Virus record (IMG/VR): IMGVR_UViG_3300020395_000006
Coordinates: 4,265 to 68,264 of that record
Direction: 5' to 3' (one strand)
Origin: a virus
DNA: 64,000 bases
Shown: positions 1 to 64,000 of the stretch, one piece after another
How the letters are laid out: every line of letters begins with the position of its first letter
How positions within the stretch are numbered: position 1 is the first letter of the stretch
Translations under genes and position numbers: made by a program
The notes under the pieces: model-generated
The model's input: only the letters and a program-made list of their open reading frames with translations
What the model was told of the DNA's origin: nothing
The model's database searches: none

Positions 1-165
1 TATATCAATTATATGATCTTCATCATATATCTTGATTGATAGTTCTGCATCTTCAGATACATCTATCCCTGCTTTATCAAGTGCTTGCCATACCTTGTCA
101 GAAATATCTGAATGTTCATTCTCAGGTATTACTTCCCAAAGATTGATTACTTTCATTGTTGACAT
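1..165 (-). CDS. small early hypothetical protein, runs off the window edge
   Basis: Manually translated MSTMKVINLWEVIPENEHSDISDKVWQALDKAG...; overlaps the end of the upstream small ORF. Confidence 0.55.
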   Translation of the reverse strand, partial: MSTMKVINLWEVIPENEHSDISDKVWQALDKAGIDVSEDAELSIKIYDEDHIIDI

Positions 166-317
166 TGTTTCATATCCTGCAATTTTGTAAAGATTTCGTG
201 AATCTCATAGTCTTCAATCTTATCCTCACCAATATCTGATTGTGCATCATAATATGACTCCATAACGAGATCATATAATACACCAAATTCATTGTGAGTT
301 AGATGTAATGTTCGCAT
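153..317 (-). CDS. small hypothetical protein (54 aa)
   Basis: Manually translated MRTLHLTHNEFGVLYDLVMESYYDAQ...; TAATG coupling to the upstream ORF. Confidence 0.6.
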   Translation of the reverse strand: MRTLHLTHNEFGVLYDLVMESYYDAQSDIGEDKIEDYEIHEIFTKLQDMKQCQQ

Positions 318-550
318 TAGTTTTCGCAGTAGTTGTTTACAATTAGATCCTCAACTTCATCTAGTTGAGTATGACTTAGATGTGACACTAATTCATCAAT
401 AACGACTCGTAATTGGTCAGGGTAATCATCAATAACTTCCATAAGATTGTTACCAATTAGTTCCTGTCTTGTACGAATATTTTTGATAATTACCTTTGCA
501 TCTAATTCACTATTTGTTGCATTAGGATTTGCATGTATGAATAGTTTCAT
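317..550 (-). CDS. hypothetical protein (77 aa)
   Basis: ORF track; TAATG coupling at both ends. Confidence 0.7.
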   Translation of the reverse strand: MKLFIHANPNATNSELDAKVIIKNIRTRQELIGNNLMEVIDDYPDQLRVVIDELVSHLSHTQLDEVEDLIVNNYCEN

Positions 551-687
551 TAGTTCCTCACAAATACATTTCGTGCATTGGAATACTTTGCTTGCATTAG
601 TTTGATGGCATGATGGATTGATACAGCAGTAATCTGTTCATCAATCCTATAACCCTCAACCAATGCTGAAACTGTAAAAGTTTTCAT
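550..687 (-). CDS. small hypothetical protein (45 aa)
   Basis: Manually translated MKTFTVSALVEGYRIDEQITAVSIHHAIKLMQAKYSNARNVFVRN; directly downstream of the promoter at 712-768. Confidence 0.65.
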   Translation of the reverse strand: MKTFTVSALVEGYRIDEQITAVSIHHAIKLMQAKYSNARNVFVRN

Positions 688-707
688 AGTTGAATTCTCT
701 TGGATAC

Positions 708-1493
708 TTATAGTATAGACGCTAGAGTTGCCTTTGAAACCTTGCTTGTGACAGTTTGTTCAGTGGTTGCAATCCTTTCCTTTGCCTTAGTATAATATTC
801 CTTTGACTTCTCGCATCCTAGATACTCCCTACCAGTTCTAATGCTTGCAACGGCAGTTGATCCACTACCTACAAAACAATCCAATACAACGTCACCTACG
901 TTAGTATATGCCTTGATTATACGCTCTAGTATCTCAACATTCTTAGTGGTAGGATGCCACCCTATAAACTCTTTACTGGTAGTATGATTATTCTTTTCCC
1001 ATACACATGTAGGTATGGTTCCCTGAGTATGTGCTTTACCAGTTCTAAGATTTTTCTTGACTTTTCTCTCAATTCTAATATCATTAGCATTGAATAGAAA
1101 CTTCTCACCCTTAGAATAGCACCATGCGTATTCATGCTTACGAGCAAAGTTATCTTTAGATCTACCACCCCAGTTATAAGACCAAATAATCTCATTCTGT
1201 GGAAATATACCTTTAGTTCTATTCAATGCAAGTTTATATAATAAGAATGATTCAGTCTTGAGAGTACCCCATACAACTAGCATACGCTCATCCTTGAGTA
1301 CCCTAATGCACTCCTTAGTCCATTCTAAACACCATTTGATGTATTCTCTCTCATCCTCCCATCTATCCCATCCTTTACCACCATCAAATCCTATATTATA
1401 TGGTGGATCAGTCAAGACTAGATCTACTGAGTTGTCAGGTATTCTTTTCAAATACTTGAGACAATCCATATTTGAAATTGTGTTGTGCTTCAT
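708..1493 (-). CDS. DNA amino-methyltransferase (N6-adenine/N4-cytosine, beta class)
   Basis: Catalytic DPPY motif near the N-terminus, HPTTK, and SAM-binding VLDCFVGSGST near the C-terminus. Confidence 0.92.
   Translation of the reverse strand: MKHNTISNMDCLKYLKRIPDNSVDLVLTDPPYNIGFDGGKGWDRWEDEREYIKWCLEWTKECIRVLKDERMLVVWGTLKTESFLLYKLALNRTKGIFPQNEIIWSYNWGGRSKDNFARKHEYAWCYSKGEKFLFNANDIRIERKVKKNLRTGKAHTQGTIPTCVWEKNNHTTSKEFIGWHPTTKNVEILERIIKAYTNVGDVVLDCFVGSGSTAVASIRTGREYLGCEKSKEYYTKAKERIATTEQTVTSKVSKATLASIL
712..768 (-). promoter_or_regulatory. early sigma70-type promoter with upstream box
   Basis: AACCACTGAACAAACTGTCACA-N7-TTTCAA-N16-TATACT; the box differs from 4438-4461 at one of 24 positions. 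Confidence 0.65.
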
Positions 1494-2017
1494 GCTAATA
1501 CCTCGTCAATAGATGTGAACCAGTCAGGAATATTTGTACCAATGGAGTCTAAGAAAAATGTTCCTGAGTTTACTTTCTTACCACCATGCTGATTATATAA
1601 CCACTCACCCTTTTCATTTTGTACTTCTAAATTATTCTTTACATCATCCTTAGTTGCTCCATAGAATTCTATTCTATCAGGAAATATAGCAAGAAATACA
1701 ACAACATCATAATCTTGTGCAGGTCTTAGTTGTTGCCACCTAAAATGGGTGTTAGTTCCTGACCATAACATAGACCCCTTGATTTCTACCTTCTTACCAT
1801 TGATTTTTCTATCATGGTCAGAATTATCAGGTTTGGTTACATTATAACCTAACTGATTACAGTACTCTTGAACTATTGCTTCAAAAGCAGCACCTTTTTT
1901 CTTACTACTCATGTGCTTATATATTTGAAACACTGAATTCTTATAGTGACAGTTTTCAATCTCAGCAAGTGCTTTTGCATGTGTAGTAAATGTAGTAATA
2001 GCAGACTCAGATAACAT
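1490..2017 (-). CDS. putative PD-(D/E)XK endonuclease, type II restriction-like
   Basis: KGAAFE helix, then DHD-x8-EIK catalytic-like motif; 4-bp overlap with the methyltransferase start. Confidence 0.6.
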   Translation of the reverse strand: MLSESAITTFTTHAKALAEIENCHYKNSVFQIYKHMSSKKKGAAFEAIVQEYCNQLGYNVTKPDNSDHDRKINGKKVEIKGSMLWSGTNTHFRWQQLRPAQDYDVVVFLAIFPDRIEFYGATKDDVKNNLEVQNEKGEWLYNQHGGKKVNSGTFFLDSIGTNIPDWFTSIDEVLA

Positions 2018-2040
2018 TGAATTTCTTTGTTGTTATACTC

Positions 2041-2068
2041 ATTATAGTCACTATTATATCATAATCAA
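2041..2068 (-). promoter_or_regulatory. sigma70-type promoter for the nuclease-methyltransferase pair
   Basis: TTGATT-N16-TATAAT, with a variant upstream box (GCCAATTTTTATACTGGTATA) at about 2075-2095. Confidence 0.6.
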
Positions 2069-2097
2069 TGAAATTATACCAGTATAAAAATTGGCAT

Positions 2098-2126
2098 AAG
2101 AAAACCTACCGTATAGGTAGGTTTCT
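2098..2126 (-). terminator. intrinsic terminator after the KTSC-like gene
   Basis: Hairpin AAACCTACC-TATAC-GGTAGGTTT followed by TCTT on the minus strand. Confidence 0.6.
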
Positions 2127-2177
2127 TGCGAGATTATGCGAAGTTCAAAATATTCAGTTGTCTTTGTTGCAGTTAGA

Positions 2178-2399
2178 TTATACTGCTTGTAGTTGACCTT
2201 CCTTTCTGTATGAAGCGATCAATCTACCTACACTCTCACCTTTTGCAAGAGCGTTTTCTAGTCCAGTGCGAACTAGGTTAGCATCTTTTGCTAAGAATCC
2301 GTACTCCTTATCAGCAGAAGTAAATGTCACACCAACTGCATTGTCAGTACCAAAAGATACAGCAGCGATAGAGGATGACTTAGGGAAACGCATAATCAT
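2178..2399 (-). CDS. KTSC-like small putative RNA-binding protein
   Basis: Pattern SSSIAAVSF...VGVTF...EYGF...ESVGRLIA resembles the KTSC consensus (SSxI..v.Yd..L.V.F..Y.Y..S.G.f); start placed at Met15 (Met17 also possible). Confidence 0.55.
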   Translation of the reverse strand: MIMRFPKSSSIAAVSFGTDNAVGVTFTSADKEYGFLAKDANLVRTGLENALAKGESVGRLIASYRKEGQLQAV

Positions 2400-2428
2400 A
2401 ATAAAGTAATGGAACATGCCTAGTTTAT

Positions 2429-2594
2429 AGTCATACGACATGACTTGAATTACACTATCAGAGAATTGAACTCTATCAACTGTTCGATCAAGACAGACTC
2501 ACCAGAGTAGTGCATGAAGTAGCATGGTCAAGAGGTGCTTCACCTGATCCTAACCCATTTACTGAGTCTAATTACAGGTACTAACTCACGCTAC
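2429..2594 (-). ncRNA. structured RNA 2 / long 5' leader containing a tRNA-like cloverleaf
   Basis: Begins 7 nt after a -10 box with GUAGCGUG, which pairs with CAUGCUAC; cloverleaf-like domain at 2451-2513 with a canonical T-arm; 3' hairpin AGUCAU/AUGACU. Confidence 0.6.
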
Positions 2595-2600
2595 AAATGT

Positions 2601-2658
2601 ATGATAGTCGATTTAGTGTCAGTTTCAATAATGAATGTGACACTAAATCAACCGTCAC
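2601..2658 (-). promoter_or_regulatory. early promoter with upstream box, driving RNA 2 and the KTSC-like gene
   Basis: GTGACGGTTGATTTAGTGTCACA-N7-TTGAAA-N16-TATCAT; a 12-bp inverted repeat flanks the -35. Confidence 0.65.
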
Positions 2659-2664
2659 AAGAAG

Positions 2665-3073
2665 AAATGGGAGTGGGGCATCAACATAGGTTTCACCTAT
2701 ATGCCCAAATTTACCTCATGGGAATCGCTTACACCTGAACCCCTACTAAACAACAAGTAACCATATAAGGAGTGTACGTGGCAGATGTCTGACCGAATAG
2801 GATTTCTCCGACAGTCTCAGGGATGCCAACGTATGCCATATCCAAAATGATTGAACCCTTGTTAGAGTTCGGGCATGAGAACCACATATCCCAGACGGAC
2901 TTACACCATGAGTTTTTAGAACCTCACCCTAATGGAGTTTTGGTACTATGGATGCCAAATGCGAGGAGTCAGTGCATTACCCAACATCATATCTAAGATT
3001 TACAGGACTTACAACAATAAGAGCAAATCGTTGATGTACGCCTGATGTCCTAGTAGTTGTGAACCTCGCTCAT
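2665..3073 (-). ncRNA. putative large structured non-coding RNA (about 410 nt)
   Basis: No credible ORF; consensus promoter directly upstream; many stems with G-U pairs and GAAA-containing loops on the minus strand. Confidence 0.65.
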
Positions 3074-3234
3074 GTACCTATTATAGTCGGTTGACTTTGG
3101 TTGTCAAGTAATGTCAGGACATCCTGATAATCTTCAGAATTGATCCCTATCATCATCTCATAATAGGTAGCATAATCAATACCTAACTTTCTGGCATATA
3201 ATTCATGGTCTAAATGGTTGAATTCCTTGTCCAT
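3070..3234 (-). CDS. small hypothetical protein (54 aa)
   Basis: Manually translated MDKEFNHLDHELYARKLGIDYATYYEMMIG...; follows the cobS-like gene. Confidence 0.55.
   Translation of the reverse strand: MDKEFNHLDHELYARKLGIDYATYYEMMIGINSEDYQDVLTLLDNQSQPTIIGT
3080..3107 (-). promoter_or_regulatory. consensus sigma70 promoter
   Basis: TTGACA-N16-TATAAT pointing into the non-coding region. Confidence 0.8.
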
Positions 3235-3263
3235 GATTAGTTTGGTATCGTTGAATACTAAGT

Positions 3264-4382
3264 CTATGTATTAGACTTAGTATTTACATCATCATCAAGT
3301 TTAGAGTATAGTTGCATGAATGATGTTTTAGTCTCATCATCAAATCGGTTGAGACACATTTCTAATGCTTTCATCTTATCACCAAATATTTGATATGCTC
3401 GCATAATGTGAACAAGTCTTCTAGTTGAGATAATTTCATCTATACCTCCATCATTGAAAGTTTTGCGAACAATATCCGCCCAGTCAGTTAGGTAAACAAT
3501 GAATTTTTCATGGTCACCAGTCATAGGAATACCAATAGATTCACATAACTTTCTGAGTATCTTGTTCTCAGTAGCAGCAGTAGGATATTCTTGCTCAAAT
3601 GTAATAGGGAATCGCTCTAAGAACGCTTCATTCAATACATTAGTGCCAATGAAACGTCCATCATCACTACCTTTACCTTTAGTGTTAGCAGTAGCAATGA
3701 CATTGAACCCATTAGCAGGTTTGATGTACTCACCTATCTTCTTTAGGAAGATCCCTTTGCCCTCTAGAATCGGTTGTAAGCATAGTATTTTGTTAGATGC
3801 TAGATCAATCTCATCTAGTAATAAGATCGCTCCACGCTCCAATGCTTCAATGACTGCCCCATTATGCCAAACAGTCTGACCATTGACAAGTCTAAATCCA
3901 CCTATCAAATCATCTTCATCAGTCTCAACAGTTATGTTGACTCTAATAAGTTCTCTGTTTAGTTGTGAACATGCTTGCTCTACTCCAAAAGTCTTACCAT
4001 TACCTGACATACCAGTAATGAATGTAGGATAGAATTCTCTTGAAGCAATTACTTTCTTGAGTGAAGTAAAGTTGCCAAAAGGAATAAATGTATTATCCTT
4101 ACTAGGTACTAAATTCTGTGACTCAGTTTGAGTCTTTTGAAGTTTAGTATTAGTTGGAGTTGGAGTTGCTTGATAGGTAGCAGTTGGAATCTCCTTCTCA
4201 GGATCTTGAATATTCCACTTACCCCTGCTAACCTTCCACTGGTTCAGGTACTTAGTAATAGTCTGATAAGATACATCAGGATTCTTAGCAACATACTCTT
4301 TGACCATATCAGCATTTAGTTCTGTACCAAATTGCGATTTGATAGAGTCAAGGTGTGGTTGAAAATTGATTGTTCTAGGCAT
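3264..4382 (-). CDS. cobS: CobS-like MoxR-family AAA+ ATPase
   Basis: Walker A GMSGNGKT, Walker B LLLDEID, ATANTKG, NEAFLERF, ISTRRL. Confidence 0.88.
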   Translation of the reverse strand: MPRTINFQPHLDSIKSQFGTELNADMVKEYVAKNPDVSYQTITKYLNQWKVSRGKWNIQDPEKEIPTATYQATPTPTNTKLQKTQTESQNLVPSKDNTFIPFGNFTSLKKVIASREFYPTFITGMSGNGKTFGVEQACSQLNRELIRVNITVETDEDDLIGGFRLVNGQTVWHNGAVIEALERGAILLLDEIDLASNKILCLQPILEGKGIFLKKIGEYIKPANGFNVIATANTKGKGSDDGRFIGTNVLNEAFLERFPITFEQEYPTAATENKILRKLCESIGIPMTGDHEKFIVYLTDWADIVRKTFNDGGIDEIISTRRLVHIMRAYQIFGDKMKALEMCLNRFDDETKTSFMQLYSKLDDDVNTKSNT

Positions 4383-4403
4383 AATCTTTTGCTGTATGTG
4401 TTT

Positions 4404-4461
4404 ATTATAATCTGCACTATGGTGGGATGTAACCCACCTTGTGACAGTTTGTTGAGTGGTT
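4404..4461 (-). promoter_or_regulatory. early promoter with upstream box
   Basis: AACCACTCAACAAACTGTCACA-N7-TTACAT-N17-TATAAT. Confidence 0.65.
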
Positions 4462-4464
4462 TTC

Positions 4465-6684
4465 CTATGCTATTTGTTTTGCAAAGGATTGAAGGATGAA
4501 TTTATTAGTCTTCTTACTCTTGAACATCTTCCTAAATGCCTGTGATACCTGACGTTTTGAAGATCCATCTTCTACATCCTCAAGTATATCTGAGTCAACA
4601 TTTAGATCCTTTTGAGGAATAATGTAAAACTTGTTGAATGACTCCATAGTTAGATGTGCATCACCTTTTCTAATTGCTGCCCTATACTCATCATAATCAT
4701 TGTATGAATGATAACCATAAGCATTATAGAAATGCTTCAACCCTCCACGCTCAAGTATTCTAAATCCAATGAATGAAACATTACTGTCTATTGAATCCTT
4801 TACTGCTTCAATTAGTTTCATAGTAAAGTCTCCTCTTGAATGTCCCATTGCAAAAGTCTTACCAGTTTTTCTATTTCTGATAATAGTATTGTAACCGATT
4901 GCTCTAGTTCCATACTTATCTAAGTTATAACCATAAACTTGATTAGTATCTGATCTATCAATATTGTATGATGAATGTTGTCCTTCTCCATCAGTCAATA
5001 CAATTACATGGCACTTCTGTAAACCATTGTTTTTTATCATTGTATTTACTAATTGTCTACTGCAAACAATCGCTTCATTCAATGGTGTTCCTGATAGTGA
5101 GAATCCTCTAGGATATGGCATATTATAGTCAACAAATGATGAAACAGTATTCCATATATTGAGAAGTTGTTGATCTAGTTCTTTAGTCTTTGCTTTAGAT
5201 GATAATACATTTACCATTCTAAAATGACCTTGAACATTGATGTCTCCCTCTTTCCATTCTTTGATAAGATCGGTATCTTTCATGTCTCTGTATGGTCTTA
5301 CTCCACCAACATCTTCATTATTATTTTCTAGTTTTATTGACCATGCGTCATTACTAAAAGCATATACTTCAAATGGTATTTGTACTTTCTTACAGAACCA
5401 TACTAATTGAAATAGTTGCTTTACTGTATCCTTTAGGATATGTTGCATTGAACCACTCCAGTCTAATAAGAATACTAAACCATGATTCTTGCCATCAGGT
5501 ACAGTTGTAATCTTCTTGAATATATCTTCATTATACATGTAAGTATGTAATTTAGAAGTATCAAGTACACCAGTCCTAGCAGTTGCTTGTCTAGCATAAG
5601 AATCAGCAGATTTCTTCATCTCGAATTCTTTTACAAGATAGTTTACTTCTTTAGTAACACTTCTCTTGAATTCTTTATACTCATTACAAGAACTCGCATA
5701 TCTTTCTTTAGACCATTCTTCTGTAATTGCTTCAGTAAAATGTCTATCAAGGTATCCTTTTATCTCATCAAAAGTAACAAGAACATTGTCCATATTCATT
5801 TCAGGTAATGTAACATATACATTCTCATTGTTATAATGCTTATCCTGTTCATTGCATAAATCTTCTACATTTCTATCAAATTGTTCTTGTGTATTTGATA
5901 CATCTATGTTACCAAACTCACCTGCTTGAGTATTAGTTGGTTCACCAGACTCACCCTCTTCAATATCATTTTCTTCACCAAACTCTCCACCTTCAGTATC
6001 ATTTTCTTCTGAATCTTCAGACTCTTCTTTACTATTATTAGGTGCAGGTCTATACTCTACTTGCTCACTATCTCCCTCGCTTGACTCATCATCAGAATTA
6101 GCGTTCATAGACTCCTTCATAGTCTCTTGCATTTCTTTAGTATAAGCATGTAGATCCTTAGATATATCTAAAACTTCATCAAATGTATCTGCCTTAGTCA
6201 TTCTTGTTATAAACTCTTCCTCTTCATCAGTGAAGTTTATATCTACAAAGTTACCTATCTTGAAGTATAGATTGATCTTATCAATAGGTTTCATCCAGTC
6301 AATATTCTTACCTTCAACTTCAAATAGATCATTATTATGTAACTCAGAGTATGCTTCATGGAAATCTCTGTTTAGTCCTCTATATCTTTGCTTTATTTTT
6401 CTCTCAATGCGTGCATCCTCAACCACATTGACATAACCATGTGGAACATGCCTATAAGCATCTTCAGCAATCCATAGTCTATCAGGAGTATATAAGGCAT
6501 GTCCTACCTCGTGAGCAACTAGCATGTCATATACTACCTCACTTGCCTTCTCCCACATAGGTAGAATCAATAGTCTTTTCTTTACATCAAATGATGCAGT
6601 TTCTACATTTTTATGCTCAATGATAATATCTTCAGTAGCAAGTAATCTTGCTAAATTTCCTTTGATTTCAATGTTGATTGGCAT
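4465..6684 (-). CDS. CobT-like protein: N-terminal HEXXH metallopeptidase, acidic linker, C-terminal vWA domain
   Basis: HEVGH and NVVEDARIE; MIDAS motif DWSGS, GTPL, LTDGE. Confidence 0.85.
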   Translation of the reverse strand: MPINIEIKGNLARLLATEDIIIEHKNVETASFDVKKRLLILPMWEKASEVVYDMLVAHEVGHALYTPDRLWIAEDAYRHVPHGYVNVVEDARIERKIKQRYRGLNRDFHEAYSELHNNDLFEVEGKNIDWMKPIDKINLYFKIGNFVDINFTDEEEEFITRMTKADTFDEVLDISKDLHAYTKEMQETMKESMNANSDDESSEGDSEQVEYRPAPNNSKEESEDSEENDTEGGEFGEENDIEEGESGEPTNTQAGEFGNIDVSNTQEQFDRNVEDLCNEQDKHYNNENVYVTLPEMNMDNVLVTFDEIKGYLDRHFTEAITEEWSKERYASSCNEYKEFKRSVTKEVNYLVKEFEMKKSADSYARQATARTGVLDTSKLHTYMYNEDIFKKITTVPDGKNHGLVFLLDWSGSMQHILKDTVKQLFQLVWFCKKVQIPFEVYAFSNDAWSIKLENNNEDVGGVRPYRDMKDTDLIKEWKEGDINVQGHFRMVNVLSSKAKTKELDQQLLNIWNTVSSFVDYNMPYPRGFSLSGTPLNEAIVCSRQLVNTMIKNNGLQKCHVIVLTDGEGQHSSYNIDRSDTNQVYGYNLDKYGTRAIGYNTIIRNRKTGKTFAMGHSRGDFTMKLIEAVKDSIDSNVSFIGFRILERGGLKHFYNAYGYHSYNDYDEYRAAIRKGDAHLTMESFNKFYIIPQKDLNVDSDILEDVEDGSSKRQVSQAFRKMFKSKKTNKFILQSFAKQIA

Positions 6685-6941
6685 GTTTCTTTGTTCGTTG
6701 TCCTTATATTAGTTCTTTTATACTTGTTTTCAATATCCCTTGTGACACTTTCTAAACTGTCTGCATCTACCTTGCGAATTATCTCATAGTTGTCTAGTCT
6801 CATATCTAGTACAAGTTTTACGTCTTTTCTCGGTTCCTGACCTAATCTAACACATGCTGTAAAGTGTGTTCCACTTACAAAACAGACTTCCCCAGTGTCG
6901 TCACCTATTTGTAGGATGTCGCCTAGATGAACCTTTTTCAT
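6651..6941 (-). CDS. hypothetical protein
   Basis: ORF track; start moved to MKKVHLG so that it lies downstream of the promoter at 6963-6990. Confidence 0.6.
   Translation of the reverse strand: MKKVHLGDILQIGDDTGEVCFVSGTHFTACVRLGQEPRKDVKLVLDMRLDNYEIIRKVDADSLESVTRDIENKYKRTNIRTTNKETCQSTLKSKEI
6706..6761 (-). promoter_or_regulatory. early promoter with upstream box
   Basis: GACAGTTTAGAAAGTGTCACA-N7-TTGAAA-N16-TAATAT. Confidence 0.6.
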
Positions 6942-6962
6942 AGGATAGATAAACTTGATACC

Positions 6963-7003
6963 ATTATACATGAGTTGCTACTCTTAGCAATACATGTTAC
7001 CAT
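6963..7003. promoter_or_regulatory. overlapping divergent sigma70 promoters
   Basis: Minus strand TTGCTA-N16-TATAAT; plus strand TTGCTA-N17-TACCAT; both -35 boxes come from the inverted repeat TTGCTA-ctct-TAGCAA. Confidence 0.55.
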
Positions 7004-7024
7004 ATCTATACAAGATCAAATAAA

Positions 7025-7747
7025 ATGTTCTTAGGTCAAACTATAACATGTGTAATACCTGCTAGGTTATCTTCTACAAGATTTCCTAGAAAGGCATTGG
7101 CAAAAATAAAAGGTAGGGAATTAGTGTTGAGATGTGCTGACATTGCAGCAAAATCAAAATACCTAGATAATATTATCATTGCCACCGAGGACAATGAAAT
7201 AAAAGAATTATGTGAGAAGAACAACTATGATTCCATACTCACCAATAAGCATTATACATGCACACATAGAGTTTCAGAAGTATCTAAGACTCTCCAAAGT
7301 GATTTCATTATTAATTATCAGGGAGATGAACCATTACTAAAATATAAATGGATAGATGATATTATAAAATTTGGTGTTACTTATAGATATGATATGGTGC
7401 AAGCAATAAGAGATTTAGATGAAGAAGAAATAGAAGATAATGATGTAGTAAAATGTGTAATTAGTAATGGATTAGTTACACATAATATGAGAAGTGTAGA
7501 ATTATGTAATAATAACGTCAAATCTATGATAGGTTTATATCTTTATAAAAAGAATGTTATAGATGATTTTTCACATTTAGATATGACATTTGTGAAACAA
7601 TGGCAAGGTTTAGATACTCAAGGTTTCGTAGGAAAATATAACATAGTACCATATAATTTGAATTGTAGTAAATTTAGGGCAGTAGATCGTCCTGAACATA
7701 TAAAAGAAATAGAAGAAATGTTACCATTTAGTAAGGAAATTATATGA
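7025..7747 (+). CDS. kdsB: 3-deoxy-manno-octulosonate cytidylyltransferase-like (CMP-Kdo synthetase)
   Basis: VIPARLSSTRFPRKAL, IATE, THRVSE, INYQGDEP, IGLYLY, AVDRPEH. Confidence 0.85.
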   Translation: MFLGQTITCVIPARLSSTRFPRKALAKIKGRELVLRCADIAAKSKYLDNIIIATEDNEIKELCEKNNYDSILTNKHYTCTHRVSEVSKTLQSDFIINYQGDEPLLKYKWIDDIIKFGVTYRYDMVQAIRDLDEEEIEDNDVVKCVISNGLVTHNMRSVELCNNNVKSMIGLYLYKKNVIDDFSHLDMTFVKQWQGLDTQGFVGKYNIVPYNLNCSKFRAVDRPEHIKEIEEMLPFSKEII

Positions 7748-8214
7748 ATAGATTATACATAAAGTCACCAGAAATTGAGCGTGGGGCATGGATGTTGCAC
7801 CAAGCAACTAAAGTTGCACTTATTGGTAATGGTGGAAACTTAGCAATATGTCAACATGCAGCGTCAGATATACAACGTCATACTGGTAAGTTTTGCTTTG
7901 CACCTGATTCAATTCATCTATCTGCACTGGGTGGAGATAATGACTGGAAAGCAGCGTTCATAAACTATGCAGGTCAATATGCTGACCTTGTTATTGGTAT
8001 TGGATGTAGGACGAACTCACCTCTTATGGATGCTTTGAAGACGAACTCATGTTCAATGCCAACATTAGCAATAGTTCCAAAACCAGTCATACACGAACAT
8101 TTAGAAACTATTGTAATACCTGTTGATACTTATCACGAATTTGAAGTAAATGCACTGTGGACAATCTATATGCTTATGGAGTATAATGGTGTGAAACTAC
8201 CTAAGTTACCATGA
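7744..8214 (+). CDS. SIS-domain sugar-phosphate isomerase (GmhA-like)
   Basis: IGNGGNLAICQHAASD and LSALGGD match GmhA motifs (GNGGS-A-AQH, TA-GND). Confidence 0.7.
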   Translation: MNRLYIKSPEIERGAWMLHQATKVALIGNGGNLAICQHAASDIQRHTGKFCFAPDSIHLSALGGDNDWKAAFINYAGQYADLVIGIGCRTNSPLMDALKTNSCSMPTLAIVPKPVIHEHLETIVIPVDTYHEFEVNALWTIYMLMEYNGVKLPKLP

Positions 8215-8615
8215 AGGAGATTACACCTTTAGTAGAAAAGTTTGACGATATTACTGATCGTAGAACTGACATCTATTGTATTGATATAGATGGAACACTG
8301 ACTGAACCACACGAAGGAACTCCATGGGAAGCAGTCCCCAGACCTAAACGAATAGAATATGTCAATGAGTTATATAATGAAGGTGCTACAATATATCTTA
8401 TGACAGCAAGAGGATTTATACGAAGTACAGCAATGCATGGTGATGATATAACCGCAGCACAAAAAGAAGCAGACAATTATTGTAGATCACGAACTGAAGC
8501 ACAACTCAAGAAATGGGGTGTGAAGTATCATGCTTTATTCTTTGGTAAACCTAGAGCAGCATTATATGTGGATGATCGTGGTGTGAGTGATGAGGAGTTT
8601 TTTCCTGAATCTTAG
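8211..8615 (+). CDS. HAD-superfamily phosphatase (capsule-biosynthesis type)
   Basis: DIDGTL, TAR, FGKP-A-YVDD motifs. Confidence 0.85.
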   Translation: MKEITPLVEKFDDITDRRTDIYCIDIDGTLTEPHEGTPWEAVPRPKRIEYVNELYNEGATIYLMTARGFIRSTAMHGDDITAAQKEADNYCRSRTEAQLKKWGVKYHALFFGKPRAALYVDDRGVSDEEFFPES

Positions 8616-9516
8616 ATAATAACCATTCATAAGTTTTATAATATTTTTCCTGATAAACGAATTTATTTTCTTTTATAAAATCTACACTAACTAAACTATC
8701 ATACAATTCTTGTGGGGATTTGAGTGCATCAAGTCCTAGCATTTTTATTGTAAGGTAGTTTTTTATGTCTTGATCTATATCATTCCATCCTTCAGTCCAG
8801 TGTAGAAATTTCTTTTGATTCTCATTTAGGAAATCATATCCCCATATCAAATGAGATAGTATTCTACCCCTGTTACCAAATATCTCATCATCAGTCTTTG
8901 CACGATAGTTCTTTATACTGTCATACAGTACAATTTTCTTATCTAAGAACGAAGAATAATACAGATCCGTCCCTGGGTATGCCAGGTAAACGAATTCATG
9001 CTCTTGAAATAGTCTTGCTAGTATAACTTGTCTTGTTTCACGATGTGAAAGTTGTATTATCCTACTGGTGTCTGGTTTCTTCAACTTATCCCAACTACAC
9101 CAGATCTGGTCATCACGCCATGGAAGTAGAAAAGTGATTGGTGCTGGTGCTGAATCTATTGCATCTTGTACTATCTTATAATGAGGTTCTCTTATAGTAC
9201 CACAGTCATCATTTGGTAGGAAAAACAACGTACCTGCTCCTCCTGCTCGCCCGGGCTCTAGATCCCACAAGAAAGGTGCTGCACCATAATAAGTCTTCAT
9301 ATAACGAAAGTCTTGCTGTAACTTCTTATAATGGAACTCGCTCCAACAATATAATCTTCTTGTATTATAAACTTGTGGGTTACTATACACCCAGTCCTTC
9401 CTACCCATTGCCTCACGACAAACACCTGGTATCACCCCAAAAGAAAACGAGGTACTAGGGGAAAATCCCAAGTACCTCGAAAATGAGTGTTGCCACTTAT
9501 CACTTTGAATTGTCAT
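8551..9516 (-). CDS. hypothetical protein, possible GT-B-fold transferase
   Basis: 321-aa ORF; PGTDLYYSSFLDKKIVLY resembles the GT-B C-terminal S-T---EA---GKPV motif. Confidence 0.45.
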   Translation of the reverse strand: MTIQSDKWQHSFSRYLGFSPSTSFSFGVIPGVCREAMGRKDWVYSNPQVYNTRRLYCWSEFHYKKLQQDFRYMKTYYGAAPFLWDLEPGRAGGAGTLFFLPNDDCGTIREPHYKIVQDAIDSAPAPITFLLPWRDDQIWCSWDKLKKPDTSRIIQLSHRETRQVILARLFQEHEFVYLAYPGTDLYYSSFLDKKIVLYDSIKNYRAKTDDEIFGNRGRILSHLIWGYDFLNENQKKFLHWTEGWNDIDQDIKNYLTIKMLGLDALKSPQELYDSLVSVDFIKENKFVYQEKYYKTYEWLLSKIQEKTPHHSHHDHPHIMLL

Positions 9517-9535
9517 TATAAAAGTTTTATTACAT

Positions 9536-9964
9536 CTATGTAGTTGCCACCTGTGGACTATGATAAACAGGATTAGATCCGTCTAAAGTTGGTTTAGTCC
9601 ATGCTATCGGAACATCCGTTTCCTCAATAAGAACAGTATCAACCTCTGAGTCACTAATGACACCCTTTTCTAGTAGTAACTGAACTAATGCTTCCGTAGA
9701 AACCATAGTTGCTGACCCTAAAACAGGAGTCCAATAGTCTCCAGTTGTAGGAGTGATTTCATCAGCAATAGTGCCAAACTCTCCATTTGCTGCACGAGTA
9801 TAAAGTTCTCGTGAATGTGCACAAACATCAGTTGGTGAACATGTATATTTCAACCAATCCTCATCCAGAGGAACAAAATCAACTTCTAAGTCGATCATGT
9901 TATGATTGTGATCCACCCAACGTGGATTCCTAGCTTGTGCTATTTCGTAAGTAGTTGCTGCCAT
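9536..9964 (-). CDS. tail fibre assembly chaperone-like protein
   Basis: IDLEVDF...YTCSPTD..HSRELYTRAANGEFGTI; GGAGGT ribosome-binding site before MAATTY; follows a fibre gene. Confidence 0.65.
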   Translation of the reverse strand: MAATTYEIAQARNPRWVDHNHNMIDLEVDFVPLDEDWLKYTCSPTDVCAHSRELYTRAANGEFGTIADEITPTTGDYWTPVLGSATMVSTEALVQLLLEKGVISDSEVDTVLIEETDVPIAWTKPTLDGSNPVYHSPQVATT

Positions 9965-9977
9965 GATTGAATACCTC

Positions 9978-10742
9978 CTAAGAATAACGCAACCATAAGG
10001 TTGAAGAATATGCAACGGTTGTGTTTACACTAACCGAGTTCACTGATACGTTGATTGTAGCAGTACCACCAACACTACCTGAAACATCTAGTCCAGATGT
10101 GCCTACGTTACCAGAAACGTTTAGACCCGAAGTTCCAACGTTACCACCAACGTTTAGTCCAGATGTACCTACGGATAAGTTACCTTTAGTTTGATACGCC
10201 TTTTGTCCTTTAACACCCATGTTTCCATTGGTGTTAGTGTTACCTTGAACTTCACCACCTTGTAGTCCTGCGTTACCCTGAACTTCACCACCCTGCAGTG
10301 ATGCATTACCCTGAACTTGACCACCCTGTAGGTTTCCACTTATGTTACCAGAACCAGATGCAGATGCAGATGCGTTCTCTTGTGCATTTACTAATGCTGC
10401 CCCTGAGTCATAACCCATACACCTCCAACTACCCGAAGGAGTTGTCGAGTGTTTTCTACCAGTAGCATCAGAATATCTAAGTGTAGATCCTGAAGCAGTA
10501 CTACCAGGGTTTACTGCTGAGTTGGAGTTCGCCTGTTGCATAAAAGCATAGGTTCCAACATCACCAACAGATGCGTTAGCATTAACCGAGGCATCCAAAC
10601 TAATGGATGCCGTATTTATAGCACTTATTCGCTGATTCCCGTCAATCGTAATAACTGGAACCGCAGAAGAACTACCATAGTTTGTTGCGGAACTTACGTC
10701 AGTTGTATGATTGACGTTTGAACCATTTCCATATAAAGCCAT
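9978..10742 (-). CDS. distal tail fibre / adhesin-like protein with repeat insert
   Basis: GDVGTYAF...GSTLRYS...GSWRCMG...TLWLRYS fibre-tip pattern; two blocks of 11-aa repeats; late promoter ATAAATA at 10767-10773. Confidence 0.7.
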   Translation of the reverse strand: MALYGNGSNVNHTTDVSSATNYGSSSAVPVITIDGNQRISAINTASISLDASVNANASVGDVGTYAFMQQANSNSAVNPGSTASGSTLRYSDATGRKHSTTPSGSWRCMGYDSGAALVNAQENASASASGSGNISGNLQGGQVQGNASLQGGEVQGNAGLQGGEVQGNTNTNGNMGVKGQKAYQTKGNLSVGTSGLNVGGNVGTSGLNVSGNVGTSGLDVSGSVGGTATINVSVNSVSVNTTVAYSSTLWLRYS

Positions 10743-10769
10743 TTGTGTACTTTATCTCCGTATTGGTAT

Positions 10770-13700
10770 TTATGAAACTTCTTCTAGAACGAAACGATAT
10801 GACTTACCGTTACGTCTATTAGTTAGGTATAGGTTATCTTCACCCTCTTCTATAAGGTAAGATCCCCAAGTGCCATCGACCTTGTTAGCACCTTTCGCCT
10901 CGTTACTTAGATCTAAGTCAGAACTGTAGACGTTTGCCCATCTTGTTCCACTTGCACCTAAGTTTCTTGTACCATTTGCATTAGGTACAATGTTTCCAGA
11001 CATTGTTAAAGTTCCAGACATTGTGTCTGAAGTGTCTGATCTAACGAAACTGGAAGCATGTAAACTATCAACTGTATCAGCGTTAGTTGCTGAAGTTGCA
11101 GTAGTTGCGTTTCCAGATAAAGCACCACTAAAGGTACCTGCTGTCAATGTATTTGAACTTGGATTGTAACTGAATCCTGTATCAGATTCTAATCCTTGTG
11201 TGCCTGTAGCACCATCTACAAATACTGGGTAAACAGTTTCGTTGTTACTATTATTAGCACTTATAGTAGAACTAGACGCTAATGTAGCAGTAGCAGCGTT
11301 ACCAGAACAAGCAGCAGATGTTCCTGAACTTGTTATGTAACCAGCACCGTTAGTAATAGCGTTGTTATTCAACGATATGTTTGATGAACCATCAAAAGCA
11401 ACTCCAGCGATAGTTTTTGTCGCTGCAAGTTTTGTTGCAGTAGCAGCGTTACCAGTACAAGATCCAGATGAACCAGATGTGTTACCAGTTACGTTACCTG
11501 TTAGGTTACCAACAAATGCTCCAGATGATAGTGTGATACCTGCAGCAGCGAATGTTGCAAGTGTTGACCCATCAATTGCTGCTACAATACTACCAGTACC
11601 ACTGTCAGAGACAGTCATACTTGAGTTGCCCTGCGAAATAGCAGTGCTATCAATAGAACTTGTAGAAGTAGATGTTATTCTACCTTTAGCATCAATAGTA
11701 AGGATAGGAATCGCTGAACTAGATCCAACTGTACCTGCAGATACTCCTGAGTTTGCAAGAGTAATTGCACCACTATCACTAGCAGTAGCATCACCAGATG
11801 CAGAAGACCAAATAAACTTCTTAACTCTGGTCATGTCGGAACGTCTATTGGTTCCACCACCACCATCATCAATAATAATTTCGTCAGCGTTGACAATATC
11901 AGCACCAATGTCAGTACCACCGTCAATATTCAATGCAGAGATTGAAACCTTATTGGCAGTTGAGAGTGTTGATAACTTACTGTCGGCAATAGAACCTGCA
12001 AGTTGTGCGTTGGTTATAGTACCACTTAGACTACTTGTAGGATAATTGGTAGCATCACTCAAGTCAAATGCTGGAGTAGCATCAGATCCACCTAGTGATA
12101 ATGTTATACCACCATAAGCTACTGAACTGTTTGATAACTTACTGTTAGCAATAGAACCTGCTAACTTAGCGTTGGTAATAGAACCTGCAAGTTGAGCGTT
12201 GGTTATAGTACCACTCAAACTTGAAGTAGGATAGTTAGTAGCATCACTCAAGTCAAATGCTGGAGTGCCGTCAGATCCACCTAATGATAGTGATACACCA
12301 CCATAAGATACTGTACTATTTGCTAAGTAACCATTTGCGATTGCAGTTCCCTGCCAAACACCAGTAGCAATAGTACCTACACTTGTTAGTGAAGATGCTA
12401 CAACAGATGAACCTAGTGTGGTTGCACTTAGAACTGATGTGTTATTGACCTTCAATACCTTACCTGATGCAAGGTTTATATTTTCTGAGGATCCCCAGTT
12501 ATCGCCTGTTGCTTCAAAGTTCCATGTTTTGTCTCCGTCTCCTGAGTCAACGGTTAAACCACCTCCATCGGCAGCTGCGTCATCTGCAGCTCCAGTAGCA
12601 ACTTGGAAGTTTTTATCATCTATTGCAACTGTGGTACTATTAATAGTAGTTGTAGTACCATTGACTGTCAAGTTACCTGAGACTGTTAGGTTATCATCAA
12701 CAGTTGTCGTACCACCTGCTGAGTCAATTACCAAGTTACCTGATGCAGTATCAATCTCGTTGTCGTTACTTACACCTATTTGAACATTGTCTATACTTGC
12801 TCCACCGTTAGCATCAAGAGCACCAGTTATAGTAACACCTGCTGAGAAAGCAGCAGCCTCTGCAACTGTCAACCCGTCAAGAGTTGTTGCTCCGTCTACA
12901 TCTAATGTTGATGAAAATGCAGCACCTTCTGCAACTGTTAGACCGTCAAGTGTGGTAGCACCATCTACATCTAAGTTACCAGTTATAGTAGCGTTTGAAC
13001 TAGCAGCGACTGTTGTAAATGAACCTGCAGCTGCGGTTGATCCACCAATAACAGCAGCATCAATAGTACCACCGTTTATGTCAGCAGTATCAGCAACCAA
13101 TGAGTCTATATTTGCTGTACCATCAAGGTATAGGTCTTTCCACTCTAATGAAGATGTACCTAAGTCTCTTGCATTATCAGTAGAAGGAACTAGATCACTA
13201 TCGAATCTACCTGTAGCAGTGATAGTATCAGATGTAGAGTCACCTAAGTCTACGTTACCATTAGCTACTGTACTACCAGTAACAGTAAGATTTCCTGAAA
13301 CTGTAGCAGTATCATTTATTGCTACTGTGCCTCCAGTAGAATCAAGTGTTAGGGTACCTGAAGAAGTTGATACTGTGTTACCATTTACTGTAACATTATC
13401 AACTACCGCACTTCCTACGACAGTTAGAGTTCCAGCAACATCAGTTGTGTCTAGTGTTGTATCTCCGTCTACGTCTAAGTTACCAGTTATAGTAGCGTTT
13501 GAACTAGCAGCAACTGTTGTGAATGAACCTGCAGCTGCAGTTGATCCACCAATGACTACATTGTCTGCTGTACCACCGTTTATGTCTGCTGTGTCTGCTA
13601 CAAGTGAATCAATGTTAGCAGTTCCATCTATATAAAGGTCTTGCCACTCTAATGTAGATGAACCTAAATCGCTAGTACCATCTGCAATAGGAAGTAAATC

Positions 13701-14816
13701 ACTATCGAATCTACCTGTTACAGTAACACTATCAGTTGTAGCATTACCTAAGTTGACATCTCCATTTGCATCGAGTTGTCCAGCTAAGGTTGTTGTACCT
13801 GTAACTCCAAGTGTAGTTGAGAATGTAGCACCTTCTGCAACTGTTAGTCCATCAAGTGTGGTTGCACCGTCAACATCAAATGTTCCTGTAACAGCAGCAT
13901 CACCACCAACACTTAGATCACCAATTATCCCTGCGTTTGCATCAACGTCTAAAGTATCAATATGAGCAGTGCCATCTAAGTATAAGTCTTTCCACTCTAA
14001 TGAAGATGTACCTAAGTCTCTTGCATTATCAGTAGAAGGAACTAGATCACTATCAAAACGACCTGTAGCAGTGATAGTATCACTGGTTGCATCACCTAAA
14101 TCTACGTTACCACTAGCGGATAAAGTAGTAAAAGCACCAGAGGATGCTGAAGCAGCTCCAACAGTAGCACCATCAACAGATCCACCGTTGATGTCTGCTG
14201 TGTCTGCTACTAATGAATCAATGTTTGCAGTGCCGTCAAGGTATAAATCTTTGAATTCTAGACCTGATGCACCTAAGTCTCTTGCATTATCCGTGCTAGG
14301 AACTATGTCGCTATCAAATCTACCTGTTGCAGTAATCGTATCAGACGTTGCATCGCCTAAATCTACGTCACCACTTGCAGTCAGTGTTGTAAATGCTCCA
14401 GAGGATGCTGAGTTAGCACCTACAGTTGCACCGTCAACGGTACCACCATTGATATCAGCAGTATCAGCAACTAGTGCGTCAATGTTTGCTGTGCCATCAA
14501 TGTATAAGTTTCTCCATTCTTTTGTCGATGATCCTAAGTCAAATGTACCATCGTCATCAGGTACGATGTGTGAGTCTACCTCACCACCGAATACCACATT
14601 ATCAGTATTTGCATCACCAAGTGTAAGGGTTCCACCATTGAAGGTTGTTGTGCCAGTAACTGTAAGGTTACCACCTACGCCTATGTTACCATCCACAGTG
14701 AGGTTATCCTCCATGTGAACCGCAGCCAAGAACGTAGACATACCAACGTGTGAACTGAATCCAGCTATACGTTGTTGTACGCCACCCGCCTTCGCAAGTT
14801 CTCTTGCTCTAGACAT
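10770..14816 (-). CDS. long tail fibre protein (1348 aa)
   Basis: Gly/Thr/Ala/Ser-rich with repeated DLG----EWKDLYLDGTANIDSLVADTADINGG units; late promoter CTAAATA at 14848-14854. Confidence 0.85.
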   Translation of the reverse strand: MSRARELAKAGGVQQRIAGFSSHVGMSTFLAAVHMEDNLTVDGNIGVGGNLTVTGTTTFNGGTLTLGDANTDNVVFGGEVDSHIVPDDDGTFDLGSSTKEWRNLYIDGTANIDALVADTADINGGTVDGATVGANSASSGAFTTLTASGDVDLGDATSDTITATGRFDSDIVPSTDNARDLGASGLEFKDLYLDGTANIDSLVADTADINGGSVDGATVGAASASSGAFTTLSASGNVDLGDATSDTITATGRFDSDLVPSTDNARDLGTSSLEWKDLYLDGTAHIDTLDVDANAGIIGDLSVGGDAAVTGTFDVDGATTLDGLTVAEGATFSTTLGVTGTTTLAGQLDANGDVNLGNATTDSVTVTGRFDSDLLPIADGTSDLGSSTLEWQDLYIDGTANIDSLVADTADINGGTADNVVIGGSTAAAGSFTTVAASSNATITGNLDVDGDTTLDTTDVAGTLTVVGSAVVDNVTVNGNTVSTSSGTLTLDSTGGTVAINDTATVSGNLTVTGSTVANGNVDLGDSTSDTITATGRFDSDLVPSTDNARDLGTSSLEWKDLYLDGTANIDSLVADTADINGGTIDAAVIGGSTAAAGSFTTVAASSNATITGNLDVDGATTLDGLTVAEGAAFSSTLDVDGATTLDGLTVAEAAAFSAGVTITGALDANGGASIDNVQIGVSNDNEIDTASGNLVIDSAGGTTTVDDNLTVSGNLTVNGTTTTINSTTVAIDDKNFQVATGAADDAAADGGGLTVDSGDGDKTWNFEATGDNWGSSENINLASGKVLKVNNTSVLSATTLGSSVVASSLTSVGTIATGVWQGTAIANGYLANSTVSYGGVSLSLGGSDGTPAFDLSDATNYPTSSLSGTITNAQLAGSITNAKLAGSIANSKLSNSSVAYGGITLSLGGSDATPAFDLSDATNYPTSSLSGTITNAQLAGSIADSKLSTLSTANKVSISALNIDGGTDIGADIVNADEIIIDDGGGGTNRRSDMTRVKKFIWSSASGDATASDSGAITLANSGVSAGTVGSSSAIPILTIDAKGRITSTSTSSIDSTAISQGNSSMTVSDSGTGSIVAAIDGSTLATFAAAGITLSSGAFVGNLTGNVTGNTSGSSGSCTGNAATATKLAATKTIAGVAFDGSSNISLNNNAITNGAGYITSSGTSAACSGNAATATLASSSTISANNSNNETVYPVFVDGATGTQGLESDTGFSYNPSSNTLTAGTFSGALSGNATTATSATNADTVDSLHASSFVRSDTSDTMSGTLTMSGNIVPNANGTRNLGASGTRWANVYSSDLDLSNEAKGANKVDGTWGSYLIEEGEDNLYLTNRRNGKSYRFVLEEVS
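13134..14054. repeat. 69-bp identical direct repeat inside the tail fibre gene
   Basis: 13134-13202 is identical to 13986-14054; further degenerate copies lie nearby. Confidence 0.85.
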
Positions 14817-14850
14817 AATGGAATTTCTTGTTAGTCTTTTACCCTATTAT

Positions 14851-16731
14851 TTAGACTTCTGTCAGATTTATTTTGTACTTCTTACCTGTTAGATTGTTTA
14901 TCATAAAGATATTCTCATCTCCTTCCTGTAATGTCCAGTCTCCCCATGTACCATCTACATCATTTACCTTACCTTTATTACTTAATTGTAAGTCCATAGA
15001 ATATACATTTGCATACCTATTTGCATCTGATCCTATATCATAAGTATTATGTGCTGCAGGTAATATATTACCTGCAGTTAAACTACCAACAGTAATGTTT
15101 GGAGTTCCATTCAATCCTGTAGCAGTTCCATTCAGTGAACCATTAAAATTCGTTGCAGATACTGTATTTGAATTAGGATTATATGTAAATGTATTATCAG
15201 ATCTCATGTTCTCTTGACCAGAGACTGAATCTGCAAACATTACATAATGAGTAGCATTTGTTGTATTAGTTGCTGTAACTTCAACCGTTGCAGCACTAAC
15301 GTGAGTCAAATTTGAACCATTTATATTAGGTAATGTACCAGTTAGTTGAGAAGCATCCATGCTTCCACTAAAACTAGATGCAGTTATAATACCACTTGCA
15401 TTAACTGTTGATGATATAAGTTGAGATATACTAGAAACACCGATACTATTGATATGTCCCGTTACTTTACCAGTATGGTCACCAGCAGAATTTCCTGTGA
15501 GATTTCCTGTAACATTACCAATCACAGCACCTGTAAGTCCACCAACAAATCCACCTACAGATGTTGTAACACCTGAAACTAATACTTGTGCAAAGTTATT
15601 AGAACCTGTTGATACTACATCTCCACTTATATTACCAGTTACACTACCTGTAAGTGGACCTACAAAACTTGCTGATGTAGTAACACCTGTAGTATTTACG
15701 TTTGTATTCTGTAAATATTTTACTGTTGATATACCACCAGAATTAACATTTCCCATGAAGGAATTGCTATTTGATATAAACCCTAAAGCAGTACCAAATC
15801 CTGTGTAATTAAAAGTAGTACCTTTTAGTTGTGCTGCAGTACTAACTCCAGCAGCATTTATATTTCCTACAAAACTACCAGTTGCTGTTACTAACCCTGC
15901 CTGTACATTACCAGTATGCTCTCCAGCAGAATTTCCTGTAAGATTTCCTGTAACATTACCAGTTACATTACCTGTTAGGTTACCTGTTACATTACCAACG
16001 AATCCACCTGTAGCAGTTATAATACCAGTAGCATTTAGATCTGTTGAACCAACCTGTGTCAGTGTTGATATACCACTTACATTCAGTCTAGGAAAATTAC
16101 CAGTTACATCAAGTTTTGCCCTATTTGCTTGAGGACTACTTACAGATAAACCAATACCTGCTTGTAGTTGTGATACACCAGTTACAGAAAGATATGATCT
16201 ATCATCATATGCATCAATACTAAAATCAGTTAGTGTTCCAATAGATGCAATACCTGTTGTGCCACTAGGTGCAAATATTGTAAGACCAGTACCAACTCTT
16301 ATTGTAGATATACCTGAAACTTGTACAAACCCTGATCCATTTTGTCCATCTAGATCATTTCTTACTACTGTTAATGTTGCTAAACCTACCTGCACACCAC
16401 CTTGAGTGATATGAGTCTGAATTGCTACAATACCATCACCAACAACATCAATTATTGTTATCGAACCTGCTAATCCAACTGGTTGTATTCCTTCATCCCT
16501 TACTGTTATACCACTTACCGTTCCAGATGGAGATCCAGAAGGTTCTCCCCAACGACGAGCTCCGTTAGCATCACCATATAGAACGTAATCATTCTGTGGT
16601 GATAAACCTAAGTTGGGTTCGACTTCGCTCAATCCTATAAAAACAGGATCACCGCCAACTATTTGATTTCGTGATGTAGATAACCCGGAGTAACTTGTGA
16701 CTCCGACCTTACCAGATAACAGTTTTGCCAT
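14851..16731 (-). CDS. tail fibre-like virion protein (626 aa)
   Basis: GNVT/GNLT repeats and GIST motifs; C-terminal domain homologous to that of the 1348-aa fibre. Confidence 0.75.
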   Translation of the reverse strand: MAKLLSGKVGVTSYSGLSTSRNQIVGGDPVFIGLSEVEPNLGLSPQNDYVLYGDANGARRWGEPSGSPSGTVSGITVRDEGIQPVGLAGSITIIDVVGDGIVAIQTHITQGGVQVGLATLTVVRNDLDGQNGSGFVQVSGISTIRVGTGLTIFAPSGTTGIASIGTLTDFSIDAYDDRSYLSVTGVSQLQAGIGLSVSSPQANRAKLDVTGNFPRLNVSGISTLTQVGSTDLNATGIITATGGFVGNVTGNLTGNVTGNVTGNLTGNSAGEHTGNVQAGLVTATGSFVGNINAAGVSTAAQLKGTTFNYTGFGTALGFISNSNSFMGNVNSGGISTVKYLQNTNVNTTGVTTSASFVGPLTGSVTGNISGDVVSTGSNNFAQVLVSGVTTSVGGFVGGLTGAVIGNVTGNLTGNSAGDHTGKVTGHINSIGVSSISQLISSTVNASGIITASSFSGSMDASQLTGTLPNINGSNLTHVSAATVEVTATNTTNATHYVMFADSVSGQENMRSDNTFTYNPNSNTVSATNFNGSLNGTATGLNGTPNITVGSLTAGNILPAAHNTYDIGSDANRYANVYSMDLQLSNKGKVNDVDGTWGDWTLQEGDENIFMINNLTGKKYKINLTEV

Positions 16732-17073
16732 TTACTTAGCGTTTTCTAATATACTGATAATAATTTTCTGGGTTCCATCTTTATCTTCACTCTTGACTTT
16801 GAGAATATCTCCAGTCTCAAGAACTAGTCTACCTTCAATGAAGTTCATAGAATCTTGATTAGGGATTTGACCCTTCTCAATAATTGGTGTATCCACAGAA
16901 CTTCTACTATGATAAGCACTGAACTGTGTTACCGAACTTCCTGTTCCTACGTTCGCAACATTACCAAATACAATTAGTGATGCCACACCTGGTGGGCAAG
17001 TGTATATACCAACCGAGGAGGTAGTAAGAGTATGAGTGATCGTACGAAATTTATTTAATGGGATCGCAGCCAT
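16732..17073 (-). CDS. virion structural / hypothetical protein
   Basis: 113-aa ORF inside the tail operon; RLVLETGD motif. Confidence 0.7.
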   Translation of the reverse strand: MAAIPLNKFRTITHTLTTSSVGIYTCPPGVASLIVFGNVANVGTGSSVTQFSAYHSRSSVDTPIIEKGQIPNQDSMNFIEGRLVLETGDILKVKSEDKDGTQKIIISILENAK

Positions 17074-17074
17074 T

Positions 17075-19759
17075 TTATGCTTGTCCTCCTAGTGCGATGA
17101 TTAGTGGTGTTAGGGTTGCTTGGATACTCTTATTGAAGGCATCACCTGCAATAGTTCCAGTCTGTTGGTTGATTGTAAAGTCATCACCAATTAAGAAGTT
17201 ACCTCTTTCATCAGTAGATGTATGAACGACTTTACCGCCATTAATGGATATCACCTGATTTTCAGGGATAGTTACTCCACCTTGTGACGGTCTTGCGTTT
17301 GCAATAGTAACTCCAGTTCCAATGTACTCAAATGAGTGTGAAGATGCAAGAATTAATGATTGTCTTGCTACTGGAACAGTTGATCCAACACCTATATTTG
17401 CAGGAATAGTTTGATCAACCGTAACAGTTGATATACCACCTGAAGGGGTTGTTGCACTATTTATAGTGTAATAGGTAGGAGCTAGTGATGCAGTTGCAGT
17501 TGCTGTAATACCTGAAGTAGGAGGTGCTATAGTAACATTGATAGTATCACTTGGTCTATACTGTCTACCATTTGCAAATAAGTTAACAGCAGTGATAGAT
17601 CCAAATCCAGAAACTACTGCTACACCATCTGCAGCAATACCACCTGGACCTGAAGGATCTGAAATATCAACAGTTGGTGGATTTGCACTCGTATAACCAG
17701 ATCCAGGATTGGTTACTGTAACTGAGTTAACATCTTGGAATAATTCACCCACATATATTGCTTGTCCTGAATAAGGTCTGTTATTGCCCAGTCCAGATAA
17801 AACAAATGTATTATCTTCTTCTACTGCTGCAGTAGCAAGACTTGCTGTATAAGTTACAGTACCAATACCCTGTGCTACTAAACCTTTATTACCGAATGAA
17901 CTATTAGAGTTAGTTAGGTCACACTGCCCACCAGATCCACAATAGATACCAACATCAGGACATATTGTAAAGATGGAAACTAACTGACCATAAGCATTAT
18001 CTGTGATTGATACACCAATACCATTTTCATTATATTGTGTGTATGAGTCACAAACCATAGATTTTAGATTTCTAGCACGATCACCATCAATCTTCAAACC
18101 AATAGAATCAGGAACAAAGTTAGTACAGTTTCTTACATAAGGTGACTGTGTTATAAATCCAACATACTCAGATCCAATACCTGCTACACCAAAGTTAGCA
18201 GTAAATGATGTTGAAGTTGTTGATGCAATAGATATGAGTTGCCCTACTTGAGGATCAGTACCTGCCCTTGGATAATATTTTCTAGAATTAAAGTTATCGG
18301 TAGAACATTCTAGTGCAACAGTACCTGTCGCAATTCCCACCAAAGTTGCACCAGCAGTCAAACCATGATCTTCACTAGTTGTTACTGTAGCAACACCACT
18401 CTTACTACTATAATCAAATCCGTATACAGGAAGAGTATCATTATGCCAATTTCCAACACGTACTGCGTCTGCTCCCTTGACCTTGCCGACATTTACAGTA
18501 ATTGTATCACCAACAGCAGCAGTAATAGTAAGTGCTACTCCAGATGCAGGGTCACTTGCTCTTGGATATGAATGATTCGTTTGATGACCATCCTGATCAC
18601 AAGTAAAGGTAACTCCACCATTTGCAATAGTAACCTTATTACTTGTTGTAAGACTATGAGATCCAATATCCATTGTTAGATCTCCACTTATAGGACTATA
18701 AGTAGTACCAGCACCAGCTGTAAAGTTCCCACTTGCACCTGCACTTGCTGTAAGAGCATTAGCAACACCACTTACAAATATATGAGTACCAGTATCCTTG
18801 ACAAATTTATGTATTGTTTCTCTTGGTGGATGGAATGCAACCATCGCACCTGTATTTGCTGCTCCGACAAATGAACAGTTTTGTATTAAGTTTCCGTTAT
18901 CAACATGGAATAAATCTGCTCCAGTATTTGTAGGTATAATTTTACTATTTCTTAGATCATCACCATCAACTGTGACATTCTGTGGTAAAGATATTGGATT
19001 ATTTTCAGGGTATATACCACCTGCTACTCTTATAACATCACCATTCGTTGCTATTGCTGCAGCAGCTTTTACTGATCTCTTTGATGTACTTTGTCTTCTA
19101 CCATCATTACTATCATCTCCATCCTCTGAAACATATATTACATTGAGTGTACTAGCACCTGCACCAACCCATGATAATTGATCACCGTCAGTTGCACCTA
19201 GTACAGAACCTATTCCAGCAGCACTACCTTGAGCATCTAAGAATGTTCCACCTATCTGAACATAACCATTCTGTCCTTGAGGTTGTACTTGTAAAAGATA
19301 TTCAGGTTGAGTACTACCAATACCAACTCGCTGGTTAGTAGGATCATATACAAAGTTAGCAGCACCACCAAATTTTAGATTTGCTTTTTTATATTGTACA
19401 GAATTTACTTTATCAGCAGCATTAGACTCAATTTCCGATAGATCAGACCATGATACTGCAGTTCCTACAGATATAAGTGCTTGACCACTTGTACCTGCAC
19501 TATCTTGAACATCACGTAACTTACCAGTCAGACGCATGTCTGACCTTATATCAACATCATATGCAGGTTGTGTACTTCCCACACCAACCTGACCTGCTGC
19601 AACTATACCGTCAAAATTAGCAGTTGTTGCTACATCTAAACCATACTTCGGATTGGTTTTACCAACACCCGTTCGATTATTATCGGCATCAACAATCAGA
19701 GCGTCTGTTCCTACCTCCAGACCCTTCTCGATACCGAACTTTTTATTTACTGATGCCAT
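17075..19759 (-). CDS. tail fibre / baseplate-associated protein with a pectin-lyase-like beta-helix start
   Basis: RVGIGSTQP repeats; IYVSEDGDD.NDG...GD.IRVAGG.Y.E; QSPYVRNCT; late promoter ATAAATA at 19783-19789. Confidence 0.75.
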   Translation of the reverse strand: MASVNKKFGIEKGLEVGTDALIVDADNNRTGVGKTNPKYGLDVATTANFDGIVAAGQVGVGSTQPAYDVDIRSDMRLTGKLRDVQDSAGTSGQALISVGTAVSWSDLSEIESNAADKVNSVQYKKANLKFGGAANFVYDPTNQRVGIGSTQPEYLLQVQPQGQNGYVQIGGTFLDAQGSAAGIGSVLGATDGDQLSWVGAGASTLNVIYVSEDGDDSNDGRRQSTSKRSVKAAAAIATNGDVIRVAGGIYPENNPISLPQNVTVDGDDLRNSKIIPTNTGADLFHVDNGNLIQNCSFVGAANTGAMVAFHPPRETIHKFVKDTGTHIFVSGVANALTASAGASGNFTAGAGTTYSPISGDLTMDIGSHSLTTSNKVTIANGGVTFTCDQDGHQTNHSYPRASDPASGVALTITAAVGDTITVNVGKVKGADAVRVGNWHNDTLPVYGFDYSSKSGVATVTTSEDHGLTAGATLVGIATGTVALECSTDNFNSRKYYPRAGTDPQVGQLISIASTTSTSFTANFGVAGIGSEYVGFITQSPYVRNCTNFVPDSIGLKIDGDRARNLKSMVCDSYTQYNENGIGVSITDNAYGQLVSIFTICPDVGIYCGSGGQCDLTNSNSSFGNKGLVAQGIGTVTYTASLATAAVEEDNTFVLSGLGNNRPYSGQAIYVGELFQDVNSVTVTNPGSGYTSANPPTVDISDPSGPGGIAADGVAVVSGFGSITAVNLFANGRQYRPSDTINVTIAPPTSGITATATASLAPTYYTINSATTPSGGISTVTVDQTIPANIGVGSTVPVARQSLILASSHSFEYIGTGVTIANARPSQGGVTIPENQVISINGGKVVHTSTDERGNFLIGDDFTINQQTGTIAGDAFNKSIQATLTPLIIALGGQA

Positions 19760-19788
19760 CTAATGAGTACTCTCCGTATGTGTATTTA

Positions 19789-22700
19789 TCAAGAAGTACG
19801 CATGATATATGCCAAAGCAAAATATGGTGGTAAGTTTTTGTTAGTTCCAGCAACACCTTCCTGATCAACAGTTGTAGCAACAGTAATTCCAGTACTATTA
19901 CTGCTAGATGTCATCGTCTGTGTATTGGATAGATTAGATCTATCATTCAAGGTGTTACCATCACCAGTATCATCATTATTAGAACCAAATGTGTGTGAGT
20001 GTTGAGGATCATTTACAGCTGATGTTGCATCGTGATCGTGAGCAACAACTACAGCATCTTTACTACCACCAATGTGTTTACCTGTACCTTCAATAGTTGT
20101 CTCCCACCTACTATCACCAGTATCATAATCATTTGCAGCGATAACAAACTGATTTCTTAGGTTAGGTGTTCCAGAAGTACCATCACATAACGCCCAGTTT
20201 GTTGGAACTGCAGTCTTTGCACCAGACCACATAATAATACCACCAATAGGAACTACACCTTTACCAATAAATTTATCTGCAGTTACATCACCTGTAACAG
20301 TAGTATCTCCACCAACAGTTAGATCATCCGTGATATTTGCATCATCTGTAGATGTTAGTTGCTCTGCAGTTATAGTACCTGCAGTTATAGTACCTGTAAA
20401 TGTTGATATACCAGTTACTTCTAGTCTATCTACAGAATAATGTTCACTATCACCTGCCTTAGAAATAGGACCGAAACGTTTCCATGTCTGATTGGTCTTT
20501 ACCCATCCTATGTAACCACCTTCATCAAAAGAAGTTCTGAATAGGATACTATCTGTACTACTGGTAGGTGTAGTATTGCCACCATGTATTCCAACAAATA
20601 CACTCTGACCAATATTACCTGAACGATTACCTCTAAGAAGTAAATCTACAACCTCAGTATCACCATTTGACTGGAATGCAGTATCTGCAATTAGATTATC
20701 AAATGTAGCATCAGCAGGGAGAACTGTATCACCAACTTCTCCACCTGATCTACCACCAACTCCACCTACTAACTTAAGTTTATTAGTTGCTGAATCAACC
20801 TTTACATTACCAATATAGAAGTCACCCTGATCATTCATACCAGTGTAGACTATAAATCCACCTCTAGTTTGTAATGATTGAGCAGTTAATTCTTCTTTAT
20901 CAGATCTTACTCTATCCTGTACCTGTGGCATTGCGGTAGAATAATTTCCTGGTCCAAAACCAACATACTCAAATGTATGTCCAGATGCCCTCAATACAGA
21001 ATATCTTCTGTTTTCTACTGGTAATACTTTTATCTTTCTTACCGATACCTCTTTATCATGTGCTACTGCATTAGTTCCTAATACACCACGTAAAACCGTT
21101 GTTATCTGTGTATTTGAAACCATTACAATTTCATCTTCAATTTGTAGGAAATCTCCTCTTCTCAGATTACCTTTTCCTGCTAATGTAATACCTGATGCAG
21201 TAGATGCTAGATCAGCATTTAACTTAGTAGTAAAACCACCGTATAATGGTATACCTCTACCATGTCCTCTTACTGATATACCTGTCCCGTATGCAGTTGC
21301 AATACCAGTGAATGCAGGAGCATTTGATGATATACCAAGATTGACTGATAAAGAAGTACCATAACCTAGTCTATCTGTAATAAAGTGAGTTCCATTATAA
21401 ACTGAAGAGAAATCAGTACAACCAGTAATGGTAATCTGGTCTCCTCTTCGTAAACCAATATCACCATTCAAACGAACAGTCGCAATTCCACTTATAGCAT
21501 CATGTGATATAGCTGCTATTCCAGTACTAACACCCACATGATATACCTGTCCACCAGAACCAACGCCATCAGCAGATCCATTGACTTTGAATGTATCTTT
21601 ATCTGTAACTTCTTTTATTCTATAAAGACCATCATAAGAATCACTAGAAACACCAACAATCTCGACAACATCACCAACATTGTTCAAGATTTCAGAAATA
21701 CCAACAGTACAATCTGTTCCTGGAGTATGGAATGGTACACCTCTTACAGTAAGAGTATCATCCATACTATAACCCGATCCAGGATTAGCCAATTCAATAC
21801 TACTAATGGTAGAAGCAGCAGAGACTGTAACGTCTGCCGTTGCTCCTTCACCAGTTCCACCTTCTAATCTTATGTTATAATAGAACTCAGCAGATCCACT
21901 GTTAGTACCATACTGAGCACCACCAGTAATACTTTGTATTCCAACAATACCATTGAACCCATGATCAACTTCTGTATTGAAAGTAAGAGTTCCACTTGCT
22001 GTAGCAGAACTAGTAATAGTCTTTACAACACCAAACTCTTTTAGGAAAGAATGTATACCTTCCTTGGTTATACTTCTTGTTGGATCATTGGTTTCAACAT
22101 TACCAATCTCATCTCTTACAGCATAACTTACTGCTGCTTTAGGATCATCAACCCTATTATTCACATCATCTGATGGAATTATATCAATTATGTCCTGTCC
22201 AAAGTAGTTACTTGCAGTTGAGAAAGGAGTTACATTAGGTTGAGAAATATATCCACGTAATGTTAGATTATATTCTCCATCCTGAACACCTTGCTTATAC
22301 TCCTGAATAGTATCAGCAGTATTGATCTGATAACTTACACTGAAGTCCTTTCTATTAAAGTATGGAGTGAATGTACGTCCAGATCCTACAATAGTTCTAT
22401 CATGGAAGGTATATGGAATACCAGAAGTAATTGTAGTAATTCCACCTGGATTAGTATTCAGTCCAACGTTGAATGAAGTAGCATTGTTTACACCTGTTAC
22501 TTCAAATATACCATTATAACCACTGTTATCAGTACCAGATGTATTGTTAACACTCCTTAGTCTCTTGATTTCAACTATATGTCCTTGCTTCAATCCATGA
22601 GGATGTTCTGCTGTAATGATACCAACATTACTTGCCCATGAAGCATTAATAATCGCACTCTTAGATCTTAGATTTGATTCTGATGTCAGAGTAAGATTAT

Positions 22701-25119
22701 CATTTTGATAATTTGTATCATCAGGAACTGATGAGGTTTCTTCAATACTGAAACCTGCTATAGGACTTCCAGCTAAACTAGATGTCTGTGGAATAACATA
22801 CTTTACACTATATTTCTTGTCACTATTCGGTCTTCTGTCAAGAGTTCTTTGAACACTAGCAGTTCTAGTTTTTGGTGTGATAGAAGTTTGTTGTGACTTT
22901 ATAGCAGCACGTAAACTATTACCAACACCTACGTTTATATACCAACCTGAAGTATCATGTTGAACTGGATGTCCAGGATCACCTGGTTCCTTGTCAGTTA
23001 CATTTGAAACTACCCTAAGAAGACCACCCTTATTATTGATACCCGTGATCTCGTTTCCTGCAACGGCATTGTTGAACGTAGATGCTAACTGAATCTGATC
23101 TGCATTCAATGATGCTGTTATAGCATAATAAGTTCTATTATAATCTATACCATCAGGTAAAGATCCATCTTCAGAATAAACACGTACCGTTTCTCCTGCG
23201 TTGAATTTATGATCTGATTGTAATGTTATAGTACTACTGGTAATACTATTGATACCACTAACCCTTCCTACAAACAGTTCCTTCTTACCTGATACCCGTT
23301 CATCAGGATCAGTTTGTGGTACAGGCATAAGAATGTCAGCACCATAGACTGTATTTCCTATACTTACTTGTAATTTATCTCCTACCTTTGCACCTATAGT
23401 AAACCCATTGGAGACTACATTTGGTTTATTATCCTTTTGCTGATAATTGTAGATATAAAGCTTAGTATCAGTACTCAAACCTGCTGTTATATCAACATCA
23501 AGTGGTAAGAATGATACTCTAGTCTCCTTTGCAAAATTCTTTTGAGGTGGATCTATTTCAACAATATATCCTTTATCATCTTTCAAAAATGCATCGGATC
23601 TAAACTTATCTGCCTCAAGTGCCTTGGCACCAAAGTTAGAGTTAGAGTTGGTGATTGACATATCACCACCATGCACAGCAACAAAATGCTGTGCATATCC
23701 AATAGCAAAAGTAGAAACTGCCTGAATAATACCTTTATTTCCTACTTTTATATGATAATTACTCCAGTCAGGTTTATGTTTTGATAAACTATCAGTATGA
23801 AGTGATACACCTGAACCTAGTGCTGCCTGATCTTGCCATGCTCCAGTAGTAGTATTATACTTTACATATGCATTATCATCTTTATTCAGTGCAACACCAG
23901 TAAACTGTGCCACAACCATTGATTTGAAACCAGTTGCTTTAGCACCATCAGCGTTTAGACCGCATAATCCATATACAGATCTAATAGAACAATTATAAAT
24001 GTATGGTGAAGATGAAGATACAGTATCACTTTCTACCTTTGCTACTGGATTCAATCCAGATAGACTTGGTGTAGCAGTTGAAGTTGGTGTAACAGGAACA
24101 GAATATGTGAATGATGTTTCACTTAGAACCTGTGATACAACATAAGTTCCATCATAATTACTATCATTTACACCATTGATTAGAACAGGAGTTCCAACAT
24201 CAAATCCATGATCTGTTGATGTTATTACAGTAACAATCGGTGTTGCAACTGAGTCTGTTGGATTAGATCCAGAATAGATATCACTTACTGCAATATCTCC
24301 AACTTGTGATATAGCACCTACAATCCTAGATTCATCAATAACCTTTTCAAAATCTTTATTGGTTGGATAAACAGGTAATGCTCTACCACTATTAGTACCA
24401 TATGCAAGCGTAAGCTTAGCATAGTACATATCAAGATCAGTATTACCCTTACCAGTGATTGTGTTTACACCATCAGCATACTCAAAACAAGTTACCTTAT
24501 GATGAGAATAATTTGGTGCATAAACATTTGAAGTATAATCCTTGAATACTCTATCATTTGACTCAGCATCAAAGAAACTAAACCCATAGAAGAAACATCC
24601 ACCAGTTACCCTGAATATTGCTGTGGATGCAATTGAATCATTGGATGGATTAGGAACATATTTTGGTCTTATCTTAGTCTTTCTTAGATCTTGCCCTACA
24701 ACTGATGTACCACGAGGAACTACTACACCACCACTTGCACTATTAAACTTATATAATACGTTATTAGGATCTTGAATATCAAAATTTGAACCAATAGAAA
24801 ATTGGTCAATCGTTGCTGCAGTATTATTTACATCGGTAATGGTGCCAGATGTGTTGATTTGCAGTCCAGGTCTATTATCAATATAATGAGTACCTGGTGA
24901 AATAAGTATAGTTGTCTTATCAAACTTATCATTACTTCCACCTACCTGATATGAAAACCTAGCAGACTCTAATAACGCCCTTTGAATAGTTTTAAAAGGT
25001 CGAGCACGGGAATTCCCGCTATTGCTTATATCATCTGTTGCATCAAGTTCCTCTGGATTAACGTAAATTACGTTTCCAGTGACATTCTTGAGAAAATTTT
25101 CGAGTCTGCTTAACGGCAT
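19789..25119 (-). CDS. large tail fibre / baseplate protein with C-terminal tail-collar domain (1776 aa)
   Basis: RPFKTIQRAL N-terminus typical of cyanophage fibres; collar motif PIGGIIMWSG...WALCDG...TPNLRNQF; ends NLPPYFALAYIMR. Confidence 0.8.
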   Translation of the reverse strand: MPLSRLENFLKNVTGNVIYVNPEELDATDDISNSGNSRARPFKTIQRALLESARFSYQVGGSNDKFDKTTILISPGTHYIDNRPGLQINTSGTITDVNNTAATIDQFSIGSNFDIQDPNNVLYKFNSASGGVVVPRGTSVVGQDLRKTKIRPKYVPNPSNDSIASTAIFRVTGGCFFYGFSFFDAESNDRVFKDYTSNVYAPNYSHHKVTCFEYADGVNTITGKGNTDLDMYYAKLTLAYGTNSGRALPVYPTNKDFEKVIDESRIVGAISQVGDIAVSDIYSGSNPTDSVATPIVTVITSTDHGFDVGTPVLINGVNDSNYDGTYVVSQVLSETSFTYSVPVTPTSTATPSLSGLNPVAKVESDTVSSSSPYIYNCSIRSVYGLCGLNADGAKATGFKSMVVAQFTGVALNKDDNAYVKYNTTTGAWQDQAALGSGVSLHTDSLSKHKPDWSNYHIKVGNKGIIQAVSTFAIGYAQHFVAVHGGDMSITNSNSNFGAKALEADKFRSDAFLKDDKGYIVEIDPPQKNFAKETRVSFLPLDVDITAGLSTDTKLYIYNYQQKDNKPNVVSNGFTIGAKVGDKLQVSIGNTVYGADILMPVPQTDPDERVSGKKELFVGRVSGINSITSSTITLQSDHKFNAGETVRVYSEDGSLPDGIDYNRTYYAITASLNADQIQLASTFNNAVAGNEITGINNKGGLLRVVSNVTDKEPGDPGHPVQHDTSGWYINVGVGNSLRAAIKSQQTSITPKTRTASVQRTLDRRPNSDKKYSVKYVIPQTSSLAGSPIAGFSIEETSSVPDDTNYQNDNLTLTSESNLRSKSAIINASWASNVGIITAEHPHGLKQGHIVEIKRLRSVNNTSGTDNSGYNGIFEVTGVNNATSFNVGLNTNPGGITTITSGIPYTFHDRTIVGSGRTFTPYFNRKDFSVSYQINTADTIQEYKQGVQDGEYNLTLRGYISQPNVTPFSTASNYFGQDIIDIIPSDDVNNRVDDPKAAVSYAVRDEIGNVETNDPTRSITKEGIHSFLKEFGVVKTITSSATASGTLTFNTEVDHGFNGIVGIQSITGGAQYGTNSGSAEFYYNIRLEGGTGEGATADVTVSAASTISSIELANPGSGYSMDDTLTVRGVPFHTPGTDCTVGISEILNNVGDVVEIVGVSSDSYDGLYRIKEVTDKDTFKVNGSADGVGSGGQVYHVGVSTGIAAISHDAISGIATVRLNGDIGLRRGDQITITGCTDFSSVYNGTHFITDRLGYGTSLSVNLGISSNAPAFTGIATAYGTGISVRGHGRGIPLYGGFTTKLNADLASTASGITLAGKGNLRRGDFLQIEDEIVMVSNTQITTVLRGVLGTNAVAHDKEVSVRKIKVLPVENRRYSVLRASGHTFEYVGFGPGNYSTAMPQVQDRVRSDKEELTAQSLQTRGGFIVYTGMNDQGDFYIGNVKVDSATNKLKLVGGVGGRSGGEVGDTVLPADATFDNLIADTAFQSNGDTEVVDLLLRGNRSGNIGQSVFVGIHGGNTTPTSSTDSILFRTSFDEGGYIGWVKTNQTWKRFGPISKAGDSEHYSVDRLEVTGISTFTGTITAGTITAEQLTSTDDANITDDLTVGGDTTVTGDVTADKFIGKGVVPIGGIIMWSGAKTAVPTNWALCDGTSGTPNLRNQFVIAANDYDTGDSRWETTIEGTGKHIGGSKDAVVVAHDHDATSAVNDPQHSHTFGSNNDDTGDGNTLNDRSNLSNTQTMTSSSNSTGITVATTVDQEGVAGTNKNLPPYFALAYIMRTS

Positions 25120-25123
25120 AACC

Positions 25124-25159
25124 TATAAATACTGACACCATCTCTTCATCTTATTTATA
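25124..25159. promoter_or_regulatory. two face-to-face T4 late promoters
   Basis: TATAAATA on + at 25124-25131 and on - at 25152-25159. Confidence 0.75.
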
Positions 25160-25161
25160 CT

Positions 25162-25893
25162 ATGGCAAGTGGTCCAGAAACAGAAAAACTAATAGTAACC
25201 TTTGAATCTAAGATAGATCAATCGAGAAAAGATAAGAAAGGTATCGAAGATGCTGAAAAAGGCTCCGACATAAAAGATGGAGAAGGAAATCTCCTGGCAA
25301 AAATAGAAAATCTAACTGAGGTTATTAATAGATTCAGTCCTGCGACCCAAGGAATAGATGAACGTATTCTATCTATAAACGCACAGATCAATAGCAACCA
25401 GACAGATTTATTCAATTTATATACTGGTGCTACTCAAGCAGGTTGTACTACACATACAATTCCAATGTATGATGCCTTGAGAGATGATGTAAGAGGATAC
25501 ACTTACGAATTTGCTAGTCCGACATATAATGGGACAACTCCATTTGATGAAAGTAATACTCTAATAACATCAGCAAATCTAGGTTTTGGAACTTATACTG
25601 GTATAACACAAGTAAGTCTTGGAACTTTCTTTGGATATGATTCAACAGAATCTGGTTGTGCTGGTTTTGCTGCAAGTATAACTACTGCTGAAAATAACGT
25701 ATCATCCCTCAGAACACAAAGGGATGCCATAAGGACATCCCAAAACGGACTAAAAGAATCTAGAATGGAATATCAAGTTCAAAGATATGGATTTTCTAGA
25801 AGTAAAAAGGAACTAGATGATTCAATAGTAGTAGATAATGGTATAATAGATTTATTACAAAACCCAGAACTAACCCAATACTTCAAGGAATAA
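25162..25893 (+). CDS. hypothetical late coiled-coil protein
   Basis: 243-aa ORF behind a late promoter; helical N- and C-terminal parts. Confidence 0.7.
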   Translation: MASGPETEKLIVTFESKIDQSRKDKKGIEDAEKGSDIKDGEGNLLAKIENLTEVINRFSPATQGIDERILSINAQINSNQTDLFNLYTGATQAGCTTHTIPMYDALRDDVRGYTYEFASPTYNGTTPFDESNTLITSANLGFGTYTGITQVSLGTFFGYDSTESGCAGFAASITTAENNVSSLRTQRDAIRTSQNGLKESRMEYQVQRYGFSRSKKELDDSIVVDNGIIDLLQNPELTQYFKE

Positions 25894-26064
25894 TTATCTC
25901 CTTCCCTTGAATCTATTTTTCTTAGGTTTAGATGGATTTTTCCAATTGAATGAAGTTTTTGATGCTTTGCATCTCTTTATATGAGATCCAAACTCAATCC
26001 TATTATTCAATTCATGTCCACACATAGGACATCGGATTTTTCTATCATTTCTTCGACTTGACAT
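25894..26064 (-). CDS. small basic C2HC zinc-finger protein (56 aa)
   Basis: Manually translated MSSRRNDRKIRCPMCGHELNNRIEFGSHIKRCKASK...; C-x2-C-x12-H-x3-C spacing. Confidence 0.6.
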   Translation of the reverse strand: MSSRRNDRKIRCPMCGHELNNRIEFGSHIKRCKASKTSFNWKNPSKPKKNRFKGRR

Positions 26065-26314
26065 TAGACTTCATCACTGCTCTTTTGCCTTCATGGCCAT
26101 GAGCAATTCCTAATTCATGCATTTTAGAGTGTTCATCAATCTCATCTCTGAGTCCTTCTTTACCTGAACCAAAAGTCATGTATATACCATAACCTAAAAG
26201 TCCTATAACAATAACTGCTATAAAAATTGGAATGGCAAGACCTGGTTCAATTAATGGTTGCTTTTCCCATGTGCCTGGTAAATGATACACGGATGGACTG
26301 GATAAAAAAATCAT
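26045..26314 (-). CDS. psbN: PsbN-like photosystem II assembly protein
   Basis: One transmembrane helix followed by GYGIYMTFG---LRD-IDEH, matching PsbN GY--Y--FG---LRDP-EEH. Confidence 0.7.
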   Translation of the reverse strand: MIFLSSPSVYHLPGTWEKQPLIEPGLAIPIFIAVIVIGLLGYGIYMTFGSGKEGLRDEIDEHSKMHELGIAHGHEGKRAVMKSNVKSKK

Positions 26315-26517
26315 ACGTAAACAATATCGGTTGCAGTTTGATCCTGAGCTTCTCTGACTACATCTAATACAGACATAAACTGATCAGTAGTATCACAGGT
26401 AACAGTTTTTTCTGTACCAAGAGATCCATGCATTGAGAATGAACGCTTAGTCACATCCACTTCAACAAGTTCAACAAATTCTTCGGGCATTGGATTTTTA
26501 CTGATGTCCTCTATCAT
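26311..26517 (-). CDS. hypothetical protein
   Basis: ORF track; 4-bp overlap with the psbN-like gene. Confidence 0.65.
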   Translation of the reverse strand: MIEDISKNPMPEEFVELVEVDVTKRSFSMHGSLGTEKTVTCDTTDQFMSVLDVVREAQDQTATDIVYV

Positions 26518-26542
26518 AGCATGTGTAAGTTATATGGTCAAC

Positions 26543-26827
26543 CTACTTCCTTTTCGGTCTTACAATATTTTTCAACGTGGTTGGTTTCTTTGGTTCTTCA
26601 ACCTTTATTGGTTCTGCAATAACAGTATAATATGCATTGAGTGAACCTCCACCACCATTTCTTATAATAACTTTAGTCCCCCACTGTATTTCTTTTACAA
26701 ATAATTCTTGTGCTGTTCCAATTGGAGTAAGTTGTACTACAATTGATTCTGGAATAATTTTACCTTGCCATTCCTCTGGCAATTCAATTATTCCGTCTGT
26801 GTGGACTGTTCCAGATTTTGTAAACAT
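26543..26827 (-). CDS. small protein resembling a fibre/spike C-terminal domain
   Basis: IELPEEW...ESIVVQLTPIG..QELFV...YYTVIAE. Confidence 0.6.
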   Translation of the reverse strand: MFTKSGTVHTDGIIELPEEWQGKIIPESIVVQLTPIGTAQELFVKEIQWGTKVIIRNGGGGSLNAYYTVIAEPIKVEEPKKPTTLKNIVRPKRK

Positions 26828-27639
26828 TGCTCTAGATGATCAATTCGCTTGTTTTGTTCTTTAATAGCTTCAACTAAAAGTCCTACTAGGTTTTCATATT
26901 GAATTCCCTTTACAGGAAGACTCTCACCTTTACTATCAATCGTAGTATTTATCACCACTTCTGGAACTACTTTTTCAGTATCTTGTGCAATCAAACCCAT
27001 CTTAGTTCCTGGAGCATTTTTACCAAGAGCAAAATGATCCCATTCAAAAGTAACACCTTTCAGTGCTAGAACTTTGGCAAGAGGTGATAATATAGGTTGT
27101 ATATTCTTCTTTAATTTTCTATCTGAATGAGCGTGCAGGAAAGCTAGTGGTGTGCCATTATATGTCCAGAATCCTCTTAGTGTTCCAGGACTAGCAGTCA
27201 ATGTCATTGCTAGTGCTGCACAGAATTTATTAGGTTCTGCTGAAGTTTCTCCACCTACTGCTGTCTGTCTTCCTATTCTATTATGAAACCCAAGCATATT
27301 CTTGAGTCCTATACCATTATGAATTCCAATATTATTGGTAACACCAATCATATTACTCAGACCAAACGCATTCAAATATCCCATCAGGTGTGTACCACCT
27401 GTTACTTCAAGGGTTAGACCTGGAACTGCTGATACGAACGGTGGGATTCCTGGTCCCATTTGAACGACTGCTCTTGCAAATCCTAATTGAGGTGTTGCAC
27501 CAAAAAATGCAGGACCAACACATGCTAGTGTTCCATTGAAAGGAAGTAACTTGTTCAGCGTTAACGCTGACATATCAAGTTTTAATGGTATAGTTGGACC
27601 AATATAAACTTTCTGTGCTGATACTTCTGGCGATTCCAT
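26788..27639 (-). CDS. tail spike-related protein with C-terminal intramolecular chaperone (peptidase S74)
   Basis: SDRKLKKNI...GLIAQD.EKVVPEVV...Y..LV.LLVEAIKEQ. Confidence 0.75.
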   Translation of the reverse strand: MESPEVSAQKVYIGPTIPLKLDMSALTLNKLLPFNGTLACVGPAFFGATPQLGFARAVVQMGPGIPPFVSAVPGLTLEVTGGTHLMGYLNAFGLSNMIGVTNNIGIHNGIGLKNMLGFHNRIGRQTAVGGETSAEPNKFCAALAMTLTASPGTLRGFWTYNGTPLAFLHAHSDRKLKKNIQPILSPLAKVLALKGVTFEWDHFALGKNAPGTKMGLIAQDTEKVVPEVVINTTIDSKGESLPVKGIQYENLVGLLVEAIKEQNKRIDHLEQCLQNLEQSTQTE

Positions 27640-28206
27640 TTATGCCCCCAAAGCAAATTGTTCTATCAAACTATCTACAACATCATTTATACTTGTTGGT
27701 ATAAGTTTGGTTTTCTTTTCATAGACGTAAACTGGATTTCCAACTATAAGATGCCACCCTGCGGCTCGTGAGAATATATTTTGTCCTGCATCTAATGCAT
27801 AATTGGTTGCTATAATTTTAACATTTCTATCAGCATCTATCCTTGTATCCTTTCTAGAATTTATAATTACATCCTCTGCAGCATCTAGGGTTATATTACC
27901 TGTCACGGTTTTCATCTTTATATTATTCATAGCAGTTATATTAACATCTCCCTCAGAATATATGGTAAGTGGTGATTTACCTTTATTCACTAACGAAGAA
28001 CCATCTGCATTCTTTTGATCTACTCCTCTAAGTTCCCAACCACCATCTTTGAAAATCCTCAAACTTGCACCAGATCCAGCAGCTAACTGAACCTGATCTG
28101 GACGATCAACTTTGGCTTCTGTTCTACGACCTATCCGAAGATAACCATCTTCAGGGGTATTAATAATAAGAGGTGGTGATGTGCGATTAGGATGAATATC
28201 TGTCAT
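27640..28206 (-). CDS. gp5 C-terminal-like beta-helix spike segment
   Basis: Repeating beta strands (GDVNITA, GNITLDA, RIDADRN); immediately downstream of gp5. Confidence 0.6.
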   Translation of the reverse strand: MTDIHPNRTSPPLIINTPEDGYLRIGRRTEAKVDRPDQVQLAAGSGASLRIFKDGGWELRGVDQKNADGSSLVNKGKSPLTIYSEGDVNITAMNNIKMKTVTGNITLDAAEDVIINSRKDTRIDADRNVKIIATNYALDAGQNIFSRAAGWHLIVGNPVYVYEKKTKLIPTSINDVVDSLIEQFALGA

Positions 28207-30167
28207 TAATAAGCACCGACACAATCAACAACATTTATGATGCCCTTCTCAGGGATTGTATCATCATATTCTTCAAGTTTTCTAAATTTCATAATAGGTC
28301 GAACTAAGGCACCAAAACCAGTCTCAGTATTTATGGTAAGATTTGGAATAACAGTACACCCTCTATTTGCTTCAATCACATCTGCACCAATGATTCTTCC
28401 TGCATCGTCCAACTTGACTCTAAGAGATCCACATTGACTGCTTATAATATCGTAAGGTGAGTATCCTAACCCTGTTCTTATAACTTCTATACCATCAATC
28501 TCACCCACAACAGGTATACCAGTATCATCTGATGTTTGAGGAGGTGTATTATATCCACCACCACCAGTTCTTATTATAATATTAATAACTTTACCATCTT
28601 CTAATATCGCTTCACCCGTAGCACCTCGACCATTATCACACTCATCGAGAATAGTAACGAATGGTTTCTCAGTATAACCAAACCCTAAGTCAGTCATATT
28701 AACACCTACAATCTGACCAAAGTTATTGACAACGGCATTTGCTGCTGCTCCTATTCCGCCACCACCAAAGATTTCTATCTTAGGAGGTCCACATATCTTC
28801 TGATGAGGATTACAATCTCCAACTATATCTTGTATTTTTTGAACACCCTCTTCATCTACTTCAGGGAATATTGAATCAATTTTATCAGTAAGGGATTTAC
28901 CAACACCTGCAACATTAAATTTAGAGGAAATATCAATCGCTCTCGAAAAATCTAATTGATTCTGCTTAGTAGGTCCAAAGTTCAATGCCCAATCATAAGG
29001 TTCTGGTTCACAAATATCACCATCACATTTTAGTAAGTTCAATCCTATCTGAGCATAACCCATTGCTTTATCAAGAAACCCCATGAATGATCCAACAGGC
29101 CCTAGTATGCCCTGAATGGCGTTCATTGCACTACCAATTGCCTTTTCTATATCATTGAACAACTTAGAATTTATACCTCCTATAAACTGTTCTGCTGCAC
29201 AAAGAGGTGCATGAACTAATTTCCCAATCAGTTCCATCAAGAAGTCTTCTATAAATTTACTCAACCCCTTTATAATATTTTCTATCACACAATATATGGT
29301 ATCAATTGATTTCTTTACAGCAATATCCTTCAATAAACTATCAAGTTGAGTAAGTCCTAATATTTGCTCAACTAACTTGTATATCTTATCAAATAGATAC
29401 TTTCTTGCTAATCTTATAACCTGTGAGTATGCGTTAGATATAATGTATGAAGTTTGTCTTACAAGTGCTCTAACATCTCGCAACTCATTCATTATTGGAT
29501 CAATATAAGTCTCATCTAAACTCTTCAATCCATTTGTAATAGAAATAAAAGATGCAAGAGATCTTGATACTTCACTTAGAAACCCCTTACCACCTTTACA
29601 ATCTTTTGCTAATGGTACGATAATTCTTTCTTCATCAATTCGGAACTGCTTACTAATATATCCACTAGCAGTAAGACCATTCTCATTAATAATACCATTC
29701 CCATTATCTACACCACCATTACGTAAGTTTGCTTCTGTGTAATCAAAATTAGGAGGAGGAAACATCTCCAGAAATGCACTGCTTCCTTCAGGTTCATCAG
29801 TTCGTTTTACTTGATTTAAAACCGAATTGGATGTATGAAAACATCCTATAATTACAGGTTGCTGTGCTTCTTCACCATCTAAGAAATAACCAGAAACAGT
29901 TTCCCCACCTTGCAGCATCATTGTAGTACCTGCAAATGCTTTACCTGCACCAAATGTTGCTGGAACTAAAACATGAGCCCAAGGCAAATCAGCATCAGGT
30001 AATTCAGTAGAAGGTGGGTGTTTCCCGAATATTCTTACCTTTACCCTATAACCCCATTTCTCAGAATGTTCTCTCCAAGCTGCATCAGAGGTCACCTGTC
30101 CGATGAACCAATTGAATCCATCTTGACCTGCGAAATTAACTTTACTGAGACGAGTTTCTAAAGGCAT
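28206..30167 (-). CDS. gp5: baseplate hub subunit gp5-like (N-terminal OB fold)
   Basis: WFIGQV, RVKVRIFG-H, LPWA, V-GYFLDG--AQQPVIIG. Confidence 0.85.
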   Translation of the reverse strand: MPLETRLSKVNFAGQDGFNWFIGQVTSDAAWREHSEKWGYRVKVRIFGKHPPSTELPDADLPWAHVLVPATFGAGKAFAGTTMMLQGGETVSGYFLDGEEAQQPVIIGCFHTSNSVLNQVKRTDEPEGSSAFLEMFPPPNFDYTEANLRNGGVDNGNGIINENGLTASGYISKQFRIDEERIIVPLAKDCKGGKGFLSEVSRSLASFISITNGLKSLDETYIDPIMNELRDVRALVRQTSYIISNAYSQVIRLARKYLFDKIYKLVEQILGLTQLDSLLKDIAVKKSIDTIYCVIENIIKGLSKFIEDFLMELIGKLVHAPLCAAEQFIGGINSKLFNDIEKAIGSAMNAIQGILGPVGSFMGFLDKAMGYAQIGLNLLKCDGDICEPEPYDWALNFGPTKQNQLDFSRAIDISSKFNVAGVGKSLTDKIDSIFPEVDEEGVQKIQDIVGDCNPHQKICGPPKIEIFGGGGIGAAANAVVNNFGQIVGVNMTDLGFGYTEKPFVTILDECDNGRGATGEAILEDGKVINIIIRTGGGGYNTPPQTSDDTGIPVVGEIDGIEVIRTGLGYSPYDIISSQCGSLRVKLDDAGRIIGADVIEANRGCTVIPNLTINTETGFGALVRPIMKFRKLEEYDDTIPEKGIINVVDCVGAY

Positions 30168-30395
30168 TTAATCATCGTAAATGAGACATTCTGGTTCATC
30201 TGGGTGCATTTCACAAAATAATTCGATAGTATTGGGATCGTGATGATCACCTGCTTCTATCTCTTCTTGATGATGTTCCCTGTACACTTCTAACTCATGC
30301 AACTCTTCGTTGATGTGTCTACGTGCAGCAGGATTAGTTTGAGGATCATCCAAGATGTCCCTATCATGCTGAATGTGTTCTTCGATAGTTTTCAT
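30168..30395 (-). CDS. cp12: CP12 Calvin-cycle inhibitor
   Basis: C-terminal IELFCEMHPDEPECLIYDD (C-x8-C-x-Y-D-D). Confidence 0.9.
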   Translation of the reverse strand: MKTIEEHIQHDRDILDDPQTNPAARRHINEELHELEVYREHHQEEIEAGDHHDPNTIELFCEMHPDEPECLIYDD

Positions 30396-31696
30396 TTTAG
30401 TTCTGAGTAAGCATCTCTTATTAACGTTAGGGCGGTGAAATCACCATCCGCTAGTAATTTATGAGATAATGACTTTATCATATAGTAACCAGAGGCAGGA
30501 TTGTTAGATCCGCTATTAGGTTTATCTATATTTATTCTAGGAAACTTCATTTTCACAACAGAACCTGCTTTCAAACCCACATTCAATGGAACAGTGACTT
30601 CAAGGGTTTGAGAAAATAGTGCTGCATATCTAGATTGTCTCCTTGCTTCATATTCTATATGATGAGTTGGAGTTTGCAAACCACCTTCATTATCAAACAG
30701 ACTTTTGTCAACAGTTGATAACATTATCCTAGAAGGTTTATCTGTAAAGAACTTGGGAACAAAGGGTTGTTCATTAGATAAATTTGTAGCACCTTCATTC
30801 TTTTCATTCTGATTCTCTGGTTTGTATTCATGTACAGATTCTGGAGCTTTATATGCTACCTTATGTATCCGTTCATTCAAATCAAAATACGTATTATAAG
30901 ACATATATTGACCTTGAGATAATTTGTCAAGTAAATTGTTATTATTTTTCCATGTTGGATCACTAACTATCCTATAATTATTTTTAGGATCAAAAGCATC
31001 AACAGTAGATGATTGAAAATATTCAGGGATAGCATCTTTATCAGTCTGTATAACTTCAAAAATTTTATCAATACTTCTGAAATTATATCCTTCTAGATCT
31101 TCCCAAAAGAAAAATCCAGAACCACCTCTAGTAGCAGTATCTTTACTAGAAATTGAAGGTACCGATTTGGTTGCTAAACTTACACATGTGTGTAATGGTC
31201 TTTTATAATTGCCACAAAATTCAATTGGATATTTTGGTTGTTCTAAATTAGATTCTTCAAACTTTTCAGGTGCTTGTAGTGTTTCAGTTAAAATCTCCTT
31301 TATAATAGTATTAGCAAATCCAGTATATTTTTTATAACATCTAGTAAAATGATTATGGAACGTACCTTTGGTTTCTAACTGCATTACAAAAATTTCTTTT
31401 TTCGCAGTACTACCACTTGATTTGATGTTACTTATAAACATCGGTTCTTTTTCAAAATCTATTACACCAGAAGGAGTTTCTATACGAAAGAATACCTTTG
31501 ACCCACTTCTAACTGGAACACCTTCCAATCTACCAAGAGTATCCAATATCATTACTTCTGCATGTATAGATGCATCTAGTATATCTTCATAAAAAGCAAT
31601 AGGTCCCAACTGTGGAGTTAAAACCATTTCTTTACTATCATCAGGTGTCCTGACGGTAAGAAATTCTATTTTTGCTCCCCTAAGAAAATTAGACAT
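30392..31696 (-). CDS. baseplate hub protein (gp27-like)
   Basis: FYEDI, GFFFWE---GYNFRSID, LKAGSVV, SGYYMIKSLSH, LIRD. Confidence 0.65.
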   Translation of the reverse strand: MSNFLRGAKIEFLTVRTPDDSKEMVLTPQLGPIAFYEDILDASIHAEVMILDTLGRLEGVPVRSGSKVFFRIETPSGVIDFEKEPMFISNIKSSGSTAKKEIFVMQLETKGTFHNHFTRCYKKYTGFANTIIKEILTETLQAPEKFEESNLEQPKYPIEFCGNYKRPLHTCVSLATKSVPSISSKDTATRGGSGFFFWEDLEGYNFRSIDKIFEVIQTDKDAIPEYFQSSTVDAFDPKNNYRIVSDPTWKNNNNLLDKLSQGQYMSYNTYFDLNERIHKVAYKAPESVHEYKPENQNEKNEGATNLSNEQPFVPKFFTDKPSRIMLSTVDKSLFDNEGGLQTPTHHIEYEARRQSRYAALFSQTLEVTVPLNVGLKAGSVVKMKFPRINIDKPNSGSNNPASGYYMIKSLSHKLLADGDFTALTLIRDAYSELK

Positions 31697-33339
31697 TATA
31701 CAGTCAACAGACTAGTCCCCTGGATGATATTTAGAGCGACTTGGAAATCGTCTACAGTAGTCATACTACCACTTGAATTACCACTAGCAATATTTCCACT
31801 TTGATTTTGTATGATAGTATCACCCTCAATGATTACATTAGATGCATCTGACTTCATAATTTTGTCTAATGATGGTAAATTTTCTGAAGTATTAGAAACA
31901 CTACCTTTACCAAAAAATTTCTTAATAGATTCACTATACCTCATCAATCCAGTTCGAGAGAAAAAATTTGTTGATTTTGCTAATGGACGCATTGCACTCT
32001 CCAACTGAACTCTCGTCATCACAGATTGGCTACCTGGTCCAGATTCAGCCTGTTTAATTAAATTTTCAACTTCAGTGTCTCTTTTCTGCCACCAGGGTTT
32101 ATCATTTTTTGTTACCTTATTTGTATTTGCTGTTACCTTTGTATTTTTAGAAAACTTTTTATTAATTTTTTTATAGTTCTTTGCATATGGATTTCCTTTG
32201 AAAAATTTTCCTCTACTAACCCCTTGTGCAACACCTTGATTAAATGCCCTTTCTAAAGATGCACGGTTAGTTTCTACTTGTCCTTTGAAAAGTCTTTTAA
32301 TAATTTTCCTTATAAGACCTCTACCAACCATAAAAACTGCAGCTGCTGTACCAGCAGCAGCAACACCACTAGCAAATCCTCTATTAAAAGTAGTTGAAAG
32401 CATTGCTTGACTTATGTTTCCTGGAGGTACAATACCAAATTTTCCACCAGTTACACCACGAGTACCATCACCAGGAAGAACTAAAGCATCATCATCTACT
32501 ATTCTCTTACCTTCTAACTTATTCAAAGCACTCTCAAGATCATTCAAAGCAAGATTGAAATTTTTACTTACAGGTGATATACGTTTTACCTCATTCACTC
32601 TTCGTTTATCTGCACCTGATAATCTATCAAATAATCCTGATGCTGCTATGCTACCAAGAGTACCACCAATAAATCCACCAATAAGTGCACCAGGAGCAGC
32701 ACCTACTCCACCAAATAATGCACCAATCGCTCCACCTGCTGCTGCACCAGCTTTAGCACCACCAAGAAATCCACCAAGTCCAGCAAGTGCACCTCCACCT
32801 GCTTGAAAATTAGTTTGTCCAGATGCTTTTCTACCAAGAAAATCTGCTCCAGTGAAAAGTACATTGAGTGGTCCAACTCTACCTACTCCTTTCAATCCCC
32901 TTAGATTCCTACCTAAACCACTTAGTCTTCCACCACTAGAAGTTACTCTAGCTCTATTGAAAGGAGATCTAAATCTACTTAGTCTATTTCCACGAGTAAT
33001 TCCTCTATTTCGTTGTAAAAATGGTCTCGGTCCTCTAATATTTCCACCACGTATACCACTAGTTCTACCTCCACCAAGCCTAACTCTACCAAGACCACCA
33101 CCTAATGCAGTACCACCTAATAAAAGAGAATCTTTTATACCAGTTTCATTTTTTTGATTTATAGCATCACCTGCACTTTTCAATGCAAGTACTCTTAATT
33201 TAGCGTTCTTTTTACGTTTTTCTAATAACTCTTTCTGGGCAAGAATATTTCTTATTCCACTTAGTTTAAATGCAGTACTAAGATTCTGAGATGTTTTTAA
33301 AAGTGATCCTTTCCTACCTAAAATTGCTGTTATATTCAT
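31696..33339 (-). CDS. tape-measure-like tail protein
   Basis: Gly/Ala-rich hydrophobic GAAAGGAIGALFGG segment; located between the hub and gp51. Confidence 0.5.
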   Translation of the reverse strand: MNITAILGRKGSLLKTSQNLSTAFKLSGIRNILAQKELLEKRKKNAKLRVLALKSAGDAINQKNETGIKDSLLLGGTALGGGLGRVRLGGGRTSGIRGGNIRGPRPFLQRNRGITRGNRLSRFRSPFNRARVTSSGGRLSGLGRNLRGLKGVGRVGPLNVLFTGADFLGRKASGQTNFQAGGGALAGLGGFLGGAKAGAAAGGAIGALFGGVGAAPGALIGGFIGGTLGSIAASGLFDRLSGADKRRVNEVKRISPVSKNFNLALNDLESALNKLEGKRIVDDDALVLPGDGTRGVTGGKFGIVPPGNISQAMLSTTFNRGFASGVAAAGTAAAVFMVGRGLIRKIIKRLFKGQVETNRASLERAFNQGVAQGVSRGKFFKGNPYAKNYKKINKKFSKNTKVTANTNKVTKNDKPWWQKRDTEVENLIKQAESGPGSQSVMTRVQLESAMRPLAKSTNFFSRTGLMRYSESIKKFFGKGSVSNTSENLPSLDKIMKSDASNVIIEGDTIIQNQSGNIASGNSSGSMTTVDDFQVALNIIQGTSLLTV

Positions 33340-34577
33340 CTATAAGATCCTCCATATATCAAACGATAAGGTATCTTACTATGATCACTAAATTCAGATT
33401 TTAGACTAATATTAGAACTTGTTGGACCAGATTGAGAAACAGAAGTTTGAGGTGTAATAGTTTTACCAGGAACATTTATAATATTAGGTTGTCCACCTCC
33501 AGATGTAAAATTAATTGGAGCAAAATTATCATCAGGTAAATCTAAAGAAAAACCCTCAATAGCAGGAGCCTCTACTACTTCAATATCATTTTCTACTCCA
33601 GCTGCCTCTACTTGCTTCTCAACAAAAGCATCTCCTTCAAGCAATTTCCGATCAATTCCCAAACCACTAAGAATATCACCAGCATACTCCACAGGTCCCT
33701 TTGGAATCTCCAATTCTGGTGGTGCTGCAGCCTTTAGATCCTCTTTCTTAGTAGCATCAAAACCCTTCCTTTGTGCAGTTAATATATTATTAAATCTTGC
33801 TGTTACACTTCTAAATCTGTTTACATCTTTCGCTGTCAATGAACCACCAGAATCTACAAATTGTGTTCTTCTTTGATCTGCGTTACCACCAGGATTAGCC
33901 ATTGCTTGACCACCTGCAACTAAACCTCCACCTAATAAAAGAGCAGCTAATAATCCTCCACGTCCACGACCAGCAGGTCCACCTGCTATCGTTCTTGCAC
34001 CACCTCTTCCTCCAAGAACTCTTCCTAAAACTACACCACTAACTACATTAATAATTTCTGGTAGGAATGAAGTTACTGCTAATGCTGCACTCTCAGCACC
34101 AGCTTTGAAATTACCTTCAAGAAATTGTTTACCTGCTAATAATGCACTAAGTCCACCAATTTTGGTTCTTAGGTCTTTGAACCCTGCACGTAATCCTAAA
34201 AGACTATCTTCCTCTTCTTCTAATAATTTCTTCTCTTCATCATTTAATTGCCTTTGTGCTTTAGTTTGATTCCTTACACTCGCTGATATATTTTGTAAAT
34301 TACTATTAACTATTTCAATTTCTAATAACAGTTTACCTAATGCTTGTGCAGTTTTAGGTTCTAAACCCTTCTCCTTTTCCTGTGTTATTCTAGATGTTAA
34401 TTTATCATATGCCACTGACATTCTACGTGCCATTGGCTTCACACCCTTGAAATTAGGATCAGGTGTTTTCCCTTGTGGTCTAGGTATAAAATTTGATTGC
34501 GGCTGAACACCAGGCATCCCTGCAGGAACTAACATCCCTGCTCTCATTACATATCCATCGTTGAAGGTGTCAACCAT
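33336..34577 (-). CDS. tape-measure-like / hub-associated protein
   Basis: Coiled coil plus Gly-rich hydrophobic segments; follows gp51. Confidence 0.5.
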   Translation of the reverse strand: MVDTFNDGYVMRAGMLVPAGMPGVQPQSNFIPRPQGKTPDPNFKGVKPMARRMSVAYDKLTSRITQEKEKGLEPKTAQALGKLLLEIEIVNSNLQNISASVRNQTKAQRQLNDEEKKLLEEEEDSLLGLRAGFKDLRTKIGGLSALLAGKQFLEGNFKAGAESAALAVTSFLPEIINVVSGVVLGRVLGGRGGARTIAGGPAGRGRGGLLAALLLGGGLVAGGQAMANPGGNADQRRTQFVDSGGSLTAKDVNRFRSVTARFNNILTAQRKGFDATKKEDLKAAAPPELEIPKGPVEYAGDILSGLGIDRKLLEGDAFVEKQVEAAGVENDIEVVEAPAIEGFSLDLPDDNFAPINFTSGGGQPNIINVPGKTITPQTSVSQSGPTSSNISLKSEFSDHSKIPYRLIYGGSYR

Positions 34578-34752
34578 TCGTTCTTTGTTCGGATTCTAAC
34601 TTTTTCTTTTCAAGATAATTTTCAAGCATCTTAATATAAGTCTGTTTCTCCCACGGTATCATGTTTTCTATCTCAGTTATACTCCAATTATGATATTGAA
34701 GTAATGCGAAAGTATTCTCATAATAGGATGATAGACTTTCATGATACATCAT
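34570..34752 (-). CDS. gp51: baseplate hub assembly catalyst
   Basis: YY---FAL-QYH-WS--EIENMIPWE--Y. Confidence 0.85.
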   Translation of the reverse strand: MMYHESLSSYYENTFALLQYHNWSITEIENMIPWEKQTYIKMLENYLEKKKLESEQRTNG

Positions 34753-35480
34753 TATGCGAAAAAATTTGATAAACCCTCAATTACAATCTCATTATCTACT
34801 TTTGTATTTGGATTAGTTACAGTAGTTTTATAAACTAATCTTGGCATTGTAGTAAAAAACTCCTCTATCTTTTTGAATTGAGAAGAATTCAATTGTTCAA
34901 TAAAGTCTAACAATTCTTTTTTCGTACAATCAGAAGAAGACCATGCTTCATCTTTATTATAAACTTGATCAATACAATCAACTATTGCATCAAATGCTTT
35001 GTTTATTGATTGATCGTCATTTTCTTTTGATACTAAAAAATTATTTTCTAAAAATTGAGACATAGATGGATACTTAAGTTTGAGGAATAAATTATCCCCT
35101 AAATCAACAGTATCATTATGCTCATCAGGAACATCAAGTTTGATGTCACTCATATTCAATGTCAATGGAACTTTAGTTTCTCCATCATCATCACAAGTAA
35201 TAAGCAATTCAACAGATTCACCAACAGATTTGCCTCGAATATTCAAAAATAGAAATTCAAGATCAAATATAGGTAACTCTTCTATTTTTACACCCCTACT
35301 AACAATACATGCTTTTAAAACACTCTTGAGAGTATTTGTAATCGCTTTATTATCACCACTTTCAAGTGCAATGAGAAGAGATTTTTCTTCTTTTACTAGA
35401 AAGGGACGATATTTTACTGTTTTGGATGTTGAAATAAGGTTCAGTTCAAACGTAGGTGTCGAAACCTTTGGTAATGGCAT
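34752..35480 (-). CDS. gp26: baseplate hub subunit
   Basis: MPLPK, YRPFLVKEEK, FDLEFLFLNIRGKSVGE, IEGLSNFF; late promoter TATAAATA at 35502-35509. Confidence 0.9.
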   Translation of the reverse strand: MPLPKVSTPTFELNLISTSKTVKYRPFLVKEEKSLLIALESGDNKAITNTLKSVLKACIVSRGVKIEELPIFDLEFLFLNIRGKSVGESVELLITCDDDGETKVPLTLNMSDIKLDVPDEHNDTVDLGDNLFLKLKYPSMSQFLENNFLVSKENDDQSINKAFDAIVDCIDQVYNKDEAWSSSDCTKKELLDFIEQLNSSQFKKIEEFFTTMPRLVYKTTVTNPNTKVDNEIVIEGLSNFFA

Positions 35481-35512
35481 AATTAACTACTTCAGTGCTT
35501 TTATTTATAGGG

Positions 35513-36322
35513 CTATAAAGCAGATGCAAATGGACTTATTAAACTCTGAACCTTTTCCCTCAATTGCCTGTCACTATCAGCAACTCTTGCACCCCTATCA
35601 ATAGTAAAGTAATCATATTTGAAACTTACTGTAGTTTTCACCAATTCTGCTTTTCCATATGCTAAAGGTGTAGCAACAATATTGACAGGAAAACAATTCT
35701 TCATAAAATAAGTAAGAAACTGAGGATTCCTTTTATCGACACGATCCTCTGGGTTTTGACGTGACTCTGGCATCAACATATCACTACTAAATGCTGTAAT
35801 CTCCATTTCACACTTATAAGACCTAGGATATTTCAATTTTTTGAAAGCATTATCTCGATTTCTTTGTTGGTATATAGATCCAGCAACTTGATCTTGAATT
35901 TGAGTAGGAGAAATATATTCTAACCAAGCATTAAAAACTTCTTGAGTATAATAATCCCTTTGTGCATAAAAAGTAAGTGTAAAATCAGGATATCTCCTAA
36001 AAACTGCATAATTCTGAGATATACCCTGCCTCAAACCATCAATACTAGCAGTTTGAATCTGAGATCCAGGTAAAACTGCTTCAGAACAAAATAATGCTAA
36101 ATTATCACCAGGTTCATTCATTACATCATTACTAGGTATTAGTACATGCTGTTTTAAAAACTGCATGAGACTAGGTGTTGATCCGCCAAAAGCATTGAAA
36201 TTTATATAAACATCATATACATTATTGAACGCTGGAACCGCATTTCTAAATCCACCAAGATTATACAGTTCTTCTGTTCTCAAATAAAATCTGTCTTTTG
36301 CGAAAACTCGTTGATTAGACAT
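35513..36322 (-). CDS. tail tube initiator-like protein (gp54/gp19 fold)
   Basis: CSEAVLPG, TLTFY, FNAWLEYI, NCFPVNI, TVSFKY. Confidence 0.65.
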   Translation of the reverse strand: MSNQRVFAKDRFYLRTEELYNLGGFRNAVPAFNNVYDVYINFNAFGGSTPSLMQFLKQHVLIPSNDVMNEPGDNLALFCSEAVLPGSQIQTASIDGLRQGISQNYAVFRRYPDFTLTFYAQRDYYTQEVFNAWLEYISPTQIQDQVAGSIYQQRNRDNAFKKLKYPRSYKCEMEITAFSSDMLMPESRQNPEDRVDKRNPQFLTYFMKNCFPVNIVATPLAYGKAELVKTTVSFKYDYFTIDRGARVADSDRQLREKVQSLISPFASAL

Positions 36323-36350
36323 CTAAATAGATGGACAGTATATACTATGT

Positions 36351-36785
36351 ATGTCCTATAAAGGGAAGTTCAGACCTTCTAACCCAAAAAAGTACAAAGG
36401 TGATCCCACAAACGTGATATACAGATCCCTTTGGGAATTGAAATTTATGAAATGGTGTGACTCAAACACCAATGTTATAAAATGGTCTAGTGAAGAAGTG
36501 ATAATACCATATAAATCACCCATTGATAATAGACTGCATAGATATTTTCCTGATTTTTATGTAAAATATAGAAATGCAATAGGAAAATTAGAAGAAAGAC
36601 TGGTAGAAGTAAAACCAGCAAAACAAGTGAAAGGTCCAACAATTCAAAAAAGGAGAACTAAAAAATACATCTCCGAAGTAGTAGAATTTGCAAAAAATCA
36701 AGCAAAATGGCAAGCAGCAGAATCATTTTGCAAAGATAGAAAATGGAAATTTCAAGTAATAACGGAGAAAGAACTTGGCATTTAA
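36351..36785 (+). CDS. gp4: head completion nuclease
   Basis: YRSLWELKFMKWCD, WSSEE, HRYFPDF, EVKP, NQAKW; late promoter CTAAATA at 36323-36329. Confidence 0.9.
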   Translation: MSYKGKFRPSNPKKYKGDPTNVIYRSLWELKFMKWCDSNTNVIKWSSEEVIIPYKSPIDNRLHRYFPDFYVKYRNAIGKLEERLVEVKPAKQVKGPTIQKRRTKKYISEVVEFAKNQAKWQAAESFCKDRKWKFQVITEKELGI

Positions 36786-37176
36786 TCAATGGTTACCAAA
36801 CTCTACACCAACACAGGTAGTAACACCAGGTAGACTACTACTATTCCGTTATGATGCAAAATATGCAGCAAAACTAAAATTCTATGATAAAAACCCATTA
36901 TGCTATGTTGTAGCAAAACAAGGCAATGCTTTCTGGGGTGTTAACTTACACTACACACCAGTAGGAAATAGAATGGCATATATGAGATATTTGGATGCAG
37001 GTGATGATCCAGCAACCCTCACGGGATATCATAAATACCTGTATACTTATGTACGATCTGGTTTATTGGATATACCTATGTCAGACTGGGAAAGGGCATT
37101 TCAATTGCCAGCACAAGAATTTGTAAGAGAATTAGGTGGTGTTGATGTTAGTGTCAATATCGGGAGGTACTTATAA
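36775..37176 (+). CDS. gp2: DNA end protector-like protein (short)
   Basis: FRYDAK, FYD--PL, FWGVNLHY, YHKYL. Confidence 0.65.
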   Translation: MAFNQWLPNSTPTQVVTPGRLLLFRYDAKYAAKLKFYDKNPLCYVVAKQGNAFWGVNLHYTPVGNRMAYMRYLDAGDDPATLTGYHKYLYTYVRSGLLDIPMSDWERAFQLPAQEFVRELGGVDVSVNIGRYL

Positions 37177-39101
37177 TGGGAGTTTATGTAGAACAAAATA
37201 AAGACTATAAACCTTCTAGTAAATTCCACGTCCATGTAGATCAAGCAGAGATAGACAGTGGGGAAATGCCAAAAGGAAATGAATGGTGTGACCTCGGAGG
37301 ATGTAAAGTACCTAATGCTCATGGATTAAATGGAATTGGAAACGATTCTGATGAATATACTGGAAAAATAGACTTAGATCCTGAATCACCTACTTTTGGA
37401 ATGATAAATTCCAAATACGGATTTCAAGTTGCTAGATTTGGAGTAGAATGGACAAATAGTATAGATTGGATCCCTGGATCAGTAGGTACATACCAAGGAC
37501 ATGGAAGTGCAAGTGATCAAGATAAAGAAGCATATAACAAAATTCTAAATCATCCAAATACAGTGGTAGTTCTAACCAATAAAATGGTAGAACTAAAGAC
37601 ATGGGCAAGAATTAATGGTCTTGATGAAGATGAAATGTATAAAAAATTATACAACAATAATGAAGCACTTGCTAATATTTTTCAGCAAGTAGAACCAAGA
37701 ATGGAAATTGAAAATAGAGCAGGTGGAATTAATAATATATGCTTTGAAAATAGAGGTATGGATACTGATTGCAAGAATCCAAATATAGATATTATAAACA
37801 ATATAACTGGAATTGGTAAAACAACTAATTTAGGTATTGGAACTGATGGTAATGTTATTGTTGGAGTACAAACAACAAATACAACAAATTTAAATGAACA
37901 AATGCTTAATGCTACTGATGGTAAAAAAGGTGTCAATGATTTAATAATGAAATCTTCAGAAATATCACCAATTCTTATTGAGGATAGATTCAAAGAAGTT
38001 CCAAAAGAATTCCAAAAATCATTTGGGTTTGACGGAATCGTAAGTTTGAAATATCCACATGATGCTGTTTATGGTGGTGGTGGTGAAAGTGGTCAAGATC
38101 ATATTGTTATAGAACAATTTAGATATAAACCACCTCAAATGGACCTATTAGGTACCGCACCATCAGAGGTAGTTGGTCAAGATGGTATAGTAAAACTGGA
38201 AGGTGGCACAAGTTTAGATAACATTGCAACAGGTCTTACAAGAAATAGTAATTTACGTGATTTTATAGGTCTTTGTAAGATGCCTATCCCAAATCAACTA
38301 AACTTTTCTAATGGAGTTAGTTGGAGTGGTGAAAGAGCAAATGCTGTTGAAGCTGCTTCATTTTTTGCTGCACAAAATGTAGCAACTGGATTAATGGATG
38401 AGGGAATTGGAAAAGGTCTTAGTACAGCTATGAATGAATTTGGTTCATTTATGGATACAGTCAAATCTGGTGGATTTGCTGCAGATCAACCAGCAGGGCA
38501 ACTTTTATCTGCATTTATTTCTCAATATGCACTAGGTCGATTAGGTATCAATGTAAACCCAAATCAATTCATAGCAAGAGCACAAGGTGTTGCAATAAAT
38601 CCCAACTTAGAACTTCTATTCAATGGACCTAAATTGAGATCTTTTGGTTTCCAATTTAATTTTGCACCAAACGATGAGCAAGATGCATCTATTACAAGAA
38701 AAATTCAAAGATTCTTCAAACAAGGTATGTCACCACAAAAGAATGAATCTAATCTTATATTCTTAGGATCACCAAATGTTTTTAGACTTAGATATAGAAC
38801 AAAGGAAAGAGATAGGATAAAAGGTTTACCAATGCATAAAATATGTGCACTTACAACATGTGAAATAAACTATGCTCCAGATAATGTTTACCAATCATAT
38901 GAAGATACCGTAGCAGGATCTCAACCAATAAGAAGTACAATGACTCTGAATTTTACAGAACTTACACCTATATTTGAAAGTGATTACAGAGAATCTGTAG
39001 CAGATGCAGGTTTTGATCCAGCAACAGAAGATTTATTTGGTCAGCGTACAGATGGATCTGACCCATTCCAACCTATAAGTATTGAGGATACAGGTTTCTA
39101 A
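37176..39101 (+). CDS. gp48: baseplate tail tube cap
   Basis: NPNLELLFNGP-LRSF-FQF--AP, I-RFFKQGM, P-VF, L-FTEL-PI. Confidence 0.85.
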   Translation: MGVYVEQNKDYKPSSKFHVHVDQAEIDSGEMPKGNEWCDLGGCKVPNAHGLNGIGNDSDEYTGKIDLDPESPTFGMINSKYGFQVARFGVEWTNSIDWIPGSVGTYQGHGSASDQDKEAYNKILNHPNTVVVLTNKMVELKTWARINGLDEDEMYKKLYNNNEALANIFQQVEPRMEIENRAGGINNICFENRGMDTDCKNPNIDIINNITGIGKTTNLGIGTDGNVIVGVQTTNTTNLNEQMLNATDGKKGVNDLIMKSSEISPILIEDRFKEVPKEFQKSFGFDGIVSLKYPHDAVYGGGGESGQDHIVIEQFRYKPPQMDLLGTAPSEVVGQDGIVKLEGGTSLDNIATGLTRNSNLRDFIGLCKMPIPNQLNFSNGVSWSGERANAVEAASFFAAQNVATGLMDEGIGKGLSTAMNEFGSFMDTVKSGGFAADQPAGQLLSAFISQYALGRLGINVNPNQFIARAQGVAINPNLELLFNGPKLRSFGFQFNFAPNDEQDASITRKIQRFFKQGMSPQKNESNLIFLGSPNVFRLRYRTKERDRIKGLPMHKICALTTCEINYAPDNVYQSYEDTVAGSQPIRSTMTLNFTELTPIFESDYRESVADAGFDPATEDLFGQRTDGSDPFQPISIEDTGF

Positions 39102-39102
39102 A

Positions 39103-39783
39103 ATGGCATATTTCGACGAATTCCCCGATATTCTTCTACCGTCATTTACGGAAGATAGAAATTCTAACTTTGATTTCGTAAAATCAAAGAATTTATTCAA
39201 ACGTGCTAAAATTCGTGATGATTTTTGGCAAAATGCAACTGTATTTGATCAATACTCTATAACTGGGGATGATAGACCAGATAATGTTGCAAAGAAAATA
39301 TATAATGACTCTAATCTTGATTGGGTTGTATTAATAGCAAATAATGTAATCAATATTCGAGATGAATGGCCAATGTCACAATATGACCTTAATAGATATC
39401 TTGATAACAAATATGCCCAAGATCAATTATCAGAAATACATCATTATGAAACAAAGAAAATAATAGGAAAGAATAATCTACTTCTATTAGAAGAAGGACA
39501 TCATGTAGATGAAAATTTTACCCTATCATATTCATATGACAATGGACAAGGACGTGCAGCAGTAGAAACCATATCTGGTGCAAATATCGTTACATCCGTT
39601 TCATACTATCAAAATGAAATTAATAAAAATGACGATAAAAGAACAATATACATTTTACGTCCAGAATACCTAGAAACCATATTTGCCGATATGAGAGAAA
39701 TAATGACATATACCAATAGTTCCCAATATATCAATAGACGCATGAAAAAAGGTGCTAACTTGAGAATACTATCCCCAAGATAA
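39103..39783 (+). CDS. gp53: baseplate wedge subunit
   Basis: RPDNVA-KIY----DWVVL-ANN--N--EWP, IHHYET. Confidence 0.9.
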   Translation: MAYFDEFPDILLPSFTEDRNSNFDFVKSKNLFKRAKIRDDFWQNATVFDQYSITGDDRPDNVAKKIYNDSNLDWVVLIANNVINIRDEWPMSQYDLNRYLDNKYAQDQLSEIHHYETKKIIGKNNLLLLEEGHHVDENFTLSYSYDNGQGRAAVETISGANIVTSVSYYQNEINKNDDKRTIYILRPEYLETIFADMREIMTYTNSSQYINRRMKKGANLRILSPR

Positions 39784-39790
39784 CACCAAA

Positions 39791-39857
39791 AAAACCTTTT
39801 TGAGATTTTTTGGCGGAGTTTTTTTCCGCCCTTTTTTCAATCCAAAAGTCGAATTTG
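39791..39857 (-). repeat. dispersed ~67-nt element, copy 1; also a bidirectional terminator-like hairpin
   Basis: AAAACC...GAGTTTTTT...AAAAGTCGAATTTG (+ reading) with a GGCGGA/TCCGCC stem, between convergent genes. Confidence 0.7.
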
Positions 39858-39863
39858 CCTGAG

Positions 39864-40148
39864 CTAAAACTTCTTCGGATGTGTAACAACATCACCATGT
39901 ATCTCACCGATGTCATCGATGTGAGCATGGTCTATTGCTTCAATATGTGCATGATCCACACTGATGTGTGAATCTTCTACAACTTTCACTTTATACACAA
40001 TCTTGGACTGTTTCTTAGCGAAGTGAAAATCAATTCTTTTCTTCAACCAATATACAAAAGCAAGTACCAATATAAATTGAATACCTTCTCCCCAAGACAG
40101 GTTCCATGCCTCGTTTAGATCGAGGCTTGCTGCTGCAAAATAATACAT
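39864..40148 (-). CDS. hypothetical membrane protein with His-rich C-terminus
   Basis: One hydrophobic helix; DHAHI repeated. Confidence 0.65.
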   Translation of the reverse strand: MYYFAAASLDLNEAWNLSWGEGIQFILVLAFVYWLKKRIDFHFAKKQSKIVYKVKVVEDSHISVDHAHIEAIDHAHIDDIGEIHGDVVTHPKKF

Positions 40149-41069
40149 TTATTCTTCTGCTAAACGCTGGAAGTAAGATAATGCATCATCATCTTCATTA
40201 GATGGTGCTGCACCTGCTGCCACAGGTGTCTTTACGACACGCTCCTCCTCGGTTACTTGTTTGCGAGACTTGAGGGTAACTTCCTCTTGCTCATCAAACG
40301 TTTCTGGGTCAAGTGACTTTCTAGCACTTGATGGATTCAACACATTGTTCAATCTCTTTTCAAGATCAGCAAATGATTTGAACTGATCTGCTTTTGTGAA
40401 CTCCTCTAGCGAATGCTGAGACTTCCACAATGTTTCCAATGCATCGTCATCATCTAGCAATGCTTCAGTCTTAGTGAACTCAGAGGAATCGTAGTTACGA
40501 TAACCTGCTACGTTCTTTGCCTTCAACTTGAAGTTTGCACCTTGCCAGAAATCAAATGGATCAATTGCTTCCTCATCCTCAAACTCAGGTTGCATTGCTG
40601 CAGTAATTTTATCAAAGATCTTCTTACCAAACTTGTATAAGAATACTTTACCATCGTTTGCAGGATTTGCAGGATCCTTCACAACATATATGTTAGCAAT
40701 ATATGTGAGTTTTCTCTTCTGCTTTCTTGCTTGATCTTTATCTTCGTCACTGCCACTATTCCATAAGCGACGATTGTACTCCGACACTGGATCACTTTGA
40801 CCTAGTGTGGTGAGGCTGTTCTCAATGTACCAACCACCTGGTCCTTGAAAAGCATGTGACCATACTTTTGCCCATGGTAGTTCTTCCCCATCGGGTGCAG
40901 GAAGAAAACGGATTACAGCATAACCGTTACCTGCTTTGTCTACTTCTAGTTTCCAAAGACGATCATCAGCACCGCCACTGGTTGTTTTGTTCATCTTCTC
41001 AATCTCTTTGGTGAGTTTGGAAGTTAAACTGCCTAGTCTAGACTGTTTTTTTAGATTTGAAAATGACAT
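40149..41069 (-). CDS. gp32: single-stranded DNA-binding protein
   Basis: GNGYAVIRFLP, WYIENSLTT, FGKKIFDK, GANFKLK, NYDSSEF; acidic tail. Confidence 0.95.
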   Translation of the reverse strand: MSFSNLKKQSRLGSLTSKLTKEIEKMNKTTSGGADDRLWKLEVDKAGNGYAVIRFLPAPDGEELPWAKVWSHAFQGPGGWYIENSLTTLGQSDPVSEYNRRLWNSGSDEDKDQARKQKRKLTYIANIYVVKDPANPANDGKVFLYKFGKKIFDKITAAMQPEFEDEEAIDPFDFWQGANFKLKAKNVAGYRNYDSSEFTKTEALLDDDDALETLWKSQHSLEEFTKADQFKSFADLEKRLNNVLNPSSARKSLDPETFDEQEEVTLKSRKQVTEEERVVKTPVAAGAAPSNEDDDALSYFQRLAEE

Positions 41070-41112
41070 ATTTGTCGTATTAGGTGGATTGTTAGATTGT
41101 TCACCAGACCAT

Positions 41113-41141
41113 AGTATATACCACTATTTAGGTCTTGTCAA
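41113..41141 (-). promoter_or_regulatory. gp32 sigma70 promoter with an embedded late promoter
   Basis: TTGACA-N17-TATACT with CTAAATA in the spacer (41125-41131). Confidence 0.75.
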
Positions 41142-42045
41142 CCACCTCTCCTATCTGTATTCCATAGTCAATTTCGGGTGGTACTATCAGGCAAAAACCT
41201 ATACCACAATTGAATACTCTCCTCATTTCATACTCTCCTACTTCACCTGCTTGCTGAAGTTTATTGAAAACATCAGGACGTTCCCAAGAACCCCAATCAA
41301 TTTGTGCTTCTAACCCTTCAGGAATAATTCTAGATACATTTTCCTCCAATCCACCACCAGTGATGTGTGCCATACCAACAATAGGTATCTCATTCATCAA
41401 CTCATGTATAAGTTTCGCATAGATTGTAGTAGGAGTAAGTAACTCAGGCATATCTTTATAATATATCTTTTGTCTCCATAACATATCATTGATCAAACTA
41501 TATCCATTACTATGTACTCCACTACTACGTAAACCAATGATCTTATCACCTGGTTTGATAAGACTACCATCAACCATCTCTGACTTCTCAACTATACCTG
41601 TACAAAAACCAGCAAGATCAAGATCATCAGCATATGTTGGTGGAGGTCCAGGTCTAGGATGTTCAGCAGTTTCTCCACCTAGGAGTCTACAACCTGCTAT
41701 CTCACATCCTCTAATAATACCTTGCATAATCTCATTCAAAAGAGGAGATATCTTACCAGTAGAAATATAATCTAAGAAGTATAAAGGTTTAGCACCACAT
41801 GTAATCACATCATTGACACACATGGCAACGAGATCAATTCCTATAGTACTATAATCATTATTAACTCTTGCTATGTTTATCTTAGTACCAACGCCATCAG
41901 CACCAGATACTAAAACAGGTTTCTCATATCCATAAGGAACTTCAAACATACCACCGAAACCACCAATGTCAGGTGCTTTCTTTTTCAATTCCTCAACAAA
42001 AGCATTACCTGCTTCAATGTCAACACCAGAATCTTTATAATTCAT
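41128..42045 (-). CDS. purM: phosphoribosylaminoimidazole (AIR) synthetase
   Basis: YKDSGVDI, DGVGTK, GIDLVAMCVND, GGETAE, SSGVHSNGYSL, HITGGG, FNCGIG. Confidence 0.95.
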   Translation of the reverse strand: MNYKDSGVDIEAGNAFVEELKKKAPDIGGFGGMFEVPYGYEKPVLVSGADGVGTKINIARVNNDYSTIGIDLVAMCVNDVITCGAKPLYFLDYISTGKISPLLNEIMQGIIRGCEIAGCRLLGGETAEHPRPGPPPTYADDLDLAGFCTGIVEKSEMVDGSLIKPGDKIIGLRSSGVHSNGYSLINDMLWRQKIYYKDMPELLTPTTIYAKLIHELMNEIPIVGMAHITGGGLEENVSRIIPEGLEAQIDWGSWERPDVFNKLQQAGEVGEYEMRRVFNCGIGFCLIVPPEIDYGIQIGEVVDKT

Positions 42046-42139
42046 TATCTTGTGGGGGATGATTCAAAATCCAGATCCATACGATACCTAACACCATGAT
42101 GACAAATAGTCTAATGGATTCTGGTGATGTGTCAATCAC
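42035..42139 (-). CDS. small membrane peptide (34 aa)
   Basis: Manually translated from GTG: MIDTSPESIRLFVIMVLGIVWIWILNHPPQDNEL; fills the gap between its neighbours. Confidence 0.5.
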   Translation of the reverse strand: MIDTSPESIRLFVIMVLGIVWIWILNHPPQDNEL

Positions 42140-42431
42140 GTTGTCTCCAATCGTCAGATCTTTCTTGATGAAACCATTCTACTACATCATCTGGACTTCC
42201 GAAACCCCTTTTATGATTGCTTGAATCGGGGTCTCCTATGTTCAAGCTATTGAGAAAAGACTCGTCAGGATTTGTACTCATCCTACGAGCCTTATTCAAC
42301 ATACCTCTTGCAGCAGTATTTGCTTTTGCTAATTTCTGTGCCCATATCATGTCTTGCATACTGACCTCAGTTCCAGAGGCAATGTCCTTACATATAGATT
42401 CCAACCGCAAACGGTATTGTGTAGATAACAT
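42132..42431 (-). CDS. cyanophage hypothetical protein
   Basis: ORF track; TAAATA late-type box at 42453-42458. Confidence 0.7.
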   Translation of the reverse strand: MLSTQYRLRLESICKDIASGTEVSMQDMIWAQKLAKANTAARGMLNKARRMSTNPDESFLNSLNIGDPDSSNHKRGFGSPDDVVEWFHQERSDDWRQRD

Positions 42432-42463
42432 AAGTTCTCAATAACTACAAAGTATTTACACAC

Positions 42464-42787
42464 TCACATCTTCTTTGATAAGTTATCTAAGGTTTCCCTC
42501 ATATTCTGAAATATCATATTCATACTGACATCTTTGAATCCCATAGCAGAAGATGTCAACATGATTTTTTCCTTCATCTTCTTTGCTTCTGGATCATCAG
42601 ACAATGATAGTCTTGTCCACATAACTTCTTGTCTATCTAATAGATCAACAAGTTTATCCATGTGTTCCTTCTTTTCTACGTCCGACATAGTACCGAACCG
42701 CATAATAACAGAATACAATTCCTTTTGTATCTCAAAGATTTCTTCCATCTCTTGACGGATTATCTCTGACTCAAAAAATTCACTCAT
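42464..42787 (-). CDS. DUF1825-like protein
   Basis: FFESEII...RLSLSDDPEAK. Confidence 0.7.
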   Translation of the reverse strand: MSEFFESEIIRQEMEEIFEIQKELYSVIMRFGTMSDVEKKEHMDKLVDLLDRQEVMWTRLSLSDDPEAKKMKEKIMLTSSAMGFKDVSMNMIFQNMRETLDNLSKKM

Positions 42788-43379
42788 ACCTTTCTTTTAC
42801 TCTTTGTAGTAAGTAGTTACGATACTTGTCCTTGTCAATATTTAGAAAGGGTAAGTACTTCTTGATCTTTAGACCAACAGTCTTCCATACTGGATCATCT
42901 AACTGTTTATCATAGTCTTTACAGTAAGAAAATAGTTTTTCATAGATACACATCTCTTCTACACTTACCTTCCCACCAAGATGCTCCTTGAGTATAGGTG
43001 GGTGACCTTTAGATGCATCAAAGAACTCTTCATAATCATACTGATCCATCATATCTTCTGAACCCTGCTTGAAATTATAGAATAAACTTTGCTGTCTCTT
43101 CTGCCAATTTTTATATACTATCTCACCATCTCGAATCATATTACCTATCCATAAACCTTGAGGATTATCAGTGTCTACAAAGTTAGCAAGAAAGAAATCA
43201 CATACCTCCTCATCTTTATACTTCCTTGATGTCTTTTCAAAGAAGTACCTATCCTTTCTCTTATAGAAAGAATCTATCTTAGCTCTTGATGAACCACCAT
43301 ACTTATGGTAGTCATACTTCTCCTTAGTAAAATGATTCTTGAATGCTAAGTATTGTTTGTAAGTATCAAAGGGAGTCAT
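42780..43379 (-). CDS. gp59: helicase loader
   Basis: YLAFKNHFT--YDY-KY, F-KRKDRYFFEK, FFLANF. Confidence 0.88.
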   Translation of the reverse strand: MTPFDTYKQYLAFKNHFTKEKYDYHKYGGSSRAKIDSFYKRKDRYFFEKTSRKYKDEEVCDFFLANFVDTDNPQGLWIGNMIRDGEIVYKNWQKRQQSLFYNFKQGSEDMMDQYDYEEFFDASKGHPPILKEHLGGKVSVEEMCIYEKLFSYCKDYDKQLDDPVWKTVGLKIKKYLPFLNIDKDKYRNYLLQRVKERYE

Positions 43380-44343
43380 TGATAATCTCGACTTCAGCAT
43401 CTGTCAACTCAGGATAAATTGGTAACGATACAACTGTCTTTGATAACATGACTGCATTTTCTGTAGGTGCAAGTGTATATGGATAGTTGATTCTAGTAGG
43501 ATAACATACTTTCTTTCTAAAGTCATCCCTATCATCTAATTGGATAACAAACTTCTGTACAGCATGTGTGTACAGGTCATTTATCAATACCTTATACTTA
43601 CAATTCTCCATCCAATACTTAGCGATTTCCTTCCTCCTTCTTTCCCACTCCTCCAAATACTTTGCCTTGATCATCATACATGCACAATCTAACTCACTCA
43701 TTTTTGAATTAGTTGCTACATCTGTGTACTTCGGATGATGATGGTGACGAAAGTTTTTTATAAACTCATACAACTCAGGTATTGATGTACAGATAGCACC
43801 TCCATTTCCATAATTAGGTAGGTTCTTCATTGGATCGAATGACATTGTACATATGTCACCGATTCTTTTGAACCCATTACCTGTCCAATTCTGTGCACCA
43901 TCTTCACATATGATACCCTTCTGTGGTTTGAGTGCTGCACCATATAATCCTACCAACACAACAAGATCTGTCCACTCCTCTGCATGTGCATCTTGCATCA
44001 GTCCATACTCATCGACCTCGACATACTTTATTTTACAACCAACTCTCTTGAATGCATTGTCTGTGGCAATGAATGAGAATGCAGGAAGATATACAGTGCC
44101 ATCATAAGTTTTTTTGTACCATTCTGCTACAATTTCTAATGCCTGTGTTCCATTATCTACCGTGAGTGTGGGTTGCTTATTTTTCTTAGTCAACCACTCC
44201 TCAAAGTATCTTGTATTTGGACCCAACATATGTTGACCAGTCGAATAGACATGATCAGTTGCTTCTAGTATTTGATCACGTAGAAACTTATACTGACGCT
44301 GTAAACCAGTGAACTTGATCGTAGAACTCTGTGAACCAATCAT
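43366..44343 (-). CDS. DegT/DnrJ/EryC1/StrS family sugar aminotransferase
   Basis: NGTQAL, FIAT, EDGAQ, SFDPMKNL--YG-GG, SLPIYPELT. Confidence 0.9.
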   Translation of the reverse strand: MIGSQSSTIKFTGLQRQYKFLRDQILEATDHVYSTGQHMLGPNTRYFEEWLTKKNKQPTLTVDNGTQALEIVAEWYKKTYDGTVYLPAFSFIATDNAFKRVGCKIKYVEVDEYGLMQDAHAEEWTDLVVLVGLYGAALKPQKGIICEDGAQNWTGNGFKRIGDICTMSFDPMKNLPNYGNGGAICTSIPELYEFIKNFRHHHHPKYTDVATNSKMSELDCACMMIKAKYLEEWERRRKEIAKYWMENCKYKVLINDLYTHAVQKFVIQLDDRDDFRKKVCYPTRINYPYTLAPTENAVMLSKTVVSLPIYPELTDAEVEIINDSL

Positions 44344-45247
44344 AGTAACTTTGAAGACCCTCCTCTAAATTTGTTGTTGGATTGTAACCTAATTGTTCCC
44401 TTGCTTTGTCGATGCACAGTTCATCTCTGCTAGGAAACTTGCCATCTTTTTCTTGTACTATAACTTCACCATCACCAACCATATCTATTATACATTGTGC
44501 TGCATCATAAATTGTTCTTGCCTGTCCCCTAGTTATATTATAAGTTTCATTTGGTAATCCTAAATTAGTAACTCTGCATATGCCACTGGCAGTATCATCT
44601 ACAAAACTAAAATCAAGTTTCTCCTCCTTTCCATTTACTCTCAATGGTTTTCCTGTTCTAGCGTTCAATAAGAATTTTGCAATCACTCGGTCTCCTACAT
44701 CACGAGGACCATACACTGCTGATGGTCTTATAATATTATATTCCATACCAAATCTTCTACCATAATCTTTCACCATTTTCTCACCAGTGTATTTCATAAT
44801 AGCATACAGACCTTTCGGATTGCATGGGTCGTCTTCTTTAGCAGGACCACTCATATCACCATACACCATAGATGATGAGATATAAATCAATCTTCTGTGT
44901 TTACATATTTCTAGAATGTTTAGAAGACCTTCCATCATAGTCTTGACACCCTCTTGAGGATTAATATCAACACTCTTCTGTCGAGGGAATGATGCAAGAT
45001 GTACTACCACATCAGGGTCAAACTCTACTGCTTTATACAACGCTACGAAATCACAAATATCTGTTGTCAATATGTCTGACTTGATAAACTTCTTCCTCTC
45101 CTTTACAAGACTTTTCAACTCATCTGATTGAATTGAACCATAAGTGGTATGATTATCTACTATCAATACATCATGTCCCTGTTTCTCAAGCAGATACACA
45201 ACTCTATGACCTATGAATCCACATCCTCCTGTCACTAATACTCTCAT
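44288..45247 (-). CDS. NAD-dependent nucleotide-sugar epimerase/dehydratase
   Basis: GGCGFIG, SSSMVYG, YAIMK (YxxxK), VYGP. Confidence 0.92.
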   Translation of the reverse strand: MRVLVTGGCGFIGHRVVYLLEKQGHDVLIVDNHTTYGSIQSDELKSLVKERKKFIKSDILTTDICDFVALYKAVEFDPDVVVHLASFPRQKSVDINPQEGVKTMMEGLLNILEICKHRRLIYISSSMVYGDMSGPAKEDDPCNPKGLYAIMKYTGEKMVKDYGRRFGMEYNIIRPSAVYGPRDVGDRVIAKFLLNARTGKPLRVNGKEEKLDFSFVDDTASGICRVTNLGLPNETYNITRGQARTIYDAAQCIIDMVGDGEVIVQEKDGKFPSRDELCIDKAREQLGYNPTTNLEEGLQSYYDWFTEFYDQVHWFTASV

Positions 45248-45248
45248 A

Positions 45249-45316
45249 AAAACCTATAGGGTAAAATTTTGCCAGAGTTTTTTTTCCGTAATCTGGTAAA
45301 CTAAAAGTCGATTTTG
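45249..45316 (-). repeat. dispersed ~67-nt element, copy 2
   Basis: AAAACC...GAGTTTTTTT...AAAAGTCGATTTTG (+ reading); CCAGA/TCTGG stem. Confidence 0.65.
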
Positions 45317-46029
45317 CTCCAGTGTTTGTACAATGGATGATCTTTAGATAGATCTGTGATGGGTGGTTCCTGATGGAACAAACAGACTGAGAACTCAGGT
45401 CTGTATTCAAAGCATGGTTTCATATCATTCTCCCAGTAATGTTTTGGAAGACAACCTTCACGGTAAGAGTAGAAAATCTTTGGAAAGAATGTTGGTTTGA
45501 TACCTGATCTATGATACCATTTATCAGTTCCAACTATGTTCTTTACAATGGTTCTCCAATCAGACTCCCATCTTTCATAGATCCATCTGTTGTCTAACCA
45601 AGTCATGACACTGGTATTATACTGTGGTTCATGTGGATGTGCAACCCTAAACTTGATACCCTTCCACACTGCTCTGATCACTGCCCAATCTTCTTTCGAT
45701 TCAAATATCGGAGACAGATCTCCTTGTATGACTAGATCTAAATCAAAGTAAAACTTACGTTCATATCTTAACAACTCACCTCTACCAAATATTTCTACTT
45801 TATTCCAAGTTGGCCACCACCCTTCACTCACTCGTGGTTGCATATTATATGTGTAAATGTCTGGATGAATTCCAGTGGGATCATCAGTAAAACAAAGCAC
45901 ATCATCATCAGTCTGCTGCCTGATCGCTTTGTATAGATTGTTTACATACTCATGTGAATATAACTTGCCTATCTTAAGACAAATCACACAATTCTGGGAA
46001 AACTTCTTTGTAGTTTGTTTTGTTAACAT
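45301..46029 (-). CDS. putative glycosyltransferase (GT-A, GT8-like)
   Basis: CLKIG-LY---YVN-L, CFTDD, W-K--IF, FDLD (DxD), NTSVM; start uncertain. Confidence 0.65.
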   Translation of the reverse strand: MLTKQTTKKFSQNCVICLKIGKLYSHEYVNNLYKAIRQQTDDDVLCFTDDPTGIHPDIYTYNMQPRVSEGWWPTWNKVEIFGRGELLRYERKFYFDLDLVIQGDLSPIFESKEDWAVIRAVWKGIKFRVAHPHEPQYNTSVMTWLDNRWIYERWESDWRTIVKNIVGTDKWYHRSGIKPTFFPKIFYSYREGCLPKHYWENDMKPCFEYRPEFSVCLFHQEPPITDLSKDHPLYKHWSKIDF

Positions 46030-47167
46030 GATCAATCGCTTCAGTGTATTCCAAGAAATTATTCCAACGCTCCTCCCAATCATCAACCTTTGAAAGTAAG
46101 GTCTCACATAAAAAGTCTAGTCTTGTTCCTTTATATTTCTCTGCTAATTTCTTCCTAATGCTAGGATGAATAACCTCCATCCTACAAACTTTTGGTGTTA
46201 CAACTATATTAAATTTGTATGGTATATTTCTAGCAACACAGTAATCTACTATCTCATCTAAATGAAAGATTGATAATGATGACAATGTTATCCCTGCTGT
46301 AAACTCATTCAAATAAGGAACAATCATTCTTATATTCTCTTCTATTTGATCCCACTTAGAATAAAATCTCATGTAATCATTGTACTTTCCTACTGCTTCA
46401 ACAGACCATGTTATATCTACTTGTTTGAAATGCTTGAAGTAATCTGTTATCTTCTTCTCTTGCCAATGCAATACTGTCATATTAGAAGTGTATAATAATG
46501 CTATATTTTTAGATTCACCAATCTCAATTAGCATATCCAATAACTTATAATGAGATGGCATTACAAATGGTTCACCACCTATAATATGAAATGATTTTAT
46601 CTTCTTTGATAACTTCTTGAAAGACTCAAGTTGTATATCAAAAAGTTCTGGATTATCAACTGCCAAATCATATACCATACCCTCTTGATCAAATTTATCT
46701 ACTTGATCCAACTCTAACCACTCACCTATCTTAGGATTATACTCTGCTAATTTTTTTGCTTGCTCTTGTCTCTTACTTGATGCTTTTATATTACACATAA
46801 AACATGCAAGATTACATGCATTACCCCATACCCTCATCTTTACATCTAAAACTCTACCAAATCTAAGTTGAGGTAATGGTTTTCTTGGTGATGTTATACC
46901 TGCTTCCTCTGCAGCAATACAATCTCGACAAACATCCTTGACTAAAGGTGTCAAAGGATCAGGTTTCATCATATCGAGTCTAAGTTGACTCATTTGTTCA
47001 CTCTTGAAGAATTCATATGCACCATCTTTCAAATGTGTAGATTTGAAACTGGTATTCTCTCTGGACTTATAAGGATGATCAGTTACAGCATAGCAACATG
47101 GCATCATCATATGATATGAATCACTGTAAAGATGTGTGAAAGGATATCTACAGTAAACTCCTGCCAT
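45974..47167 (-). CDS. radical SAM protein with N-terminal SPASM/twitch-like cysteines
   Basis: CNLACFMC (CxxxCxxC), GGEPF, N-terminal C-PF...PCC...C--C. Confidence 0.88.
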   Translation of the reverse strand: MAGVYCRYPFTHLYSDSYHMMMPCCYAVTDHPYKSRENTSFKSTHLKDGAYEFFKSEQMSQLRLDMMKPDPLTPLVKDVCRDCIAAEEAGITSPRKPLPQLRFGRVLDVKMRVWGNACNLACFMCNIKASSKRQEQAKKLAEYNPKIGEWLELDQVDKFDQEGMVYDLAVDNPELFDIQLESFKKLSKKIKSFHIIGGEPFVMPSHYKLLDMLIEIGESKNIALLYTSNMTVLHWQEKKITDYFKHFKQVDITWSVEAVGKYNDYMRFYSKWDQIEENIRMIVPYLNEFTAGITLSSLSIFHLDEIVDYCVARNIPYKFNIVVTPKVCRMEVIHPSIRKKLAEKYKGTRLDFLCETLLSKVDDWEERWNNFLEYTEAIDHVNKTNYKEVFPELCDLS

Positions 47168-47430
47168 TACATTGCAAAGCGTGCTTTTGAAGTTCTCTTC
47201 AAATAATTTAGAGTCATTGCATTACATTTCAATTTTTCTTTCAGTGGTTTTGATATCAGTTTGTTGACTGATTCCAATTCAATGTTATTCTCTTCACAAT
47301 AGTGACAAATTGCTTCAATGTAATTCATAGAAGCATTATCCTTGACTAAGATTTCTATTTCATTAGAAAACTTATCTTGACACAAGAAGTTCTTCTTGAT
47401 CATTTCTTTGACTTCACTTTTGGATTTCAT
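47167..47430 (-). CDS. gp33: late transcription coactivator
   Basis: F---IE, YIEAI--YCEEN-IE-E-V-KLISKPLKEK. Confidence 0.88.
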   Translation of the reverse strand: MKSKSEVKEMIKKNFLCQDKFSNEIEILVKDNASMNYIEAICHYCEENNIELESVNKLISKPLKEKLKCNAMTLNYLKRTSKARFAM

Positions 47431-48079
47431 TTAGTTTCTCGGTGATGAATTTTTCAATGTAGGTTACTAATAGTTTCATATATCTCATCTTATCATACTC
47501 TTCGTAAACTTGCACTTCCCCGTTAGCACATGTCATAAGAATGACAAGTTTCTTCACAGGAATATCTGTAAGTTCATAAAACATACAGGCATATGCTGCT
47601 GCCTGTACAAAATAGTTTTCAATCCAATCCCTTGGTTTAGGTTTTTCAGCAGTCTTGAAGTCAATGATTGCAAGTTCTCCCTTATACTCTGCTATGCAAT
47701 CTACAGTCCCTGCAACTCCAAGTTCATTGCTGTACAATGATTTTTCTAAAGCATAAATGTTATTTATGTTTTGTAACTCTTTTTTAGCTTGTTGAAATAG
47801 TATTTTAGGACCAGGTTTGTCATACTTAACCTCCTCATTGAGTAGGAAGTGTTCAATCAGTTCATGCGTAGCAGTACCACGACTGGTTGCTCTCTTTGTG
47901 ATCCTATTTGCTTCTTCGTCCCCAACTTTTGCTCTCCACCTCTTGAAGATCTCCCTATTATAATAAGAAGTGACTGAGGTAATAGAAACCATCGGTCTAT
48001 CTTCTACATTATAATATCGAACACCATCAATAGTCTTCCTACTCAGAGTAGGAAGATCGCATTCTACATGTTTGAACAT
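47414..48079 (-). CDS. PD-(D/E)XK exonuclease (T4-like core gene)
   Basis: SITSV, RGT--H, AGTVDCIAE, IIDFKT, YFVQ--AY. Confidence 0.85.
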   Translation of the reverse strand: MFKHVECDLPTLSRKTIDGVRYYNVEDRPMVSITSVTSYYNREIFKRWRAKVGDEEANRITKRATSRGTATHELIEHFLLNEEVKYDKPGPKILFQQAKKELQNINNIYALEKSLYSNELGVAGTVDCIAEYKGELAIIDFKTAEKPKPRDWIENYFVQAAAYACMFYELTDIPVKKLVILMTCANGEVQVYEEYDKMRYMKLLVTYIEKFITEKLNEIQK

Positions 48080-48081
48080 AA

Positions 48082-48843
48082 CTAATCAGGAATACCTAAA
48101 GCAAGTTTATTAAGAATATAACTCTTGACTAAACCAGATCTAACTATATCTTCAATACCAAATTCAATAGATTCAAACTCAGGCATTGATGAAAGTATTT
48201 TCATGAAGTCAAGTATGCCATTCTTCTCATTTGTTTTTACCAAGTCAGTTTGTGCAACGTCACCACAGAAGTGGATCTTACAGTTTTCACCAACTCTGGT
48301 TATTATACTATCTAACTCATGAAAATTCAAGTTCTGACATTCATCCACAATTATTACACAATCATCTAAAGTTGTTCCTCTAACAAAACTTGTTGACCAA
48401 AACTTTACAGACTCCTGAGTCTTTAGATTACCCCATAACATTTCAAAGTCATTGTCTGTAGATAACTCAAACATATACTTCACCATATTCTTGTATGGTA
48501 TTTGATATAGAGTTGCTTTATCTTCATGGTCACCAGGTAAGAATCCAATCTCTCTTGTAGAAACAAGTGATCTTACTATAACAACTCGATTGTATGGTGT
48601 TATAGGATCTAGAACTTCTTTCAATGCATGATAGAGTAAGACAAAAGTTTTACCTGTCCCTGCTACACCATAACTATAAATGTTTTTACCCTCTTTATAA
48701 GATTCAAATAACTTTTTTTGATTATCAGTAAGAGGTTCAATAGGTATCATCATATCAGAATTGAAGGGTTTCTTCCTTCTCATCTGCTTAGTTGTCATAC
48801 CAGCACCCACACTAGTAGACACCTTCTTCTTTCTTGCTGGCAT
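48082..48843 (-). CDS. phoH: PhoH-like ATPase
   Basis: GVAGTGKT, IGFLPG, RGTT, DECQN, GD--Q-DL, IVRSGLV. Confidence 0.95.
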   Translation of the reverse strand: MPARKKKVSTSVGAGMTTKQMRRKKPFNSDMMIPIEPLTDNQKKLFESYKEGKNIYSYGVAGTGKTFVLLYHALKEVLDPITPYNRVVIVRSLVSTREIGFLPGDHEDKATLYQIPYKNMVKYMFELSTDNDFEMLWGNLKTQESVKFWSTSFVRGTTLDDCVIIVDECQNLNFHELDSIITRVGENCKIHFCGDVAQTDLVKTNEKNGILDFMKILSSMPEFESIEFGIEDIVRSGLVKSYILNKLALGIPD

Positions 48844-49094
48844 TATAAGTAGCGTCCGTTTTGTTGCTTTACTTTTGAACCTGGCATCTTTTCTACTCTG
48901 GATAGAACTTCATTCCACCCACCATCAGTCTTACTATAAACATCTCCCGTACTACTAACCACTCCCCCAGATCCTTGAGACCAATCCTTATCCCAATCAG
49001 GATTATCTTTTCTCCAATCATCATACTCTTTCATAGACATAACTAACTCTTTAGTCTCACCTGTCTTTAGGTTTTTTATAGGATAGGTTGGCAT
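48843..49094 (-). CDS. hypothetical protein (MPTYP... type)
   Basis: Start reassigned to MPTYPIKN; lies directly upstream of phoH with stop/start coupling. Confidence 0.7.
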   Translation of the reverse strand: MPTYPIKNLKTGETKELVMSMKEYDDWRKDNPDWDKDWSQGSGGVVSSTGDVYSKTDGGWNEVLSRVEKMPGSKVKQQNGRYL

Positions 49095-49113
49095 GTGTTT
49101 TTGCGAGTGTAAT

Positions 49114-49623
49114 TTATTTAGAAGTAAGTTTATATGCAAGAGTAATCCTAATAGGACAAGTTTGCCTAGAAAAAGCAAAAGCTTTATGTTTAACCATACC
49201 ATCAAAAGAAATCATTCTTTTACTGATAGGTGCAACAATGTCATCTCCCACTTGAGTAAACCCACCCCATTCGGGATGGTAATCACTGACATATATTAGC
49301 ACTGTCCTATCACAGTTGTCAACATGAAAACATCCATCCATACCATAATATTGTCCATTTAGATAGACATCATCAATAGTATATTCACCTATTAATTTTT
49401 TTATCCTACTAAAAAGTTTAGTATGAAAAAAGAATCTAGCATCAACGTTTGGAAAACTAGAAATAAATTGTTTCTTACCTTCCTTTGGTGTGAAACACTT
49501 CAAAAATGGTAATCTATATGGATTAGTTGGACTACTATATTGAGGTCTCCAAGACTTTTCTTGAACATATTCTTTTAGATAACTTATCTCGTCATCATGT
49601 AAAAAATCATCAAAGATTTCCAT
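49114..49623 (-). CDS. 2OG-Fe(II) oxygenase
   Basis: HVD...WGG...H...R. Confidence 0.75.
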   Translation of the reverse strand: MEIFDDFLHDDEISYLKEYVQEKSWRPQYSSPTNPYRLPFLKCFTPKEGKKQFISSFPNVDARFFFHTKLFSRIKKLIGEYTIDDVYLNGQYYGMDGCFHVDNCDRTVLIYVSDYHPEWGGFTQVGDDIVAPISKRMISFDGMVKHKAFAFSRQTCPIRITLAYKLTSK

Positions 49624-50468
49624 CAGTAACTCTTTATCTTTGGATTATTATACACTAAGTATGCTGCTCCAATAGATGTACCACCATCATATGCAATAGG
49701 ATCAACATAAAAATTCAAGTCAGGAAACTCCTTCAGTAATTTATAATTTACAACACAATTCAAAAAACATCCACCAGTCAATACTATATTATTACATTTA
49801 GTTTTTGATACTGCAATCTTTACTAACTCAACAGATCTATCTTCCCAGTTCTTTTGAACTGTTGCACATGCATTTTCTTCTGATGAATGTAGATAACCAT
49901 CACCTTCAATATAATATCCAAAGGGTGCTAATCCCATAACCTTACCTGCCTCATTCCTTCCCCACCCACATCTCTCAGAAACATTATCAAATGCAAATCC
50001 AATACCAAAAGTCTTATCAAAATTAAAAGTTTTATGAACACACTTCCAATAAAATCTTCTACCAGTTTTTACATGCATTATAGTTTCCGACTCATCTCCT
50101 TCAGGAAACTGAGATCCACTTGAGTCCACAACAATTACTGCTGCTTCATCAAATTCAGAATTATAAAAACCACATGAAGTATGAGTTAGATGGTGTCGGT
50201 CTCTGAAATCATGTACTTCTGCATTACTAAACTTATTTTTTATCTTAGCAACATCTCTGCTACTCTCAAGACATTTCTTCTTACCACTATAATAAGCATC
50301 AGAGAATGCAATATGATCTACATCATCAACAAAAGATAATAGATCCTTTACAATATGATCCCTTTTCTTTCTTGTAATTCTTTCAGACTCTAAGTATAAT
50401 TCTACCTTACCATTATCTAGTACACAGATAGAACCATTATTAGATAAATTGACACCCAAAATTTTCAT
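49623..50468 (-). CDS. carbamoyltransferase, Kae1-like (N-terminal) domain
   Basis: ESERITRKK, HHLTH, GKVMGLAP, GGCFLNCVVN, DGGTSIGAA. Confidence 0.88.
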   Translation of the reverse strand: MKILGVNLSNNGSICVLDNGKVELYLESERITRKKRDHIVKDLLSFVDDVDHIAFSDAYYSGKKKCLESSRDVAKIKNKFSNAEVHDFRDRHHLTHTSCGFYNSEFDEAAVIVVDSSGSQFPEGDESETIMHVKTGRRFYWKCVHKTFNFDKTFGIGFAFDNVSERCGWGRNEAGKVMGLAPFGYYIEGDGYLHSSEENACATVQKNWEDRSVELVKIAVSKTKCNNIVLTGGCFLNCVVNYKLLKEFPDLNFYVDPIAYDGGTSIGAAYLVYNNPKIKSY

Positions 50469-50469
50469 A

Positions 50470-51090
50470 CTAATAACCAAGAGAAGATTTTTTAATCATT
50501 CGTTTGACTTCAGGGAACCACAAGACATGTATATCAGATTGCTCAAAGGTATCTATGGCATCCTGTGGAGTTTCTACCAATGGTTGACCTGCAAGGTTGA
50601 ATGATGTATTCAGAACCATCGGTATCTTAGTATACTTATAAAACTCTTCAATGACCTCATAAAAATGTGGTTGTTGAGCAGTAACTGTTTGTATCCTGCA
50701 GGTATTATCTATGTGTAGAACACCTGGTATCTTATCATAAACATCTTCCTTTGCAGGAACAGCATAAGACATAGTAGGACAATGATTTAGTCTATCCATT
50801 TCAAACCAGTCACCAGCATGTTCTTTCATAACACTGGCAGCAAAAGGTCTAAATTTTTCTCTCCTCTTTACTTTATTGACAATATCTTTAGCATCAGGAT
50901 CTCTGGGATCATATAATATACTTCTATTACCCAGTGCTCTTGGTCCTGCCTCAGATCTACCATTATATACTGCTACTATTTCATCTTGCATGATGAATGT
51001 AGCAATCTCTTGTGGTGTTACTCTTTGTGCTTCAGAATGAGACCTAATAAATTCAACATCATGTTTTGGTCCCAAAAATAAATCTACCAT
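50470..51090 (-). CDS. carbamoyltransferase, YrdC-like (C-terminal) domain
   Basis: GRSEAGPRALGNRSIL, KRREKFRPFA, H-DNTCRIQTV, LNTSFN. Confidence 0.9.
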   Translation of the reverse strand: MVDLFLGPKHDVEFIRSHSEAQRVTPQEIATFIMQDEIVAVYNGRSEAGPRALGNRSILYDPRDPDAKDIVNKVKRREKFRPFAASVMKEHAGDWFEMDRLNHCPTMSYAVPAKEDVYDKIPGVLHIDNTCRIQTVTAQQPHFYEVIEEFYKYTKIPMVLNTSFNLAGQPLVETPQDAIDTFEQSDIHVLWFPEVKRMIKKSSLGY

Positions 51091-51713
51091 TCAAGTGCTT
51101 CAGATACAACAGGGAAATTGTCTTTGAATACAGTTCTACATTCTTCAGCAATGTCCATGTGCTCTTTCTGAGTACCATGTGCTGAACGTAGATCAATATA
51201 ATGTATCCAAGATCTAACAGATCCTGTCATATATATCCGAGTTGGAGTGCATAATGGTAAGACCATTCTTGCACATTCTTTTGCAACCCCTTGCTCTAAC
51301 ATTTGATTATATAAACTACCAGCAGAACTAAAAAGAGTTATCATCTGCTTGTTTAGTTTTTCTACTACGTCAGGGTCAAGATCATCTGTAGAATTCTGTC
51401 TATTCTTCTTGTCCTGCTTACGAAGTTCTGGTAAAGATAATTCTGGTAAGTCATTAGTACTAGCATATCTTTGAGAGAACTCTTGGAAAGTGAAACTACG
51501 ATGTCTTAGTATCTGTGCTGCTATAGCACGAGTAGTTTCAATTTCTAGACTCATGTGTGCCTGTTCAAATACAGACCAATGCTGATGCTTTATACAATAC
51601 CTTAGTAGACCTGAGAAATTATCATTATCCTGATTGTTAGGGTTAGAAACTCTGGCAACGTATGCCATAGTCTTCTCCGCATCAGGAGTCAGTGTTACTA
51701 ATTTTACTTTCAT
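51084..51713 (-). CDS. thyX: flavin-dependent thymidylate synthase
   Basis: RHRSFTFQEFSQRY motif, ARVSNP, ECARMVLP. Confidence 0.95.
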   Translation of the reverse strand: MKVKLVTLTPDAEKTMAYVARVSNPNNQDNDNFSGLLRYCIKHQHWSVFEQAHMSLEIETTRAIAAQILRHRSFTFQEFSQRYASTNDLPELSLPELRKQDKKNRQNSTDDLDPDVVEKLNKQMITLFSSAGSLYNQMLEQGVAKECARMVLPLCTPTRIYMTGSVRSWIHYIDLRSAHGTQKEHMDIAEECRTVFKDNFPVVSEALEW

Positions 51714-51864
51714 GTTTTTTTAATGCCTTTACAGAACGCTTTAACTTTAGTCCCCTCTTTGCCTCTTTGAGTGCAGTCTTCATATAGTGAATTTCGGTAG
51801 GAGTATATAGGGACTTTTCTTTCAGAGCGTTTTTGATAAGGCGAATCGTTTCTTTGAATTTCAT
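51682..51864 (-). CDS. small basic hypothetical protein
   Basis: MKFKETIRLIKNAL...LYTPTEIHYMK; start reassigned. Confidence 0.55.
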   Translation of the reverse strand: MKFKETIRLIKNALKEKSLYTPTEIHYMKTALKEAKRGLKLKRSVKALKKHESKISNTDS

Positions 51865-51865
51865 T

Positions 51866-51903
51866 ATTATAGAGGATAAAAAAGGGGTGTCAAGCACCCC
51901 TTT
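51866..51903 (-). terminator. intrinsic terminator overlapping a sigma70 promoter
   Basis: AAAGGGGTG-CTTGA-CACCCCTTTTTT; the same bases give TTGACA-N16-TATAAT at 51893-51866. Confidence 0.7.
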
Positions 51904-51925
51904 GATTTGTATTGTGTTTTGAGTC

Positions 51926-52006
51926 CTATGCGTATGCAAATCTAGGAAGATATGCCACGGATAAAAATATGATTGCTAGAAACATTGTTTGATAGAAAAT
52001 TCTCAT
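51926..52006 (-). CDS. small hydrophobic peptide (26 aa)
   Basis: Manually translated MRIFYQTMFLAIIFLSVAYLPRFAYA. Confidence 0.4.
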   Translation of the reverse strand: MRIFYQTMFLAIIFLSVAYLPRFAYA

Positions 52007-52044
52007 CAAGTAAAAATACCTAGTACAATAGTATATAGGTATTT

Positions 52045-52134
52045 CTACTTCCTAAGTTTGAATAGTTTTACCTCAACATAGATGAGACCTAAAACTACTA
52101 CACTACCTACAATAATTGCTAGTGTACCAATCAT
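52045..52134 (-). CDS. small membrane peptide (29 aa)
   Basis: MIGTLAIIVGSVVVLGLIYVEVKLFKLRK; TAATG-coupled to the DUF4278-like gene. Confidence 0.55.
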   Translation of the reverse strand: MIGTLAIIVGSVVVLGLIYVEVKLFKLRK

Positions 52135-52274
52135 TAGCTCTTAGAAGCAAACTTACGTTCTACTTTTATACCACGATACATTAGATCGTGATTTCTCTGT
52201 TGAGCTTCTGCTTGTACCATTTCACGGTACGCTTCAGAGTCGTACTTGACTCCACGATAAGTGACTTGTGCCAT
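52134..52274 (-). CDS. DUF4278-like small protein (46 aa)
   Basis: Two YRG(V/I) motifs; GGAGA ribosome-binding site; downstream of the riboswitch. Confidence 0.8.
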   Translation of the reverse strand: MAQVTYRGVKYDSEAYREMVQAEAQQRNHDLMYRGIKVERKFASKS

Positions 52275-52302
52275 TGGTTTCTCCAAAGGTAGGGTTTTTA
52301 GT

Positions 52303-52395
52303 CCCCGTTCCTTCAGTCGGCTTTTGCGTCCCATTTGGGATGAACGATTCCGTTCCGAGTCGGCTTACTTGCGACCTCTTCTGAGGTTGAACGTA
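52303..52395 (-). ncRNA. tandem glutamine riboswitch (glnA / Downstream-peptide class)
   Basis: Two units CGUUCA-hairpin-CGCAA..AGCCGACU..GGAACGG with different P2 stems (ACCUC/GAGGU, UCCC/GGGA). Confidence 0.8.
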
Positions 52396-52398
52396 AAG

Positions 52399-52429
52399 GT
52401 ATGTTAGCATACCCATATTATTTAGTCAA
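52399..52429 (-). promoter_or_regulatory. sigma70 promoter with late box and an NtcA-type site over the -10
   Basis: TTGACT-N17-TAACAT with extended TG; CTAAATA at 52419-52425; GTA-N8-TAC at 52399-52412. Confidence 0.7.
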
Positions 52430-52441
52430 GTAAGTTTACAA

Positions 52442-52508
52442 AAAACCTATACAGAAAAAAATACTGGAGATTTTTTCTCCAGTATTTTGAAAACAAAAGT
52501 TGAATTTG
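52442..52508 (-). repeat. dispersed ~67-nt element, copy 3; terminator-like hairpin
   Basis: AAAACC...GAGATTTTTT...AAAAGTTGAATTTG (+ reading); AAAATACTGGAGA/TCTCCAGTATTTT stem. Confidence 0.7.
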
Positions 52509-52511
52509 GTT

Positions 52512-52778
52512 TTACTTCCTAGGTTTTTTTGGTGGTGTAGGTAGTGGAGCAGAGGGATCTCTCCATAATTTTGGATTGACCTTACCACCTGCCTGTACCA
52601 TGTTCACAAACTTGCTACTCTTATCATAGTAGTGATCAAAGATCTCCACTGCCTTATTTGATACAGCAATATCATAAAAGGTTTCACCTTCTAACTCATA
52701 CTCTACAAGGTATGCTGTGTAAGGTAACTTAGGATCATCTGCTAACTTTTTCTCACATTTTTCATGAAGTATTTTCAT
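52512..52778 (-). CDS. cyanophage hypothetical protein
   Basis: ORF track; LPYTAYLVEY, IFDHYYD. Confidence 0.7.
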   Translation of the reverse strand: MKILHEKCEKKLADDPKLPYTAYLVEYELEGETFYDIAVSNKAVEIFDHYYDKSSKFVNMVQAGGKVNPKLWRDPSAPLPTPPKKPRK

Positions 52779-52781
52779 TTC

Positions 52782-53231
52782 CTATGTGTCTCTCCACTGT
52801 ATCTCAGGGTATGCTTCCTCTGCAACTGCCCTAGTAATCCTATACTTAGACTGAAGTTTCTTATCTTTTATAAGCATCAGCAACTCTGCTTCAGACTCAT
52901 GAAGAGACTCTAGTAATTGGATAAACATCTGCTCTCTTTTCATTTGAGAGATAGCATCATTACCACCCTTTATATAATTGTAAAGGGTTCTCCACTCATG
53001 TACCAGTCTGGTGTGTCCACCTGAATTTATAGGTGCCTCATTCTTTTTATAAGGAACCTCACCTTCAGGAATAGCACTCTTGATCTGCTTATCAAAATTC
53101 CAAATCAATAATGCTTTCACATCATCACGCTTGTGGTTTTTTAGAATGTCATTCTTCAGTGTCTTATTCTTAGCACCATGTACTGCTTTGAAAAGTTCAG
53201 AAACTAAAGGATTGTCAGGAAGTTTTGCCAT
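52782..53231 (-). CDS. T4-like hypothetical protein
   Basis: LIWNFD, PEGEVPY, KREQMFIQLLESLH--EAE. Confidence 0.75.
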   Translation of the reverse strand: MAKLPDNPLVSELFKAVHGAKNKTLKNDILKNHKRDDVKALLIWNFDKQIKSAIPEGEVPYKKNEAPINSGGHTRLVHEWRTLYNYIKGGNDAISQMKREQMFIQLLESLHESEAELLMLIKDKKLQSKYRITRAVAEEAYPEIQWRDT

Positions 53232-53233
53232 AA

Positions 53234-53464
53234 TTAATCGTCATTGTCATCTAGTTTGGATGGATCACCCTCAAATCGAAAGGATACTATTTCGTCGGGG
53301 AGTAGGTTACCATGTTCATCAAACATCTCAGGATGATATGTATATTGTTGCTGAACATAGTTGTTCTCCTGTATATAGGAGCGAATTAGATACCCAGTAA
53401 CGAGACCTAATCCTAAAGTCAGTAAACCAGTGAAGACACCGATCACTATAAGTGCTGATTCCAT
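53234..53464 (-). CDS. hypothetical membrane protein
   Basis: Transmembrane helix plus HPEMFDEHGN; the start may extend to 53593. Confidence 0.65.
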   Translation of the reverse strand: MESALIVIGVFTGLLTLGLGLVTGYLIRSYIQENNYVQQQYTYHPEMFDEHGNLLPDEIVSFRFEGDPSKLDDNDD

Positions 53465-53547
53465 TTTCTTATTCTTTACTAAGGTTTGCTTCTGATGATC
53501 AGTGTTTACCCTCCTCAATAAAAGTTCGACACCTTTATTTATTTCTC

Positions 53548-53784
53548 CTAAATCAGCTTTTTCTCTTGAAGAAATTTCAGTGTTTCTTTGCATCCGCCTA
53601 TGTGTTGTGCATCAATTTGTACTTGTGGGAAGGTTGCCCCTTCACCAAACTCATGATAAAAACCATCTTTTGAAAAGTGTACATCATATTTGTATTCAGT
53701 GTAAGATATGTTTACACTGTTTAACAATTGTCGTACACGGTCACACCATTGACAGTTGTCTTTTGAATAAAGTACTGCTTGCAT
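53548..53784 (-). CDS. nrdC: glutaredoxin
   Basis: CQWC, TFPQV, IGG. Confidence 0.9.
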   Translation of the reverse strand: MQAVLYSKDNCQWCDRVRQLLNSVNISYTEYKYDVHFSKDGFYHEFGEGATFPQVQIDAQHIGGCKETLKFLQEKKLI

Positions 53785-53790
53785 AATACC

Positions 53791-54324
53791 CTATAAAATC
53801 CTATTTACATTACCTGCAACCACAACCCTATCAGATTGTGTTTCTACAGGATCAACCCCATGGAGTGCCCAAGCAGGGAAGAATACTATTGTACCAGATC
53901 TTTGCTCCTTTGGATAGATCTTTTCGTCTCCTATCTTGAAAAATAAACAATCCTGATCAACAGGAACGTCAACAAAATGAATCCAAGACATCAGAGTATT
54001 TTTATCTGAGTAATGATTATGAACACCATTGCCACCAGCAAAATCTTTAGTATAAATCTGAGCCCAGATGTGTCTAAATGATAAAATCATTTTAGGTGCT
54101 ATAAGACCCTCCTCTTTCAAAGATTTAGAAACGAATGGTGCATATATCTTATGAAGTCTTTCATCATGGAAATTACCATGACTACTATCTCGACTGTTAG
54201 AGTTTGGATGTCGATGATAACCAGTGTAATAGTTATGTCTACGAAACTCTTCAGTCTTATATGTATCATAAAGATACTTTATGTCTTCTTCAGATAATTG
54301 AAGGTTCTGAGACCTATAAATCAT
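53791..54324 (-). CDS. putative 2OG-Fe(II) oxygenase
   Basis: WAQIY, HNH, FFPAWALHGV, RVVVAGN. Confidence 0.75.
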   Translation of the reverse strand: MIYRSQNLQLSEEDIKYLYDTYKTEEFRRHNYYTGYHRHPNSNSRDSSHGNFHDERLHKIYAPFVSKSLKEEGLIAPKMILSFRHIWAQIYTKDFAGGNGVHNHYSDKNTLMSWIHFVDVPVDQDCLFFKIGDEKIYPKEQRSGTIVFFPAWALHGVDPVETQSDRVVVAGNVNRIL

Positions 54325-54556
54325 TTTCAGTAAGAAACTCTTGTTCTTTCTGAAAGTATTCTTTCATAGAAGAAGATACATCAGGTGGTTCAGGGTCTTT
54401 ATAACCCTTCATCTTCTTCCATTTATTATACAATGCACTCATGTGCCATGACTGAGCAAGACTCTTAGGTCCATTCTCAAGTAACTCAAGTTCCTTTTTA
54501 CTATTCGTATAAGGAATAAGTTCCTCTCTCCAATTGGAGTCATCATAGGTTTTCAT
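54314..54556 (-). CDS. hypothetical protein
   Basis: MKTYDDSNWREE...; start reassigned to give a 4-bp overlap. Confidence 0.65.
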   Translation of the reverse strand: MKTYDDSNWREELIPYTNSKKELELLENGPKSLAQSWHMSALYNKWKKMKGYKDPEPPDVSSSMKEYFQKEQEFLTENDL

Positions 54557-54774
54557 TTGGATAACATGTAAATTAATCCTGGTATTATAATAAAAAATTG
54601 TGGTAGAAAATTCATCACTATGGATCTTTCCTTCCACTTGATTCCTACATAAGTCCATCCAGCAGCACCTAGTAATTGTAACATACTATTCCAAGGTGTC
54701 AATCCTAACACATGGAAGACCATTGCTGTCAAAATAACTGTAGCACTGAACCATTTTATATATTTAACACTCAA
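54553..54774 (-). CDS. small multi-pass membrane protein
   Basis: Three hydrophobic segments. Confidence 0.65.
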   Translation of the reverse strand: MSVKYIKWFSATVILTAMVFHVLGLTPWNSMLQLLGAAGWTYVGIKWKERSIVMNFLPQFFIIIPGLIYMLSK

Positions 54775-55233
54775 TTAGATTCCTCTTATATCCCTCAACT
54801 CTTGGAAGTCTTTCTTCTTAGTACCCCCATCATATTCCCAAGCATACCCTTCAACAATCATCTGTTCATTTAATGAAACAGGATTGTCCCCAACGTACAA
54901 CCAACCAAGAAGCCTACCATACTTCCCAACGCCACCGACAAGCTCAGTTCTAATAGTGAGTTCATCTTCACCTTTAATTGCTCCATCTAAATGTTCTTTC
55001 ATCCATGCAGTAGCATCAAGTCCTAATGCTTTCTCTTCAAGATCTCTTGTTCTTTTTTCAGGAGTATCGACTCCTGCAATGCGAACTCTTTCTTTTTTGA
55101 AGAGATCGAATCCCAAATCAATTGTAACGTCAATAGTATCTCCGTCAACTACTCTGTTTATCTTGGTCACTCGGAAGTTGTAACAACTCTTCCGACTTGG
55201 TGGAATCATCTTTCCCATCATTAGTTTTTTCAT
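54775..55233 (-). CDS. thermonuclease (staphylococcal nuclease-like)
   Basis: VVDGDTID, RVRIAGVDTPE, KYGRLLG, GYAWEY. Confidence 0.88.
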   Translation of the reverse strand: MKKLMMGKMIPPSRKSCYNFRVTKINRVVDGDTIDVTIDLGFDLFKKERVRIAGVDTPEKRTRDLEEKALGLDATAWMKEHLDGAIKGEDELTIRTELVGGVGKYGRLLGWLYVGDNPVSLNEQMIVEGYAWEYDGGTKKKDFQELRDIRGI

Positions 55234-55301
55234 CTAACTTATTTAGAACGCTCTCTTCTGGATCCAATTTACCATGCATACTAATCTTGCAACTACTATA
55301 G

Positions 55302-56054
55302 TTATAGCACAGATCTTCTACGACAGCAAGGTTTATATCTAAATGAACTCAAACCACTAAGATTACATAAAACTTTCAACATTTCCTCACTATCTTCTGG
55401 CTTATGATAAGAATAATCACCTTGCTTAACATCCCACCACTCACCACCAAACTCTGCATTGGTAAAATTATTCAAAAAATTCAAGGCACCATCAAATCTA
55501 AAGATCATTTTCTCTTGCTGTAAAGCAGTAGCAAATGAAACCTGATCTCTCACACCACCTTGTTGATACCATTCCCACCATGTTTTATTGAACTTATCAC
55601 ACTTTCTTCTCCACAAAATCGTACACATAGGAGAAAAGAATCTTCTAAAATCAAAACCAATTTCCTTCAACATGTATGTGTAATGCATGATCTGACTCTT
55701 ACTCCACCATCCATTATTATAATACTCCATCATCTCATTCAAGTAAGAATGTTTATGTGGATGCTGTAGTACAAACAACTTATCATTATAAGTTGTTAAT
55801 ATCTCTTTACTAATAGCAAAGAAAGGTTCTTTCAATAAATGAAGTCTGGTTGCATCTACATATATACTTTCTTCAAAAGGACAGTTGATTTTATAATATC
55901 TTGATGACCTTACTGGATCACCAAGATCCATTCCTGGTCTTACTTCCCACGGTCCTACTTGCTCTGCATCACCATAACAAATATACTCATTACCAGGTGG
56001 CATTTTCTCTGGAAGTTTAGAATAATTATTGGTTATGCAGGTGTATATAATCAT
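55302..56054 (-). CDS. DUF616-like putative glycosyltransferase, paralogue 3
   Basis: IYTCITNNY, YVDA, HPH, RDQVSF. Confidence 0.75.
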   Translation of the reverse strand: MIIYTCITNNYSKLPEKMPPGNEYICYGDAEQVGPWEVRPGMDLGDPVRSSRYYKINCPFEESIYVDATRLHLLKEPFFAISKEILTTYNDKLFVLQHPHKHSYLNEMMEYYNNGWWSKSQIMHYTYMLKEIGFDFRRFFSPMCTILWRRKCDKFNKTWWEWYQQGGVRDQVSFATALQQEKMIFRFDGALNFLNNFTNAEFGGEWWDVKQGDYSYHKPEDSEEMLKVLCNLSGLSSFRYKPCCRRRSVL

Positions 56055-56818
56055 TGAACACCCCTCATAAATCCATGATCATGTTTGGCATATATTCTTG
56101 ACATCCCCACATACAATTGCATCTCCTGTATAAATTTATTCCTATCTCTCCACTGCTCCAATTCTCCTCTTCGAGGATGCTTACCTTTACGACCAACCTT
56201 ATTACTATGTCCTAATGGTACACCAGTTTCAGTTCTTTCCATAAGATTTGGATTCAATCCAAGTTCTTGCAACGCTGCATCAAAAGATACTTGGTCTCGA
56301 TTTACACCTCTATCAAACCAATGCCACCAAAGATCACCAAACCTACTAATAGTATTAGTCATCTTCCTGTATATAATAGTACCTAAAGGACTTCTATATT
56401 TTCTAAAATTATATCCACATTCAAATAACATCTTCGTAAGTTTTATACCTTGCTCATAAGAAAAGAAAGAACACTCAAACCCTTCTAACATTTCATCATA
56501 GTAAGAGAACCTATTTGGATGTCTTAGTATAGTGAATGGGAATCTAGTCTTTGCATGTTCAACAAACTCCTTTGTCATCTTATAACAACCATCTATCCAC
56601 ACAGTATCCTCACCCTTATCAAAATATTTGTGTGGATTTATCTTTGGGTATGCAGATAATCTTCTAGGACATTCTATGTCTACATCTAATTTTATAAACT
56701 CCCATGGTCCTTTTTGTTCCACAGTTCCATCATGGAACATAACATATCTTACATCAAGATCATAATAATGATCAGGTATTACATCATAACCATTTGTGAT
56801 GCAAGAATATATTATCAT
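56051..56818 (-). CDS. DUF616-like putative glycosyltransferase, paralogue 2
   Basis: IYSCITNGYD, KINPH, WIDG, HP-R, RDQVSF. Confidence 0.8.
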   Translation of the reverse strand: MIIYSCITNGYDVIPDHYYDLDVRYVMFHDGTVEQKGPWEFIKLDVDIECPRRLSAYPKINPHKYFDKGEDTVWIDGCYKMTKEFVEHAKTRFPFTILRHPNRFSYYDEMLEGFECSFFSYEQGIKLTKMLFECGYNFRKYRSPLGTIIYRKMTNTISRFGDLWWHWFDRGVNRDQVSFDAALQELGLNPNLMERTETGVPLGHSNKVGRKGKHPRRGELEQWRDRNKFIQEMQLYVGMSRIYAKHDHGFMRGVQ

Positions 56819-57534
56819 ACTACTGCTCCCAATATATGACGTGCATTTCTAGTGAACTTAGCCTCATCATAATTCGTAATCATTTCATAAGATTCTTCAT
56901 ATGATTTTATTCTATTACTTTTTTCAAGATTAACTTGTAAAGGAACTCTAGGTAATCTTTCACCATAAACTTCCCACTCAGCAATAGCACTTGTAAGTTG
57001 ACACCCATGAAATAATTCATAGTGTTCATACCAATGCCAATATCTCTCATTCCATTCCCTTACCTTTGGTGTATTGTGCCTCCATATACAACAATTTATT
57101 GTATGGTCAAAGAATGATGGCTTGAATCCTGTCTTAGCAAGATCTTCACAGAATCTATACAACCTTTCCTCTGGTACAAATCCCCATGTATATAATTTTA
57201 ATATCTCCCTCAATAAAGTCCTCTTTGTAGGATGACTCATCAATGTTATTTCATTCTGTTCCAAAAATTCTTTTGAGTTCTTTACAAACTCTTCTGTCAT
57301 AGTATAACAACCATCTATCCATACATGTGGTTCATCAAACCATAGATGTGAAAGACATCTAGTATGATATGCATTGAGTACTGGATGATCATACTGACAA
57401 TCTAATTTTCTAAATTCCCATGGTCCTTTACGTGGTATATCTTTATCATAAAACATCACATACTTCACATCCCCATCATAATAATGATCGGGGATGTTGT
57501 CATATGCATTGATGTTAGTGGTAAAGATTATCAT
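56815..57534 (-). CDS. DUF616-like putative glycosyltransferase, paralogue 1
   Basis: IFTTNINAYD, WIDG, HP-KR; GCQLTS replaces RDQVSF. Confidence 0.7.
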   Translation of the reverse strand: MIIFTTNINAYDNIPDHYYDGDVKYVMFYDKDIPRKGPWEFRKLDCQYDHPVLNAYHTRCLSHLWFDEPHVWIDGCYTMTEEFVKNSKEFLEQNEITLMSHPTKRTLLREILKLYTWGFVPEERLYRFCEDLAKTGFKPSFFDHTINCCIWRHNTPKVREWNERYWHWYEHYELFHGCQLTSAIAEWEVYGERLPRVPLQVNLEKSNRIKSYEESYEMITNYDEAKFTRNARHILGAVV

Positions 57535-58262
57535 TGAATAAGATTCTTCTGCTTCTCCTGAATAATTCTTTCGGATACACCACCTGGTTCACGTAAGAAC
57601 CAACCAGTTGCAATATACTTAGACTGTTCTCCTGTCAGAAATGAACCACGATGCATATGTGTATATGCTGCTGGCCAAAAAACTATTGTTCCTCTTGTAG
57701 GTTGAAAAGAACATTTCTGATGTAAAAAATCTGTTCCACCACCATTTTCATAAGGAATATCATTTAGATAAATCATCCATGTAAGAACTCTATCACGGTA
57801 TATAAATGATCCATCCTCACAATGCCAAATATGATAACCACCACCAGAATCTGTTCTTTGTATCTTACATGTCCATGAAGATAGTGGATCAGCAGAATCT
57901 ATAATGCCAGCATACTCTTTAGCATAGATCTCAAACCCTGCACCCACCACAGCATTTACTTGTGAAGCAAGTCCAGCATCAGCAACCTCAAGATATAATT
58001 GATTATCTTTTCTTCCCATCTGACCCTGTTTGAACTGAGTATCACCTACATTAGTTGAGTTCAGTTTATAATCTCCACCACCATATACATTTTCCTTAAC
58101 ATATCTTTGTCCATAATAATATTCAAAACTATTAATTGTAACATCACAAAACTCTTGAGACATAAAATTATCAATCACTCCTATGTGATCTACAAACTTC
58201 ATATCATGTGGTCCTTCTGAAAATAATTTCAGTTCTGGTGATAACTTTGGTGCTTCGTTCAT
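57531..58262 (-). CDS. 2OG-Fe(II) oxygenase (prolyl hydroxylase-like)
   Basis: GYHIWHCE, WMIYLND, GGTDF, WPA-YTH-HRG, KYIATGW. Confidence 0.85.
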   Translation of the reverse strand: MNEAPKLSPELKLFSEGPHDMKFVDHIGVIDNFMSQEFCDVTINSFEYYYGQRYVKENVYGGGDYKLNSTNVGDTQFKQGQMGRKDNQLYLEVADAGLASQVNAVVGAGFEIYAKEYAGIIDSADPLSSWTCKIQRTDSGGGYHIWHCEDGSFIYRDRVLTWMIYLNDIPYENGGGTDFLHQKCSFQPTRGTIVFWPAAYTHMHRGSFLTGEQSKYIATGWFLREPGGVSERIIQEKQKNLIQ

Positions 58263-59047
58263 TGTTGTTGTTGGTATGCTGCAGGTGGAATACGACCTAC
58301 GTATTCATCAAGTTCCATTAGTTGTTCAATCATAATATCTTGACCATTCTGTTTCCAATATTCTTCAAGACCTTCTTTACTATTTTTATGAAAGATGTCT
58401 ATGTGTTCTTCATGAATAGCAGAACCCATATCTAATCTATAATTGAATATGGGAACGGCATAACCTTTACCACTATCAAGAATAAGATCTTCGGAAACAG
58501 CACGAGGTTTAATATTCTGGTCAATCTTCCAGAAGTTTCCTCGTGAATGGAGTTTCAAAATCTTCTCTGCATGATGTCTTGTTATAATATAACATGCTGC
58601 AGAGAAATCGTTTATAAAACGATGATGTATCTTCATATGGATACCATTAGGATTTATGATAGTAAACTGACACGTATCAAAATTTACTGGCATCTTTTTC
58701 CTAATACCTCTCCAAGTAAATGTCCAATGCCTTGCAGGACTAAGATCAATATCATCCTCCATTATAATAACCTCATTGAGGTCTGTCTCCTCAACAAAAT
58801 ATTTTATAGCATTGAGATGTGACATGACACAAGCACACTCACCTGAGTTCATGTTATCTGGAACAGTACCTTTTAGATACTCCTCATATTCAACACCATC
58901 AACACCAGATATCCTATGATGATCTTCAATACCCCAATAAGATAACTGATCTTCCATATATTTTTTTCTTTCTGGAACTCTGTCTAGATTGATCCAAAGA
59001 ACTTTAGGAAGACCTTCTAGTTTATGTACTGCTTTATTTTTGTCCAC
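58259..59047 (-). CDS. glycosyltransferase family 25
   Basis: INLDR--ER, GVDG, C--SH, IMEDD, CY-IT. Confidence 0.85.
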   Translation of the reverse strand: MDKNKAVHKLEGLPKVLWINLDRVPERKKYMEDQLSYWGIEDHHRISGVDGVEYEEYLKGTVPDNMNSGECACVMSHLNAIKYFVEETDLNEVIIMEDDIDLSPARHWTFTWRGIRKKMPVNFDTCQFTIINPNGIHMKIHHRFINDFSAACYIITRHHAEKILKLHSRGNFWKIDQNIKPRAVSEDLILDSGKGYAVPIFNYRLDMGSAIHEEHIDIFHKNSKEGLEEYWKQNGQDIMIEQLMELDEYVGRIPPAAYQQQQ

Positions 59048-59951
59048 GTCTTTTTTTCATATAATCAACATCTTCATAATATGCTTCAATCTTATCCTTC
59101 TCCCAGTACTGCATCTTCTCCCACAGTGCTCTGTTAGATTCTATATGGGGGTTAGTAAACCAAGAGTTCTGTGTTCTACTATGTTCTAAATGGAAGATAA
59201 AATTATTCAATCTTATAACGTTGGAACAATTATTAAATCTATGATACCTTTCATCATCCTCATACCCATACGAAACAAAGTTTTCATTCTCCAGACCTAA
59301 TCTTTTATACTCTTCAGTATCAAAGAACTGACAGAATCCAAACTTAGCATCCCACTTCCTCATGTGACCTTCAAATGTTTTGAAGTTGAAGTTTGTGTTT
59401 ATAAAATCACTAACTAAATTATCAGTTGCTTTGACTTGATATTGAAACATACCATATCCATAAGGATAAACACACTTCACAGGTTCTGGTAATGTACCTG
59501 AATCTGAATTTGGTGGTAGATAACCCTCTGCAATATACTTACATGCTAGAAAATGAGACTCATATGGTAGAAGAATATCACAATCATGGTTACATACGAT
59601 TGGTGTGTCTACCATCTCAACCATATCATTAATCAATCTTGTTCTATGAAAAACAAACTCATCAGTTTGCTCAAAAACATGATCTAAATTTTCATACTCT
59701 TGTTTATAAAGTACAGTTTCTAACTGTGGTCTTACTGAACTATTAAATATAGATTCTTTATCATACTCCTTGACGATAACCCTAGCATCAAAATTCTTTA
59801 GAAGAAATGTTAATGTAGTAATAACATTTCTCATTCTATCTGCACTCTCAATCCTCAATGGGATGACATAAGTACATGCACTTTTCAAGTCCACTCTTTC
59901 ACAATCCTCCAATCGTTCTTCTTTTGGATCGTCCCAAACTTCTTGCGTCAT
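59034..59951 (-). CDS. GT-A glycosyltransferase (GT2/GT7-like)
   Basis: RMRN, DCD (DxD), ENENFVSYGYEDDER, HLEH. Confidence 0.75.
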   Translation of the reverse strand: MTQEVWDDPKEERLEDCERVDLKSACTYVIPLRIESADRMRNVITTLTFLLKNFDARVIVKEYDKESIFNSSVRPQLETVLYKQEYENLDHVFEQTDEFVFHRTRLINDMVEMVDTPIVCNHDCDILLPYESHFLACKYIAEGYLPPNSDSGTLPEPVKCVYPYGYGMFQYQVKATDNLVSDFINTNFNFKTFEGHMRKWDAKFGFCQFFDTEEYKRLGLENENFVSYGYEDDERYHRFNNCSNVIRLNNFIFHLEHSRTQNSWFTNPHIESNRALWEKMQYWEKDKIEAYYEDVDYMKKRRGQK

Positions 59952-60736
59952 TAGATTACCTCCCAGTTGTTACAGTATAAGTCAGAAGTATCGTGGTCTT
60001 TGGTGTATCCAGTACCAAACCACTTCTTAGGTGCGATGATTCTCTTGTCTGGATTTTCTGATAACCATGAACCCCACCAAGAGAAAGAGGAGTTGGCAAT
60101 AATAAAATCAGAACACATAGACATCATACACAAGTCTGCAAGATTGTCACCACCTTCTGAGATAAGGAACCTGTCATCAGGGAACTCAGTACCACACCAT
60201 TCAGGATCGTCAGAAAAAACAACCACTGTACGATTGTTATCAAACTTTGACAGTGCAGTATCATAATATTCTTTAGGACAAGGTGGATGGTTATCACAGT
60301 TCTGTATATAGTCACCTCTACGAACGTGCAATCCAATAGGATCTTTCAATGTATTCATCATCTCCTCACATGGTTTATAGATATCATTCTTGAATCTAAA
60401 ATCTTCTCTTATTTCTTTTTCTATGTGATCAAAATACTTTGTACTCTGCAAGTATGCATAGACATTATGTCCATCAGGCATATTGTCAAATAAATTCTGG
60501 TCAAAATGAAAGTGTGCTTCCTGAACATAAGGACCAGGAACCTCATTAATATTAGTAAGACCTGTTAATTTGAATGCTTCAAACAACTGATGGTCGTTCC
60601 ATTCGTCTTTGAAATCGCTAGGTGGTATAGCAAATTCAAAACCACGATGAGCAGCAATGCCTCGTAGTCCTGCATACTGGAACATCTGGTTACCCAGTCG
60701 TCCATGTCTTCCTAAGTGGTTGAATCCTATAGTCAT
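59951..60736 (-). CDS. glycosyltransferase family 11 (alpha-1,2-fucosyltransferase-like)
   Basis: GRLGNQMFQYA, HVRRGDY, FSDD, IIANSSFSWWG. Confidence 0.92.
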   Translation of the reverse strand: MTIGFNHLGRHGRLGNQMFQYAGLRGIAAHRGFEFAIPPSDFKDEWNDHQLFEAFKLTGLTNINEVPGPYVQEAHFHFDQNLFDNMPDGHNVYAYLQSTKYFDHIEKEIREDFRFKNDIYKPCEEMMNTLKDPIGLHVRRGDYIQNCDNHPPCPKEYYDTALSKFDNNRTVVVFSDDPEWCGTEFPDDRFLISEGGDNLADLCMMSMCSDFIIANSSFSWWGSWLSENPDKRIIAPKKWFGTGYTKDHDTSDLYCNNWEVI

Positions 60737-61419
60737 GCTGAATGTTTCTTCTTCAAGTATTCAATCTCCTTTGGTAGGAGGTGGTCATAAGTCCGTTGAG
60801 TCTGATTAGGATGTTCACGATTTGATATGTGAAAATCCATTAGTACCAATGGGTCTCCATGATATTTATAGAGTCTGTAATACATATCACAATCCATAAG
60901 CATAGTCAAATCTTCATCAAAATACTCATCAAGATCTCCTTTCAACGCTAGTATAGAAGGAGAACTAAGAGTATTAATTCCCTCCAATAATCTATCATTA
61001 TACTCAGGAACTTTTGGATTGTAATGTGTCCCACCATTATCTAATGTATGAGCAAAACCTGTCACTGCCCACTTGACATCATCAGTAAATCCTTTGTCCA
61101 ATTCTTCTACTAAGTTCTTAGTAAGAATAAAATCATCAGAGAATAAAACTTTCTTTATATCACCGTTGGCACAACGTAATGCATTATTAGTATTAGCAGA
61201 AATGTTACCCAACTTATCTGAATTAGGAGCATACATGATCTCAAAGACATCGGCATACTCCTGACATGCCTTGAGAACCTTATCAGATTTGGAATGATCA
61301 CTGATAATAACATTGAAATCTTTATTAGTTTGATTTGCTAAAGCATGAAAAATGTCAAACAAATACTGTTGACACTTTGCATTACCATCATGAGTAGGAA
61401 TACAAAAACTTACTCTCAT
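60733..61419 (-). CDS. glycosyltransferase family 2
   Basis: VSFCIPT, ISDHS, N-N, FSDD, MDCD. Confidence 0.82.
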   Translation of the reverse strand: MRVSFCIPTHDGNAKCQQYLFDIFHALANQTNKDFNVIISDHSKSDKVLKACQEYADVFEIMYAPNSDKLGNISANTNNALRCANGDIKKVLFSDDFILTKNLVEELDKGFTDDVKWAVTGFAHTLDNGGTHYNPKVPEYNDRLLEGINTLSSPSILALKGDLDEYFDEDLTMLMDCDMYYRLYKYHGDPLVLMDFHISNREHPNQTQRTYDHLLPKEIEYLKKKHSA

Positions 61420-62348
61420 TCTGACAGATCCATCACATTCAATTTGATTCTTTCTTGCATAAGTTTACCATAATCCTCATGCAATTCACACCCAATATAG
61501 TATCTTCCTAACTTCTTAGCGACCATACCTGTAGTTCCTGATCCCATGAAAGGATCTAGTATAGTATCACCTTTCTCAGAACCAGCTTTGATACATGGTT
61601 CAATAAGATCGGGTGGAAAACATGCAAAGTGTGCTCCCTTATATGGTTTATTAGTCACTGACCATACAGATCTTTTATTCTTTTTTGTATAAGATTTCTC
61701 AAGACCTGAATGCGGTTGCAATCCTGTCCCTTCATTATGGTACTTCCCTTTTGATCTATTTCTTGTTCCCCAATCCTGTTTTACTGGTTCCTTGATTGCT
61801 TCATTATCATAGAAGTATTTCCTATCCTTACTAAACAGAAAGATATACTCATGTGACTTAGTACATCTATCCCTAACTGACTCAGGCATTGGATTAGGTT
61901 TATGCCATATAATATCCTGTCTCAAATACCATCCATCTGCTCTCATTGCGAAGGCAAAGAGCCATGGGATTCCGATGAGGTCTTTTTCTTTGAGTCCTTC
62001 GATTCTATTTCCTCTGCGAGGACACACATCTGGTAAGTCCTGCTTTGTAGTTGAGACACTTTGTTTTGCCAGTCCTTGTCCTCTTCCAGGTCTGTAATTA
62101 TAGTAACTATCGCCAAGATTAACCCAACAAGTTCCATCATCTGTGAGCACATTTTTTACCTTCCTAAAAACTTCTACTAATTGATCTATGTATTCGTCTG
62201 GTGTTTGTTCCAAACCAATTTGATCTTCTTCGCCACCATAGTCTCTTAGACCATAGTAAGGTGGGGATGTAACACACATCCTTGCACTCTTAGGTAAGAA
62301 TGCATCTAATGTGGACCTACAGTCACCAAATAATACTGTGTCTTTCAT
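61416..62348 (-). CDS. DNA amino-methyltransferase (SPPY type, beta class)
   Basis: TSPPYY, IIWHKPNPMPESV-DR, HFA-FP, LDPFMGSGTT. Confidence 0.92.
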   Translation of the reverse strand: MKDTVLFGDCRSTLDAFLPKSARMCVTSPPYYGLRDYGGEEDQIGLEQTPDEYIDQLVEVFRKVKNVLTDDGTCWVNLGDSYYNYRPGRGQGLAKQSVSTTKQDLPDVCPRRGNRIEGLKEKDLIGIPWLFAFAMRADGWYLRQDIIWHKPNPMPESVRDRCTKSHEYIFLFSKDRKYFYDNEAIKEPVKQDWGTRNRSKGKYHNEGTGLQPHSGLEKSYTKKNKRSVWSVTNKPYKGAHFACFPPDLIEPCIKAGSEKGDTILDPFMGSGTTGMVAKKLGRYYIGCELHEDYGKLMQERIKLNVMDLSE

Positions 62349-63160
62349 GCATTTTCTTTCACATCAGAAATAATCATTCTAGTAAGACGAGGTACTACAT
62401 CATTGTCACTATGGAATTGCTTGGCAATCTCATAGTTCTTTTCAATAACCTCTGTTCTACTATGATAGTAGTCTTCGTTTATTCTGTCAAATATTTTTCT
62501 AAGATCAGTAACATCTGTGAAAGTAATCACACCATCCATATCAAACCAATCACCTAGATTAGGACAACCATAGTAGATAGGTATAGTCTTACTAGCAAAA
62601 CAATCAATTACTTTCTCAGTAAAATAATTCTTCTGCCTTGAATTTTCTGTAGCAATATGAAACATTGCATTCTCAAAGAAATCATTACGTCTTTCATGGA
62701 ATGGTGGAGAGATATGTGCATATACATCCATACGATTTACTTCTTCTATTCTATTCAACTCTCTCATAATCATAAGTCTTAGGTTATGACCTGGTGTTTG
62801 AGATTTACTACTAGTAACGAATGTAATATGAGGTTTCTTATTTAATTTTAGATCCTTGAAGTCTAACCAACTAGAACCCCACTCAAATAATTTTGCAGTA
62901 GGATACTTGTCCAGTATGGATTGTGTAAATGTGTATATTCTATCAAACTTATCTGCATTCTTCAAAGCACCTTCACTGACAGTGGGTAAAATTGCTAAAG
63001 GTTCTGCAAGAAATAGTATCTTATAGTCTGCTTCTTCATTACATGCAAGATTGTCAATAGAAATACTAACCTGCTTTTCAAAATCTAATCCTCCTTCAAC
63101 CCATGGGTTCCACCATAGGGGATAAAAATGTGCTTGTTTCATATCAAATTGGTTTTTCAT
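62345..63160 (-). CDS. glycosyltransferase family 10-like (fucosyltransferase)
   Basis: F-IATENS---YFTEK--DCF---TIPIYYG. Confidence 0.8.
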   Translation of the reverse strand: MKNQFDMKQAHFYPLWWNPWVEGGLDFEKQVSISIDNLACNEEADYKILFLAEPLAILPTVSEGALKNADKFDRIYTFTQSILDKYPTAKLFEWGSSWLDFKDLKLNKKPHITFVTSSKSQTPGHNLRLMIMRELNRIEEVNRMDVYAHISPPFHERRNDFFENAMFHIATENSRQKNYFTEKVIDCFASKTIPIYYGCPNLGDWFDMDGVITFTDVTDLRKIFDRINEDYYHSRTEVIEKNYEIAKQFHSDNDVVPRLTRMIISDVKENA

Positions 63161-63719
63161 CAGATAGTCCTCGGCTACTCCACATAGTCAATGAATACTT
63201 TGTACCACTCTTCAATTCTAATGATTGATGACAATGTGTTACCTGTCCTGGAAATAATAAACATTTTCCTATAGGAATATCCTTATTAGAAAATTTTTGT
63301 CGTGGAAAATATAACTCTCCTCCTTCATAATCATCATTCAACTTTACACTTCCAGTAACTAAACTTGCATCTGTATGTAATAACATTTCTCTCTGACCAT
63401 CCATTGTATACTTGAGTAAGAAAGCATCCCTTAGTCCAAAGTATCCACACATAGGCCAAAACTTCTCCATCACTACCCTAATACTATTATCCCAATGCAC
63501 GCTTAGTTCTTTCCACATACCCAATTCACTTATTCTTATTTCTTGTCCTGGTATCTCATCATTTTCCAATGGTTTGAATCCACCTTTACGCTCACCTATC
63601 TCAATTAGTTTAGCACATTGTTTAGGTGTAAGAAAATCTATAAGAATTATATCATCCTGTATAACCTCATATTCTCGTGTTCCAATGTAACCAATAATCG
63701 GTGCTCTTGATTGTATCAT
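63144..63719 (-). CDS. 2OG-Fe(II) oxygenase (lysyl hydroxylase C-terminal-like)
   Basis: F--KY, HTDAS, LNDDYEGG, FPG-VTH-H, G-KYSL. Confidence 0.82.
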   Translation of the reverse strand: MIQSRAPIIGYIGTREYEVIQDDIILIDFLTPKQCAKLIEIGERKGGFKPLENDEIPGQEIRISELGMWKELSVHWDNSIRVVMEKFWPMCGYFGLRDAFLLKYTMDGQREMLLHTDASLVTGSVKLNDDYEGGELYFPRQKFSNKDIPIGKCLLFPGQVTHCHQSLELKSGTKYSLTMWSSRGLSDEKPI

Positions 63720-64000
63720 CGTATATCTTGGAAATGAAAATGGAATCCAAAGGTTTCTATACCTTTATGTTCTGGACATTCAACTTCTTTTGAGAACTTA
63801 GCCGCCACCGAGACGGGAGCATACACACATCCCTGTCCCTCAAAGATGTGTCGGTTGTGGCAGCATATGTTCCCGTCTTCATTATATAGTCCAGCATTCA
63901 TATGTTTGTAAAAATTTCCTTCGTTTACTTCCCAAGGGACGGTGACTTTACTGGGGACATCGAGTAACTTTTTGGAACGTAAGGAAAATCCCCCATTGCC
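63716..64000 (-). CDS. DUF5672-like putative glycosyltransferase, 5' end outside the window
   Basis: Frame is open to the window edge: GNGGFSLRSKKLL...ED...A-KFS-E...FGFH. Confidence 0.75.
   Translation of the reverse strand, partial: GNGGFSLRSKKLLDVPSKVTVPWEVNEGNFYKHMNAGLYNEDGNICCHNRHIFEGQGCVYAPVSVAAKFSKEVECPEHKGIETFGFHFHFQDIR

What the first reader, a model, noticed from the sequence alone, without database searches (positions are those of the whole stretch)
2451..2513. 63-nt tRNA-like cloverleaf without CCA
Seen on the minus strand: GCACUA/UAGUGU acceptor-like stem; CUC-UGGU-GAG miniature D-arm keeping the GG; CUGU...ACAG arm with an irregular loop (CUUGAUCGA); canonical T-arm UAGAG-UUCAAUU-CUCUG. 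It has no proper anticodon arm and no encoded CCA. Inference: a tRNA elbow mimic rather than a decoding tRNA, for example a signal for RNase P/Z processing or a decoy for tRNA-targeting host defences. A decayed tRNA pseudogene is the alternative.
Basis: partly seen in the sequence, partly recalled or inferred. Interest (0 to 1): 0.7.

Follow-up and report, generated by a model that had tools for sequence, protein, structure and literature searches.

The report
tRNA-shaped module in cyanophage leader
A 63-base stretch in front of a small gene of a T4-like cyanophage really does fold like a stripped-down tRNA, and related phages carry a larger tRNA-shaped element in the same slot, so it is probably a working RNA module, not a decoding tRNA or a chance fold.

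Summary
The cloverleaf is in the sequence exactly as described (window 2451-2513, minus strand). Standard detectors do not call it a tRNA: ARAGORN finds none, Rfam gives no hit at E<=10, and the free-energy z-score is -0.37. It is still unlikely to be chance.

- It lies in a 287-nt non-coding leader of a T4-like cyanomyovirus, directly 3' of a conserved structured module with strong covariation ('B').
- In related uncultured phages a 119-122-nt tRNA-like unit ('TL-119') occupies the same slot. In part of them it follows B through the same UUCA linker. It shares a 7-bp acceptor, a UGGU-looped mini hairpin, an identical UUCAAUU T-loop, and no CCA.
- A model built from TL-119 alone ranks the candidate first in the window: 14 bits, E=0.19 window-wide, 0.0003 for the 100 nt after B.
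- A descriptor fitted after the fact matches 2 of 1000 shuffled windows.

Only two other copies of the compact form exist, in ~98% identical genomes, so selection on it cannot be measured. No relative carries an ordinary tRNA there (0 of 86 loci).

Best reading: a non-decoding tRNA mimic in an mRNA leader, most plausibly a host RNase P/Z processing site. That function is inferred, not shown. A decayed remnant remains a real alternative.

The wider locus is a shuffled array of conserved RNA modules absent from Rfam.

The parts
2450..2514 (-). Compact tRNA-like unit. It comprises a 7-bp acceptor (2514-2508 with 2457-2451), a mini D-type hairpin with a UGGU loop (2507-2498), an anticodon-arm-like hairpin (2496-2480), a 4-nt variable stretch (2479-2476), a T-arm with a UUCAAUU loop (2475-2459), one unpaired A (2458) and a discriminator-like A (2450). 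No CCA.
   Evidence: Sequence. Descriptor controls. Top hit of TL-119 model R1 at 2452-2512, 14.0 bits. Pair tallies with TL-119. ARAGORN only at the lowered threshold.
2517..2596 (-). Module B, a conserved structured leader element. Closing helix P1 is 2594-2587 with 2526-2519, followed by a bulged A, a 5-bp extension, an inner helix with a variable insert, and an unpaired 10-nt bulge (2541-2532). That bulge is identical in all copies, but the search pattern required it.
   Evidence: 85-93% identical to P-SSM2 and uncultured relatives. 50 distinct units. Covariation: 91.8% of cells paired against 77.2% in shuffles (0 of 500 reach it), and 12 of 23 pairs have changes on both sides. CM R2 scores 101 bits; it is the only copy in the window.
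2603..2656 (-). Long hairpin inserted between modules A and B relative to P-SSM2. Its 3' half carries a sigma-70-like site (TTGAAA, 16 nt, TATCAT; 2628 to 2601). That site would start transcription about where module B begins.
   Evidence: Hairpin seen. Promoter-like consensus match 10 of 12. A consensus match only, not evidence of function.
2658..2747 (-). Module A, a conserved structured element. A 22-nt core (2720-2741), fixed by the search pattern, is followed by a covarying hairpin and a C/U-rich tail. It is usually single-copy per phage genome.
   Evidence: 7 of 17 predicted pairs have changes on both sides. One copy in each of 5 of 5 records searched; L016 holds two. No match in 185,579 prokaryote species genomes.
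2178..2441 (-). Downstream gene of 87 aa (PHROG 4357, unknown function). The tRNA-like unit ends 9 nt before its ATG. The true start may be the internal ATG at 2417, because relatives have CTG at the first position.
   Evidence: ORF list. PHROG hit E=2.1e-8 over residues 21-85. L042-type relatives.

Best explanation
The 63-nt element is a genuine tRNA-shaped RNA module in the 5' leader of a small gene of a T4-like cyanomyovirus (Kyanoviridae, near P-SSM2). It keeps the parts of a tRNA that make the acceptor/T-arm stack and the elbow. These are a 7-bp acceptor, a 5-bp T-stem with a canonical T-loop, and a GG-bearing loop. It lacks a real D-arm and a usable anticodon loop, so it does not decode.

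It is the compact, lineage-specific counterpart of a 119-122-nt tRNA-like family (TL-119). TL-119 sits in the same slot in related phages, after structured module B or module A and about 50 nt before a start codon.

Inferred mechanism: the leader is transcribed with the gene. Host RNase P cuts at the 5' side of the mimic and RNase Z or RNase E at its 3' side. This separates the structured upstream RNA (module B, and A where present) from the mRNA, and may release a small tRNA-like RNA that can receive CCA.

Shown: the structure elements, their positional and architectural match to TL-119, and covariation in TL-119 and in module B. Inferred: transcription of this copy, any cleavage, and any benefit to the phage.
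For: 1. Context. The window is a T4-like cyanophage. The unit lies in a 287-nt non-coding stretch on the coding strand.

2. Same slot in relatives. 13 TL-119 instances (7 distinct sequences) were found first, and 10 distinct once the A-linked forms were added. Their 5' neighbour varies. Some follow module B through the same UUCA linker (L002, L010, L080). Others follow B with a different linker (L024, L028, L076), a terminator-like hairpin (L040, L073), or module A directly (L289, L319, L330).

3. Shared architecture in 13 of 13 distinct sequences (10 TL-119, 3 compact).
- 155 of 156 acceptor and T-stem cells are standard pairs.
- Acceptor pairs 4 and 7 and T-stem pairs 1-4 change on both sides between forms.
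- All have the UUCAAUU loop and a closing G-C.
- All have a UGGU loop. It is closed by GU/AC, by GC/GC in L330, or by CUC/GAG in the window.

4. TL-119 itself is structured.
- MFE z=-3.44.
- 97.8% of cells are paired, against 35-58% when partners are slid.
- 5 of 40 pairs change on both sides.

5. Model R1, built without the candidate, ranks it first of 18 hits in the window: 14.0 bits, E=0.19. E=0.0003 for the 100 nt after module B.

6. Descriptor controls: 2 of 1000 shuffles match. There is one unrelated hit in 2.8 Mb (both strands) of cyanophage loci.

7. The two substitutions seen in the relatives fall in the loop. One turns the C/A closing mismatch into U-A.

8. Homology with L042-type phages and with RNA contigs of two runs breaks at 2452/2453, the 3' edge of the unit. 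The unit therefore behaves as a discrete cassette.

9. From recall, no call: tRNA genes of marine picocyanobacteria generally lack encoded CCA, so its absence fits the host.
Against: - The fold is no more stable than shuffles (z=-0.37).
- There is no tRNA hit in Rfam at E<=10 or in ARAGORN at default settings.
- R1's window-wide E=0.19 is not significant. The next hit scores 12.5 bits.
- The descriptor was fitted after the fact.
- An unpaired A (2458) interrupts the T-stem/acceptor stack, which TL-119 does not have.
- The centre of the compact unit does not align with TL-119 better than shuffled centres do (66 of 500 reach the score). Homology therefore rests on the ends and on position.
- Only 3 copies exist, in genomes ~98% identical. 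One change per 63 nt equals the background rate: 12 of 724 and 34 of 2359.
- No transcript ends, cleavage or CCA addition were observed. No RNA contig of the four runs laid covers 2474-2507, which is not evidence either way.
Confidence: 0.42

Rival explanations
1. A decayed remnant. It is either a degraded phage tRNA-Ile(GAU) gene or an internally deleted TL-119 unit, carried along in the leader without function.
For: - ARAGORN at the 90% threshold calls tRNA-Ile(GAU), and its mitochondrial mode calls a D-arm-reduced tRNA-Ile.
- The middle arm has anticodon-arm dimensions.
- The compact form is confined to one ~98%-identical lineage.
- It shows no more conservation than its flanks.
- The large conserved central domain of TL-119 is missing.
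Against: - No ordinary tRNA was found at or near this slot in 86 of 86 related loci.
- blastn of the unit against 50,697 phage records gives only a 22-nt match at E=4.
- All helices are intact in all three copies, and both substitutions are loop or pair-restoring changes.
- The sister family TL-119 is under structural selection.
Confidence: 0.25
2. A chance cloverleaf in an AU-rich structured leader. Its resemblance to TL-119 would then come only from generic tRNA-like features.
For: - z=-0.37.
- T-arm plus 7-bp acceptor alone occurs in 20% of shuffled windows.
- ARAGORN's low-threshold hit rate is 0.46 per shuffle.
- R1 gives E=0.19 window-wide.
Against: - The full descriptor matches 2 of 1000 shuffles.
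- The candidate is the top R1 hit, and it lies in the 100 nt where TL-119 lies in relatives (E=0.0003).
- It shares the UUCA linker, the UGC.CU start, the UGGU loop, the 9-nt T-loop block and the UAG.GUAA end with TL-119.
Confidence: 0.1
3. A tRNA mimic that acts in trans. It could be a decoy or competitor for host tRNA-binding enzymes or tRNA-targeting defence nucleases, or an unusual tRNA with an altered anticodon loop that escapes them.
For: - It has the elbow features and an anticodon-arm-sized hairpin with U at the position-33 equivalent.
- From recall, no call: phage tRNAs with altered anticodon loops have been proposed to evade anticodon nucleases.
Against: - The loop has C and G where tRNAs have a purine at 37.
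- TL-119 has no anticodon-like arm at all.
- No defence or anti-defence gene was identified beside it.
- Nothing here tests binding.
Confidence: 0.1
4. Mainly a DNA-level feature. It would be one of several conserved intergenic cassettes that serve as homologous-recombination joints for shuffling small genes, as described for PeSL promoter/stem-loop motifs in T4-type phages. RNA shape would then be secondary.
For: - Module B occurs with mismatched 5' and 3' flanks in L037 and L074, which are chimeras.
- Indels start and end at module borders: L241 lacks 2668-3053, and there is a breakpoint at 2452/2453.
- A hairpin with a sigma-70-like site lies just upstream.
- PeSL concept: PMC2839356 and PMC4122927, seen as search listing, abstracts and passages only.
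Against: - G-U pairs and compensatory changes are strand-specific and preserve RNA helices.
- The tRNA-like units are found in only two gene contexts, so they are not widely shuffled.
- The PeSL papers read do not mention cyanophages.
Confidence: 0.1

Closest known systems
Canonical bacterial/phage tRNA (Rfam RF00005; ARAGORN)
   Same: 7-bp acceptor, 5-bp T-stem with a UUCAAUU loop and closing G-C, a 4-nt variable stretch, an anticodon-arm-sized hairpin with U before the triplet, GG in the D position, and no encoded CCA.
   Different: - The D-arm is reduced to 3 bp plus a 4-nt loop.
- C and G follow the triplet.
- There is a C/A closing mismatch.
- One unpaired A lies between the T-stem and the acceptor.
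- It is not detected by Rfam or by ARAGORN at default settings.
TL-119, the 119-122-nt tRNA-like unit of uncultured P-SSM2-like phages (defined here; not in Rfam)
   Same: Same slot after module B with the UUCA linker in part of the members, the same acceptor start and end, a UGGU mini hairpin, an identical T-loop, and no CCA.
   Different: TL-119 replaces the anticodon arm with a long helix carrying two conserved hairpins. The compact unit has an 17-nt hairpin instead, and its centre shows no significant alignment to TL-119.
tRNA-like domain of tmRNA
   Same: An acceptor/T-arm stack with a stemless or minimal D-loop substitute, and a long helix in place of the anticodon arm (TL-119 form).
   Different: - There is no tag reading frame. 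Candidate frames are broken by a 2-nt indel between variants.
- There is no G-U at the 3:70 position.
- ARAGORN finds no tmRNA, even at a lowered threshold.
tRNA-like processing signals cut by RNase P/Z (mascRNA of MALAT1, plant mitochondrial t-elements, mitochondrial tRNA punctuation); recalled, no call
   Same: A non-decoding tRNA mimic embedded in a longer transcript between two functional RNA parts.
   Different: Those are eukaryotic or organellar. Cleavage here is untested.
PeSL promoter/stem-loop cassettes of T4-type phages (PMC2839356, PMC4122927; abstracts and passages read)
   Same: Conserved intergenic motifs at the borders of swapped small genes in hyperplastic regions. A hairpin plus a sigma-70-like site lies just upstream here.
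   Different: PeSLs are short terminator-plus-promoter motifs. The modules here are larger RNAs with covariation, and one of them is tRNA-shaped.

Membership tests
tRNA | 7-bp acceptor stem | tested here: met
   UGCACUA pairs with UAGUGUA, 7 standard pairs including one G-U. In the alternative register there are 6 pairs plus C/A.
tRNA | D-arm with a 3-4 bp stem and a loop of about 7-11 nt containing GG | tested here: not met
   The stem is 3 bp and the loop is the 4-nt UGGU. GG is present, but the arm is far too small.
tRNA | Anticodon arm of 5 bp plus a 7-nt loop, with U33 and a purine at 37 | tested here: not met
   The arm has 4 bp plus a C/A mismatch (5 bp in L241). U33 is present, but position 37 is C and position 38 is G.
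tRNA | T-arm of 5 bp plus a UUCRANY loop | tested here: met
   UAGAG-UUCAAUU-CUCUG.
tRNA | Score above threshold in tRNA detectors | tested here: not met
   ARAGORN at default settings finds 0. Rfam gives no hit at E<=10. ARAGORN calls it only at the 90% threshold, which gives 0.46 hits per shuffled window.
TL-119 tRNA-like family (defined here) | Acceptor, UGGU mini hairpin and T-arm with a UUCAAUU loop, without CCA | tested here: met
   all features are present in 13 of 13 distinct sequences, including the window.
TL-119 tRNA-like family (defined here) | Position 3' of a stable helix (module B, module A or a hairpin), in the leader of a small gene | tested here: met
TL-119 tRNA-like family (defined here) | Long central helix with two conserved hairpins | tested here: not met
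   It is absent from the compact unit. The centre alignment is not better than shuffles (66 of 500).
TL-119 tRNA-like family (defined here) | Significant covariance-model score | tested here: inconclusive
   14.0 bits, the top hit, but E=0.19 for the window. E=0.0003 for the 100 nt after module B.
tmRNA | Tag reading frame, pseudoknots, and alanine identity (G-U at 3:70) | tested here: not met
   No tmRNA was found by ARAGORN. There is no conserved frame and no 3:70 G-U.
RNase P/Z-processed tRNA-like signal | Cleavage at the 5' and 3' edges of the mimic in vivo or in vitro | not testable with these tools
   Only assembled RNA contigs were available, and they cannot show ends.
PeSL-type cassette | Stem-loop followed by an early promoter at the borders of swapped genes | tested here: inconclusive
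   The window has a hairpin plus a 10-of-12 sigma-70-like site before module B. Across B contexts a -10-like hexamer precedes B in only 6 of 55, against 3 of 55 in a control position.

The most novel reading that the evidence does not exclude
The tRNA-shaped unit is one interchangeable part of an undescribed modular RNA locus of P-SSM2-like cyanomyoviruses. The locus has a usually single-copy constant element (A) plus accessory structured modules. These are B, the tRNA-like units, at least two pseudoknot-like modules and others. In this reading tRNA mimicry recruits host tRNA-maturation enzymes (RNase P, RNase Z, CCA-adding enzyme). Those enzymes would cut out, cap or stabilise an abundant phage RNA, or punctuate its mRNAs. 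It would be a phage counterpart of the mascRNA or tRNA-punctuation principle.
Probability: 0.22. Interest if true: 0.8.

Novelty: new variant of a known kind. Interest (0 to 1): 0.58.

Why it matters
Non-decoding tRNA mimics used as processing or recruitment signals are well known in eukaryotes, organelles and RNA viruses. They are hardly documented in DNA phages outside tRNA clusters.

Here a tRNA-shaped module sits inside an mRNA leader, next to other conserved structured modules that are not in Rfam. If host RNase P/Z acts on it, cyanophages would be using the host's tRNA-maturation machinery to shape their own transcripts.

It would also give a concrete entry point to a whole array of uncharacterised RNA modules. 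That array lies in the most variable region of very abundant marine viruses.

If it is only a remnant, it still marks where such modules are gained and lost.

Tried and rejected
**Detector and homologue searches**
- The Rfam gathering scan of the window finds only a glutamine riboswitch elsewhere. Rfam at E<=10 on 2200-2800 gives only weak miRNA-type hits on the 2603-2656 hairpin.
- Rfam finds nothing relevant on a TL-119 locus or on four module-A loci at E<=1.
- blastn of the unit against the phage collection gives no real match.
These were mostly ordinary tRNA T-arms, and none extends beyond 21 nt of similarity. The 21-nt match in L082 lies in a tRNA cluster of an unrelated phage and is not homologous.
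- The search for related loci with the 87-aa protein found one distant relative only.
- The compact-form pattern has 0 matches in IMG/VR. It has 41 in metagenome contigs, of which 39 are chance and 2 are real.

**RNA evidence**
- Metatranscriptome contigs of four runs do not cover 2474-2507. This is not evidence of absence, because these runs are dominated by other phage genotypes.
- Their very high word depth over module A (466-7375, against 3-78 over flanking genes) may reflect many genotypes sharing A. Contig depth cannot rank expression.

**Ideas tested and dropped**
- The compact unit as TL-119 with a simple internal deletion: the alignment is not significant.
- Module B always at the transcript start: rejected as a general rule (6 of 55 against 3 of 55).
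- The locus as a divergent tmRNA: no support.
- From recall, the C/U-rich tail of module A looks like the single-stranded motif of cyanobacterial Yfr1. There is no Rfam support.
- Host origin of modules A or B: 0 matches in 185,579 species genomes.

**Tools and literature**
- Four literature searches and passages of three papers gave no description of these elements.
- The supplementary tables of PMC10690425 list 10,006 candidate viral RNAs from IMG/VR. They could hold them, but I could not see them.

Full report
**What the window is**

Genes on the minus strand around the finding match cyanophage families. These include CobS/porphyrin-type ATPase, a peptidase and a DNA methyltransferase. blastn finds only Prochlorococcus/Synechococcus myoviruses and uncultured marine relatives. 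The window is 64 kb of a 68-kb viral record that is estimated to be about 30% complete.

The finding lies in a 287-nt stretch (2442-2728) on the coding strand without an ORF of 40 aa or more there. It ends 9 nt before the ATG of an 87-aa gene of unknown function.

Yes.

Two refinements:
- The acceptor extends to 7 bp (U2514-A2451).
- The 'irregular' arm can be read as 5 bp plus a 7-nt loop, with U before a GAU triplet. The closing pair is C/A in the window and U-A in relative L241. The two positions after the triplet are C and G, unlike tRNAs.

**Is it more than chance?**

Generic measures say no:
- z=-0.37 for the fold.
- ARAGORN finds nothing at default settings.
- Rfam gives no tRNA match even at E<=10.
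- ARAGORN's call of tRNA-Ile(GAU) at a 90% threshold is matched by 0.46 hits per shuffled window.

Specific measures say yes:
- A T-arm with a 7-bp acceptor in a 55-95-nt span occurs in 200 of 1000 dinucleotide shuffles. With a GG tetraloop hairpin directly after the acceptor it occurs in 2 of 1000. This descriptor was written after seeing the candidate.
- On 1.41 Mb of cyanophage loci, with lengths of 50-200 allowed, the same descriptor finds only the compact units, TL-119 units and one unrelated place.

**What surrounds it**

Just upstream on the same strand are two non-coding blocks. They are 85-93% identical to P-SSM2 and to uncultured phages, in different gene contexts.

*Module B (2517-2596).* A pattern scan gave 76 matches in 73 IMG/VR loci and 50 distinct units of 57-128 nt.
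- On 32 of these, the 57-80-nt forms with the two chimeras included, the helix model is strongly supported.
  - 91.8% of cells are paired, against 77.2% in shuffles (0 of 500 reach it) and 26-44% when partners are slid.
  - 12 of 23 pairs change on both sides.
- Unit lengths differ by steps that are not multiples of three, so it is not coding.
- Even the ~98% identical relatives show compensatory changes in its inner hairpin.
- The core is invariant by construction of the search.
- L037 and L074 carry 5' and 3' closing strands from different contexts. B is therefore also a recombination joint.

*Module A (2658-2747).* It occurs in more than 119 IMG/VR loci.
- It has a covarying hairpin, with 7 of 17 pairs changing on both sides.
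- It is present once in each of 5 of 5 records searched. These include the 252-kb P-SSM2 genome and a complete 202-kb genome. One locus, L016, has two copies.
- Neither A nor B occurs in 185,579 prokaryote species genomes.
- Rfam has no match for either.

*The hairpin between A and B.* A 54-nt hairpin (2603-2656) is absent from P-SSM2. Its 3' half matches a sigma-70-like promoter that would start transcription at about the first base of B. This is a consensus match only.

**The key comparison**

In 13 loci a 119-122-nt unit, here called TL-119, occupies the slot that the candidate occupies in the window. Later scans added three more, giving 10 distinct sequences.

It follows B through the same UUCA linker, follows B through another linker, follows a terminator-like hairpin, or follows A directly. 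It precedes a small gene by about 50 nt. Compared with P-SSM2 it is an insertion between B and that gene.

Its parts are:
- a 7-bp acceptor;
- a two-pair hairpin closing a UGGU loop, with one compensatory change in L330;
- a long helix bearing two conserved hairpins in place of the anticodon arm;
- a 5-bp T-stem with the same UUCAAUU loop;
- no CCA.

It folds better than shuffles (z=-3.44). 97.8% of its cells are paired, against 35-58% when partners are slid. 5 of 40 pairs change on both sides. The diversity is low and the structure was derived from the same alignment.

ARAGORN and Rfam do not recognise it. Among GenBank phages only one uncultured record has it.

**Linking the candidate to TL-119**

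Across the 13 distinct sequences (10 TL-119, 3 compact), 155 of 156 acceptor and T-stem cells pair. Both-sided changes separate the forms. The linker, the start and end of the acceptor, the UGGU loop and the T-loop block are shared.

A covariance model built only from TL-119 puts the candidate first in the window. It scores 14.0 bits, E=0.19, and the runner-up scores 12.5 bits. For the 100 nt after module B, E=0.0003.

The central parts do not align better than chance (66 of 500). The link therefore rests on the tRNA-like ends and on position.

**How widespread is the compact form?**

It is rare. It has 0 matches in IMG/VR and two in metagenome contigs, L205 and L241. Both come from genomes about 98% identical to the window.

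Each has one substitution in the unit, and both fall at the start of the loop. That equals the background rate, so selection cannot be judged.

Homology with L042-type phages has the same downstream gene behind a different module. It breaks at 2452/2453, the 3' edge of the unit. RNA contigs of two runs break at the same place. L241 lacks 2668-3053, including module A. The unit therefore behaves as a cassette in a region built from swappable modules.

**What it most likely does**

It keeps what RNase P, RNase Z and the CCA-adding enzyme recognise: the acceptor/T-arm stack, the T-loop and a GG loop. It lacks what decoding needs. It lies between a structured leader and a coding region.

I therefore favour a processing signal that separates module B (and A) from the mRNA, possibly releasing a small tRNA-like RNA. 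This is inference. No ends, cleavage or CCA addition were seen. The contigs available cannot show them and do not cover this genotype.

The main rival is a decayed remnant, either of a tRNA-Ile-like gene or of a TL-119 unit. The other rivals are a chance fold, a trans-acting decoy, and a recombination module acting chiefly at the DNA level.

**Comparison with known systems**

- It is not a tRNA by the tests applied. The D-arm, position 37 and the detector scores all fail.
- It is not a tmRNA. There is no tag frame, no alanine identity pair and no ARAGORN call.
- It works most like tRNA-like processing signals such as mascRNA or organellar t-elements. This is recalled, not tested.
- Its surroundings resemble in behaviour the PeSL cassettes of T4-type phages. 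For PMC2839356 and PMC4122927 I saw the search listing and abstracts. I read passages of PMC4122927 only, and those passages do not mention cyanophages.
- Four literature searches found no description of these cyanophage elements.
- The supplements of a large viral RNA-motif survey (PMC10690425) could not be seen and may list them.

**Verdict**

I rate it a new variant of a known kind, a non-decoding tRNA mimic. It is of moderate to good interest, mainly because of the family and the modular RNA locus it points to.

Noticed in passing
window 2658-2747 (-); loci L338-L434: Module A is a structured element whose 22-nt core was the search pattern (so its invariance is by construction), followed by a covarying hairpin. 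It is present once per genome in 5 of 5 records, is absent from prokaryote genomes and is not in Rfam. Short RNA contigs over it have very high word depth in four metatranscriptome runs. The downstream gene differs between genomes.
   Followed up: partly
window 2517-2596 (-); loci L009-L081: Module B has a covarying closing helix. An unpaired 10-nt bulge and an inner helix accept inserts of at least four kinds, giving units of 57-128 nt. Chimeric copies show that it is a recombination joint. There is one copy in P-SSM2, two in MH319750 and none in G002.
   Followed up: partly
loci L343, L342, L014, L353, L371 and others: Further recurrent intergenic modules follow module A in other phages. Two of them look like H-type pseudoknots whose two helices both covary between loci. 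Another ('C') is a hairpin with a UUCAG loop inside a covarying outer helix, and it also occurs as an insert in module B.
   Followed up: no
window 52302-52348 (-): Glutamine riboswitch aptamer (Rfam RF01739, 37 bits, gathering score 35). It is the only Rfam family above threshold in the window.
   Followed up: no
window 3080-3107 (-): A perfect sigma-70-type consensus (TTGACA, 16 nt, TATAAT; 12 of 12). It lies at the end of a 54-aa ORF, upstream of an ~800-nt stretch (2442-3263) that holds only very small ORFs without PHROG matches.
   Followed up: no
window 2668-3053 versus L241: A ~98% identical metagenome relative replaces these 386 nt with about 55 nt. The replaced stretch includes module A and two small ORFs. 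This is an indel whose one end lies beside the 2603-2656 hairpin.
   Followed up: partly
window 2417-2441 (-): The annotated ATG of the 87-aa ORF is CTG in L042-type relatives. The PHROG match starts at residue 21. The real start may be the ATG at 2417, which would lengthen the leader by 24 nt.
   Followed up: no
L082 7211-7231 (-): An unrelated phage has a T-arm-like block identical over 21 nt to the candidate's T-arm and acceptor start. It lies in a gap of its tRNA cluster where ARAGORN calls no tRNA.
   Followed up: partly

Follow-up and report, generated by a model that had tools for sequence, protein, structure and literature searches.

Three structured RNAs, manA (RF01745), wcaG (RF01761), and PhotoRC-II (RF01717), have been found hardly anywhere but in T4-like cyanophages and marine metagenomes; in the accessible part of PMC2864571, they are presented as likely 5′ UTR elements that were described by comparative analysis only and carry no assigned ligand or function. 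The RNAs analyzed here resemble them in each of these respects. The glutamine riboswitch (glnA RNA, RF01739), which is cis-regulatory in marine cyanobacteria and phages, is similar in being a small, highly conserved RNA borne by phages. The put antiterminator RNAs of phage HK022 are also folded elements; located immediately downstream of early promoters, they influence in cis the polymerase that transcribes them. In addition, more than 10,000 candidate structured RNAs have been collected from IMG/VR intergenic regions, and, according to the accessible part of PMC10690425, these are unnamed and are not in Rfam 15.

The locus under study lies in a 64-kb stretch of viral DNA (64,000 nt, hereafter the window), in which all RNA features described below are on the minus strand. 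The earlier note proposed one RNA of about 410 nt at 2665–3107. A structured, non-coding, and phage-specific RNA on the minus strand behind a promoter was indeed recovered, whereas the single RNA was not, as the relatives showed two self-contained units, each with its own terminal closing helix. At least 10 other contigs carried a gene of about 145 aa between unit 1 and unit 2, and many copies had a promoter of their own. Judged by sequence comparison, the stretch is two tandem, independently folding RNAs, each separately conserved in marine T4-like cyanophages. The proposed limits were also revised, as the stretch comprises two RNAs and a linker, and non-coding modules run on to about 2451. 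As one 411-nt RNA, it folded no better than shuffled sequences on either strand (z +1.00; 82 of 100 shuffles folded as well) and was split into units in the relatives, so this candidate was rejected, and the case for structure rests on the relatives and not on folding energy.

In the window, unit 1 and unit 2 abut because the gene usually found between them is absent; a tblastn search of the window's contig yielded no homologue of it. The linker between the units (2960–2899, read from the sequence) contains a putative small hairpin and ends in GUAAGUCC, which also terminates inserted modules in relatives, and a blastn comparison of the linker against the loci returned no homologue. After unit 2, further RNA modules follow down to 2451. 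The duplicated modules suggested previously were confirmed in that the region is built of repeated or related modules, and the recurring motifs GAGGUUC (twice), UGUAAGUCC (twice), GAUAUG (three times), and UUGGCAUCC (twice) are present in the sequence. An internal-repeat search of the contig returned just the long hairpin at 2656–2603.

A consensus promoter of the sigma-70 type (3107–3080) precedes unit 1. The TTGACA-N16-TATAAT reported previously was verified at 12 of 12 consensus positions, with the −35 box TTGACA at 3107–3102, a 16-nt spacer, and the −10 box TATAAT at 3085–3080. A transcript start is predicted from it near 3073, and this promoter is also the source from which we infer where transcription begins, which polymerase is used, and that it is "early". 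Unit 1 (about 3073–2961) was found in 14 complete copies, all of which (14/14) lie directly behind a −10 box; the same −10 box precedes the RNA at the same spacing in all 13 complete copies other than that of the window.

Unit 1 is closed by P1 (GCGAGG, 3069–3064, with CCUCGC, 2966–2961), a stem that had been read as closing a 5′ domain and that the relatives support. The remaining helices are P1b (CACAAC, 3061–3056, with GUUGGG, 2985–2980), P2 (CUAGGA, 3053–3048, with UCUUAG, 2998–2993), and P2a (CAGG, 3044–3041, with CCUG, 3006–3003), the last of which encloses an inserted hairpin (3033–3027 with 3018–3012). P1b was observed in five compensating versions (CUAAAC/GUUUAG, CCUUUC/GAAAGG, UCUUUC/GAAAGA, CACAAC/GUUGGG, and UCCAAC/GUUAGA) and was fully paired in 12 of the 14 copies; since MAFFT set its two types one column apart, P1b was counted by eye and not with the counting tool. 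The family was also defined by eye, from the −10 box, P1, P1b, CUAAGA/UCUUAG, and CAGG/CCUG with an insert. The window's copy has all of these features, with P1 cut to 6 bp and one mismatch in P1b, and is without the outer helix of about 16 bp found in most relatives. Its minimum-energy fold includes P1, P2, P2a, and the inserted hairpin, and on its own it folded no better than shuffles (z −0.95). In the case of the stem CAACGAU/AUUGUUG, its presence in the window's minimum-energy fold was confirmed, but relatives alter one side only, which weakens the pairing. The stem AGGAC/GUCCU was abandoned, as CUAAGA pairs with UCUUAG and CAGG with CCUG in its place in 13 of 13 relatives.

Unit 2 (2898–2663) is predicted to form a three-way junction. 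Model R1, which was defined in this analysis and comprises six helices and a 20-nt loop, matched the 64-kb window once only (119.1 bits, E 2.4e-32, model positions 1–133), a match obtained by construction because the window copy is in the seed alignment; independent matches were found in P-SSM2 (140.5 bits) and L148 (126.2 bits). The helices are P1 (2893–2889 with 2672–2668), which is short in the window at 5 bp, P1a (2885–2883 with 2675–2673), P2 (2879–2875 with 2719–2715), P2a (2873–2871 with 2742–2740), P3 (2706–2702 with 2680–2676), and P3a (2699–2695 with 2691–2687). The previously proposed GGGCAU/AUGCCC around AUAGG-UGAAA-CCUAU corresponds to P3 and P3a and is supported by relatives, whereas AUGCC/GGCAU is not supported and competes with the covarying helices P2 and P2a.

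Covariation among homologues, which had been suggested as a check, was found in unit 2 by our own counts on 49 distinct copies. Pairing was retained in 98.0% of 1415 cells, compared with 86.7% in shuffles, compensatory changes were found in 15 of 29 pairs, and 164 cells had both partners altered, compared with 43.9 ± 7.6 among the shuffles, counts that overstate independent events since the sequences were collected by exact-pattern scans and include many close relatives. The observed value was matched by 0 of 500 shuffles on four of five measures and by 30 of 500 on pair types. P2 was 100% paired with 4 of its 5 pairs covarying, and slid controls of the unit 2 alignment were 35–51% paired. Moreover, 28 G-U cells favor the minus strand, since each would read as an A-C mismatch in the complementary strand.

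When folded alone, the 122-nt unit 2 copy of P-SSM2 formed exactly the six helices (z −2.11). In the case of the window, unit 2 alone folded no better than shuffles (z −0.21), and its minimum-energy fold was without P1 and P2; the closing helices of the window's copies are shorter than is usual in the family. The AGUAGG that recurs ahead of the GGGG in unit 2 showed no covariation with P2 (by eye, alignment A2), and thus no switch is supported; both sides of a possible T-arm-like helix, in which GGG would pair with CCC in the loop, are invariant. The 5′ halves of unit 2 were matched by a regular expression in 95 of 127 cases, and among the 27 misses listed, about 21 had variant 5′ halves by eye and 6 had none within 120 nt.

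About 55 nucleotides of unit 2 are nearly invariant. The 20-nt internal loop UUCAGGUGUAAGCGAUUCCC (2739–2720), located between P2a and P2, was exact in 119 of 142 copies, which were gathered with an anchor excluding this loop, and the other 23 differed by one or two letters. The junction strand GUAAAUUU (2714–2707) contains a self-complementary AAAUUU that is invariant in alignments A1 and A2; this strand lies partly inside the anchor used for the 142-copy set and not inside the IMG/VR 20-mer anchor. A variable domain (2870–2744) is inserted in the tip of P2a. It holds the previously proposed stems GAACUCU/AGGGUUC and UACGUUGGCA/UGCCACGUA, the latter around GACUG/CGGUC and GGA-GAAA-UCC. The UACGUUGGCA/UGCCACGUA stem gained support from a relative with CAUUGGCA/UGCCAUG, and in other relatives this place is taken by short hairpins with GAAA or GCAA caps. 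Measured from where the 5′ half begins, the 3′ half was 34 to about 250 nt away among relatives, and their tip-loop insert, which holds other modules, was about 8 to more than 200 nt. RNA contigs of relatives have gaps at exactly this domain, either of 117–118 nt (from 2749 to 2867/8) or of 53 nt (from 2777 to 2831). A U-rich tail (2667–2656, read from the sequence) follows unit 2.

The reported GC enrichment was reproduced, with 0.44–0.46 at 2701–3000 compared with 0.32–0.38 in the flanks and 0.362 for the contig, and the claim that the region is without a credible ORF holds, as no reading frame is conserved in it. The only minus-strand ORFs of at least 30 aa were 2729–2887 (52 aa), which spans the variable domain of unit 2, and 3070–3234 (54 aa), which is upstream of the RNA start; neither matched Pfam. 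A small protein-coding gene was rejected because the frame is not kept, with single-base indels in P3 among unit 2 copies and inserted domains of arbitrary lengths that are not multiples of three, and because Pfam gave no match.

The Rfam comparison recommended earlier was performed with Rfam 15 (4227 models) and gave no gathering-score match in the region; the only match over threshold in the whole window was a glutamine riboswitch at 52302–52348. At E ≤ 10, the region 2300–3350 returned 13 chance-level matches, the best with 24.9 bits against a threshold of 50, and the P-SSM2 copy of unit 2 with 150 nt on either side returned 0 matches. ARAGORN detected 0 tRNA/tmRNA genes in the 64-kb window. 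By these searches, the view that the region is not manA, wcaG, tmRNA, RNase P RNA, or an intron was upheld, and group I/II introns, ribozymes, and 6S, RNase P, 5S, and SRP RNAs were rejected with no Rfam match at E ≤ 10. A short resemblance to 5S rRNA and RNase P RNA may exist, and nothing here relies on it. A terminator scan returned only one weak site (2870–2853), within the variable domain, and an intrinsic terminator was rejected because there is no compact GC-rich hairpin with a direct U run, as in the window 8 nt separate P3 from the U-rich tail. The description of the RNA as undescribed holds for Rfam 15 and for the literature searched, which contained no account of these RNAs, but the unit 2 family may be included among the more than 10,000 unnamed candidates, which, as far as the accessible part of PMC10690425 indicates, come from the same source data, uncultivated viral genomes.

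A 20-mer of unit 2 had at least 119 exact matches in IMG/VR and 0 exact matches in 185,579 bacterial and archaeal species, represented by one genome each; a cellular homologue was rejected on this exact-match basis. P-SSM2 carries one copy and S-SSM7 none. The P-SSM2 copy (56698–56819 of NC_006883.2) is located in a gap without annotation between PSSM2_070 and PSSM2_071, and the same phage has one unit 1 upstream of PSSM2_070. Across contigs, the modules occur in many orders, nested in one another and always co-oriented; they are 80–97% identical, and the flanking genes show no blastn similarity to the loci. The commonest neighboring gene families share the strand of the RNA nearly without exception. 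An ATG frame starts within 200 nt downstream in 65 of 70 distinct unit 2 copies, and about 220 nt separate unit 2 of the window from the gene that follows. No neighboring gene family was found in more than 45 of 125 loci, on which account a protein partner encoded next door was rejected.

As the units are usually located behind early promoters and ahead of same-strand small early genes, a leader acting in cis is proposed. We give roughly even chances to the reading that the stretch is the front of a gene-free leader array of an early transcript, with an invariant core that binds a conserved partner. Host RNA polymerase would start at the consensus promoter and produce a gene-free early transcript of about 650 nt. 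Unit 1, the small linker, unit 2, and then the modules beyond the range first flagged would be transcribed as a chain, and each would fold independently. The two ends of each unit pair into a closing helix, and foreign modules are tolerated in a hairpin tip; the module chain, the closing helices, and the tip inserts are supported by comparison of the relatives' sequences. The nearly invariant unpaired positions of unit 2, in its 20-nt loop, GUAAAUUU junction, and GGUGAAACC hairpin, would form a pocket or surface, and this surface would bind a partner common to many phages, which most probably is a macromolecule of the host. Acting in cis, the units would determine how stable the early transcript is, whether it is read through, or how well it is translated, and they would persist as abundant stable fragments. 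Against this reading stand the inconsistent downstream genes and neighboring families, the distance between unit 2 and the following gene in the window, and the window's own copies, which fold no better than shuffles.

It is possible, though we consider it somewhat less probable, that the units are free-standing, stable RNAs that accumulate early and act in trans by sequestering or scaffolding a host factor such as a nuclease, RNA polymerase, or a ribosomal component, the nearby genes being incidental. Unit 2 is present once each in the window and in P-SSM2, as would be expected of a dedicated RNA gene no less than of a general leader, and the variable downstream genes, the closing helix of each unit, and the many own promoters agree with it. 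At least 6 of 8 nucleotides are U within 25 nt after P1 in 24 of 70 relatives, but a run of at least 5 U was found in 14 of 70 only, and a compact terminator hairpin is not conserved. Moreover, the units are always co-oriented with the surrounding genes and often have an ORF within 200 nt after them, which speaks against independence from those genes.

The RNA libraries bear on the same question. Six RNA runs contain the stretch, and exact-match contigs were found in metatranscriptomes of three studies. Zero-difference RNA contigs covered 2723–3011 (X2, depth 48.2), 2720–3011 (X7, depth 48.8), and 2723–2962 (X9, depth 78), and the depth of flanking coding contigs was 2–11. The contig depth over the units was 5–20 times that over flanking genes in three studies, as expected for free-standing RNAs, but contig depth is no measure of abundance, and contigs cannot rank genes or prove transcription; the higher depth over the region is a hint of expression. 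These RNA data are contigs, which give no starts, ends, or strand, and parts left uncovered prove nothing.

In addition to the leader array, a more speculative and rather unlikely proposal was considered, in which marine phages would possess a new functional RNA class with unit 2 at its core, either a sensor or catalyst using the loop pocket or a self-assembling RNA that pairs through AAAUUU and carries cargo modules in the variable arm. GOLLD and ROOL, which are large multimeric phage-associated RNAs, are comparable in spirit to the self-assembly version.

We consider it unlikely to a still greater degree that unit 2 is a riboswitch aptamer that senses a host metabolite or signal and gates early phage genes via P1. 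Its three-way junction, closing P1, nearly invariant junction and loop, and variable peripheral hairpin would suit such a role, and about half of the copies are in a 5′-UTR-like place, as a −10 box (at least 5 of 6 letters) was found 2–12 nt before P1 in 33 of 70 distinct copies compared with 10.7% of random positions. Cyanophages also carry riboswitches and candidates for them, as exemplified by the glutamine riboswitch of this window and by manA and wcaG in the accessible part of PMC2864571. However, the downstream gene family is not consistent, the first downstream ORFs of 98 copies falling into 24 clusters with 27 in the largest, and no conserved expression platform was seen. Unit 2 is followed by more RNA modules and not by a gene, in the window and elsewhere, and in other phages whole foreign modules are located inside it.

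The probability is very low that the modules are self-processing (ribozyme) structures or nuclease-recognition structures that cut a long early transcript. Unpaired nucleotides are strongly conserved and the chained modules have the recurrent GUAAGUCC at their ends, as processing would predict, but Rfam gave no ribozyme match, and RNA contigs run from unit 1 through the linker into unit 2 unbroken at the joints (2723–3011), although contigs are poor evidence on this point. Conservation at the DNA level, with mobile promoter-plus-stem-loop cassettes, comparable to the PeSL cassettes of T4-type phages, recombining early regions and RNA folding incidental, is the least credible reading: the varied orders, nesting, and constant orientation of the modules, their flanks unrelated at the DNA level, and the promoters that travel with them agree with it, but compensatory changes keep long-range helices 100–230 nt apart, the opposite strand would have A-C mismatches in place of the 28 G-U cells, the region is found in RNA libraries, and shuffling accounts for the spread of the modules and not for the pairing constraint.

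A large fraction of the principal photosynthetic bacteria of the ocean is killed by T4-like cyanophages, whose early programme consists mostly of small genes without annotation. A compact, covarying RNA that has hundreds of virome copies and is present in metatranscriptomes and in the culturable P-SSM2/Prochlorococcus NATL1A/NATL2A system offers a testable way into this early programme. Moreover, the nested and chained modules show phage RNA evolution by domain shuffling, and in terms of annotation, the RNAs account for recurrent "empty" GC-rich gaps in cyanophage genomes, such as that between PSSM2_070 and PSSM2_071.

Compared with the described systems, the RNAs reported here differ in several respects. 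From manA, wcaG, and PhotoRC-II, they are distinguished by the absence of a sequence or model match, by a three-way junction with a nested variable domain, by the absence of a link to metabolic or photosynthesis genes, and by units that are chained with other RNA modules. The glutamine riboswitch, whose ligand is known, is unrelated in fold and sequence and, at 53 model positions, far smaller. Similarly, the put RNAs of HK022 are unrelated in fold and sequence, and many cyanophage copies of the present RNAs carry a fresh promoter of their own.

The region holds two conserved, structured RNA families restricted to phages, modular and arranged in tandem behind a consensus promoter. The 68-kb source contig (GC 0.362), most of which is the window, is that of a T4-like cyanophage, and the nearest relatives of the flagged DNA were the Prochlorococcus phages P-SSM2 and P-SSM5 and the 'Marine virus AG-345' single-cell Kyanoviridae records. 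A CobS-like AAA ATPase gene (3264-4382) and a 54-aa ORF (3070-3234) lie upstream of the RNAs, and an 87-aa ORF (2178-2441) lies downstream. At 708-2017 (-), a DNA methylase gene (PF01555, E 2.2e-55) overlaps by 4 bp an ORF of 175 aa that matched nothing in Pfam; the two may form a restriction-modification pair. The promoter named in the earlier note, TTGACA-16 nt-TATAAT at 3107-3080 (-), matched the consensus at 12 of 12 positions, and the region was richer in GC than its flanks, as claimed (0.44-0.46 across 2701-3000 vs 0.32-0.38). Promoter-like sites in the region numbered 13, compared with 6.1 ± 2.8 in shuffles.

The cmscan search against Rfam proposed in the earlier note returned no match at gathering score in the flagged region; at E ≤ 10, 13 matches were obtained there, all at chance level, and ARAGORN returned nothing. 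The sole Rfam match in the window was a glutamine riboswitch aptamer (RF01739) at 52302-52348 (-), scoring 37 bits where the threshold is 35. Folded as one molecule, the 411 nt reached -107 kcal/mol (z +1.00), no better than shuffled sequence, and the opposite strand gave z -0.16; thermodynamics alone provides no support for structure of this stretch. The single ncRNA of about 410 nt proposed earlier was correctly placed as a structured phage RNA behind a promoter, but it is replaced by two tandem families.

When the region was compared with 50,697 phage records by blastn, 12 were matched, only in short blocks of 83-95% identity in unannotated intergenic DNA, and none of the 12 spanned the whole region. 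The exact 20-mer of the strongest block (2720-2739) had at least 119 matches in IMG/VR and was absent from 185,579 bacterial and archaeal species, each represented by one genome. At 127 loci, blocks resembled those of the window, and the window's flanking genes were without DNA similarity; block order varied between loci and orientation was always on the same strand. The DNA upstream of each 20-mer showed that two seemingly separate blocks, 'B' and 'C', are the two halves, 5' and 3', of a single RNA, unit 2. With the 5' half starting 34 to ~250 nt ahead of the 20-mer, an insert of ~8 to more than 200 nt separates the halves.

Unit 2 (2898-2663, -) is a three-way junction, whose outermost helix, P1, pairs UUGAGGGA with UCCCUCAA. 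A UAU bulge, P1a, P2 and P2a follow 5' to 3', the last closing a variable domain; thereafter come the 20-nt loop, which lies on the 3' side, then the junction GUAAAUUU, then P3 and P3a with its cap GGUGAAACC, before the strand returns to P1a and P1. In an alignment of 49 distinct copies of at most 190 nt plus the window's, which were picked by an exact pattern, are in many cases closely related and also yielded the structure itself, 98.0% of 1415 cells in the 49 copies were paired, compared with 86.7 ± 0.5 in shuffles. Both sides had changed in 15 of 29 pairs (9.5 in shuffles) and in 164 cells (43.9 ± 7.6), and the covariation score was 0.332 vs 0.129; none of 500 shuffles reached the observed pairing, two-sided changes or covariation score. 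Pairing fell to 35-51% when partners were slid by 1-3 columns. P2 was paired throughout the 49 copies, and two or three versions occurred at four of its five pairs. Outside the alignment, the 122-nt P-SSM2 copy showed every one of the six helices in its minimum-energy fold (z -2.11), which was matched in stability by 6 of 200 shuffles. In the window's own unit 2, P1 is short (5 bp), the variable domain measures 127 nt, and the minimum-energy fold includes neither P1 nor P2.

A covariance model built from these 49 copies plus the window's detected a single copy in the window, at 2898-2663 with 119.1 bits (this copy being in the alignment), one in the P-SSM2 genome, one among 28 further loci and none in the S-SSM7 genome. 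Loop conservation was measured with an independent anchor in the 3' hairpin region to avoid bias. After removal of eight matches in unrelated coding DNA from 150, the exact 20-mer was present in 119 of 142 copies and was off by one or two letters in the other 23, most commonly by UUCAGG to UACAGG.

Several stems drawn in the earlier note, among them GAACUCU/AGGGUUC and GACUG/CGGUC, lie within the variable domain of the window's unit 2. There, CGUUGGCA/UGCCACG stands against CAUUGGCA/UGCCAUG in relatives with the same domain type, and other relatives have short GAAA- or GCAA-loop hairpins at this position. Elsewhere the domain holds whole modules known as stand-alone in other contigs, among them the hairpin within the window's unit 1 and the module after its unit 2. 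The latter (2509-2596, -) is conserved and consists of GAGUUAGUACC, a hairpin and GGUGAAGCACCUCUUGAC, with compensating changes in one relative (CCUG/CAGG vs CCCU/AGGG; ACUCA/UGGGU vs ACUCA/UGAGU). Its type lies directly 3' of unit 2 in P-SSM2 and inside the variable domain at two other loci (L037, L087). The 38-nt hairpin module of unit 1 (3042-3005) stands alone in an intergenic gap of S-SSM7 (L002, 2501-2538, 94.7% identity), a Synechococcus phage without unit 2. A nearly perfect long hairpin (~18 bp; 2603-2656, -), without a homologue among the collected loci, separates unit 2 from the module that follows and overlaps a promoter-like site, TTGAAA-16-TATCAT (2628-2601).

Copies of unit 1 (~3073-2961, -) were gathered from two further scans and the loci already collected, and the 31 distinct rows comprised 14 complete copies, two cut copies and 15 chance matches in coding DNA. 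All 14 complete copies start 6-8 nt past a -10 box, which is exactly TATAAT in 11. The helices are a long closing helix; the inner P1b, which occurs in five compensating versions and has all its pairs intact in 12 of the 14 copies; CUAAGA with UCUUAG; and CAGG with CCUG, enclosing a variable insert. The GCGAGG/CCUCGC stem noticed earlier is the 6 bp of closing helix that the window retains, and the AGGAC/GUCCU stem was lost on comparison, being mismatched or partnerless in 13 of 13 relatives. By eye, one locus (L149:10455-10640) is a hybrid of a unit 1 body with unit 2 P1 sequence (UUGAGAGA...UCUCUCAA), so the two families look related; their sequences suggest shared ancestry or an exchange of parts.

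At least 10 contigs, as well as P-SSM2 and P-SSM5, carry unit 1 at a distance of 600-950 nt upstream of unit 2. In the two named phages the intervening gene belongs to the PSSM2_070 family (~145 aa); in several other contigs this family starts just past unit 1. No such gene was found in the window's contig, and thus the two units abut. In P-SSM2 (NC_006883.2), the unannotated gaps around PSSM2_070, at ~55880-56110 and ~56567-56932, contain unit 1 and unit 2 with the next module, respectively; at the first of these gaps the record has no locus tag PSSM2_069. The closest synteny was with L092 (CobS 71%, 87-aa protein 51% and 175-aa protein 47% identical), which has a different module ahead of unit 2.

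The stretch was present in 20 of the 24 runs listed, including six RNA libraries, and coverage over 1400-4600 came from four RNA runs of four studies, all in the form of contigs. Window-identical RNA contigs covered 2723-3011 (run X2, depth 48.2), 2720-3011 (X7, 48.8) and 2723-2962 (X9, 78), compared with depths of 2-11 for identical contigs over flanking genes, contigs being unable to rank genes. Summed depth peaked at 2684-2790 (389, 351, 1614 and 3729), the part common to relatives, whose RNA contigs skip exactly the unit 2 variable domain. Contigs give no strand or ends and DNA can occur in RNA libraries; the consistent signal from three studies hints at transcription and is not proof.

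The identity of the RNAs is very probable. The best explanation as a whole, which blends this high-confidence identity with a low-confidence mechanism, was given an even chance. The host polymerase would transcribe the units early, each unit may fold autonomously, and the invariant surface would bind a conserved partner. A cis-acting leader array is tentatively preferred. Among 70 distinct unit 2 copies with both flanks, 65 had an ATG frame of at least 30 codons starting at most 200 nt downstream, some of which may be spurious in RNA-rich DNA, and members of the most frequent neighbour families are nearly all encoded on the same strand as the RNA. A free-standing stable RNA, possible if somewhat doubtful, comes close after. 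A -10 box (at least 5/6) stood 2-12 nt ahead of P1 in 33 of the 70 copies, whereas the rate at 2000 random positions was 10.7%, and a -35 box was present as well in 13 of these 33; against this reading, only 14 of 70 had a run of at least five T within 25 nt past P1. A metabolite riboswitch is unlikely; the first downstream ORFs of 98 copies formed 24 clusters (the largest with 27, 20 and 8 members), and the commonest neighbour family was present at 45 of 125 loci. A processing element or ribozyme is still less probable, and a purely DNA-level cassette is the most improbable reading, with 28 G-U cells in the unit 2 alignment that become mismatches on the opposite strand.

More than 10,000 unnamed structured-RNA candidates have been predicted from IMG/VR (PMC10690425), and units 1 and 2 may be among them; the literature searches otherwise gave no description of the two units. 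The nearest published objects are the orphan cyanophage RNA motifs manA, wcaG and PhotoRC-II (PMC2864571), which are the same kind of object, although the Rfam searches gave no homology with them. Units 1 and 2 belong with the orphan structured RNAs of marine phages.
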